Shown here in pieces: positions 1 to 41,001 of a stretch of DNA of 41,001 bases; position 1 is the first letter of the stretch; the number at the start of each line of letters is the position of its first letter. A model generated the notes under the pieces. That model was not told where the DNA came from. It made no database searches and worked only from the letters and a program-made list of their open reading frames with translations. Where the stretch lies: IMG/VR virus record IMGVR_UViG_3300012982_000015, positions 1 through 41,001 of that record. One strand, 5' to 3'. The position numbers and the translations under genes are program-made. The DNA is from a virus. Taxonomy: Duplodnaviria; Caudoviricetes.

Positions 1-29
1 TACTCTGCTCCGCACTTCCAGCAGTTCAT
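1..29 (-). CDS. Host gene 5' fragment, probable zinc-ribbon protein (MNCWKCGAE...), runs off the window
   Basis: ATG at 29 on - strand, CxxC in the first residues, TACACT -10 box 6 nt upstream; only 9 codons visible. Confidence 0.5.
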
Positions 30-35
30 GGGGGT

Positions 36-41
36 AGTGTA
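36..41 (-). promoter_or_regulatory. Host -10 box (TACACT) of a leaderless promoter for the gene starting at 29
   Basis: Same TACACT + 6-7 nt + ATG arrangement as the host gene at 40958. Confidence 0.5.
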
Positions 42-50
42 ACGCGATCG

Positions 51-55
51 AAGCG
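51..55. repeat. Target-site duplication, left copy (AAGCG)
   Basis: Identical to 39756-39760; both copies abut the terminal inverted repeats in exact register. Confidence 0.88.
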
Positions 56-102
56 TATTGCGGCCCACGATAAAGTGAAGCGCGGTGCACGGTAAAGTGG
101 AG
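56..102 (+). repeat. Left terminus with two putative transposase-binding sites (CACGATAAAGTGAAG 66-80, CACGGTAAAGTGGAG 88-102)
   Basis: 22-bp spaced direct repeats; 56-85 matches the reverse complement of 39726-39755 at 23/30. Confidence 0.85.
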
Positions 103-200
103 TGACGCTTGCACCAGGCCGGAGATGTCCGAAGGCACACACCAAGCGAAAATGCCATCCGGCGGCACCTGTCTCCCTACTGCAATCTACCGTGACGCAC

Positions 201-2450
201 TCAATTGACGCTGCACGCCACCGCGAACGTTCCCCCTGCCGTGGCCGAGTGATAGATCGTCACCGAGCCGGCCGCAGGCGTAACGTAGACGCCAGTCAGT
301 CCGGCGGCGGTTGCGTTGGTCGCCGTCACCGTGCAGTGGCTCGACACGGTAATGAGCGCGTTGGTGAGCACGTCGCTCGCTGCCGCTGTAGTCGTCAGCG
401 TGCCGACCTGCTGCATAAGGGCGCTGCTGCTCGCCAGTGCTGCACCTCCGCCCCATGTGGCAGTGCCCGTGCAGGCAAGTGCTCCCGTAGCGGCAGTAAA
501 CCCACAGTTATTCCCACTGAAGTTACCCGCGTATACGTAGAGGTTCATGCCATTGAGGAGCGACACGTTTTTATTTAAGCTATCGTAATCAACGCGGTCC
601 TGTCCGTTCGCTGCCTGCAACTGAAAAATATTCGCGGCGTCAACCGACGGCCGGAAGAAGAGTGTCGGCCCGGTAAACAGCCCTGCGGCGTTGACTGTCA
701 ACGCAGTGGAGAGCGTCACGGTGTGCGTCCCGCTGCTGCCAGTACACGACAACGCCAAGTTGATGGCCGGGTTTGTCCCGATCGCTGGAATTGGTTGCAA
801 TGTGCAGTCGTCGGTTGCGTCGGCCGAGCCGTTCCAGTATCTGGATTGTAGGTGCAACGGTGGCATGCTCCGATTAAGACTAGCGGTGGCCGGGGTGTAG
901 TTAGAAAGATAGAGCTCCTGCAACCGATTGGTCAGGCCCATGTCCAACAGGCCAGCCCAACCGCCGACCGGCCCGCTTATCTGCGCAACGTTGAGGTTGC
1001 GGTTGTCCAGCATCGTCACGGCCGCGATAGCGCCCGAATCGATCGTGACCCACGTCGCGTTCGCGCTGCTGTCGAAGTAATTGCCGATCATCATCTCGTT
1101 CGAGGAACCAGTCTCGAACGAGATGTTGTTCCCGGGATTGTTGAAACTGTTGCCCATGATCAATTCTCCGGCGCCGTTCTGAAGGCGCAGGTTGGCCCCT
1201 TCAATGTTGCCGTTGATCACTGGCTGATTGGCAACGATCCCGCTTCCCAGGATGTTGTGGACGATGGTGGAGGAATTGATGGTGTCGGCCCCGCCCAACA
1301 TCACCACGTCCGTCGTGTTCCGCGCAAATTCGTTGCGTCGAACTTGGAAGTAGTCGGCTCGGACGTGCGGGGTTTTGGTGACATCGGGCTGATACAAGAC
1401 ACCGAAAATCGGACCACCGGCATAGGTTCCTGGGCTTGTGATGGGTCCGAGAAAGGAGTTTTTCTCTACGATGGAGTCTTCCCCGCCCGTCATGTTGAGC
1501 GCTATGAGGGTGCTCGAGGCGGGTACGGTCAGAGCCGAATAGTCGACAGTTAAACCACTTATTACTGCGCTGTGCGCCGTGCTGCTCGACGCCGGAGCAA
1601 GCAGGCTAACCGTCGAGGCTGCCGGGATGGTGATTCCGGAGAATATGACGCCAGCGGTGGCCGCTGAATTTCGGTCAGACAGACTGAAAATCCGCGTGTT
1701 CGCGTAGAAGGTCAGAACTTGATTACTGACGCACTGTGTCGAAGGGAAGAAAATTGCCGTACCTGTGACCGACGCCGTATTGAGTGCCGTTTGCAAGGCC
1801 GCCCCATCGTTCGTCGCCCCATCGCAGACCGCGCCGTACTTGCGCACATCCTTCCAAGGTCCTCCTGCGATCAAGTCCGACACCGTCGTCGCACCAAACG
1901 TCTCGCTTCCAGTGGCGCTCAGGTTGCCGGTGATGCCGAGATTGCCAGTGACGGTCCCTGGCGCTGGCGGAGCCGCAACGGTCGCCGCGGGCTGGAATAA
2001 GTCGAAATTATAGGTTGAGCCCGTGAAGCTCACGAAGGCGGACGGCTGGGCTGGGTTGGGGTACTGAATCACGAGCTGGCCGCTGGTCGAGTTGCCGGTG
2101 CTGGTGTCCTTGACCCAGACGCGGTACAGGATGCCGCTGGGGCTGGTGTTGGCCGGGTTGGGAACTTGGAAGGTTCCGACTATCGCGCCATTCGTGACCG
2201 TGGCGCACATCGCTTGGGACTGCACCTGGCCGCCGCCGCCCACCTGGTAGTTGATGGCGCGGTTGTTTTGGTCGACGCCCAGGAAGCAGATCTGGCCGGT
2301 GGCCAGCTTCACTGCATTGCCCAGGCTGATATTGCTGGCCGTGACCGTGGTGTAGTTCTGCGCGGCGGCGGGGGCAGCCGCCGCTACGCAGAGCAGCGCG
2401 GCCGCCAGGAGGCGGAGGCGCATCTCGCACAAGCTCTTGATGATCTTCAT
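201..2450 (-). CDS. Tail spike/fibre with pectate-lyase-like beta-helix (putative depolymerase/receptor-binding protein), N-terminal signal-peptide-like leader, 749 aa
   Basis: DVRKYGAVCDGATNDGAALQTALN beta-helix cap motif, N/G-rich repeats, last gene of tail module; start reassigned to 2450 (alternative 2423). Confidence 0.8.
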   Translation of the reverse strand: MKIIKSLCEMRLRLLAAALLCVAAAAPAAAQNYTTVTASNISLGNAVKLATGQICFLGVDQNNRAINYQVGGGGQVQSQAMCATVTNGAIVGTFQVPNPANTSPSGILYRVWVKDTSTGNSTSGQLVIQYPNPAQPSAFVSFTGSTYNFDLFQPAATVAAPPAPGTVTGNLGITGNLSATGSETFGATTVSDLIAGGPWKDVRKYGAVCDGATNDGAALQTALNTASVTGTAIFFPSTQCVSNQVLTFYANTRIFSLSDRNSAATAGVIFSGITIPAASTVSLLAPASSSTAHSAVISGLTVDYSALTVPASSTLIALNMTGGEDSIVEKNSFLGPITSPGTYAGGPIFGVLYQPDVTKTPHVRADYFQVRRNEFARNTTDVVMLGGADTINSSTIVHNILGSGIVANQPVINGNIEGANLRLQNGAGELIMGNSFNNPGNNISFETGSSNEMMIGNYFDSSANATWVTIDSGAIAAVTMLDNRNLNVAQISGPVGGWAGLLDMGLTNRLQELYLSNYTPATASLNRSMPPLHLQSRYWNGSADATDDCTLQPIPAIGTNPAINLALSCTGSSGTHTVTLSTALTVNAAGLFTGPTLFFRPSVDAANIFQLQAANGQDRVDYDSLNKNVSLLNGMNLYVYAGNFSGNNCGFTAATGALACTGTATWGGGAALASSSALMQQVGTLTTTAAASDVLTNALITVSSHCTVTATNATAAGLTGVYVTPAAGSVTIYHSATAGGTFAVACSVN

Positions 2451-2488
2451 AGTTCTCTCTCGCGGCGTCCCCTGCCCGGGGCGCCGAA

Positions 2489-2935
2489 TTAGGCCAAATA
2501 CGCTCCATGGCCTCCAGATGGGGCCACTGTCGTCCCGCTGGGGCTTACGGTCGTGTCCAGGCGAACGAAGCCGCCAGCGGCCGCGTAGGCCGGCGTATTG
2601 ACCGCTTGGTAGCTGGTCACGCTCTGGACCGCGCTGCTGCTCACCACAGCGCTGCCGACAATGCAATCGCCCGCGGTCGTGGGCACCGTGCCGCTGGTGT
2701 TCCAGTAGAAGGCGCCGCTGCCGTACCAGAGGTAATAGGTGGCCGCGGTCGCCGAGCAGGCTGGAATGGCCGGCGCGGCCGCAGGTGCGTACTTTGCGCC
2801 GTTGGCGTAGAGCCCACCCGCGCTGATCGTGGCCTGCAGACCCGAGGGGTTCGGCATGGCCAGCATGAAGCCGGCCACGACCCGACTCGTCTGGAAGTCG
2901 TTGGCGGCCGCCGTCGTGGGGAAGGCGCGAATCAT
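2489..2935 (-). CDS. Tail tip/fibre-associated structural protein
   Basis: A/G/S/T-rich beta protein, coupled (ATGA overlap) to the upstream tail gene. Confidence 0.65.
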   Translation of the reverse strand: MIRAFPTTAAANDFQTSRVVAGFMLAMPNPSGLQATISAGGLYANGAKYAPAAAPAIPACSATAATYYLWYGSGAFYWNTSGTVPTTAGDCIVGSAVVSSSAVQSVTSYQAVNTPAYAAAGGFVRLDTTVSPSGTTVAPSGGHGAYLA

Positions 2936-3774
2936 CGATTGCGCACCCCCACGGTCAGTACCAGTGCCTTCCCGTCAGTGGTCGGGGTGTAGGCACCCTC
3001 GTTGATGTAGTAGTTGACGAATGTCGCGACGACGCCGGTCGTGGGCGCCACTGAGCAGCCGAATTGGCGAATCGTCCCACCTCCGGAGCGCGTGCCGCCA
3101 CCGCTCAGTGTCGAGGTCAGGCTGGGCAGATAGAGCAGCTCGCCGCGGGCGTAGGTGTAGCCGTCCACTGACGACGTCGGCAGCGGCACCGTCTGCCCGT
3201 TGGTGTACTGCGCGACGAAGAACTCCTTGCGGACCGCCGCAAAGCGCACGTTCTTGTTAAGCTGCAGCAACGCGCTGGCCAGCGCCGCGGATCCGCCGCC
3301 GAATTTCGAGTCATCGACGTCAACCCAGGCAGGCACTGCGCCCAGGTGAAGCGTGCTGTTGCGCTGGCAGAGGGCGGCCACCATCAGGCGGCCGTCAGCC
3401 GTCGCGGTGGCCTGGCCACCATCCACGTAGTACTGGGTCGAGGTCGAGACGACGCCGGCGGCGGAGACGCTATCGACCCACTGTTGAATGGTGCCCGGCG
3501 CCGTGGGGCGGCCTCCGCCGGCCGGCCGGCTGTCTTGGCGCGACCACCAGAACGAGATCTCGGCGTACGAGTACTGGTAGCCGTCAATCGGCGATACCGG
3601 TGCCGCCACCGTCTGCCCGTTGGGGAAGAGGCCGATGAAGGTCTCGCGTCGCACCATGCCGAACTTGGCGTTGCGCGCGAGCTGAATCAGCTTGCTCGCG
3701 TAGAGCGGCTGATCGGTCGCCCAAGTGGCGTCCGCGATGTCCTGGAAGGCCGGCTGTGCTGCGAGGGTGATCAT
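2932..3774 (-). CDS. Tail tip protein with two copies of a ~135-aa repeat domain
   Basis: NGQTVxxPxSxxDGYxY and YYxxxGxxTxTxDG motifs each occur twice. Confidence 0.7.
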   Translation of the reverse strand: MITLAAQPAFQDIADATWATDQPLYASKLIQLARNAKFGMVRRETFIGLFPNGQTVAAPVSPIDGYQYSYAEISFWWSRQDSRPAGGGRPTAPGTIQQWVDSVSAAGVVSTSTQYYVDGGQATATADGRLMVAALCQRNSTLHLGAVPAWVDVDDSKFGGGSAALASALLQLNKNVRFAAVRKEFFVAQYTNGQTVPLPTSSVDGYTYARGELLYLPSLTSTLSGGGTRSGGGTIRQFGCSVAPTTGVVATFVNYYINEGAYTPTTDGKALVLTVGVRNR

Positions 3775-4343
3775 CCGAGTTTGACCAGCCCTCCTTTGAA
3801 AAGCGGGTCGCCCTGGCCGCCTTGGCCGCCGTAGGGCGTGCCGCCGCCGCCCGCCGGGCCACCGCCCGAGGTCACCGGCGCCGCAATCTTCGCGCCGGCG
3901 CCGCGCCTGGTCACGACCATGACCGTGGTGCCGCCATCGGTTGCGGCCGAGTCCTGGCCGCCCTGCACGTAGTAGTTGAGGTTGGAGTGGACGACGCCGG
4001 TGTCCTGCTCGACGTAGTCAACCGCGTAGAGCACGTTCCCGTTGCCGCCGTTCACCTGAGTGTCGACGTTGGCCGAGAAGTCCAGCGCAAACGGATAGAG
4101 CGCCTCGGGCAACGAGTAGCTGTAGCCGTCGTCGGCCGATCGCGGCAGCGGTACGGACTCGCCGTTGCGGAACTGAAGCTGGTTGCCGTTGGCGTCCGCA
4201 GTGAAGTACTCGTCAGCCACGGCCCCGAAACGAACGAGCGCGTTGAGCGCGACGAGGACGTCCTCAAGAGCGATGTTGCCGGCCGTCCAGGCAGTATCCG
4301 GGATGTCGAACCATCCGCCGGGGAGAGTCAGCGCGATCGGCAT
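3771..4343 (-). CDS. Tail tip protein, single-domain paralog of 2932-3774 with Gly-rich C-terminus
   Basis: NGESVPLPRSADDGYSY and NYYVQGGQDSAATDG motifs. Confidence 0.7.
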   Translation of the reverse strand: MPIALTLPGGWFDIPDTAWTAGNIALEDVLVALNALVRFGAVADEYFTADANGNQLQFRNGESVPLPRSADDGYSYSLPEALYPFALDFSANVDTQVNGGNGNVLYAVDYVEQDTGVVHSNLNYYVQGGQDSAATDGGTTVMVVTRRGAGAKIAAPVTSGGGPAGGGGTPYGGQGGQGDPLFKGGLVKLG

Positions 4344-5707
4344 CAGAAGATCCTCCCGGCGAGGGTGCCGTCCGACTGCAGGCCAGTGTCGGCCGCCTGG
4401 AAGAGGTACTGCGCTTTCTGTGCTGCCGTGGCCGCGGTCCAGACCGGGATCGCGTCGGGCGCGTACTGCAGAGCCGTGCGGCCGGACATCACCGAGACGT
4501 CCAGCAGGTCGAACTCGATCTGCCCGCGGTCGAAGCGCGGCGTGACGCCCAGCACCTCGTAGAGCCGCGCCGTCACGCCCACCGTGCCGGTGGTCAGGTT
4601 GGGCAGCAGGCGGTGCGTGACCGAGACATAGTCGCCGACCTCGACGATGATGCCCTGCAGCGACGAGTGCGCCAGGCGAATGCGGCCGGTCGGGTTGCCG
4701 TAGCGTTGGAAGATGCGCCGCGCGGCGATTCCGATGCGGCTCGCTCCCTGCAGGTTGGTGCGCAGACCCCGGCTCTCGATGACGTGGTTCTGCCCGAGGC
4801 CGTACTTGTTGACCGACGTGCCATCGACGATGGGGATCGAGGTCAAGAAGTTCTGACCGTCGAAATCGAGCCGCCCCTCGACCAGGTTGACGATGGTCTG
4901 CGATTGCACCGTCGGGATCCCGATGATGTTTGAATCGGTCAGCGCGAACGCGGCCGCCGGCAGCGAGGGCGCCAGCATGTCGTGGATCGACACCCGACCA
5001 TCATAGCGAACGAACATATAGAGTCCGTTGGCGCGGCAGATCTCGTTTTCGAGCCACTGCAGGGCCTCGACCGCCTTGTCGAGCCGCCAGATGCAACGCG
5101 TGGCGGCAAAGCGGCCATTCTGCAGGCTGGTAAAGGCGGCGGTGTCGATCGACCCAACCGGGATAGAGAGCTCGGTCTCAAGCACGTTGAGCGCGATCTG
5201 CAGCGGGTTGCCGTCCACGGTACGGAAGTTCTTCTTCGAGGTCGCGGTCAGCCCGTCGTCGCCCAGCGTGTACGCCTTGGTCTTGAGCGTGCGCTTCTTG
5301 TCGCGGATGACCACGTAGTAAGACGTGGTATCGGGCGCTGGGTCCAGCTTCTCGACCAGGCCGGTGTAGAGCGTGATGTAGTCCGCCAGGGCGAGCCCTG
5401 TAAAGCCCACCTGCAGCGTCGCCGTGAGGCCGTACCAGGTGACCGAGCTGAACAGAGCGAGGATGGCGCGATTGATGTCCACGATCTCGACGCGCAGCTC
5501 GCCGATCGAGCTCTTACCGGCGAGGTCGCTGACCGTCTGCGGTCGGCCGCCGGGGATCTTGAGCCAGGGTTTCCACCCGGCAAACGTGGTCGACCTTGAG
5601 CTGTACACAGTAGCCGGCGCGCCGGCGCCTGAAAAGCTCAGCGTATAGATCGGCTCCTGGTAGCCGGCGTTGCGTTTGGCGTCGAAGTTGGCGGTGGTGG
5701 GGATCAT
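4343..5707 (-). CDS. Tail tip hub (Tal/baseplate-hub-like) protein
   Basis: Position after Dit-like gene; SVNKYG, VEVGDYVSVT motifs typical of hub proteins. Confidence 0.7.
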   Translation of the reverse strand: MIPTTANFDAKRNAGYQEPIYTLSFSGAGAPATVYSSRSTTFAGWKPWLKIPGGRPQTVSDLAGKSSIGELRVEIVDINRAILALFSSVTWYGLTATLQVGFTGLALADYITLYTGLVEKLDPAPDTTSYYVVIRDKKRTLKTKAYTLGDDGLTATSKKNFRTVDGNPLQIALNVLETELSIPVGSIDTAAFTSLQNGRFAATRCIWRLDKAVEALQWLENEICRANGLYMFVRYDGRVSIHDMLAPSLPAAAFALTDSNIIGIPTVQSQTIVNLVEGRLDFDGQNFLTSIPIVDGTSVNKYGLGQNHVIESRGLRTNLQGASRIGIAARRIFQRYGNPTGRIRLAHSSLQGIIVEVGDYVSVTHRLLPNLTTGTVGVTARLYEVLGVTPRFDRGQIEFDLLDVSVMSGRTALQYAPDAIPVWTAATAAQKAQYLFQAADTGLQSDGTLAGRIF

Positions 5708-6156
5708 GGTGCGTCCGCCGCCTCGCTCCAGCCCATCAGCGCATCGAGCAGCTGGTTATTGGTGTTGACCGACGATTCGAAGCGGAACCGCATCTCGACG
5801 GTGTACATCCGCGGCGAGCGGTAGCGGATCTGCGAGGTGGTCTCCATCGAGCGCATGGTGAAGCCGAGCTCGGTGCGATCGGCGTCGGGATAGAACGTGA
5901 AGGGTTGGCCCTTGATCGCGACGCGCTCGAAGTTGCGCCAGGCATCGAGGTCCTGGCCGAACTGCACCACCTCGACCTCAAACGCGAAGTACTCCTGGCG
6001 GTTGATGAAGATCACGAGCGGCGTGCCGTCCGAAGAGACGTTGATGGCCCGCTCACAGGTCAGGTCCATGGGGATGCTGACGCGTGGAAACTGCAGGAAC
6101 TGCAGCGTCTGCGGGTTGGCGCTGTCGTCGGTGTAGTTGATCTTCGGGTAGCCCAT
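5704..6156 (-). CDS. Distal tail (Dit-like) protein
   Basis: 150 aa, first structural gene after tape measure; GQPFTFYPD motif. Confidence 0.6.
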   Translation of the reverse strand: MGYPKINYTDDSANPQTLQFLQFPRVSIPMDLTCERAINVSSDGTPLVIFINRQEYFAFEVEVVQFGQDLDAWRNFERVAIKGQPFTFYPDADRTELGFTMRSMETTSQIRYRSPRMYTVEMRFRFESSVNTNNQLLDALMGWSEAADAP

Positions 6157-6157
6157 G

Positions 6158-6186
6158 TTGACGACTTCAACCTGCCGTGAAAGACT
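6158..6186 (+). promoter_or_regulatory. Antisense sigma70-type promoter A (TTGACG-17 bp-AAGACT, extended -10 TG)
   Basis: -35 at 6158-6163, -10 at 6181-6186, ATG 8 nt downstream; conserved with promoter B. Confidence 0.6.
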
Positions 6187-6194
6187 CCCGGGTT

Positions 6195-6344
6195 ATGAGC
6201 GACGAGAAACCACCAGCCCCGCCACCGCCCCAAGAACGCCCACAGCCCGATTCCCTGCCCGATCCCGAAGTGGGCTCGAACTGGACCGGTGGCTCGGTAC
6301 GCGTTCCGCTCAGCGACATAGCACCGATACGAAAATCGAAGTAA
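6195..6344 (+). CDS. Proline-rich 49-aa peptide A (MSDEKPPAPPPPQERPQPDSLPDPEVGSNWTGGSVRVPLSDIAPIRKSK), missing from ORF track
   Basis: Hand-translated; paralog of 9639-9797; own promoter; overlaps 3' end of 6310-6867 by 35 bp. Confidence 0.7.
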   Translation: MSDEKPPAPPPPQERPQPDSLPDPEVGSNWTGGSVRVPLSDIAPIRKSK

Positions 6345-6867
6345 GCGCAAGGATCAGCGCCCCGGCTTCACACCAGATCGCACCGACAAGCAACTTCCCC
6401 TTGCTTGCCGCCCTTAACAACTCGAAGCGCACAGGAAACGCCAGGGCATGCGCCATCTTTCCTAATGCTTGGGGTGGTGCGTGCCTGTTCGCCGTTCCGA
6501 GGGCGATCATTTCGTCTGGTAGTCCCGGTCTCCAACGGGGCACCGAAACAAGCGCGCTCAGCACTGAAGCTGCCGCGAATGCCGCAGCGGCAAAGAGTCC
6601 GGTAATAACCACGGTCCTACTCAGCGCCGGATGGGCGCCATGCGCCATTTCGAAATTGGCCAGCGTCCACCCAGCAGCGACGATAAGGAGATTCAACCGC
6701 AGCAGATTCAAGGCCTTGCCCTCGATGAGGGCTACGGCAGACTCCGCCCACGCGAACCGATACTTTGCGTAGTCAAAGACCCAGGAGAAGTCCGCGCCTT
6801 CGCGCGGAATAAAGGCCGCCGTTTCATTACCCCACTTCTTGAACTCTTCTTCAACGTTTGGTTTCAT
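6310..6867 (-). CDS. 3-TM membrane protein A (topology resembling Pycsar PycTM-type effectors)
   Basis: EGKALNLL-TM1-TM2-VPR...SKGKLL-TM3; colinear paralog of 9760-10386; AT-richer than neighbours. Confidence 0.75.
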   Translation of the reverse strand: MKPNVEEEFKKWGNETAAFIPREGADFSWVFDYAKYRFAWAESAVALIEGKALNLLRLNLLIVAAGWTLANFEMAHGAHPALSRTVVITGLFAAAAFAAASVLSALVSVPRWRPGLPDEMIALGTANRHAPPQALGKMAHALAFPVRFELLRAASKGKLLVGAIWCEAGALILALTSIFVSVLCR

Positions 6868-6876
6868 AGCTTTCTT

Positions 6877-9597
6877 TTACCCCATCACCGCCACGGGCGA
6901 GCCGTTCTGGTAGACGTGCGTGGCGTTGAGCTGCATGCCGCGGTTGCCGGTGGACTGATTAAACAGGTCTATCAATTTGTCGATCGTATCGGCCGAGACC
7001 ATGTCGCCGTAGACGTGGATCGTCGTCCCGCTGGTCGCCGGCTGCTGCTGGCCGCTGCCGGCCTTCACGCCGCCGCCGGCGCCGCCCGTCGTCGCCGCGC
7101 GCGGGGCGGGCTGCTGACGCTGGCTGCCTCCGGAGGATCCTCGGCCGCCACCGCCGCCACCGGAGAACATGCCGGCCACCTGCTGGCCGGCGGCGATACC
7201 GAAGAGCACGGCGGCCGCCGTATGCTCGGCGCCACCCAGGAAGTCGCCGGAGGCGAAGGATTTCATGGCCTCGGCGATCTGCACCTTGATCTGAAAGAAC
7301 GAGGTCTCCTTCAGCGCGCCGATCACCCCGGCCGACTTCGCCTTCTCGGTGGCCACGGCGCTCACCGCCTCCTTCTGGTGGGCCAGGATCTGCTGGTTGA
7401 TGGCGCCCAGGATGCGGTGCGCGACCGTCGCGAAGCGGCTGCCGAACAGGTCCGATGCCTGGATCATCGAGTCGTAGTTCTTCTGCCAGGACGCGGTGAA
7501 CTCGTTGTGCTTCGTCGCCAGCACGTCGAGCGCCCGGGTTTCCTTGGCGTGCGCCGCCGCCACGGCCTGGCTGGCGAGGGTCGCGATGCGCGCCCGCTGC
7601 TCGTCGGTGGTCGCCATCTTGGTGAGCTGCGCGGTCTCCATCTGGATGTCGGCGATCTCCTGCAGCATCGCCTGGTGGATCTTGGCCTTCCCGGTCAGCG
7701 AGGACTCGAGGTAGCGGTTGGTCATGTCCTGCAGCTTCTTCAGGTGCCCGTCGAACTCGGCCGCCTTCTTGTCGGCCGCGCCCTTCTCCTCCTCGGCGAG
7801 CCGCTTGATCAGCTTCTCGCGCAGCTCGACCAGCATTTGATTGTGGGCGGCATCGAGCGCGTCGAGCTTCTGGTACTTCTTGCGCTCGCTCTCGATTTCG
7901 CGGTCGATGGCGGCGACCTTGCGCGCATGCGACACGACGCTTGCGGCGTCGATCTTGTTGGCCATCTCCTCGTCGAGCGCCGAGAGGCTGTCCAGGCGCT
8001 TGTCGTTCAGGTCCTTGAGCTTCGCCTCGCGCTCTTCGGCGAGCGCGATGACGAGCTGGTGGTACTCCCGCTCGCGCTGCGCCAACTCGGCACGGGTGAG
8101 CTTGCCGTGGGCAGCAAGCTTGCGGTAGGACTCGATCTCGCGGTTCGCAGCCGCCGTCTCGCGCTCGAACTGGCGCTCGACCGCCGCCTCCGGCTTGGCC
8201 GTCTGATCGTGCAGCAGCGTGATCTCCTCGGAGACGCGCCGCAGGGAGTCGGCCAGCTTGTCGCTCGCCACCGCGGCCGCCTTGCTCTTGCCGGTCAGGT
8301 GCAGCTCGGTGGCGCGCCCGAGGCTTTCAAGCGCGGCGGTTGAGCCCTTCGTGCCCTCTGCGTAGGTGCTTACAATGTCTGTCCAGGTCTCGGTGGCGAC
8401 GGCCTTCATGGCCGCCCAGTGTGCCTTTGCGGAGGTTAAATCTCCGCGACGCAGGTCCGACACGAGCTGATAGCCAAGTACAAACTCATTCAACTCGCCG
8501 GCGAGGAGCTTCCCGATAGTCACCAGAACATCAAAGGCCGCTTTCGCGACGAACGTAAGCCCATTGAACACGTATCCGAGCCCCTCGATCGCGGTGGAAA
8601 TGTCGGCTGCGTGTGAAGCAATAAAGTCCGCCGCCGACTGCATCGCTGCGGTGATGGCGGGCATGACCTTCTGCCCGATCGTGACCTCGAGGCCCTCCAT
8701 GGTGAATTTAATCCGCCGCATAGACTCAAGAAACGCGACGGACTGCTTCGCGCTCACATCGCTGAATCCCAGGCCCATCTTGTTGGCTTCCTCGGAAGCC
8801 TTGCGGAGGGCCACGCTCCCTTGGTTGAGGATCGGGATCATTTCCTTCCCGCTCCGACCGAAGACGGCCATGGCCGCAGCGGTTTTGAGGCCGCTAGAGG
8901 CGGCGCCGTGGAACTTATCTGCCATGTCGGCCAGCAGGTCGATGTTCGGCCGCAACTTCCCATGCGCATCGTTGGCTTGGATACCGAGCGCTGCGAGCGC
9001 CTTTGTCGCCGTCGATCCAGCGGTGGCGAAAGGTGAGAGGTTGCGATCCATGATCGCTACGCCGTTGGCCAGTTGCTCGAAGTTCGCCCCGATCATCCCT
9101 GCCACGACGCGCAGCCCCGAGAGGTCCTGCACGCTAAGTCCGATCTTCTGGTGCATCAGTTCGAGATGCTCGCCGAGTTCGGCACTCTTCTTCGCCATCT
9201 CGAATAGCCCGGCGCCGACAGCAACCACGGCACCAGCAACAACCGCACCCAGTGCCACCCAGCCCGTTCCGGTGCCCTTCAGGCTCTTCTGCAGATTCGC
9301 CTGTGCCGCAGCCACGCGGTGCGCCGCCTGCACCTCCGCGGCCGCCGTCTCCTCGGCCGTGGTCGCGGCCTTGACCATGGCCGCGCGCTTCGCCTCGATC
9401 GCCGCGATCTCCTGGTCGTAGGCGGCGCGGATCTGCTTCGAGCTGCCAAACATGCGCGTCGCGAACTCGCCCATCTGCGTGCGCATCGCTCCCATGTCCG
9501 AAGTGAAGAGCGCGCGGAAGCGCTGGATGTTCCCAATCGCTTCGTCGGGGTTGGCCTTGATCTCGAAGAGCAGGCCGGCTACGGAGTCCATTGCCAT
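6877..9597 (-). CDS. Tail tape measure protein
   Basis: 906 aa Ala-rich helical protein after the tail chaperones; AAAMAVFGRSGKEMIPILNQG TMP motif; hydrophobic segments. Confidence 0.93.
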   Translation of the reverse strand: MAMDSVAGLLFEIKANPDEAIGNIQRFRALFTSDMGAMRTQMGEFATRMFGSSKQIRAAYDQEIAAIEAKRAAMVKAATTAEETAAAEVQAAHRVAAAQANLQKSLKGTGTGWVALGAVVAGAVVAVGAGLFEMAKKSAELGEHLELMHQKIGLSVQDLSGLRVVAGMIGANFEQLANGVAIMDRNLSPFATAGSTATKALAALGIQANDAHGKLRPNIDLLADMADKFHGAASSGLKTAAAMAVFGRSGKEMIPILNQGSVALRKASEEANKMGLGFSDVSAKQSVAFLESMRRIKFTMEGLEVTIGQKVMPAITAAMQSAADFIASHAADISTAIEGLGYVFNGLTFVAKAAFDVLVTIGKLLAGELNEFVLGYQLVSDLRRGDLTSAKAHWAAMKAVATETWTDIVSTYAEGTKGSTAALESLGRATELHLTGKSKAAAVASDKLADSLRRVSEEITLLHDQTAKPEAAVERQFERETAAANREIESYRKLAAHGKLTRAELAQREREYHQLVIALAEEREAKLKDLNDKRLDSLSALDEEMANKIDAASVVSHARKVAAIDREIESERKKYQKLDALDAAHNQMLVELREKLIKRLAEEEKGAADKKAAEFDGHLKKLQDMTNRYLESSLTGKAKIHQAMLQEIADIQMETAQLTKMATTDEQRARIATLASQAVAAAHAKETRALDVLATKHNEFTASWQKNYDSMIQASDLFGSRFATVAHRILGAINQQILAHQKEAVSAVATEKAKSAGVIGALKETSFFQIKVQIAEAMKSFASGDFLGGAEHTAAAVLFGIAAGQQVAGMFSGGGGGGRGSSGGSQRQQPAPRAATTGGAGGGVKAGSGQQQPATSGTTIHVYGDMVSADTIDKLIDLFNQSTGNRGMQLNATHVYQNGSPVAVMG

Positions 9598-9602
9598 CTC
9601 AG

Positions 9603-9631
9603 TTGCACCCCGCCAGTGTCCGTGCCAGAAT
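9603..9631 (+). promoter_or_regulatory. Antisense sigma70-type promoter B (TTGCAC-17 bp-CAGAAT, extended -10 TG)
   Basis: -35 at 9603-9608, -10 at 9626-9631, ATG 7 nt downstream; CCGTGccagaattCCGG versus CCGTGaaagactcCCGG in promoter A. Confidence 0.6.
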
Positions 9632-9638
9632 TCCGGAA

Positions 9639-9797
9639 ATGTCGGACGAGAAGCCCGCGCCGCCAGTGCCCACGCCGCCGGTCGCAGCCCCAGCCAAGCC
9701 AGAGATGCGGCCGGCTCTCGAATTAAAACTAAAGGCGGAAGCTCCCATGCGCGTGCACCTCAGCGACAACGCACCAGACTTGCCAGAGAAAGAATAA
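9639..9797 (+). CDS. Proline-rich 52-aa peptide B (MSDEKPAPPVPTPP...MRVHLSDNAPDLPEKE)
   Basis: Paralog of 6195-6344; overlaps 3' end of 9760-10386 by 38 bp; start reassigned from 9591 to 9639. Confidence 0.7.
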   Translation: MSDEKPAPPVPTPPVAAPAKPEMRPALELKLKAEAPMRVHLSDNAPDLPEKE

Positions 9798-10386
9798 AAA
9801 GGAAGATAGCCGCGCCGGTGAGCAGATAGGCGAGGCTCACGCGTGCACCCTTTTGTCGCATGATGCCAACCTCAAACCTGGTGGTGCCGTCGAGCAATAA
9901 AGTCGCTGCTCCCAGCGCAGCCTCTTCCTCTTTAAAGGCGTTTGCGATCTGAATCATCTCCGCAGCCGGCGGGTACAGGACCCGACCGGATGGATAGATC
10001 GCAAGGCAGGCTGCGGCGACTGCCGCGACATACACGACCCCCGAACAGAGCAGCGCCGACAGGCGCCACCCGGTGATCATCGGCGCGCCCAACCACTGAA
10101 CGGCCGTCCATGCCGCCGTCATCACCACGAGCTGCGCGCGCAGCAGACGCCGGGCGGTCTCGGCGAGCGTGGCGAGCTTCTGTTGGCTGTCGGCGTGCCG
10201 CTCGCGCGCATAACTCCAAGTCCACAGGTAGACGGCGCCGGCTATTGTTCCGGGATAGTCGCCGTCCGGCGAGTCAGGCTGCGCCACTTCGCCGTTGAGA
10301 TGCGCCACTCGGGCCATGTACTCGCGCAAGAGGCTCGCGGTGGTCGGCCCGAACGCCCATTCGTAAATCCGCTTCATCAGGTTCAT
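9760..10386 (-). CDS. 3-TM membrane protein B (paralog of 6310-6867)
   Basis: YARERH...ARRLLR-TM1-TM2-YP...RFE...QKG-TM3-CR aligns with protein A. Confidence 0.75.
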   Translation of the reverse strand: MNLMKRIYEWAFGPTTASLLREYMARVAHLNGEVAQPDSPDGDYPGTIAGAVYLWTWSYARERHADSQQKLATLAETARRLLRAQLVVMTAAWTAVQWLGAPMITGWRLSALLCSGVVYVAAVAAACLAIYPSGRVLYPPAAEMIQIANAFKEEEAALGAATLLLDGTTRFEVGIMRQKGARVSLAYLLTGAAIFLFILSLASLVRCR

Positions 10387-10398
10387 CGTTGCCCTCGC

Positions 10399-10617
10399 TT
10401 ACCAGAACACTGTATTCCCAGCCGCCGCCCCCTCCGCGTCCACTCCCTGCCGGCTCATCTCGCGGAGCCGGTCGCGTTCGGCGCCCTCGCAGGCGAGGTG
10501 CGCCGCGAGATCGAAGTCAAGCGCCAGCACCGGGTCCGCGATCGCGGCGAGCACGCTTGGCCTGGTTCCGAACCGCGACGCCGCGGCCGCCAACATCGCG
10601 AACTCCGGCGTCGCCAC
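10399..10617 (-). CDS. Tail assembly chaperone C-terminal extension (gpT/GT-like), probably reached by frameshift
   Basis: Overlaps the chaperone ORF in the +1 frame, upstream of TMP; no obvious RBS. Confidence 0.65.
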   Translation of the reverse strand: MATPEFAMLAAAASRFGTRPSVLAAIADPVLALDFDLAAHLACEGAERDRLREMSRQGVDAEGAAAGNTVFW

Positions 10618-11035
10618 GAAAGGTGGCCAGGCGCGCCACCTCCTCGGAGCGCGTCACCCAGCCAAACAGGAAACTCGCGTCCTCGGCGCCGAGGTCGCGG
10701 TAGTGCAGCTCGCCCGGCTCGAGCGCGACGGCATCGGGCACGATGCGCGGCTCAATTAGGGCCGAGACGATCATGTCCCGCATGAACTCCGCGACCGCGT
10801 CAATGCACTCCGGCTGGATCTCGGCCGCCGGCGTTTCGCCCTGCAGGAAGCGCTGGAAGGAGACCAGCGACAACCCCTGCGGCAGACGCCCGGAGACGAA
10901 CCACGCCCCGAGGTCGGGGCGCTCGACGCGCACCGTCACGCCCGAGGGCAGCGTCAGCTCGGTGGTCGCGACGGGGTCGGCCGGGCGCGGCATGCGCGCC
11001 ACGCCGGCCAGATATTTGCTGCGGTCGAAGCTCAT
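10517..11035 (-). CDS. Tail assembly chaperone (gpG-like)
   Basis: ELTLPSGVTVRVERPDL...GRLP...LIEPRI...ATFR pattern; lies between tail tube and TMP. Confidence 0.75.
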   Translation of the reverse strand: MSFDRSKYLAGVARMPRPADPVATTELTLPSGVTVRVERPDLGAWFVSGRLPQGLSLVSFQRFLQGETPAAEIQPECIDAVAEFMRDMIVSALIEPRIVPDAVALEPGELHYRDLGAEDASFLFGWVTRSEEVARLATFRGDAGVRDVGGRGVAVRNQAKRARRDRGPGAGA

Positions 11036-11065
11036 GAATCACTCCCTGGAATGGCGCGGCCCGGC

Positions 11066-11311
11066 CTAGCCGATAACGCGAACGTTGCAGGTGCGGTTGG
11101 CGGCGTCCGCGGTCAGGTAGACGCTCGCCGCGTCGGCGGCCTGGCTCTGCCAGATCTGGCCGGCGGAGGTCATCTCGACAATGACCGCGGCGGGCGTCGT
11201 GGCCAACTTGTGGGGCACCGCCACCTGCGCCACGCCGACCGCCTGGGCGGCGGCGGCGAGCTGGATCTTGCGGTAGCTGGATTGATCGTCCTGGAAAAGA
11301 ATGTCGGGCAT
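11066..11311 (-). CDS. Small beta-rich virion-associated protein
   Basis: VPHKLATTPAAVIV motif typical of small fibre C-terminal beta domains; RBS AGGAG. Confidence 0.55.
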   Translation of the reverse strand: MPDILFQDDQSSYRKIQLAAAAQAVGVAQVAVPHKLATTPAAVIVEMTSAGQIWQSQAADAASVYLTADAANRTCNVRVIG

Positions 11312-11387
11312 GAGATGTCTCCTGATGGGGGCGGCCCCATCGGCGCCCGCAGGCGCCGGTTAATGCGTGGGTGCGCCGGCCCTCCGA

Positions 11388-11990
11388 CTACGTCTGGCGG
11401 AAGAACTTGCCCACCTGGTCGCCGAGCGGACGCGACGCGGTGGCCAGCCCCTTGAACTTCACCTTCCACATGACGTGCTTGGCGCGCTCGAAGTCGAGCT
11501 TCACCGCCTCGGCCGAGTAGGCGTTGTAGAGCTGGAAGACGGCGAACTTCCCGGCCACCTCGCGGCGCTGCGCGATGGTCGCCACTGAGACCTTGGGGAC
11601 GGCGATGATGCCGCCGAAGGCCAGCTCCTCGTAGTTCTGCGCGCCGACCGGGAGCCCGGCGTCGGTGCCGGTGGCATAGGTCCCGATACCGAGCGCGTCA
11701 CGCAAGTTGAGGAAGGTCATCTCCTCGAGGGTGACGTCGAGCTCGTAGGCGTCCGAGTCCATCACCGCGTCGATCGGCGAGCTGGTCTGGTCGGACGGGA
11801 TCTCGGCGTACTTGGCGCCCATCGAGACCGCCATGGCGCCCTGCGTGGCGCCGACGTTGCGGGGCGCACCCTGGGTGGGGGTGCCGGTCGTGTCGATCAG
11901 CAGCCGGCTGCCGGTCGCAGGGACCGAGCAGAAGAGCCACAGGTTGCCGGGGCCTTGCACAATGTTTGCGGGCGTGATTACTGGGGGCAT
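11388..11990 (-). CDS. Major tail tube protein (non-contractile type)
   Basis: NIVQGPGNLW...VGATQG...DQ...LEEMT...VKFKGL; 200 aa; no sheath gene nearby. Confidence 0.85.
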   Translation of the reverse strand: MPPVITPANIVQGPGNLWLFCSVPATGSRLLIDTTGTPTQGAPRNVGATQGAMAVSMGAKYAEIPSDQTSSPIDAVMDSDAYELDVTLEEMTFLNLRDALGIGTYATGTDAGLPVGAQNYEELAFGGIIAVPKVSVATIAQRREVAGKFAVFQLYNAYSAEAVKLDFERAKHVMWKVKFKGLATASRPLGDQVGKFFRQT

Positions 11991-12042
11991 CGTCTCTCCT
12001 CAACTCTTCAAGTTCGGACATGCGCCTCGGGGGCGCTCGGGA

Positions 12043-12348
12043 CTACGCGTTGGGTTCCACATGAATGAACGGCAGGTCAATGCGGACTGCCTCGCCGCTG
12101 TCGAGCAGCGCGTCGAACGCGGTGCAGCCCGCCGGCGCCGTCACCTTGTCGCCCGGATAGAGCACCAGCGGCTTCTCGCTCCAGGCGTGGATCGTGACGT
12201 GCGGGTCGTTCGGGACCTCGAGCAGCGCGCCGCTGGGCTGTGCCTCGAGCCGCGTGCCGGGCGCCGCGCGCTCGACTTCGAAGGTTTCGGTTGTCTCCGG
12301 CGTGTAGCTGAAGGCGTGACCGTTGAGGTTGTGCAGATGGAATTTCAT
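12043..12348 (-). CDS. Hypothetical protein (neck/tail region)
   Basis: Coupled ORF with phage-like codon use. Confidence 0.6.
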   Translation of the reverse strand: MKFHLHNLNGHAFSYTPETTETFEVERAAPGTRLEAQPSGALLEVPNDPHVTIHAWSEKPLVLYPGDKVTAPAGCTAFDALLDSGEAVRIDLPFIHVEPNA

Positions 12349-13076
12349 AGGGCAATCGTCCTTTCGAGCAGGCTGCGCACCTTGAACGCGTCGCCGTTCG
12401 TGCCCCCGGTGATCGAGATCGCGGTTACCGCGGTGTAGGCGACGGCGCTGGCATCGACCACAAAGGTGGTGGCGTTTGCCGTGCCATTCGGGATGCTGAC
12501 GGTCTTGGTGACGGTGGTTCCGTTGAGCAGCTGCAGGGTGAGCGTGACGGTGATGGTTGAGGCGCCGATCAGGGCGGTGGTGACGAGCTGCAGCGCGGCG
12601 GGACCGTACTTGGTGGTGTCGACCACCGCGTTCGACGTGAACGTCCCGGCGCCCGCGCCGGTGACCGCGAAGCTCGCCAGCGGATCCACCACCGGCGGAA
12701 AGACCTGGGCGGGCGGCACGCCCCAGAGCAGGTCGCGGAACTGGGTGGCGACGCGGGCGCTGTTCGCGGCCAGAAACGCCCCGATGCCGCCGACGTGGCG
12801 ATCGAGCGCAGCCAGGCGGGGGCCGTAGAGCGCCGAGAGCAGCGAGCCCACCGCGATCGCCGGCTGAAAGGGCAGGGCCAGCGCCGCCTCGACGTCGATG
12901 TCGTTGGCGCCGGTGATGGTGCCGCGGTTATTGACGGCCCCCGCGCCCATGCCGGTGCCCGAGATCGGCTCGGCGGCGGCGATCGCGCCGTTGGTGAAGG
13001 CGTCGTTCACGGTGCGGGCTTGCTGCGCCAGGGAGTCGGCCAGCACCAGGAAGTTGGCAAGTGACAGCGTCGGCAT
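12345..13076 (-). CDS. Putative structural protein (helical N-terminus, Thr-rich beta C-terminus)
   Basis: Between tail terminator and tube; RBS GGAGG. Confidence 0.65.
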   Translation of the reverse strand: MPTLSLANFLVLADSLAQQARTVNDAFTNGAIAAAEPISGTGMGAGAVNNRGTITGANDIDVEAALALPFQPAIAVGSLLSALYGPRLAALDRHVGGIGAFLAANSARVATQFRDLLWGVPPAQVFPPVVDPLASFAVTGAGAGTFTSNAVVDTTKYGPAALQLVTTALIGASTITVTLTLQLLNGTTVTKTVSIPNGTANATTFVVDASAVAYTAVTAISITGGTNGDAFKVRSLLERTIAL

Positions 13077-13077
13077 A

Positions 13078-13635
13078 TCAGACCTCCTCGGTCTCGATCA
13101 GTACGGTCATGGCGGGGCGCATGCCAAACCCGGCAGGCGCCTGCCAGAGCACGCCGTAGTCGTGGGCCTCGACGCGGACGTCGCCCACGCGCGCCCCCAG
13201 TGCGGCCAGGCTGGCCGTGTTGGCGGCGGCGGGCAGGGTGGCATGGGTGATGGGCAGCGCGGCGAGCCAATCGCCGATTGGGGCGCTGGTGATGACCTGG
13301 TCCACGGCGCGCAGGTAGTCATAGGCGGCCTGGGCCGCGAACTCCGGGTCCTGGTCCTCGATCTCTAGTCTCAGCAGCAGGCGGTGCACCTGAGGCCGGG
13401 TCTGCAGGTCGTCATCGCCGGCGAACAGCGTCTCGCGCACCGCAACGATGATCGAGGGCGTGTTCATGGCGGCGCCGATTAGGTCTTTTTTGTAGCTCTG
13501 GAACGTCGGATAGGTCCGGCCGGGCGGCGGCGTGATGCCGGCGATCGCCGCCGGGAAGTCGCGCTGCAGGATCGCCATTGCCTGGGCGGCGACCGCGGCG
13601 GCGAACAGCGCCTTGAATTTGGGAGTAAAGGCCAT
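13078..13635 (-). CDS. Tail terminator/completion-like protein
   Basis: Synteny after virion morphogenesis gene; PSIIV strand, YLRAVDQVI helix. Confidence 0.6.
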   Translation of the reverse strand: MAFTPKFKALFAAAVAAQAMAILQRDFPAAIAGITPPPGRTYPTFQSYKKDLIGAAMNTPSIIVAVRETLFAGDDDLQTRPQVHRLLLRLEIEDQDPEFAAQAAYDYLRAVDQVITSAPIGDWLAALPITHATLPAAANTASLAALGARVGDVRVEAHDYGVLWQAPAGFGMRPAMTVLIETEEV

Positions 13636-13638
13636 GGG

Positions 13639-14241
13639 TTACGCCCGCTTCTTGTGCCCGGGATGCAGGTAGGCCGGCTTCCAGCCCGGGTACTTCGCCA
13701 TGACGCCGGAGATCCTGCCGACCTCGGTTGGCCGCAGGCCGTGCCGGAAGCCGAGCTCGGACGCCCGCTCCACCAAGTATTCCTGGATATAGCCCATAGC
13801 TATGCGCTTGAAGCCCTTGGTGAGCTTGATCTCTGGCCGCGCCGGCATGATGACCTTTCCCGCTTCGTCTTTGGTTCCCTTCTGGTGATAGATCGCATAG
13901 GGGACGCTTGTCCCCATCACCAGCGTCTTCGGCTCCTGTCGGCTGATCGATCCGGGAGCGTCCCGGTTGGTCAGCGAGGCGCGCAACGTACCCTCGCGCA
14001 CCAGGATCGGCGTGCCGGGGTAGTGCTGCTCCTTCCATGCCCCATAGCCTTTATCGCTCAGCGGCTTCCAGGCTTCGCCGCCCGACTCGCCCTCAGTGTC
14101 AAACTGACGTTTGACCTCGGCGCGGAACTCGTCGTCGATCACCGGCCAGATGGGCCGGTAGTCGACGAGCCCCTCCGAGAAGCGGGAGATGCCCTTGTCG
14201 AGCTGCATCTCGCCGGCGATGTTGATCTGGAGACGAAACAT
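13639..14241 (-). CDS. Phage virion morphogenesis protein (Mu gpG / tail-completion S family), 200 aa
   Basis: QFDTEG...WKPLS...ILVREGTLRASL...GTSVPYAIYHQKG...MPARP motifs; start reassigned to 14241. Confidence 0.88.
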   Translation of the reverse strand: MFRLQINIAGEMQLDKGISRFSEGLVDYRPIWPVIDDEFRAEVKRQFDTEGESGGEAWKPLSDKGYGAWKEQHYPGTPILVREGTLRASLTNRDAPGSISRQEPKTLVMGTSVPYAIYHQKGTKDEAGKVIMPARPEIKLTKGFKRIAMGYIQEYLVERASELGFRHGLRPTEVGRISGVMAKYPGWKPAYLHPGHKKRA

Positions 14242-14702
14242 CAGAATTTCTCGTTGCGTTGGAACGCGACGTTGCGATCCGGGTCGGGGAGCGGGTCCTG
14301 CTCCTGGCCGCCGATGGCCTGCATCTGCGCACCGGGGTTGACGGTGCGCGAGGTCGGGTTGAGTTGCTTGTCGTACTCGCCGTTGTCGAGCCGGGCAAGC
14401 ATGCGCATGAAGTCGTCGCGCAGGTTCTTTTCCACCTGCCAGCGACTTCCGGTCGCGAATCGCGTCGAGAGCGTGGCGGCCAGGTCGGCCGCCGCGCCGA
14501 TGCGGTTGATGAGCTCGAGCGTGTTGAACCCGTCTCCGCTCACGGGGACGGGCAGGCCGCGCCGCACCACAATCGCCTGGATCTCCTCCCAGCGGGTGTC
14601 GATCCACTTCTGGATGTCGGCATCCTGGGGACCGTTCGGCGAGTTTCGGACGAACCCCGAAACGTGCGTCGCGACCCCGGCGATTGTGGCGATTCCGGCC
14701 AT
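14241..14702 (-). CDS. Head-tail adaptor (Mu gp36-like)
   Basis: Position after capsid genes, helical 153 aa. Confidence 0.65.
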   Translation of the reverse strand: MAGIATIAGVATHVSGFVRNSPNGPQDADIQKWIDTRWEEIQAIVVRRGLPVPVSGDGFNTLELINRIGAAADLAATLSTRFATGSRWQVEKNLRDDFMRMLARLDNGEYDKQLNPTSRTVNPGAQMQAIGGQEQDPLPDPDRNVAFQRNEKF

Positions 14703-14969
14703 TTAGTCCTTGTCGGCGGTCTTTGCCGCCTTCCTGGTTTTCGCCTTCGGCTCGTCGGCCGGTGGCTCCGGCATGCCCGGCGGAGGCGGCGGAATAACCT
14801 CAGGCTCGAGGCCCATCTCCGCGAGGGCATCCTCGATTGAATGCGGCAGGGGAATGGCGCGTAGCGCGCCGGGGATGGCGTCGGCAATCTCCTCGGCCAG
14901 CTCGATCTCCGAGCCGATCTCATGGGCGATGCCGTCGAGGGTTAGGTGTCTGATGACTTCGTATTTCAT
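14703..14969 (-). CDS. Small head-associated protein (Mu gp35-like position)
   Basis: MKYEVIRHLTLDGIAHEIGSEIEL motif with Pro/Lys tail, typical immediately after capsid genes. Confidence 0.65.
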   Translation of the reverse strand: MKYEVIRHLTLDGIAHEIGSEIELAEEIADAIPGALRAIPLPHSIEDALAEMGLEPEVIPPPPPGMPEPPADEPKAKTRKAAKTADKD

Positions 14970-15070
14970 GGGTTCGCGGGGGTTAGCGAACGGGAGCGGA
15001 CGGAACCGCCCCCGTTTGACGTCGCTCTGGTCTAATCCCCCACCTCCTTTCTGGACTCGGTCCGCACAAA

Positions 15071-15619
15071 TCAGAACTGGCCGGCCTGCACGTCGAGCGT
15101 GCCGGTATTGGCTGCGCCGCAGGCCGAGAGCGTCACGGTCATGGCATTGCCGGCCGTCGCGTCAAGCGGCACGGTCCAGGAGCGGTCGTAGTTGGCGGTG
15201 CCCACCTGTGTCGCGCCCGAGGACCAGATGGTGGTCGCTCCGTCCTGGACCGTGAGCTGCGCGGTCCCGGCGGAACACCGGGCCGAGATCGAGTAGAGAT
15301 GCACCTTCTGGCCGGCCACCGCCGCAATGGTTTTCGCCACGGCGGCGTTCGCGGCCGAGGCGGCTTCGACGTTCTGCAGGTTGCCGCCTGCCGCCAGCGT
15401 CGCCACCAGCGCGCCGGACGCCTCGCAGCGCAAGGTGACCACGTTGCCCGTGGTCGCGATCGGCGTGAAGGCACTGGTGAACTGGCACGGCAGCAGCGCG
15501 TTCGTGCTGCCGATGCGCGGCGCCTGCGTCGTCTGCGCATGGGCCAGGGCTTCGTATATGACGCCGGTAATCAGCAGCAGCAACAGCGTCGGCAACACGG
15601 TACGGAGTAACTTCTTCAT
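15071..15619 (-). CDS. Beta-sandwich protein with Sec-type signal peptide, directly after major capsid gene, 182 aa
   Basis: MKKLLRTVLPTLLLLLITGVIYEALAHA-Q; RBS AGGAGG; start reassigned to 15619. Confidence 0.7.
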   Translation of the reverse strand: MKKLLRTVLPTLLLLLITGVIYEALAHAQTTQAPRIGSTNALLPCQFTSAFTPIATTGNVVTLRCEASGALVATLAAGGNLQNVEAASAANAAVAKTIAAVAGQKVHLYSISARCSAGTAQLTVQDGATTIWSSGATQVGTANYDRSWTVPLDATAGNAMTVTLSACGAANTGTLDVQAGQF

Positions 15620-15695
15620 AACTGCTTCCTCCTGAAAGCCCGGGGCACCTTGCGGCGCCACGGGCTGGGTCATCCAACACTCACCCGGACTCGGA

Positions 15696-16643
15696 CTAGG
15701 CCACCGCAGCCAGGAACGCGAAGCCCGCGGCCGGCGCGATGATCTTCTGGTCGTAGTACAGCCCGACCTCGATCAGATCGCTCTCACGCCGCTCTTCGCG
15801 CCACCGCTTCACGATGTAGCCCTGGTTGGCGGGCACGCCGTAGTTCCACAGGAAGTGGGCGCCGAGCGCGACCACCTTTTTCCCGATCGAGGGCGGAGCG
15901 TAGTACAGCAAAAGATTCTTGCCCCAGATGAAGGTCAGCGCGTCCGACTGGCCCTCGGTCGCCGTGTTCTGCAACGCGCGGCCGACCAGAACCTCGTCCA
16001 CGCCGAAGGCGTCGGCCAGCTCCTGCTCGGAGAGCTGGTTCGCCTTCATCGTGTACTTCACGCGGTCGATCACCTTGGGGTGGTTGCGGAGCTGACGGAA
16101 AACCGTCTGGCTGGTCGCGATCTTGTTGGGCATGACGCCGGTCGCCTGCAGGATGGTCTCCTTCTGCAGGTCAATGGCGAGGACGGGATCGGAGTTCGCG
16201 AAGTCCGACCACTGCGAGGTCCCCGCCAGCGTGCTGTTCGGGATCGTGCTGCCCGCGCCGAAGATCTTCGTCGCCAGGTTCACCTCGCGGTTGAGCATGA
16301 TCAGGTCGGTGAGCTGCTCGGTGGTCGTGACGTCAATGTCGGTCGCGGGATCGGCATTGTTGCGGATCGGGTCGGGGATGGCATCGCGGAGGGCGTGTCC
16401 CTCGGCGTTGTAGTTGTCGGTCGAGAGGTTCCAGCCGAAGACCTCGTTGGCTTCCGCTCCGGGAGCACGCTGGTCGTCCACGACCCGGAAGCGCGTCTTG
16501 TCGAAGATGAAATACTTGTCGCTCTTGTTCCCGACCGGGAACATCGGGAAGATGCGGTCGGCGATCATGGCGGGGTTGCGGTACTGAATGCTCACGTTGG
16601 TGAGCGCCTTGTCCAGGTGGACCTGGGAAATTGACGGGGGCAT
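15696..16643 (-). CDS. Major capsid protein (HK97 fold)
   Basis: LTNVSIQYRN...IADRIFP...RAPG...WSD...GVMPN...LRNHP motifs. Confidence 0.93.
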   Translation of the reverse strand: MPPSISQVHLDKALTNVSIQYRNPAMIADRIFPMFPVGNKSDKYFIFDKTRFRVVDDQRAPGAEANEVFGWNLSTDNYNAEGHALRDAIPDPIRNNADPATDIDVTTTEQLTDLIMLNREVNLATKIFGAGSTIPNSTLAGTSQWSDFANSDPVLAIDLQKETILQATGVMPNKIATSQTVFRQLRNHPKVIDRVKYTMKANQLSEQELADAFGVDEVLVGRALQNTATEGQSDALTFIWGKNLLLYYAPPSIGKKVVALGAHFLWNYGVPANQGYIVKRWREERRESDLIEVGLYYDQKIIAPAAGFAFLAAVA

Positions 16644-16798
16644 GCGGCAGCTCCTTCCCGCTCAACGGGACGGCGTTGTCACCCCGCCCGTGGGCGGGAT
16701 TGGCGGCCCTCACTCCAGCGCAGCATTACAGAGGAAGCCACCGCGGTTTATCTTGGGGCGCCCTGCGCCGGCGCCCCAGATCGAGCAGAAAATGCGGC

Positions 16799-17278
16799 CT
16801 AGGCGTGCCGCGAATGAATGTTGAGAGCGACATGGATGATGTCGCCCGCATTCGCCGCCGCCGTCTCGGCCTGGCCGAGCACGTTGACGAGCGTCCCGGC
16901 CGCCTCGCTGACGGTCTTGACGCGGCCCTGGTTGTCGGCCACGTTCACCCAGTCGCCCACCGCAATGGCGCCGGCGGCGATGACGCGGGCGATACCGGCC
17001 TTCGCCACGCGGACGTTCTTGCCCAGTTGGGTGGGCGCGCCGGCGACCGGCGCCTGGCCGCTGGTGATCTGCGCCACGCCGCCGACCCAGGCATTGACAC
17101 CGTTTTCGACGATGTCTTCCTGGGCCACGCCGAGGACGCGCGGCGCGTTGGCTGCGCCGGGCACGGTCGCGTAGCCGGCGCCGTTAACGAGGCCTGCGAC
17201 CAGCGCGGTGTACTTCAAAATGCGCTGGTTCGCGTCGTTGCGATACGTTTTATCGAGAAGGTAAGTTTGTCCTGCCAC
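16799..17278 (-). CDS. Capsid cement/head decoration protein (DUF2190-like)
   Basis: GIARVIAAGAIAVGDWV...GRV...LGQAETAAANAGDII. Confidence 0.85.
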   Translation of the reverse strand: MAGQTYLLDKTYRNDANQRILKYTALVAGLVNGAGYATVPGAANAPRVLGVAQEDIVENGVNAWVGGVAQITSGQAPVAGAPTQLGKNVRVAKAGIARVIAAGAIAVGDWVNVADNQGRVKTVSEAAGTLVNVLGQAETAAANAGDIIHVALNIHSRHA

Positions 17279-17363
17279 TGGCTGTCTCCTCGCCCCTTGG
17301 GGCCGGTCAGAATCTGGACCTGCGGGCCGGATAACCGGCCCGCCTCACTCGCAACAGGGGCGG

Positions 17364-18680
17364 TTAGGCCCGGGTTTTTTGGCGCTGCAGATCGTCGTAT
17401 CGGCCGCGCAGCTCGGGCTTGGCGGCCGACACCAGCTTGAGCGCCTCGCCGTAGCTCGACGCCTTCTTGTCGGAGAGCAGCTGCTTGCAATCCGCGTCCA
17501 TCTCCAAGAAGACCGCGTCCGCGGCGCCCGAGGTCACGGCATCCACGCTCGCGTGGCCGCTCTCGCGGGTGTCGAGCGTCACGCGGCCGCCGCGCTCCTC
17601 GAGGTAGCCGCGCAGCTCACTGAGCGTCAGCCGGCGCAGGTAGCTGCGCTCCTTGGGCAGGATCGTCTTCGCGTCCATCGCCTTTTGCAGCAGGGCTTCC
17701 CGCTCGCGGCCCTCGAAGACCTCGCTCGCGATCAGTGAGTCCGCCGGGGGCGTCCACGAGGCGAAGTCCGGGGCGCCCTTGTCGGGGCCGTCCTTCTTCA
17801 GCGGGACGTCGGTGAGCAGCACGACCTTGCGCTTGAAGCGGTCACGCACCGCCGCGATCTGCGCGTCGAGCTGCCTGCCCCCGACGCCGGTGATCTCGGA
17901 GAGCGTCTGCGCGGTGCGCTCGGTCATGGCCACGGCATCGTCGCCGCCGTCATCGAGCGCTTCCTTCACGTCCTTGGGATCGGCAAAGTAGTCGTTGCCG
18001 TCCGCGAAATCGGCGTGCTTCATCGCGAGCATTCCGGATTTGTCGCCCGCCTTGATGCGGGAGACGTTGAGCTTCTTCATGGCGTTCTCCTTCCCGCTGG
18101 CAGCGGGCGTGTCGGTCATTGCGGACTCAACGTGGACCTGGTCGACGTCCACGAGCCGAAAGTCCCGGTCGCTGAGGGTCAGGGCCGGCAGTTCCTCGAG
18201 GAACGGCCGGTTGGTCAGCGCCAGGCTGGTAAGAGTGGCCCCCTGCGGCTGGCCGGTGCGCTTGTCGCGCTCCGACCAGACGATGGCGGGGGAGACGTAC
18301 TTGTATTTCTTCGCGGCGATCATCGCGCGGGCCTCGTCGGTAAACTCGACGTCGGCGTAGAGCATGCGCTCGCCGGCGGCGGGCGGGACGATCGCCTTCA
18401 CCCATCCGGCCGCGGTGACCGGCCCCATGGGAATCGGGAACTCCGACTGGTGCTCGTAGTCCACCACGACGTCATCCTTGGCGCGGCCATCGGTGCCGAG
18501 TTTGGAGAAGTTGGCCGCGATCCTCTCGAAATCGGCCGGCGTGATGGTGAACTTCTGGCCGGCCTTGACCCACGAACCGGTCACCGCGATCGGCAGGCGC
18601 GTCAGGCTGCCCGGGTCGGACAGCGTGATCGCGTCCAGCCGGACGACGAAATGCGGTTGCAGGATGGTGGCGGTGGCCAT
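17364..18680 (-). CDS. Mu-type prohead protease/scaffold (gpI/Z-like)
   Basis: VDYEH, AAGWV, VEFT, YKYVSP, ALTNRPFL motifs; charged C-terminal scaffold. Confidence 0.92.
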   Translation of the reverse strand: MATATILQPHFVVRLDAITLSDPGSLTRLPIAVTGSWVKAGQKFTITPADFERIAANFSKLGTDGRAKDDVVVDYEHQSEFPIPMGPVTAAGWVKAIVPPAAGERMLYADVEFTDEARAMIAAKKYKYVSPAIVWSERDKRTGQPQGATLTSLALTNRPFLEELPALTLSDRDFRLVDVDQVHVESAMTDTPAASGKENAMKKLNVSRIKAGDKSGMLAMKHADFADGNDYFADPKDVKEALDDGGDDAVAMTERTAQTLSEITGVGGRQLDAQIAAVRDRFKRKVVLLTDVPLKKDGPDKGAPDFASWTPPADSLIASEVFEGREREALLQKAMDAKTILPKERSYLRRLTLSELRGYLEERGGRVTLDTRESGHASVDAVTSGAADAVFLEMDADCKQLLSDKKASSYGEALKLVSAAKPELRGRYDDLQRQKTRA

Positions 18681-18723
18681 GTGTTCTCTGTGTCTGTGCT
18701 AAGCGTCTGGGTGCCGGCCGGCG

Positions 18724-19407
18724 CTACCGGACCACCAGGAATTTGTAGACGCCCGGCGCCGGCGTACAGGCGGCGGCGGTGCCGACGTAGAAATCGAGTG
18801 ACACGACATTGGTGGCCGTCGCGCGCGCTCCGACCGGGGGACAGAGCGCGGTAGGCGCCGGCGCCGAGAAGAGATATGTCGTGTCGCCCGCCAGCGCCCC
18901 GGTCAAGGTGAAGGTCTGGGTGGCGACGCCGATGGTGGCCGCCGTCGCGGTCGGCGTGATGGACGCCGTCGAGAGGACGAAGGCGCCCGACAGCGAGATG
19001 GACGGGAAACCGGTGTCCTGCCAGGGATACTGCACCGTGGTGACGGCGGAGACGCTGGTCTGCACGAAGGCGAGAATGCTGTTGCCGGACGCCTGGGCCG
19101 TGGCGATAGATGTGGTCGCCGCGATCGTGCCGGTCGAGTTGGAGTAGATGATGTTGCAGGCGGTGTAGGTCGGGCGCGCGCAGGCGTTCTGCGAAGCGGC
19201 AAGGCTTCCGACCGATCCGGAGGCGACCGCCACCGGCCCGTTGCCGAGGTAGAGGCTGCCGGCGGTGTAGTTGACCGCGAGGCCGGTGCCGGCGGTGACG
19301 TAGGGCGCCTGGAAGAACGCCCCCTGGTAGGCGGTGCCGGGCGCGGCCTGGGCCATTGCGGCCGCGGCCAACGCCAGAACGAACAGCAAAACAGACTTGA
19401 GTTTCAT
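18724..19407 (-). CDS. Thr/Ala-rich beta protein with Sec-type signal peptide, between portal and protease, 227 aa
   Basis: MKLKSVLLFVLALAAAAMA-Q; RBS GAGGAG; start reassigned to 19407. Confidence 0.7.
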   Translation of the reverse strand: MKLKSVLLFVLALAAAAMAQAAPGTAYQGAFFQAPYVTAGTGLAVNYTAGSLYLGNGPVAVASGSVGSLAASQNACARPTYTACNIIYSNSTGTIAATTSIATAQASGNSILAFVQTSVSAVTTVQYPWQDTGFPSISLSGAFVLSTASITPTATAATIGVATQTFTLTGALAGDTTYLFSAPAPTALCPPVGARATATNVVSLDFYVGTAAACTPAPGVYKFLVVR

Positions 19408-19433
19408 CGCATCTCCTCGGTAGTTATTCGGCT

Positions 19434-21803
19434 TCATGCCGCACTCTCCACTTCGTCACGGAACGTCGCCACGATCACGCAGCGGCACCGGTCGCCGCCT
19501 TCGCAGTCGGGATTCGGGGTGTCGGGCAGGTCGGCTTCCTGGGCCGCCTCCTGGCCGTCGGCTCCTTCGCACACCTCGCAGGTGTCGATGTCGAGCAGCG
19601 CGGAGTAGGCGTAGCTCTTGATCTCGTCCGCGAACTCGGCGAACGCATGGCTGCGGCCATCGCTGTACGCCTCGTTCGTGGCCTCGGCCGCGAGGCCGTC
19701 GATCCAGGCGTCCTTGGCGTCTTCGAGATCCTGCTGCGCCTGAATGAGCGCCTCGCCCTTGGTGTCGGCGCCGGGATTCTTTTTGAAGTCGAGCGCCCGG
19801 TTCACGCTGCGCTGCGTGAGGTTGTTGGTCAGCTCGACGACCGCCGCTTGGGCGTAGAGCTGCAGTGCGTCGTCGTCCGCCGCGGCGTCTACGGCTCCAG
19901 TGGCCGCGTCCGCCGCCAGCAGCTTGCCGGTCTTGGGGTTGACCGGGGGCTTGCCGGCGAGCTGCCGGCCGCGCTCGGCAGCCACCTGGCGGCGGCCATC
20001 CTGCTGCACCAAACGCAGCTCGCGCGCGATCGCCGCCACCAGCCTGGGGTCGGCCGGCACGCTGACCTGGTGCATGCGCCCGGTGGGCGCGCCCATGGCC
20101 TTGTGCAGCGCCTCGGCGACGATGGCGGGCTTGGCGGCGCGCAGCTCCGCGGCCACACGTCCCTTGCCGTCGCCGAGCGTCGTCACCATGTCGGACAGCG
20201 AGAGCGAGAGCTCCGCGCCGCGTGGCGCGCGCCTGACCTTGACGCCCTCGACTTCGGCAAGCAGCAGTATTCCTCCGGACCGTGGCGTGCGACCGGCCGG
20301 CGACTCGCTCGCCTTGACCTCGGTCTTCGCCTCGTCGGCGATCGCGTTGGGATCGTCGTCGCTGACGCGCACCACGGTGGCCGCGTAGCGCGGCCGCGAT
20401 TTGCCGCGCTCCGGCAGGCTCATCGCGTCGCGGAGCGCGTCCTCCATCTCGTCGTCCGGGTGCACGACGTCCACCTTGTCGAGCGCGAGCTTGCCGAGGA
20501 TCTCCGCCACCTGCGAGAGCGAGACGTAATGCACGCGCGGCGCAACCAGCGTCGGATAGCCGGACGGCCGCTTGGCGGGACCGCCCGGCAGCGACTTCGA
20601 CTTGACGGCGCCGACGCCCTCGTAGTTCAGATCCACCAGGTCGCGCACCGTCGAGTGGTTGATTCGGAAGTAGACCTGGTTGGTGAACGCCTGCGCGGCG
20701 ATGAAAAAGAAGTCCTGCTGCGAGACGCCCAGCGCACGGTTGCCGGTCGCCGCCTGCCCCGCGTCCATGAACATGGCCAGGGCACACTTCGAAATCTGCT
20801 CGTTGTGATGCCGGATCGATTCCTTGCAGTCGCGGACCTGACCCATCACGCCCTTGAGTGACAGCTTGACGCCCGGCGGCATGTAGGCGCCGGCGGACTC
20901 GTGGCTGGCCAGGTTGGTCAAAAACGTGAAGGCGATCTGCTTGTCCTCGGTGCTCAGGCCCTTCCCGCCGGGTTCGTGTTCGATCACGGGCACGCCCAGG
21001 CCGTTGCGCTCGCAGGCAATGCCGTCGATCGCGTAGAGCTGCTCCTTGTAGTACCAGTGCTTGTAGGCGGCGCGCAGCACCGAGCGACCAAAGAAGTTCG
21101 CGCCCTCCTGCTGGAACGTGAACAGCCCCAGCTTCCAGGCGGGGATGTCGACGTTCTTGAAGTTGTTGCCGCCGTAGCCGTACTGCTGCAGCGCGATCAG
21201 CGACTCGCCGTCGTCCTCGGTGAGAAACCGGTAGAAGGTCAGCGGCAGGCGGGGTGCGAGCTTCGCGATCTGGATCTGGTCGCCGGCGACGCGGTAGACC
21301 TTCTCGTAAGCGGCGCAACCGAAGTCGAGGCCGAGCAGGAGGTTTTCGACGACGTCTCCCCAGTTCTGCGAGATCTTCTGGCCGCCCTTCGAGATGAACT
21401 CGAGGCCGCCGAACAGGTTGTCCTCCACCATCTTCGCGATCTCGACGTCGATCGGGCTGTTACTGGCGGGCTCGACGCGGCCGTCGCCGGCGCGCGATCG
21501 CACCGGCAGCTTCAGCACCGCGAGCGTCGCCGCCACCTGCGCATCGCCGCGCCGCATCTGCTCGTAGACCCGCATGCCGTCGCGGCCGTAGAGATCGCCG
21601 CGGTACTCGCCCAGGTCCTGGACGAAGCCCGAGATGATCGGGGTGCCGGCAACGCCCAGCTCCTGAAAGCGCGAGACCTCCTCGGATTCCTTGAGCGCCG
21701 CCGCCGAGGTCATCGTGCCCGAGCCGAGCGGCCCGGTCGTGGCGATCGGCACGGCAGCTTGCTCGGTGCCGTTAAAGCTCAGGCTGAAGGGGCCGAGGCG
21801 CAT
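19434..21803 (-). CDS. Portal protein (Mu gp29/DUF935-like) fused to MuF (gp30-like) head morphogenesis domain
   Basis: FFGRSVLRAAY, ERNGLGVPV portal motifs; C-terminal YSALLDIDTCEVC...PNPDCEGGDRCRC MuF motif in the same frame. Confidence 0.88.
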   Translation of the reverse strand: MRLGPFSLSFNGTEQAAVPIATTGPLGSGTMTSAAALKESEEVSRFQELGVAGTPIISGFVQDLGEYRGDLYGRDGMRVYEQMRRGDAQVAATLAVLKLPVRSRAGDGRVEPASNSPIDVEIAKMVEDNLFGGLEFISKGGQKISQNWGDVVENLLLGLDFGCAAYEKVYRVAGDQIQIAKLAPRLPLTFYRFLTEDDGESLIALQQYGYGGNNFKNVDIPAWKLGLFTFQQEGANFFGRSVLRAAYKHWYYKEQLYAIDGIACERNGLGVPVIEHEPGGKGLSTEDKQIAFTFLTNLASHESAGAYMPPGVKLSLKGVMGQVRDCKESIRHHNEQISKCALAMFMDAGQAATGNRALGVSQQDFFFIAAQAFTNQVYFRINHSTVRDLVDLNYEGVGAVKSKSLPGGPAKRPSGYPTLVAPRVHYVSLSQVAEILGKLALDKVDVVHPDDEMEDALRDAMSLPERGKSRPRYAATVVRVSDDDPNAIADEAKTEVKASESPAGRTPRSGGILLLAEVEGVKVRRAPRGAELSLSLSDMVTTLGDGKGRVAAELRAAKPAIVAEALHKAMGAPTGRMHQVSVPADPRLVAAIARELRLVQQDGRRQVAAERGRQLAGKPPVNPKTGKLLAADAATGAVDAAADDDALQLYAQAAVVELTNNLTQRSVNRALDFKKNPGADTKGEALIQAQQDLEDAKDAWIDGLAAEATNEAYSDGRSHAFAEFADEIKSYAYSALLDIDTCEVCEGADGQEAAQEADLPDTPNPDCEGGDRCRCVIVATFRDEVESAA

Positions 21804-23185
21804 TAGAACCGCCCTCCTGCCCCGGCCATCAGCGGCGAGCCGAATAACGCCGCATCCCGGAACGAGGTCGCCTGCTGCGAGGCCGCCGAGATCGCCAGCG
21901 CCAGCGCCCAGAACTCGTCGGCGTGGCCGGCGTCGGTGCGCGCGGCGTCGAAGCGCAGGTTGCCGTTCGAGCTGACGTAGCGCTTGACGGCGTGAATCGC
22001 GCGGCGGACGGCGGGGGATGCCGGGATGCGCAGCGTGCGATCCTCAAACGCCCGCTTGGTCTCGACCGCCATCGCCTCCTTGGTCTGCTGCGTGAACTGC
22101 ACGCGCTCGATCTTGTGGCCCCAGCGCCCGTGCAGCCGCTCGGCCAGCATGTCGCCGACGCTGCCGTGGCTGGCGTCCACCGCGAGGCGCGTGACATGGG
22201 GCATCACCGCGTCCACCGTCGCCTCCTGCTCGGCGAAGGGCATGCGGGTCATGGTGGTGACCGCGCGCGTCACGAGGAGATCGCCGACGCGCAACGCGAT
22301 CCAGAGGATCGAGCGGTCCTTGTGCCGCCCGATGTCGAGGCCGGCGTAGAGCGGGGCGCAGAGCGCGAGGTCCGAATCGAGCGTCGCGAGATCGCTCTCC
22401 GCCGCGGTAATCAGGTCGTAAGGGATGTAGTTCTCGCCGTCCGAAAGAAACTGGCAGCAGTACTCCTGCAGGAACGTGTCCTCGTCGTCGGCCAGCTCGC
22501 GGCAGTCCTCGACCGTGACCGGGAAGCCCTGGGCGACGGCGTCGTAGATGTCGACCCAATGGCTGGACCAGATGCCGTGCTGCCGCTGGGTGGGCGCGGC
22601 GCCCGTCGCGAGCCCGGCCTTGCGGCACAGCTCGTAGTACTTGCCGGTCTGGTAGTTGGGCGTCGAGACGACCAGCAGGCGGTGGCCCAGCATGGTGGCG
22701 GCGCCGGCCGCCTTCCACAGCTTGTGGCTGTTCTGGTGAAAGCCGAACTCGTCCAGGAAGACGTTGCCGCCGAAGCCGCGCAGCGCGTCGGGATGCGCCG
22801 TCATGGCGCTGATCACCGACTTGTTCGGGAGCTGCGCCTCGAGCTTCATCACCCGCACGTCACCGAAGAACAGGTCGGTCGGGATCTCGTCGATCGCGAG
22901 CTGGTGCCCGTAGCCCTTGAAGCGCTTCTCGGCGAGCTGCATGGCGGCGAAGTGGTTGGCCACCTCGAGCATCGCCTCCTTGGCGGTGTCCTGGGTGCGG
23001 CTCACGATGCGCCACTTCGTGCGCTGGTCGGCCGAGGCGTCGGCGATCTCGAGCGTCGACGCGAAGGTGAAGCCGATGCGCCGCGACTTCACCGCGATCT
23101 TGCGGCGCGAGCGGTCGTTGAACCAGTCGAGCTGGTAGGGCCGCAGGGGAACCGCGGCGGAGATCTCAGGCTGCGACGATGCCAT
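21803..23185 (-). CDS. Terminase large subunit (Mu gp28-like), 460 aa
   Basis: LRPYQ, KSRRIGFT, VFLDEFGF, VVSTP, AGLDIGR, GHADEFWALALA; start reassigned to 23185. Confidence 0.95.
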   Translation of the reverse strand: MASSQPEISAAVPLRPYQLDWFNDRSRRKIAVKSRRIGFTFASTLEIADASADQRTKWRIVSRTQDTAKEAMLEVANHFAAMQLAEKRFKGYGHQLAIDEIPTDLFFGDVRVMKLEAQLPNKSVISAMTAHPDALRGFGGNVFLDEFGFHQNSHKLWKAAGAATMLGHRLLVVSTPNYQTGKYYELCRKAGLATGAAPTQRQHGIWSSHWVDIYDAVAQGFPVTVEDCRELADDEDTFLQEYCCQFLSDGENYIPYDLITAAESDLATLDSDLALCAPLYAGLDIGRHKDRSILWIALRVGDLLVTRAVTTMTRMPFAEQEATVDAVMPHVTRLAVDASHGSVGDMLAERLHGRWGHKIERVQFTQQTKEAMAVETKRAFEDRTLRIPASPAVRRAIHAVKRYVSSNGNLRFDAARTDAGHADEFWALALAISAASQQATSFRDAALFGSPLMAGAGGRF

Positions 23186-23726
23186 AGACCTCCTCGCGGA
23201 TTTTGCGCTTGGTTTCCTCGTCGAGGTTGCGCGCCTCGACCAGTGCCGCATCGATGGCGCGCGTGGCCTTCTGCGCCTTCTCCTGGATCTGTTCGAGCTT
23301 CAGGTCCAGCTCGCGCTTCTGCTGCTCGAGCTGTGCCCGCTGCTGCGCGATGTGCTCGTACTGCACCTGCAGCCAGCCCACCTTGATCGGGTCGGCGTCG
23401 GCCAGCTTGTGCTGGTTTTGCAAAAACGACTGCACCAGGTTCATGCGCACCAGCTCGCCCGACTGCAGCGCGCCGTGCTGCTCGATCACCTTCAGCGCCG
23501 CCTCGGCCTGCGTGGTGGCCATCTCGAGGATCCTCGCCTGCCGGGAGTACTTCTGCTGGTGGTAGCGCTGCAGCGTCGAGAGGTGCAGCTTGCCCGGCGC
23601 CTTGCGGGTCGCGGCGACGTGGTCCACGATCTCGCTGTAGGTGTAGCCCTGCGCGATCATGCGATCCACCAGCTTCCGGGTCTCTTCCCAGCCCGGGCGG
23701 TCGAGGAGTAGGGTGGTGCGCCGCAT
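23166..23726 (-). CDS. Terminase small subunit (Mu gp27/DUF3486-like)
   Basis: TYSEIV...LSTLQRY HTH, coiled coil, IREEVYGI C-terminus; directly upstream of large subunit. Confidence 0.85.
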   Translation of the reverse strand: MRRTTLLLDRPGWEETRKLVDRMIAQGYTYSEIVDHVAATRKAPGKLHLSTLQRYHQQKYSRQARILEMATTQAEAALKVIEQHGALQSGELVRMNLVQSFLQNQHKLADADPIKVGWLQVQYEHIAQQRAQLEQQKRELDLKLEQIQEKAQKATRAIDAALVEARNLDEETKRKIREEVYGIVAA

Positions 23727-23728
23727 GG

Positions 23729-24055
23729 TCAGCCCCGCGCCACCCCTGGCTCACCGGCGTTGCGGCCGTCGAGGAAGTCGACGCCGGCGTTCCTGAGGCG
23801 CGCCCCCTGGATCACGTTGCGCCGGCGCGTCTCGGGATCGTCCTTCCGCACCAACTCGATGAAGCCGAGATCGGCGAGATACTGCAGATGAAACCGCACG
23901 TCCTCGTCGCTCATGGCGTGGTCGAGCAGATCGAGCGTGTTGCCGAGCACCTCGACGCTCACAAAATGGCCGAAGTCGTCGAGCAGCACCTTGAGCAGAT
24001 CGCGGCGCTGGATCTCGTACTTGGCCCGCTGGCGTGCCTTGGTGAAGTTAGCCAC
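23729..24055 (-). CDS. Mu gp26-like winged-helix protein
   Basis: HLQYLADLGFI...GVDFLDG...PGVAR; conserved position upstream of gp27. Confidence 0.8.
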   Translation of the reverse strand: MANFTKARQRAKYEIQRRDLLKVLLDDFGHFVSVEVLGNTLDLLDHAMSDEDVRFHLQYLADLGFIELVRKDDPETRRRNVIQGARLRNAGVDFLDGRNAGEPGVARG

Positions 24056-24395
24056 GCTCGTGGATCTCCTTGACGAGATCGTTCATCTCGTTCTGCTTGG
24101 CCGCCATGGTGCGCATGGCGCGATACATCGCCTCCTGGTCGCTGCGCGCATGGTCGAAGGACTCCGAGATGCGCTTCATGGAGATCGCGGCATCCTCCTG
24201 CGCCCGCAGGAAGCGGTCCACGCTGACCTTGCCGAACTCGGTGACGGCGTCGAGCTGCTTGGCCTTGACGTCGCCGACGCGATCGATCCAGCGCGACCCC
24301 AGCCGGAAGATCACCATCGCCAGGATGGCGACGATCAGCAGCTCGGGCGCCTTGTCCGCGAGTGCCTTCCAGCCGTAGTAGGTCAGTGGGTCCAT
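24048..24395 (-). CDS. Single-TM coiled-coil protein (Mu gp25-position; holin- or spanin-like), 115 aa
   Basis: N-terminal TM, helical C-terminus; start reassigned to 24395. Confidence 0.6.
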   Translation of the reverse strand: MDPLTYYGWKALADKAPELLIVAILAMVIFRLGSRWIDRVGDVKAKQLDAVTEFGKVSVDRFLRAQEDAAISMKRISESFDHARSDQEAMYRAMRTMAAKQNEMNDLVKEIHERG

Positions 24396-24405
24396 GTGTC
24401 GTACG

Positions 24406-24603
24406 TCAGTCTCTTTCCCGTGCCGCTCTCGCCTCCGCGTACTGCATATCCACCCAACAAAGCCGGCAGAACTCGCCACTCAGCGCCCGTCGTCTGCCGC
24501 ATCCCTTGCAGATCCACTGCGGCGTCTGCTTGGGCTCGCCGTGCAGGCTGACCACGATGGGTCGGCCCTGCGAGAACCGGATCACCGGTCCGTCATCCGG
24601 CAT
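24406..24603 (-). CDS. Small C4 zinc-finger protein
   Basis: CKGC...CRLC; Mu-like phages often have a C4 finger at this position. Confidence 0.55.
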   Translation of the reverse strand: MPDDGPVIRFSQGRPIVVSLHGEPKQTPQWICKGCGRRRALSGEFCRLCWVDMQYAEARAARERD

Positions 24604-24850
24604 GCCCGGCCTTCGACTCGAGCTGCGCGGGCGCGTCGGCGCCGAGCAGCGTGACCAGGTCGGCGAAGTCGGCGCTGCTCACCGTCGTCTTGTCGCCTCG
24701 CGCCGCCTTGCGGATGGCGATGCGCGAGAGCGCGTGCTCGACCACGGCCGCGGCCAGCGCGGCAGCCTCGGCGTACGGCAACGTCGGGGCGGCCGCCGCC
24801 ACCACGGCGGCGATCTGTGCGATCCAACTCAGGAGTTCGAGGGGTGTCAT
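24593..24850 (-). CDS. Small hydrophobic protein in lysis region
   Basis: Ala-rich hydrophobic N-terminal half; coupled ORF. Confidence 0.55.
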   Translation of the reverse strand: MTPLELLSWIAQIAAVVAAAAPTLPYAEAAALAAAVVEHALSRIAIRKAARGDKTTVSSADFADLVTLLGADAPAQLESKAGHAG

Positions 24851-25149
24851 TGGGGTCCTTTGGTGGTGGCTTTGGCGTCGCGCATAAAGGCGTAGAGCGT
24901 CGTCCCTTCAGTTCGAAGACCGACGCGAATGCCCCGGTGGTACATGAGCGAGTAGAGGTTCTTCCTGAGCTTGTGTGCCTCGCGCTCGCTATCGCAGACG
25001 ATCTTCAGGGCGCGGCCGGTGGGTGTGCCCGTCACGACGGTGACCAACGGCTCGAGCTTCGAGACGCGCTTGCGCGCGATGGCCGGGACTTCCGCCATCG
25101 GGACTGTCGAGATCCGCGGGCCGGCTGTTTTGTGTTTGGTCTCGGTCAT
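24847..25149 (-). CDS. Basic hypothetical protein, possible DNA-binding
   Basis: 100 aa, K/R-rich alpha/beta pattern. Confidence 0.55.
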   Translation of the reverse strand: MTETKHKTAGPRISTVPMAEVPAIARKRVSKLEPLVTVVTGTPTGRALKIVCDSEREAHKLRKNLYSLMYHRGIRVGLRTEGTTLYAFMRDAKATTKGPQ

Positions 25150-25187
25150 GTCGTGCTCGGAGTGTCTGGGATCTGCGACCGTGGGGG

Positions 25188-25937
25188 TCAGCCGCGCGGG
25201 CCGACCTCGAAGTTGTGCCAGGTGCCGCGCCAGAGCAGCTCGCTGATCGGCGGCGCGGAGAGTGCCGCGTGCGGCTTCGCTTTTGCGACCAGCGTCACCA
25301 GCGTCTTGACATCGCCGGCCAGCTCAAACGTGAGCGCGTCGACGGCGGCGGACTGCTGCGCCTGCGCGGGTTCGGCGCTGGATTCCCATAGCACCATCGC
25401 GTTCGAGGCCTGCAGCAGGACGTCGTGAGCGTGCGTCGCGGCGGCTTGGATCACCCGCCAGTCGTCGTCCGTAATCTGCCCGGCGCGGTGCGCGGCGATG
25501 GCGTCGCCGTAGGCCGATTCGTAGGCGACACGCGCGTCGTCGAGCGCCTCGTAGGTCCGCACGTCCCAGGCTTTGGCGGCGTGGGGCGCCTGCGGAGCGC
25601 CGCCATGCGCGCAACCGGTGAGCGGCATGAACACCATCGCCAGCAGCAGCGCAGCGGCGGTGGCGCTGCCGATGGCGCGCGGTGCGATGGTCTTGATCGT
25701 GCCGTGCAGGCCGGCCGCGGCGAGCGCCACCGCGACCGCCGTGCAGAGCGTGTTGACGTCGAGCGAGCCCGAGACCGCAATCGTCCCGATGAACGCGAAC
25801 GCGACGTTGAAGCCGACCGCGATGCGGCCGTACACGTAGCGGTCGAGGCCGGCCTTCTTGACGGCCTGCAACACGCCAAACAGGGCGGTCGCGGCGCCGA
25901 GGATCTGCGGAATGCTGAGCTGGAAGTGGGGCGTCAC
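25188..25937 (-). CDS. Holin-like multi-TM domain fused to a lipobox-containing helical domain, 249 aa
   Basis: GTG start overlapping endolysin stop, RBS AGGAG; three hydrophobic segments then AAALLLAMVFMPLTG-C. Confidence 0.65.
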   Translation of the reverse strand: MTPHFQLSIPQILGAATALFGVLQAVKKAGLDRYVYGRIAVGFNVAFAFIGTIAVSGSLDVNTLCTAVAVALAAAGLHGTIKTIAPRAIGSATAAALLLAMVFMPLTGCAHGGAPQAPHAAKAWDVRTYEALDDARVAYESAYGDAIAAHRAGQITDDDWRVIQAAATHAHDVLLQASNAMVLWESSAEPAQAQQSAAVDALTFELAGDVKTLVTLVAKAKPHAALSAPPISELLWRGTWHNFEVGPRG

Positions 25938-26452
25938 TGGACGGACTCCTTTGCCGGCGGGGCGGCGGGCGCGGGTGACATGGGCTGGTCGAGGCGATAG
26001 AACAACAGGCGCCCGAGTGCCGCGGTGCGGCGCTCCGGCGCGGCCCAGGCGGGCGGTGCGATCGACACGTCGAAGTAGTGGTCGGCGCCGAGCGAGGGGT
26101 CGAGCGCGGCGCCGGCCAGCACCAGGTTGGCGGCGCGGTAGCATCGCGCCCACGCGGTGGGGACGTCATGCGTGGTCGGGGAGAGCAGCTGCGGGCGGTT
26201 GGGGTCGGAACGGTTGAAGCAGGAAAACTGGTAGGGCGCGAGGATGACGGAGCGGAGGGTCTTGCCCCAGGCGCTTTCGGGATGGCGCACGCGGTTGCGG
26301 ACGACGCTCGCGACCGCGATCTTGACCTCGTCGCGCTGGCCGCGCGCCTCGCCCCAAATCAGCATGGCGAGCAGCGTGGTCTCGTCCTGCTCCTCGAAGG
26401 GAGCAAGCGGGTTCGGGTTGAAGACGCCGACGAGATCGAGTGGCACAGTCAT
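25934..26452 (-). CDS. Endolysin, SleB/Hydrolase_2 cell wall hydrolase family
   Basis: LIWGEARG, AVASVVRNRV, YQFSCFN, GADHY, GRLLFY; start uncertain (26452 or 26524). Confidence 0.9.
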   Translation of the reverse strand: MTVPLDLVGVFNPNPLAPFEEQDETTLLAMLIWGEARGQRDEVKIAVASVVRNRVRHPESAWGKTLRSVILAPYQFSCFNRSDPNRPQLLSPTTHDVPTAWARCYRAANLVLAGAALDPSLGADHYFDVSIAPPAWAAPERRTAALGRLLFYRLDQPMSPAPAAPPAKESVQ

Positions 26453-26631
26453 AGGCTCGTCACTGGTGACACACCAGCATGAAGCTACGGCTGTGATGGT
26501 CGGCGGATATTGCGGACGAAACAATAACCCGCGGTCACGCGAGGGATTGTGGTTGCACGAATCGGCGCATGAACAAAGGGGCTAGAGGACCTGATAAAAA
26601 TTCTTGGCGTGGCCTACGGGGCGCAGTGGTC

Positions 26632-27081
26632 CTACTTGCCGGAAGGTACGCCTCCGACTCCGGCCTGAATGATGTGGGAAATCGCGCGAGGTTTTGGGAA
26701 TCCGGCGAGCCTCTCTTTCGTGCCTCCGGTTCCATTGATCAAAATATCTCCATATCCCAAACACTTGCCACCCAGGCCTGTCGAGACCGACACCGCCTCA
26801 ACCCGGGAAAGGACGATATTGATTTCGCGTTTTCGAATTACGCCAGACGCAGACAGCACTCTGCGGTCCGTCACTGCGAGCCACGATGACTTGCGACTAA
26901 ACCACGCATATGCGAAGAAGATTGCTCCGACGAATGCAAAAATGCCCGCCCCGTCAGCTTTCACCATCATCGGAATCAGGAATAGAAGCAGGATAAATGC
27001 AGGGAAAATCATCATCTTCCAGTGGGCCTTGCATGCGAACGTAAGCGACTCGCCAGGCATTAAGTCGAAAGGTGTGTTCAT
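26632..27081 (-). CDS. Membrane protein with bacterial PH domain (bPH_2/YdbS-like)
   Basis: Two TMs then AVTDRRV...GVIR...LSRVEAV...LGYGDILI; AT-richer accessory gene. Confidence 0.85.
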   Translation of the reverse strand: MNTPFDLMPGESLTFACKAHWKMMIFPAFILLLFLIPMMVKADGAGIFAFVGAIFFAYAWFSRKSSWLAVTDRRVLSASGVIRKREINIVLSRVEAVSVSTGLGGKCLGYGDILINGTGGTKERLAGFPKPRAISHIIQAGVGGVPSGK

Positions 27082-27127
27082 CGAGTACTCCTTCGGTGTT
27101 TCGGACGAGCGTTCAGACAAATGGCCG

Positions 27128-27343
27128 TTATTGCGTGTCTTTCGAGACGTCCCTCTCGCTCGATGGCGGCTCCGAGGTTACGCCTTTCCTCGTCTCCGCT
27201 CCTTCATGGCGGAGGTGATCGAGCACTACATGTTCAACGTGTCTTCTGCGTTTTTCGCTGCAAATTTGAGAGTAGAGCTCGGCGAGCTTCTTTGGCTGCA
27301 AGGTATTGATCGTATTGCGTGGAAAGTCGTACAAGTTCCCCAT
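27128..27343 (-). CDS. Small protein overlapping the repressor 3' end
   Basis: GGAGG Shine-Dalgarno at 27350-27354 before ATG. Confidence 0.45.
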   Translation of the reverse strand: MGNLYDFPRNTINTLQPKKLAELYSQICSEKRRRHVEHVVLDHLRHEGAETRKGVTSEPPSSERDVSKDTQ

Positions 27344-27641
27344 GCAGGTCCTCCGTCAACGGAAAGCTGGCATCTTCCTCAGCAGACACCGATAAATTTA
27401 GAACCGCCTTGGCCGCAAGGCCAGGGTGTTGCCGATACATTGCGCGCAATGCCTTGAGTGCCCAGATCTCCTCGTACGACGAAGCGACAGGAGACTCGTC
27501 GAGCCACATCATGAGTCCCTGCGTGGTGGCGCCGGTTATATCGGTAGCGCGCACCGCTGCCACGCGTTCGATTCGCTCGTATAGATCCTCAGGAATCCTT
27601 GCCTGAAGGGGCCGTTTCGGGATTTTAGGATTCCGCGCCAT
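27234..27641 (-). CDS. Putative immunity repressor with N-terminal ribbon-helix-helix domain, 135 aa
   Basis: KRPLQARIPEDLYERIERVA Arc/CopG pattern; divergent from the early operon; start reassigned to 27641. Confidence 0.7.
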   Translation of the reverse strand: MARNPKIPKRPLQARIPEDLYERIERVAAVRATDITGATTQGLMMWLDESPVASSYEEIWALKALRAMYRQHPGLAAKAVLNLSVSAEEDASFPLTEDLHGELVRLSTQYDQYLAAKEARRALLSNLQRKTQKTR

Positions 27642-27697
27642 TTTGGTGTTGGCTACATGGTGCCCAACTCGTTGATTCTGGGCAAGTTGCATATTTA

Positions 27698-27752
27698 TCA
27701 ATACGTATGCATGAGATGTATTGACAATCGAAGGCATTTGCACTACAAATGC
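27698..27752 (+). promoter_or_regulatory. Early promoter and operators
   Basis: TTGACA (27721-27726)-17 bp-TACAAA; palindromes TCAATAC...GTATTGA (27698-27724) and GCATTTG-N5-CAAATGC (27734-27752) overlap -35 and -10. Confidence 0.75.
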
Positions 27753-27758
27753 ATTCGC

Positions 27759-27941
27759 ATGAGGAAGCACTTGGCCGCTCGATCAAAGTTTCCGGTTTCT
27801 GCGCGGGTCTCGCGGGAAGTGGATGCGCAGATCTCTGCGATCGCGGTTCGCGAGCGGCGCTCCGTCTCGGCTGTGATTGAAATTCTCCTGGACGAAGCGC
27901 TCGCGGCGAGGCGCAGGAGGACAGAGAAAAATGTCGCCTAA
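27759..27941 (+). CDS. Ribbon-helix-helix protein (Cro/Ner functional analogue), 60 aa
   Basis: FPVSARVSREVDAQISAIAVRERRSVSAVIEILLDEAL; first early gene. Confidence 0.8.
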   Translation: MRKHLAARSKFPVSARVSREVDAQISAIAVRERRSVSAVIEILLDEALAARRRRTEKNVA

Positions 27942-28221
27942 AGGTCCCATCAACCAGCGTGACTTTAGCCACGCCATGCTTCCGGTGTCCCGGGCTGTCG
28001 CCGCATTCGACCGTCGCATTAGTCGTCGCACGCTGCTGCGGCTTCTGTCTCTCGGAGCACTCCGTGGGCGACGGCAGGGTACCCATTGGATGGTCGACGT
28101 CGTCGAGCTTCGTCGGTACCTGACGGAACCCGACTTCAACCGCAAGCGAACCGAAGCGTATCGTCGCGCGCTTGCGTTCCAGAGACGGGTAAGGTCCCGC
28201 GGAGTTTCCCATGTCGATTGA
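27931..28221 (+). CDS. Excisionase/MerR-like HTH DNA-binding protein
   Basis: ISRRTLLRLLSLGALRGRRQGTHWMV. Confidence 0.75.
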   Translation: MSPKGPINQRDFSHAMLPVSRAVAAFDRRISRRTLLRLLSLGALRGRRQGTHWMVDVVELRRYLTEPDFNRKRTEAYRRALAFQRRVRSRGVSHVD

Positions 28222-28429
28222 TTTCCCTGTGCATCCGCGGCTCAACGAAGAAGAGGAGGCGCTGGTGCAGGAGCTGCTGCAGTTGGCGCCGGTGAAGCGG
28301 ACGACTTTGGTGACGGGTTGCATCGCTTACGCACTTGCGAAGGTGCGCCACGACGGGGACGAGTTTCAACGCCTGCTTCAGATGCTTCGCAGGCGCATGC
28401 AGGCGTTGCCTGCCGAGGTGCCGGCATGA
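28211..28429 (+). CDS. Hypothetical protein
   Basis: RBS GGAG, coupled ORF. Confidence 0.6.
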   Translation: MSIDFPVHPRLNEEEEALVQELLQLAPVKRTTLVTGCIAYALAKVRHDGDEFQRLLQMLRRRMQALPAEVPA

Positions 28430-28869
28430 AGGGCGAGACGCGCACGTATCTGGCCTCGGCGCTGCGGACGCGGCGCGAACACCTGGGGCTGACGCTGGAC
28501 GGGCTGGCGCACAAGGCGCACGTCCAGGTGGAGCGGCTGCTGGCGCTGGAGTCGGCGCTGGTGCAGGACCCCGACCAGCGCGAACTGCGCCGCCTGGCGG
28601 AGGCGCTGCTGACCGCGCCCACGGCGCTGACCGGGGAACCGGAGCCGGCCGCCGCCCCGGCATTAGCCCGCCTGCGGCTCGCAGTGAGCGAGGGCGAGGC
28701 GCTGGTGGTGACCGGCGACTGGCCGGTGCGCCTGTGGCGCGCCTGCTTCGCCGAGCGGCTGCTGGCTGAGGCCAGCGATGACGCCTTTGCCATCGAGGTG
28801 TGGCGGCGTGCCGAGGCGATCGCACTCGCCTACCCGCAACGGGTGCGCATGGAAAGAAGGGCCGCGTGA
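28426..28869 (+). CDS. XRE-family HTH protein
   Basis: LRTRREHLGLTLDGLA...LES...LRRLAEAL; ATGA-coupled start at 28426. Confidence 0.8.
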   Translation: MKGETRTYLASALRTRREHLGLTLDGLAHKAHVQVERLLALESALVQDPDQRELRRLAEALLTAPTALTGEPEPAAAPALARLRLAVSEGEALVVTGDWPVRLWRACFAERLLAEASDDAFAIEVWRRAEAIALAYPQRVRMERRAA

Positions 28870-29057
28870 GCAACCCGAAAGACCGCAAGTTGTGGGCGAC
28901 GCAGGCCCGTACCGATGCGGCGGCGGAGCTCATTTTAGGCTGCGCGCTGGCTTGCAGCTATTGCGAGGACCTCAACCCTATTGAGGCGCTGCGTATCTTG
29001 AAGGTCTCGATCGCAAAGGCGGAAGCCCTGCTTGGAACGGAGGCGAAGCGTGGCTAA
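28866..29057 (+). CDS. Hypothetical protein
   Basis: GTGA-coupled start at 28866. Confidence 0.5.
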   Translation: MSNPKDRKLWATQARTDAAAELILGCALACSYCEDLNPIEALRILKVSIAKAEALLGTEAKRG

Positions 29058-29631
29058 CGCTTTCCCCTTGTCATGGCCGGCCGGCGTGCCCCGCAACATG
29101 GGGCGCCGCCAATCTCGCTTCGGGCAGCGCACGCTCGAAAAGGCCTACTTCGAGCTCGTCAACCAGCTTCGTCTGCTGGGGGCGCGGGCCGTCGTGGTCT
29201 CGACCAACGTGCCGCTGCGCAACGACGGCCGCCCCTACTCCAACCCCGGCCGGATGGACGACCCGGGCGTGGCGGTCTTCTTCCGGCTCGCGGGGCGCGA
29301 CTACTGCATGCCCTGCGATTGTTGGCGCACGGTCGAGGAGAACGTCTACGCGATCGCCAAGCACGTCGCGGCGATGAGCGGGCAGTTGCGCTGGGGCGTG
29401 GCCTCGGTGGAACAGGCGTTCGCGGGCTTCAAGGCGCTGCCGGCATCCGATCCCTTCGGGCGGCTTGGGTTGCACGAAGGCGCCAGCGTCGCGGCGATCG
29501 AGGCTGCGTTCCGGGAGCGCGCGGTGACGTGTCACCCCGACAAGGGCGGCAGTCACGAGGTGATGGCTGAGCTCAACCGGGCGCGCGAAGAGGCGCTGCA
29601 GCGGGCGCGTAGCGGGGAGGTGCGGCCATGA
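29050..29631 (+). CDS. Phage J-domain (DnaJ-like) protein
   Basis: FPLSWPAG, VVVSTNVPLR, DPGVAVFF N-domain; C-terminal HPDKGG...ELNRAR J-domain. Confidence 0.9.
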   Translation: MANAFPLSWPAGVPRNMGRRQSRFGQRTLEKAYFELVNQLRLLGARAVVVSTNVPLRNDGRPYSNPGRMDDPGVAVFFRLAGRDYCMPCDCWRTVEENVYAIAKHVAAMSGQLRWGVASVEQAFAGFKALPASDPFGRLGLHEGASVAAIEAAFRERAVTCHPDKGGSHEVMAELNRAREEALQRARSGEVRP

Positions 29632-29825
29632 TCCAGTTTCCGCGAGTTAGGCAGGAGGGCTTGCTGGCAGGCCAGCCTCTTGCCGGGGCAAAGGGGCCGG
29701 CGGCTTGGGTCGCCGGCTACGCCTCCGCAGCGCCTACGCCCGGTCGGGCGGCGGCGGCCACGGGAACCCACCGAAGTTCGGTCGCATCGTCTTTCACCCC
29801 CTTTCGTCGGTTAGAGGACAGCACC

Positions 29826-30350
29826 ATGCCCATTCACATCGTCGTGCAGCACGGGTTACTCATACTGCTCGCGATCGTACTGCTTTTTTTGATTGTCGCG
29901 ACCGGGAATTTTTCAAAGCTCGGCCCGGCGGCGATCTGGATCGCCTTCGACCTGTTCGTGTCCATCGTCGCGACCATCGCCTGCGGCCTGCCCCACTACC
30001 GCGCGATGATCCCGGTGCTCGCCTGGGCACACTTCGTCACCATGTTCATCGCGCTCGGCGGCATGTGGTGGTGGGTGCACCGCGACCTGCACCCGCTGGC
30101 CGACACCTTCTTCATGGGCTTCCTGCTGTACGCCGCGGTGCGCCTCATGCAGGTCGAGGCGCTGGCCATCGGCGTGCCCCTCGACTACGTCGAGCTGCTC
30201 AACACGGCCACCTACGCGCTGGTTGCGGGCGTCATGATCTTCCGCCTGCTGGTGCCGATTCCGCCCGATGTGGCGGCGGCGCGGACGCCGCGCTGGAACT
30301 CCGCGACGCTTCCGAGCGTGGTGATGGCACGCGTCGCTGGCCGGCAGTAA
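29826..30350 (+). CDS. Multi-pass (about 5 TM) membrane protein
   Basis: Hydrophobic segments, RBS GAGGA; in-frame upstream start at 29628 is also possible. Confidence 0.7.
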   Translation: MPIHIVVQHGLLILLAIVLLFLIVATGNFSKLGPAAIWIAFDLFVSIVATIACGLPHYRAMIPVLAWAHFVTMFIALGGMWWWVHRDLHPLADTFFMGFLLYAAVRLMQVEALAIGVPLDYVELLNTATYALVAGVMIFRLLVPIPPDVAAARTPRWNSATLPSVVMARVAGRQ

Positions 30351-30369
30351 CCCCGCAGGACCTTACCGC

Positions 30370-32598
30370 ATGGGCACTTCCTTCGTCACCGTCGAGTACG
30401 CCGCGCGACTGGCCGACTGTTCGCCGCGTTCGATCCTGCGCCAGGTGGCCGCCGGCAAGCTGCGCGCGCAGCGGGCGCCGTCGCACCACCACGAGGGCAA
30501 GGAGACGACACTGGTGGCGGTCGCCTCGCTGCCCTATGTCGCGCAGCAGCGCTGGGTGACGGCGCGCAAGGTGGTGCGCATGCCGAGCGCGGCGCCGACG
30601 CTGGGCGAGCTGGCGGTCGAGGCAATCACGCCGGAAGCGGCCGCGCCCCAGGGCGCGGGGCTGCCGAGCGGGCTCTCCGGAGAAAAGCTCGCCTGGGCGA
30701 TGTACCGTTTCCGGATCCTCGAGCCGTTGGTGTCGGGAGAGTGGGCGCGCAGCCTGGGCCAGACGCTGGCCGGGCAGGCGATCCACAACAAGTCCGACTT
30801 CGTCGCCTACCTGGCCACGGTGGAGTTCGCCAAACCGAACGGCAAGACGGAGCGCTACTCGACGGGCGGCATCTACCGCATGCTGCGGCGCTACGCCGAG
30901 AGCGGCATCGCCGGGCTGACCAACGAGACGCGCTCGGACCGCGGCTCGACCAAACTCAGCCAGCCGCTGCAGGACTTCGTCATCGCCGCCTACTGTTCCG
31001 GGGGCAGCCCCGCACAGCCGGCGCTGCGCAGCCTGCGCGAAGTGGCGCGCCTGATCGACCAGGAGCGCGAGAAGCGCGAGCTGCTCGGGCGCGAGGGCAA
31101 GCTGCTCGACTACATTCGCGGCGAGCACGACTTCGCCTACCTGACCGAACGCCGACGCGGCTTCCGCGAGTTCATGCGGGAGGACGGCACGCCACAGGCG
31201 GCCGACTACTACCTCTTTCCGCCGGCGTCGCTGAGCACGCTCGGGCGCTTCGTCGCGTCCGTTCCGGAGCCGCTCAAGATGCTGGCCCGCGAGGGCGTCA
31301 AGCGCTACAAGGCCAAGGCCGAGCCGGTCATCCTGCGCGACTACGCCTCACTCCTGCCCATGCAGTACGTCGTCTTCGACCACCGCAAGGCCGACATCTT
31401 CGTGCTTCGCAAGCAGCAGGGCAGGTACTCGCTGGTGCGCCCCTGGGAGACCGTTGCGATCGACATGAAGTCGCGCATGGTGCTCGCCTGCGTGCCCTGT
31501 GTGACGCCCTCCGCGGAGACGGTGGTCTCGTGCGTGCGGCAGATCATCAAGCGGTTCGGCCTGTTCACCGCCGCCTACATGGATAACGGGAAGGAATTCA
31601 CGGCCGAGTGGGTGGATGGCGAAGGCGCGCACGAGGCGGCCGCGGCGGGGATCGACGACGCCGGCGACGCGCTCACGGCGGCGCGCGGCGTCTTCGGACA
31701 GCTGGGCATCGAGACGCTGCACGCGATGCCGTTCAACGCGCGCGCCAAACTGATCGAGCCCAGCTTCCGCAACCCGGCGCGCTACGAACGCACGCTGGCC
31801 GGCGCCTGCGGCAACCGCTCGGAACATCGGCCGGAGTGGCTCAGCCAGTGGACGAAGGAGTTCAAGCGCTGGGGCGGCGAGAACGACAACAACCCCTTCT
31901 ACACCTTCGACGAGTTCCGGCTGCTCAAGCAGCACTACTACTTCGAGGTCTACAACCGCCGCATCCATACGGGCCGCGAGATGAAGGGCCGCTCGCCCGA
32001 CCAGGTGATGCGCGAGGAGTACCTTACCGCGGGCCTCGCGCGGACGGTCGATCCGCGCGCGCTCGATCTCCTGCTGCAAAAGCGCCGCAACCGCATCGTG
32101 CAGCAGGGCGGGACGCTCGTCGTGCGCTTCGGCGGCGAGGATCGCGTGTTCACCGACCCGAAGCTCTTCCTGCTGCAGGGCCGCGAGGTCGAGACGTCGC
32201 ACGATCCGCAGGACCTCGGCGAGATGTGCGTCTACGAGCCGGCGGGCAATTACATCTGCACCGCCACCTGCCAGGAGCTGCACGGCATGGGCGAGCGCGA
32301 GATCTCGGAGCCCATCAAGCGCCAGCGGCAGCTCCTGAGCGGACTCAAGAAGGCGCTCTCGCAGCAGCACCGCTATGCCAGCGTCCCGAGCCCGATGGAG
32401 CAGGTCGCGTGGCAGCGCCGCCTGGCGGAGGCGCACGGCACGCCGGCGGCGGCCTCGGCCGAAGGCCAGCCTGCCAACACGCCGCTGCCGGAACGGTTCC
32501 AGCTCGCGGCGGCAGTCGCCGGCGCGCAGCGGGTTGTCCCGGCAGCGGCCGAGACGCCGGAAGAGGAGCGCCTGACGCTCTTCGGGGTCGAGCAGTAA
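30370..32598 (+). CDS. Mu-like DDE transposase (MuA)
   Basis: N-terminal HTH, RSDRG, VFDHRKAD / YMDNGKEF / AKLIEPSF DDE triad, YNRRIH, Mu-transposase C-terminal beta domain. Confidence 0.95.
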   Translation: MGTSFVTVEYAARLADCSPRSILRQVAAGKLRAQRAPSHHHEGKETTLVAVASLPYVAQQRWVTARKVVRMPSAAPTLGELAVEAITPEAAAPQGAGLPSGLSGEKLAWAMYRFRILEPLVSGEWARSLGQTLAGQAIHNKSDFVAYLATVEFAKPNGKTERYSTGGIYRMLRRYAESGIAGLTNETRSDRGSTKLSQPLQDFVIAAYCSGGSPAQPALRSLREVARLIDQEREKRELLGREGKLLDYIRGEHDFAYLTERRRGFREFMREDGTPQAADYYLFPPASLSTLGRFVASVPEPLKMLAREGVKRYKAKAEPVILRDYASLLPMQYVVFDHRKADIFVLRKQQGRYSLVRPWETVAIDMKSRMVLACVPCVTPSAETVVSCVRQIIKRFGLFTAAYMDNGKEFTAEWVDGEGAHEAAAAGIDDAGDALTAARGVFGQLGIETLHAMPFNARAKLIEPSFRNPARYERTLAGACGNRSEHRPEWLSQWTKEFKRWGGENDNNPFYTFDEFRLLKQHYYFEVYNRRIHTGREMKGRSPDQVMREEYLTAGLARTVDPRALDLLLQKRRNRIVQQGGTLVVRFGGEDRVFTDPKLFLLQGREVETSHDPQDLGEMCVYEPAGNYICTATCQELHGMGEREISEPIKRQRQLLSGLKKALSQQHRYASVPSPMEQVAWQRRLAEAHGTPAAASAEGQPANTPLPERFQLAAAVAGAQRVVPAAAETPEEERLTLFGVEQ

Positions 32599-33638
32599 TG
32601 ACGTCGCAGCTCACCTTGACGGAGGCTGCGAAGCTGCGGGGCGAGCTGCGGCACTTCCAGAGCCACACCGGCCTGGGACGCTACGAGATCGCGCGCATCA
32701 CCGGCATGAGCTGGCCGGGCGTGCACTACATCCTGAACGGCTCGCGGCGGCGGCCGCAGCAGGTGAGCGCGGAAAGGCTGAGGACATTTATGGCGAGCTA
32801 TCTGCAGAGTCACCCTGGCGCGGCCACGGCCGAGCGCGACGACATGGGACACGCGCTGGCGGCCACCGAGGCGACCACCAAGGCGGCCGCCCCGGAGGAC
32901 TTTGTCATGACGCGCGCGGCCCGCACCGTCCACGAGGTACTGAACTACTGCGCACGGCGAGGCCATAACGGCGGCATCTTCGGCGACCCCGGCACCGGCA
33001 AGACGCTCAGTCTGTCGCGCTGGTCCGCGATGACCCGGCACCGGCACGTCATCATCTGGTGCCATGCCTATACGAGCTACACGCGCCTGGTGCGCGCCAT
33101 CGCCCGCGCGCTCGGAGTGCCGGCGGGCGGCTCGATCGACGTGCTCGACGACCTGATCCACGACGAGCTCGCCGCCCACCCGCGCATGCTGCTACTGGAT
33201 GAGGCCGACATGCTCTCGGCCCGCACGCTGGACTGGCTGCGCACGCTGTGGGATCGATCCGACCATCGCAGCAACTTCGTGTTCACCGCCAAGCCGGCGT
33301 TCTACCGGCGCCTGCAATCCGCGCACGCTCGATCGCAGCAGGACCTGCGCCAGATCTGGCAGCGGCTGGCCGTGAAACAAATGATCGCGGGCTTTGACCG
33401 CGACGAACTGGCGCAGGTGCTCACCAGCCGCAAGCTCACCGGCCGTATCGACGCCGACGCCGCCGAGGCACTCTTCTCCATGAGCCAGGGCAGCTTCCGG
33501 GAGCTGGTGATGATTCTCGACCTGGTCGAGCAAGCACTCGAAGAAAACCCCAAGCTGGCCGGGCGGATCACCCCGAAGGTGGTGGATGCGGCCTACCGGT
33601 CGAGGTTCGGCGCCGAGTTTACCCGGAGGCGCGGATGA
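32598..33638 (+). CDS. Transposition ATPase (MuB-like AAA+) with N-terminal HTH, 346 aa
   Basis: GDPGTGKT Walker A, LLLDEAD Walker B, LRTLWD; TAATG coupling to MuA. Confidence 0.93.
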   Translation: MTSQLTLTEAAKLRGELRHFQSHTGLGRYEIARITGMSWPGVHYILNGSRRRPQQVSAERLRTFMASYLQSHPGAATAERDDMGHALAATEATTKAAAPEDFVMTRAARTVHEVLNYCARRGHNGGIFGDPGTGKTLSLSRWSAMTRHRHVIIWCHAYTSYTRLVRAIARALGVPAGGSIDVLDDLIHDELAAHPRMLLLDEADMLSARTLDWLRTLWDRSDHRSNFVFTAKPAFYRRLQSAHARSQQDLRQIWQRLAVKQMIAGFDRDELAQVLTSRKLTGRIDADAAEALFSMSQGSFRELVMILDLVEQALEENPKLAGRITPKVVDAAYRSRFGAEFTRRRG

Positions 33639-33910
33639 GGCTCGACGAGTTCCAGTGCGACATCTGTTCTGCGCCCAAGCGAGAAGCCAACCACTGGTTC
33701 GTGGCGTGGGAGTCGTTTGAGGAGATCCGCTTTATGCGCTGGGCAGTCGCGGCGTTCAACTACGAACCACCCGACCCCATCCGCATGGGCGACGACCCCC
33801 GCCACGCCGACGCTCACCTGTGCGGCCATGAGTGCCTGCACCGCTGGATCGACCAGAAGCTTTCAGAAGGAGAAGTCAGTGCCCAAGAAGACCGAATCGC
33901 CAAAGCCTAA
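33635..33910 (+). CDS. Zinc-binding hypothetical protein
   Basis: CDIC...NHW...HLCGHEC. Confidence 0.7.
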   Translation: MRLDEFQCDICSAPKREANHWFVAWESFEEIRFMRWAVAAFNYEPPDPIRMGDDPRHADAHLCGHECLHRWIDQKLSEGEVSAQEDRIAKA

Positions 33911-34430
33911 GAAGAAGCCTGCCATCAACAACCTGGCCGAGGCCAACGAGGCGCTCTACCTGCTCGGGTACCACCGGCGCAGGGTCGAGGTCGCGGCCAT
34001 TGCGGCGCGCAACGAGATTGCCAAGATCAAGCAGGACGTCGACTCCGCCATGCGGGAGGACCGGAAGTTGGCCGGCGCGATCTTCCGCGACCTCGATAAG
34101 TTCCTGCGCACGCACCGCGACGAGATCGTCGCAGGGGGACGCAAGACCGTAGCCCTGACGCATGGCGTGCTCGGCTTCCGGTTGCCGCCGGAGTCGCTCG
34201 TGCTATCGCCCGGCTTCACCGAGGCGGACGCGATCGCGGCGCTGCGCAAACGGCACGCCGCCGAAGCGGCGCTCTACATCCAGGTCACCGAGTCGCTGCG
34301 CAAGGACGACCTCAAGGCCATGTTCGACGACGAGGAGCTGGCGCAACTCGGTCTCGAGCTCGACCAGGAGGAGCTGCTGGTGATCGAGCCCGCGCAGGAG
34401 ACGCTCGCGAACGGCCAGGAGGTGGCGTGA
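33879..34430 (+). CDS. gam: Host-nuclease inhibitor Gam-like protein, 183 aa
   Basis: KTVALTHGVLGFRLPP...YIQVTESLRKDDLK; follows MuB; GTG start at 33879. Confidence 0.85.
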   Translation: MPKKTESPKPKKKPAINNLAEANEALYLLGYHRRRVEVAAIAARNEIAKIKQDVDSAMREDRKLAGAIFRDLDKFLRTHRDEIVAGGRKTVALTHGVLGFRLPPESLVLSPGFTEADAIAALRKRHAAEAALYIQVTESLRKDDLKAMFDDEELAQLGLELDQEELLVIEPAQETLANGQEVA

Positions 34431-34696
34431 GCCTGACCCGCATACGCACCGCTGCCTGGACGGAGCGGCCCACGGCCGGCTTGGGCCGGATCTGCCGCGA
34501 CTGCATCCACCAGCGTCCCGACGCCGCGGACGTGAAGTTTCGCTGCGCCCGCAACATCAACAACGCCGGCCTGCACATCGAGGCCAACCTGCACTACGTC
34601 GGCGATGGATTCGACGAGGTGTGTGGCTACCACCAGCGGGAGGGCGCGCTGTTCGCGCCTCCCGAACCTTACGGAAGCGAGGCGACCGGTGCCTGA
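34427..34696 (+). CDS. Cys-rich hypothetical protein
   Basis: CRDCIH...C...CGYH; RBS GGAGG. Confidence 0.6.
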   Translation: MSLTRIRTAAWTERPTAGLGRICRDCIHQRPDAADVKFRCARNINNAGLHIEANLHYVGDGFDEVCGYHQREGALFAPPEPYGSEATGA

Positions 34697-34919
34697 CTTG
34701 GCTTGCTGCGAAGTCGTCGAAGGGTCCACGCGCTGCGGTCGACCGGCCTACGCCTGGATGCTCGAGCAGGGCGTGCGTGTCCCGCGTCAGCGCGCCGTCT
34801 GCGAGATGCACTGGCACCGCGGCTACCAGCGCGGCGAGGTGTACAACTTCGCGCTGCCGGCCGCCTGGACGCGGCGCTCGGCGTCGCACTACAGGTGCGA
34901 CGGGAAGGCGGTCTGCTGA
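34689..34919 (+). CDS. Cys-rich hypothetical protein
   Basis: CCE...CGRP...VCEMH; coupled ORF. Confidence 0.5.
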   Translation: MPDLACCEVVEGSTRCGRPAYAWMLEQGVRVPRQRAVCEMHWHRGYQRGEVYNFALPAAWTRRSASHYRCDGKAVC

Positions 34920-35557
34920 TGGTCTTCGCGTCCATGTCGGCACTGCCGCAAACGTGGCGCTGCAACGGCTGCGGCCGGGAACTGCCGGTGGCTTTGATGC
35001 AGGTCTATTTCTGCCGCCGGCGACGCGCCGTCATGCTCACCCGACGCTGCAAGCCCTGCGGCTACAAAGCGGCGAAGCTGCAGCGGACCTGGAGCCGGGC
35101 CTATCTCCGCGAGTGGCGGCGGCGCAACCGCGCGCTCACCGCCGATTATGCGCGCCAGCGCTATCGCCGCCTCGCGCCGCGGTTGGTCGCCCTGGCGCGC
35201 GTGCGATACCGGCGGGATCGTCCGGCGCGGCTGATCCAGGGGCGGCTGCTGCGCCGCTTCGGCGAGCACCGCACGCTCGCCGAGTGCCGCGCGCTGCTGC
35301 GCCGCTTCGGCCCGGCGTATCCGATGCCGGCCGGGCTTACGGCGGAAGGCCGCCGCGCCGCGCGACGCATCGTCGATCGCACCAAAAAGGCCGGCTGTCC
35401 GGTGCCGATGAAAGACGCCCTGCGGATGATTTGGGACGACCGCACGCGAGGTCACATCGTGCCGAAACACCTGCAGCCCAAGACCGTCGCGCCGGGCCGC
35501 GCACGCGCCCAGCGCGCCCGGTGGGCAAGGTTCCGCGAGGAGCAGATGGCATGCTGA
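34919..35557 (+). CDS. Zinc-finger, extremely Arg-rich protein
   Basis: CNGC...CKPC followed by basic helix resembling HNH-associated N-terminal regions; no HNH core seen. Confidence 0.6.
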   Translation: MVFASMSALPQTWRCNGCGRELPVALMQVYFCRRRRAVMLTRRCKPCGYKAAKLQRTWSRAYLREWRRRNRALTADYARQRYRRLAPRLVALARVRYRRDRPARLIQGRLLRRFGEHRTLAECRALLRRFGPAYPMPAGLTAEGRRAARRIVDRTKKAGCPVPMKDALRMIWDDRTRGHIVPKHLQPKTVAPGRARAQRARWARFREEQMAC

Positions 35558-35775
35558 ACCGCTCCACCGACCGCGCCGCCTGGACGCCGCCGCCGCCGTT
35601 TGTCGCGTCCTGTAGCGTCTGCCACGGAGCACAGCCGGCCAAGACGCTGATTCGCTTCCTGGTCAGGATCTCGAGCATTGAGGACTTCGCCCAGGCGATG
35701 CGCACCCTGTGCCCGCACCACCTTGACCAGCTCGGCGACGAGCTCGGCGTACCGGAGTTTGGGGTGAAGAGATGA
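35551..35775 (+). CDS. Zinc-binding hypothetical protein
   Basis: CSVC...LCPHH; RBS GAGGAG. Confidence 0.55.
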   Translation: MLNRSTDRAAWTPPPPFVASCSVCHGAQPAKTLIRFLVRISSIEDFAQAMRTLCPHHLDQLGDELGVPEFGVKR

Positions 35776-35954
35776 ACCAAGTGCTGTGCGGCATGGCAAC
35801 CGATGAATACGGGAATTATTGCGCGGTGATGGCGCCCACTCCGGTCGCTTGCAAGTGCGGCCGCACGACCGCGTTCCTCGTCAACCGCGGCGGCAAGACG
35901 CGCTGCACCGAGTGCGATCGCTCCCTCTGCGAGGAGGGAAAAGGGGGCGTATGA
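35772..35954 (+). CDS. Zinc-binding mini-protein
   Basis: CKCG...CTEC; ATGA coupling on both sides. Confidence 0.6.
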   Translation: MNQVLCGMATDEYGNYCAVMAPTPVACKCGRTTAFLVNRGGKTRCTECDRSLCEEGKGGV

Positions 35955-36478
35955 AGCAGATGAGTTTGTTGGACCGAAGAGACGGCCCGCTGCGCACGGT
36001 CGCCTCGGGCACCATCGATCCGGGCGGCGAACTGCGGATGCGCCTGGCGTGCGGCCACTGCGTGTGTCGCTCCGGGAGATACGTCGTCCCGAGGCGTACG
36101 CGATGCCGCGATTGCCGTGACGCTGCGCTCGGCCGCCCGTCGCCTCAAATGACGCTACAGACCCCCAGACTCCGAGACGCCGTGATTGCGTGGAGCCGCG
36201 CAACCTTTCCGCGCTCCTCGGTTGCGTCCGTTGCTACTCATCTGGAGCGGGAGGCTGGCGAGCTGCGGGCGGCGGCGCGAATCGGCGGGGCACCGACGGC
36301 GGAGGCGGAGGAGGAGATAGCCGACGTGCAAATGCTCCTGTGGGTCTTGGCTGACAAGTTGGGAGGCTCAATTGATCTCGCCGTGCGCCGGAAGTTGGAA
36401 GTTTGCAAGAGCCGCGAGTGGGGGCAACCTGATCGTGAGGGGGTTGTCGAGCACATCCGCCAAGGAGACGGAAAGTGA
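35951..36478 (+). CDS. MazG-like (DUF550-type) dNTP pyrophosphohydrolase with N-terminal zinc-finger
   Basis: HLEREAGEL...EEEIADV...KLEVCKSREW...GVVEHI; N-terminal LACGH...CRDC. Confidence 0.8.
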   Translation: MKQMSLLDRRDGPLRTVASGTIDPGGELRMRLACGHCVCRSGRYVVPRRTRCRDCRDAALGRPSPQMTLQTPRLRDAVIAWSRATFPRSSVASVATHLEREAGELRAAARIGGAPTAEAEEEIADVQMLLWVLADKLGGSIDLAVRRKLEVCKSREWGQPDREGVVEHIRQGDGK

Positions 36479-36912
36479 CTCCAGAGATCCGCGACCTGAT
36501 GTCGTCGAAATGCCCGGCCTGCGGCGGCTGCAAGCGGCCGCGGCATTCGTTTTGCCGGGATTGCTACTCCAGCCTGCCGTCCGTACTGCGGGCGGCGCTC
36601 TACCGGCGCGTCGGCGAAGGCTACGAGCAGGCGTATCTGGAGGCAAAGCGTGCGCTTGCACTAATAGGCAAGCTACTCAGCTGCCCGATGTGCGGCGCAG
36701 GCAAGCCACCAGATCTCCAGATTTGCGTGGAATGCGACACTGACAACCTGCCGGAAGGCCCTAACTACGAGGCTATCGTCCAAGCTGAGGCCGAGCTCCT
36801 GGAAAGCGTACGAGCCGGTCGGATTGATCCGAAAGTAGCCAAGGGTGCCTGGCGTGCGTTTGCGGCCGCCTTCCGGCGCGTGAGCCCGCGGGAAGGGAGG
36901 CGGCGCCGGTGA
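36475..36912 (+). CDS. Double zinc-ribbon protein
   Basis: CPAC..FCRDC and CPMC..ICVEC. Confidence 0.65.
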   Translation: MTPEIRDLMSSKCPACGGCKRPRHSFCRDCYSSLPSVLRAALYRRVGEGYEQAYLEAKRALALIGKLLSCPMCGAGKPPDLQICVECDTDNLPEGPNYEAIVQAEAELLESVRAGRIDPKVAKGAWRAFAAAFRRVSPREGRRRR

Positions 36913-37337
36913 CGACGCTGTTCCGCGATCGCTGCCCCTGCGGCAACTCTGGCACTCGGCCAGGCGGCGATCCCTGCCCGGACTATCCACGCTGTCATGT
37001 CGAGGACGTCGTCGCCCGCCACGTCGGCCGCGGCCAGGCGATTGCGCTGGCGCAGATCTGCGCCGTGACGCGCCTCGGCGAACGCGAGATCAAGCAGGCA
37101 GTGCATGACCTGCGAATGGATGGCGTCCACATCGGCTCCAGCCGCGGCGCCGAAGGAACGGCCGGCTACTACATGATCGAGAGCGCCGACGAGCTGCGCG
37201 CGTTCCTGCGCGCCTACGGCCGCCAGGCTATAAGCGAGCTGCGGCTGATCCAGCGGATGTTGGGGAAGGACGAGAAGTGGCTGCGCGAACTCGAAGGCCA
37301 GCTCGCGCTCGACCTGGGCGAAGACTCTGCAGCGTAA
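36909..37337 (+). CDS. Winged-helix DNA-binding protein
   Basis: LAQICAVTRLGEREIKQAVHDLRMDGVHIGSS...GYY. Confidence 0.75.
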   Translation: MTTLFRDRCPCGNSGTRPGGDPCPDYPRCHVEDVVARHVGRGQAIALAQICAVTRLGEREIKQAVHDLRMDGVHIGSSRGAEGTAGYYMIESADELRAFLRAYGRQAISELRLIQRMLGKDEKWLRELEGQLALDLGEDSAA

Positions 37338-37343
37338 ATATCT

Positions 37344-37856
37344 ATGGCAAATAAATGGCGCGATCTATACAAAACAATTCCCGCCGAGCGGCGTACGCGC
37401 ATCGAGGCTGAGGTGGCGCGCGATAAGGAGCTTCTCGTCCGCCAAAAGCACAAGTACGGGTGCACCGTTGCCGCCATTGCGATGGTGACTGGATTGTCCT
37501 ACGAAGAAATTGCCGCTCATTCGACGCGGGATTTCTCCGCACATAGCATGTGCCTCGAGGATTGGCTTGAGTTCCTTAACGGTAGAGGGTTTGCTTTCTG
37601 TGTCAAATACCGGGTCACGCACCTGAGAGCACCTAACACCCGTCGTTCCACTTGGCCGCTTCCCCCGTTTGCTCCCATCCATTTGATCAACGTGCAGATT
37701 CCAGGAATTGGCGGGCACGCCGTGGTGATGCTCGACAATGGAGGGGTTCTGGATCCCAATCGGGATGGGCTGCATACGCTGGGCGACTATCCTGACGTGC
37801 TCTCGATGATTGGGGTCTGGAAGATCTCCGCGCCTTCCAATGGAGGCGCCGCCTGA
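37344..37856 (+). CDS. Papain-like (C39-like) Cys-His-Asp protein
   Basis: QKHKYGCTVAAIAMV...HAVVM...VLDP; AT-richer than neighbours. Confidence 0.65.
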   Translation: MANKWRDLYKTIPAERRTRIEAEVARDKELLVRQKHKYGCTVAAIAMVTGLSYEEIAAHSTRDFSAHSMCLEDWLEFLNGRGFAFCVKYRVTHLRAPNTRRSTWPLPPFAPIHLINVQIPGIGGHAVVMLDNGGVLDPNRDGLHTLGDYPDVLSMIGVWKISAPSNGGAA

Positions 37857-38362
37857 TGCCCTCCTCGATCACGGCCGGACAGCTCGTCTGCCTCCAGACT
37901 CTCTGGTCGCGTCGCATGCGCGCGGCCGGCGTGGCCGACCAGGCGGAGGCGCGGCAACTCCGCCACGCGTTCATCCGGGAGCTGACCGCCGGCCGCGCGG
38001 CCGAGACCAAAGAGCTCACGCTCGCCGACGCGCGCCGCGTCATCGAGGTGCTCAAGGGCGGCGCCCGAATCCCGGATGGCGACACCGCCCACGCCGCCGG
38101 CACGCACGGCCGCCGCGGCCGCCAGGCGCCCGGCGCTGAGGTCATGGTGGGAGCACAGCAGATCGAGCTGCTGCAGGGCTACGCCGGCCTTCTAGGCTGG
38201 TCGAGGGAGCGTCTGGACGGCTTCATCTCACGCCAGCTCCGCGGCCGGCAACTTCGCACAATGGCTGATGCCAACCGCGTGCTGTGGGGGTTAAAGAGGA
38301 TGGTCCGCCAGCCGCCGTTTGTAAGGCGAAACAAAAGCGAAAATTCGGGCTATGATCTTTGA
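37856..38362 (+). CDS. gemA: GemA/Mu gp16 (DUF1018)-like protein
   Basis: KELTLADARRVIEVLK...QQIELL...WSRERLDGFISRQ...ANRVLWGLKRM. Confidence 0.8.
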   Translation: MPSSITAGQLVCLQTLWSRRMRAAGVADQAEARQLRHAFIRELTAGRAAETKELTLADARRVIEVLKGGARIPDGDTAHAAGTHGRRGRQAPGAEVMVGAQQIELLQGYAGLLGWSRERLDGFISRQLRGRQLRTMADANRVLWGLKRMVRQPPFVRRNKSENSGYDL

Positions 38363-38364
38363 TC

Positions 38365-39508
38365 ATGGCCGACACGAAGCCCGTACTTGAGCATGACGGA
38401 TCGAGGATTTACCGCGCGAGTACTTTAGCGCTGCCGCTGCCTGACGCGTCTGTCCATGCGGTCGTGACCTCGCCGCCATACTGGGGCCTCCGCAACTACC
38501 AAGGCGAACAGCGGGTAGATTGGGCGAGCGGCGAACCGGTCCCGTTCGGACAAGAGACCACACACGATTGCACCGGCCGCCACTGCGGCGATTGCTACGT
38601 CTGCCATTCGATCGAGATCCTGCGCGAGCTGCGCCGTGTGCTTCGCCCGGATGGGGTTTTATTCTGGAATCTGGGCGACACCTACTGGCACAGCGGCTTG
38701 CTCCGCGAAGGGCGTTCGCCGGACGACCTAAAAGAGAAGGACCTGTGCCTGATGCCGTTCCGCGTCGCCCTGGCTGCGCAGGCTGACGGCTGGTGGGTGC
38801 GTTCGGTGATTACTTGGAGGAAGACAAACCCTGTCCCGCGTGCGGTGGTCGGCCGGCCGAAAGACGTTCACGACCACATCATCGTGCTGACGCCGTCCAG
38901 ATCCAGCTATTGGGATGAGGAGGGCTTCCGCTTCGGCCGCGATCGGAATCGGGAGCCGGTCATTGAGACCGTTTGGTCGTTCGCGACGCAGCGCTACAAG
39001 GGCGCACACTTCGCCACGTTCGCCGAGGAGCTGCCCCGCCGCTGTATCCCTGGCGGCCACCAGCGACCATGGCTGCTGCCGGCAGTGTGGCGCTCAGTGG
39101 CGGCGGATTCTGGACATCTCCTATAAGCCGATCGCAGGGAAGTCCAGGGGCGGCGCGAAGCAGGTTGAGGCCAGGGGCCAGCGGCAGGTTTTCGCCGGCC
39201 TTGAAGTGCGCAAGCATCGCGCGGTTGAGACCGTAGGATGGAAGCCAGGCTGCGACTGCCGCGGTGGCGTGCCGCTGCCCTCGGTGGTACTCGACCCCTT
39301 CGCCGGCAGCGGCACCACGGCGCTGGCCGCCCTGGCTCTGGGGCGTCGGTTCGTCTTGGTCGACGTGGCCTACCAGGACCAACAGCTCGAACGGATCAGG
39401 CCCCGGCTAGCTGGCCAACTTGGTGACACGCCGACCGATGCTTCCGCGAGTACTAAAAAGGGCCACAGAACAGCCTCCGGCTGCGCTGTCAGCAAGATGG
39501 CGGTTTAG
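38365..39508 (+). pseudogene. Beta-class amino-DNA methyltransferase (SPPY, probably N4-C) split by a single-base frameshift
   Basis: VVTSPPYW and HFATF in one frame; VLDPFAGSGTT in the +1 frame; removing one C at 39048-39050 restores RRCILAATS. Confidence 0.85.
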
Positions 39509-39693
39509 ATTCAACAGATTAGGCCGCCGCGGAACGAGTGTCATCAAGTGCGTCACCAAGTGCAGCGGCCGCCCAACAGAATCAATGGTTTGGTCGCCCG
39601 GTGCACCCTGACTTGCTGACACTCCTCACCTTTAGCGTGGGACACGTCCAAGCCGGATGAATGCCAGCCAAACTCCCACGCCTCAACGACTTA
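39509..39693 (+). promoter_or_regulatory. IHF-like sites in the right end
   Basis: AATCAATGGTTTG (39580-39592) is a perfect WATCAANNNNTTR match; weaker copies at 39509-39521 and 39681-39693. Confidence 0.55.
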
Positions 39694-39755
39694 CCCGTCG
39701 AATTCCGCCCGGCTCCCGCGGATTCCCGCACTACCCTTTATCGTGGTCTCTAATA
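39625..39755 (-). repeat. Right terminus with putative transposase-binding sites (39731-39747 and 39625-39641)
   Basis: Reverse complements ACCACGATAAAGGGTAG and CCCACGCTAAAGGTGAG match the left-end sites. Confidence 0.85.
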
Positions 39756-39760
39756 AAGCG
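39756..39760. repeat. Target-site duplication, right copy (AAGCG)
   Basis: Identical to 51-55. Confidence 0.88.
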
Positions 39761-39850
39761 ATGAGCGATGAGCGATGAGGGTAGACCTGCTGCCGCACTG
39801 AATCGTTACATCAAATGGCGCCGCGCGCGCGTTCGCTCATTGCTCATCGC
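39758..39850. repeat. Host heptamer-repeat inverted element: (GCGATGA)x3 pairing with TCGCTCATTGCTCATCGC
   Basis: 39758-39775 is complementary to 39833-39850 at 17/18. Confidence 0.7.
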
Positions 39851-40958
39851 CCAGCGCTTGCTTGCTGACCCTCCCACAGGCGCGCACCAGGTTCCGCCAC
39901 GGCGGCGCTTCCTCAGGGCTCCAAAACAAGATTTCTCCTGCCCGGCGGGCACGGCGATGCCAGCGGGCGAGGAGCGCGAGGTGTTCGCCCCGCCGGCGGC
40001 GCGAGAGCCGTCGCTGGCTTGCGGGAAAGGCCGTCTCCCACTGGCGGCACAGCTCCACTTCCAGCGGCTTGTGCTCGATCGCCGCCACCGGCGGGGCGAG
40101 CGAGAGCCGAAGAGGACCATGCAGCCCTCCTTCGCGCAGTGCATAGAACGCCGCCTCGGCGCTGCCGAAGCCGGGCAGGACGACCGCGCCGTTCCATTCC
40201 CGGCTGGCGCGGGCAATTCCGGGCAGGTGTTTGAGAACCGATGCGAGCCTGTCCATCTTCTCGTGTGCGGCTGCGGCGGCCTCAAAGGCGAGCTCGTTGC
40301 TGGCGCGATCGCGCTCCCCGATCAGCTCCCTGCGACTGGCTTCGCCGCGCGTGGCGAGAAAGTTTTGCACGCGCTCCACCTCCTCCACGTAGCGGGCGTC
40401 ACTGCAGCCCTGGAAGCAGGGCGCCAGGCACATCTTCATCTCGGAGTACATGCAGCCGGGAAACTTCGGATCCGGGTGCAGATCGTCACTGCAGCGGCGC
40501 AGCAGGAACAGGTCGAGCGCCCGCGTGGCCCAACGTTCCGCGGCCGCTCGAGAAGAGAACGGACCAAAACTCAGCCCGGGAGGCGGCGCGATGCCGCGCG
40601 TGGGAAAGAGTCGCGGATAGGCATTGCCCAGATGCAGCTTGAGCATGACCGGGGGACGCAGATGCAGCCGCGCGCGGTAATCGTCAGGGAAATAAACGCG
40701 GGCAAACTCGAGCAGTTGCAGGTCCGCTTCCAGATCCGAACTGACCGGCATGTAGCGGACCCGACCGATGACCGCCCCCAGATGCAACGCTTTGCCGGCC
40801 GCGGCCTCGGGGCACAGGAGACGGCGCAGGCGTGTCCGCAGGTGCGCGGAGCGCGACAGGTAGGGCTCGCCCGCTTCGCGCGGAAGCAGCGCGAAGACGG
40901 CGCGCGTGTCCGGTAGCGCATCAAGCGAAGCGGGATCCGCCACGCTCAAGTGGGGCAT
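39837..40958 (-). CDS. Host UvrC-like protein (degenerate GIY-YIG N-terminus, Cys cluster, UVR domain)
   Basis: PYLSRSAHLRTRLRRL, FGPFSSR, CMYSEMKMCLAPC, ELAFEAAA. Confidence 0.8.
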   Translation of the reverse strand: MPHLSVADPASLDALPDTRAVFALLPREAGEPYLSRSAHLRTRLRRLLCPEAAAGKALHLGAVIGRVRYMPVSSDLEADLQLLEFARVYFPDDYRARLHLRPPVMLKLHLGNAYPRLFPTRGIAPPPGLSFGPFSSRAAAERWATRALDLFLLRRCSDDLHPDPKFPGCMYSEMKMCLAPCFQGCSDARYVEEVERVQNFLATRGEASRRELIGERDRASNELAFEAAAAAHEKMDRLASVLKHLPGIARASREWNGAVVLPGFGSAEAAFYALREGGLHGPLRLSLAPPVAAIEHKPLEVELCRQWETAFPASQRRLSRRRRGEHLALLARWHRRARRAGEILFWSPEEAPPWRNLVRACGRVSKQALGDEQ

Positions 40959-40965
40959 GAAAGCT

Positions 40966-40971
40966 AGTGTA
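40966..40971 (-). promoter_or_regulatory. Host -10 box TACACT of leaderless promoter
   Basis: 7 nt upstream of ATG at 40958, no Shine-Dalgarno. Confidence 0.55.
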
Positions 40972-41001
40972 CGTCGGGGCAGACAGGGAAAACGGGAGGG
41001 G

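Follow-up and report, generated by a model that had tools for sequence, protein, structure and literature searches.

We analyzed a window of 41,001 nucleotides, which corresponds to the whole 41,001-base contig of a Mu-like transposable siphophage and in which genes for a transposase, a transposition ATPase, a Mu-type portal, a protease, a major head protein and a tape measure protein were identified. On either side of the tape measure gene lies a cassette of two genes, one encoding a membrane protein on the minus strand and the other a small peptide on the plus strand, whose convergent reading frames overlap at their 3' ends:

6158–6186, plus strand: promoter-like site A, with −35 and −10 elements separated by 17 nt and a TG extension; the −10 element ends 8 nt before the ATG, which predicts a leaderless transcript.
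6195–6344, plus strand: peptide A, 49 aa, Pro-rich and predicted to be disordered.
6309–6317, plus strand: conserved [FL][STD][ED] motif of peptide A (LSD), whose antisense contains the stop codon of membrane gene A.
6310–6867, minus strand: membrane protein A, PycTM-like, three-helix, 185 aa, 9 nt past the tape measure stop.
6877–9597, minus strand: tape measure protein gene (PHROGs E 6e-27), given for context only.
9603–9631, plus strand: promoter-like site B, with −35 and −10 elements separated by 17 nt and a TG extension; the −10 element ends 7 nt before the ATG.
9639–9797, plus strand: peptide B, 52 aa, Pro-rich.
9759–9767, plus strand: LSD, the conserved motif in peptide B, which overlaps the membrane gene B stop codon.
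9760–10386, minus strand: membrane protein B, PycTM-like, 208 aa, 12 nt past a 72-aa ORF (10399–10617).
21803–23251 and 23166–23726: terL and terS, adjacent to each other.

The initial annotation had described this arrangement as a duplicated module, and the four ORFs with their quoted motifs and their overlaps of 35 and 38 nt were found exactly where it had placed them. The two membrane proteins are indeed homologous (BLASTP 36% over 45 aa, E 7e-7; 30% in global alignment). For the peptides, the shared RVxLSDxAP is visible by eye, but the BLASTP alignment covers MSDEKP only, with an E of 0.76. Similarly, two of the three proposed transmembrane helices per protein appear as hydropathy segments above 1.6, and the third comes from an AlphaFold model and from homology to PycTM. 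The membrane genes have a GC3 of 0.64 and 0.74 versus 0.86–0.94 for core phage genes, which marks them as add-ons. Copies A and B are not sisters in the tree, and a single clade was not rejected (p-AU 0.26). Next to copy B, a tail-chaperone-like ORF (10517–11035) overlaps the 72-aa ORF, an arrangement known from chaperone pairs made by frameshifting; in this stretch (10399–11035) we could pick out no slippery site with clarity.

The host of the phage is probably an acidobacterium, since a UvrC-like gene at the right end, compared with Acidobacteriota genomes, shares 39–48% identity with genes in 12 of the 151 searched, and the named homologs of the membrane protein belong to Terriglobia and other Acidobacteriota. 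A third MSDE at 39768, considered as another peptide, was rejected as the antisense of this host UvrC-like gene. Elsewhere in the window, the immunity end of the phage carries a bacterial PH-domain membrane moron (PF03703; 26632–27120), preceded by divergent small ORFs that we labeled by eye as ribbon-helix-helix-like (27234–27770 and 27657–27941), and a DNA methylase at 38359–39508 is split across two overlapping frames, both matching PF01555.

Searches with the single window membrane proteins returned the window proteins only, whereas a profile built from both retrieved 32 relatives among 1.84 billion representatives. An indexed search with alignment A2 gave three already known members and nothing further, tblastn against 50,697 phage records and plasmid records gave 0 matches, and further scans of viral sequences for the outer clades turned up no genuine members. 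DNA context was obtained from a motif scan that yielded one viral locus, three real loci among 21 from genomes and 24 real loci among 65 from metagenomes, 21 of these 24 being full-length with downstream DNA. Excluded were 44 of the 65 metagenome loci (41 of them chance matches) and 18 of the 21 genome loci (18 chance matches); the other three of the metagenome loci, left unscored, were L120, at a contig end, L135, truncated with 61 nt downstream, and L131, a 33-residue remnant in which no peptide was seen. A convergent ATG-initiated ORF of 50–96 codons, ending inside the last membrane helix, was present in all 21 metagenome and all four other loci. Removal of identical copies left 17 distinct loci, which together with the two window copies make 19 pairs. 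The antisense frame is identical in 19/19 pairs and, among the homologs alone, in 17/17 distinct full-length loci. As a control, 664 mechanically called ORFs comprised 144 with a convergent ORF, 72 of them in that frame and none polar; with a cut-off chosen after seeing the family, polar composition was reached by 17/19 family peptides versus 0/664 controls. The distant member L146 (genome G492, unpublished) keeps this frame with a convergent ORF of 29 aa that is rich in Pro and Lys, and no such ORF was seen at L147, an orphan remote relative.

Several features indicate that the small ORFs are genes in their own right. Outside the overlap, the uncorrected pN/pS of the peptides, from protein-guided alignments of eight pairs, was 0.28–0.77, changes were commonest at third positions, and gaps within the closest groups came in multiples of three, a pattern that indicates purifying selection on the peptides in this region. 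The N-terminus is variable and the C-terminal [FL][STD][ED] motif is present in 14/19. For the 12 overlapping cases that could be tested, the motif survived synonymous shuffling of the membrane gene with a probability of only 0.01–0.15, and the motif of L092 is located outside the overlap; as judged from these tests, the motif is not forced by the membrane-protein sequence. The stop codon of the membrane gene is the antisense of the peptide motif in 10/19 pairs; if the motif has the form F-D, the membrane protein continues past that point. The constraint in the overlap therefore seems to lie on the peptide. Together, the shared frame, the pN/pS values and the motif uphold the earlier proposal of a cognate two-gene module under selection. 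MSDEKP was tried as a family signature and rejected, since the strict pattern had 0 viral matches and a looser one 13, all in unrelated genes; the signature of the family is the C-terminal motif. The peptides of L083, L089, L111 and L128 form one clade with a different motif that is repeated in three of them, and these internal duplications (L083:2249–2506, L089:619–891 and L111:1879–2169) recall multi-core precursors or multivalent binders. Pairs with more similar peptide motifs also have more similar membrane proteins (Mantel rho 0.74, 0/5000 permutations, 15 pairs); this signal is expected from the joint inheritance of overlapping genes and is no sign of binding. The structural model of the peptide is without secondary structure (pTM 0.20). 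Unrelated viral ORFs of 50–58 aa with a similar N-terminus, which are Trp-rich, occur in 12 viral contigs (L036–L048).

The distribution of promoters differs between the two genes. In the window, where promoters had been described as kept in both copies, a standard scan found 0 sites in 5900–10700; what stands are weaker sites below its threshold, scoring 8/12 (A) and 7/12 (B), each plus the TG extension, which draw their support mainly from the homologs. Across the family, a score of at least 8 was found upstream of 14/19 peptides versus 4/19 membrane genes, against a background of 1.7% of random window positions that may be low, the window being GC-richer than some loci. Peptide starts have leaderless geometry in 7/19, and most others have a Shine-Dalgarno-like site. 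Judging from these scores, the peptides usually have their own sigma-70-like promoter. In the phage-borne copies, comprising all five homolog loci and both window copies, the membrane genes are co-oriented with the late genes. The initial view of a peptide with its own predicted promoter facing a membrane gene in the late operon thus agrees with both observations.

This layout could also mean that the antisense transcript is the working part, silencing the membrane gene in a type I-like manner and countering leaky late transcription, with the peptide a passenger. The genes do converge and overlap, and no plus-strand terminator-like site lies directly past the peptide in either window copy, so that peptide transcripts could cover the membrane gene. 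We consider this explanation very improbable in view of the protein-level selection and the motif, the lack of any Rfam match for the cassette, and the leaderless or Shine-Dalgarno starts. Antisense RNA action may nevertheless exist alongside the peptide.

Outside the window the cassette occupies varied sites. Of the 17 loci, five lie in late operons of related phages, six by IS1595 transposases and three by IS1-like transposases (L083 being assigned to the latter by its likeness to L089); one sits between two DDE_Tnp_1_4 transposases, one is chromosomal and one is too short to assign. Transposases are therefore neighbors at 10/17 loci, and at L103 and L084 the membrane gene overlaps an IS1595 transposase by 4 nt or lies 3 nt past it. 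On the phages, the cassette follows a homolog of window gene 5704–6156 (L049, L092 and L100), a homolog of window gene 4343–5707 (L123) or the portal (L067). The genes it follows are a distal-tail-like gene, a hub-like gene and the portal, three late-operon sites other than that of the window. As its neighborhoods indicate, the cassette is mobile and is carried by phages and insertion sequences of Acidobacteria. Because the insertion site differs among related phages, the tape measure gene owes its two flanking cassettes to a local accident, either two insertions or one duplication, and not to a family trait, and the specific tie to the tape measure protein suggested at the outset finds no support, given these three other sites and the loci beside transposases. 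Two further suggestions are likewise unsupported: expression of the membrane protein in late lytic growth only as a general rule, as non-phage copies exist, and two specificities, as both window peptides carry RVxLSDxAP. At L060:1270–6779 a pair of identical DDE_Tnp_1_4 transposases in inverted orientation flanks the cassette, as in a composite transposon. Other genes carried by the insertion sequences around the cassette frequently encode a proteasome-subunit-like protein (PF00227 in L081:115–921 and L086:142–2493), and in L086 and L071 (142–1032) an N6/N4 methylase that carries a fused Mrr-like nuclease domain; L089:2256–3134 is among the cargo regions noted.

The phage-borne layout recalls the Tab/anti-Tab pair of the Mu-like Pseudomonas phage JBD26, in which the defense gene is reported to have a promoter of its own on the opposite strand and the counter-gene is co-oriented in the late operon, with Tab encoded between the terminase genes and targeting the tape measure protein (PMC10884400). 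By analogy, the constitutive peptide would be the defense factor, a short-motif decoy that jams related phages during assembly, while the membrane protein made late would soak it up and so let the resident phage assemble. Its geometry matches that of tab/atab as described there, the membrane gene is co-oriented with the late genes throughout the phage-borne copies, and the promoters favor the peptide. The likeness seen here concerns gene layout in a shared type of phage, and there are differences: the cassettes lie at 6.2 and 9.7 kb whereas terS and terL are adjacent to each other, the cassette varies in site and also rides on insertion sequences, and its late partner is a membrane protein of effector type. 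We regard this analogy as rather unlikely to hold, since the transposase-linked (10/17) and chromosomal (one) loci keep the membrane gene without a need for self-immunity, the fold of the membrane protein is derived from that of an effector, and related phages do not keep the cassette next to the tape measure gene. Retention of the cassette outside phages argues against mere self-immunity.

What the membrane protein is, was approached by comparing folds and profiles. An AlphaFold2 model (47-row alignment, pLDDT 93.7) shows a bundle of three long helices (28–75, 83–108 and 131–184). The window proteins have no match in Pfam, PHROG, PADLOC or NCBIfam, and none of the four cassette proteins matches PHROG. 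Among 33 homologs, 17 match the PADLOC PycTM model at E ≤ 0.1 (best 5e-6) and five match PF18967 at E ≤ 0.1 (best 3e-5). The family profile aligned with a profile of seven PycTM-type proteins at 86% (E 5e-6, 146 columns), and comparison with PycTM clusters in the Atlas gave 0.95 for features and a TM of 0.65–0.66. The likeness to PycTM noted earlier was thereby substantiated, and these comparisons place the membrane protein among the remote relatives of PycTM. Foldseek returned generic helical bundles only (best E 0.14 in the PDB and 0.13 among viral structures), as did VIA-align (best Z 11.2, rmsd 3.9, 160 aligned), and a sequence search of solved structures (best E 0.019) identified no solved relative. 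Since the window proteins match no library model, an effector role is proposed from remote homology only.

In Pycsar, the membrane effector PycTM (PF18967) is accompanied by the cyclase PycC. The cassette protein is remotely alike in sequence and predicted fold, and its model matches the three-helix membrane bundle with a cytosolic loop, where hydropathy alone gives two segments. It differs from Pycsar in that the canonical loop motif of PycTM is replaced, the window proteins miss PF18967, and no cyclase accompanies it: none was found among the 48 window ORFs, and a cyclase profile built from four neighbors of PF18967 matches found nothing in the window or in 26 homolog loci, some with short flanks. 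By comparison, four of eight PF18967 loci of the same class have an adjacent cyclase-like gene; one is Pfam-confirmed, and the other three were assigned from their likeness to it and from cyclase motifs. Conversely, a convergent peptide comparable to that of the family was seen at 0/8 PF18967 loci.

A second set of relatives was found among membrane proteins encoded directly after graspetide-type ATP-grasp ligases, where the profile match to three such proteins was as good as or better than that to PycTM (96%, E 5e-9). These PycTM-like three-helix genes directly follow MvdD/RimK-type ATP-grasp ligases (L139:1291–3067, L140:149–1941 and L142:1147–3021), L140 and L142 also having a precursor-like peptide upstream, and may represent graspetide-gated effectors. 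They may correspond to clusters 18 and 40 of Makarova et al., who suggest that cluster 18 membrane proteins are peptide transporters (PMC8939145). The resemblance lies in a related three-helix protein near a short peptide gene; graspetide loci have a ligase and the peptide upstream, whereas the cassette has a convergent peptide and no ligase, none having been found among the 48 window ORFs or in a scanned selection of homolog neighbors. On this resemblance, the membrane protein could export the peptide or confer immunity to it, the peptide itself being a toxin or a signal; such a role has been proposed for the uncharacterized proteins of graspetide loci. We judge this quite improbable, since a promoter on the peptide and usually none on the membrane gene is the wrong way round for immunity, and since the window has no ATP-grasp gene.

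The same relatives bear on whether the peptide might activate the membrane protein, perhaps after being clipped or modified on infection, and so open a PycTM-like pore in place of cCMP/cUMP. Canonical PycTM disrupts the membrane once activated by its ligand (PMC11224242), and the cyclase is absent at the cassette; related proteins directly after ATP-grasp ligases with precursor peptides, and the three peptides whose repeated motif recalls multi-core precursors, would fit such gating. Against it, no modifying-enzyme or protease gene lies beside the cassette in the selection of neighbors scanned, and a ready activator would kill cells at every late-operon or transposase readout. The transposase coupling at L103 and L084 thus favors an inhibitor, as a constitutive activator would kill transposing cells, and gating by activation is in our view unlikely.

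Toxin–antitoxin systems offer further parallels. Type II modules are single operons with a small disordered partner, a protein antitoxin that binds the toxin and blocks it, and type I modules combine a non-coding antisense antitoxin with a membrane toxin gene in convergent 3' overlap. Like type II modules, the cassette has two genes, is mobile and encodes a small disordered partner; unlike them, it does not form one operon, its genes being convergent in 19/19. The convergent 3' overlap with a membrane gene is shared with type I, but the antisense strand of the cassette codes for a selected peptide and the membrane protein, of about 190 aa, is unlike those of type I. As proposed here, the cassette works like a toxin–antitoxin or abortive-infection module on a Pycsar-type effector, and it is outside the definitions of Pycsar, Tab/anti-Tab and type I or II toxin–antitoxin. 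In line with its initial assessment as not a described system, no account of a PycTM-like gene with a convergent peptide was found in the literature searched, supplements and subscription papers aside.

We favor, with somewhat less than even confidence, an explanation in which the peptide is a constitutive antidote that restrains a membrane toxin, making the cassette an abortive-infection or addiction module whose binding, toxicity and trigger are inferred. This antidote reading is the simplest because there is no cyclase, the peptide is obligate and co-inherited, it has a promoter, and the membrane gene would depend on read-through. Expression of the peptide would be constitutive, also in the lysogen, and driven by its own promoter, on a transcript that would in addition run antisense over the membrane gene. 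The mostly promoterless membrane gene would be expressed by read-through from the late operon or a transposase. The peptide would bind and restrain a cyclase-less PycTM-like protein that could otherwise depolarize the cell, and its C-terminal motif might occupy the cytosolic face where canonical PycTM takes the cyclic nucleotide. Host shut-off by a phage, degradation or capture of the peptide, or switch-on of the resident late operon would then free the membrane protein to kill the cell, resulting in abortive infection; loss of the element would likewise be punished by the freed protein, resulting in addiction. A weak point of the antidote reading is that the phage's own lytic late operon could make membrane protein in excess, outrun the peptide and harm its own burst, and such an excess would fit the Tab/anti-Tab logic better.

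If so, orphan PycTM-like genes might be explained by a partner that gene callers miss for being short, antisense and overlapping, and many more such pairs are probably unannotated. The cassette would be a first candidate phage-conflict module for Acidobacteriota mobile elements, and a two-gene, easily cloned system for peptide control of a nucleotide-signaling effector fold. It also provides a lead that the uncharacterized graspetide-locus membrane proteins may be effectors rather than transporters. More broadly, and as a tentative, somewhat doubtful extension, the PycTM fold may serve generally as a membrane killer gated by a ligand that could be something other than a nucleotide, with one branch gated by an antisense-encoded disordered peptide and another by ATP-grasp-cyclized peptides; the peptide would then be a bait or timer reporting phage take-over, and the cassette a peptide-guarded immune effector carried through Acidobacteria by Mu-like phages and insertion sequences.
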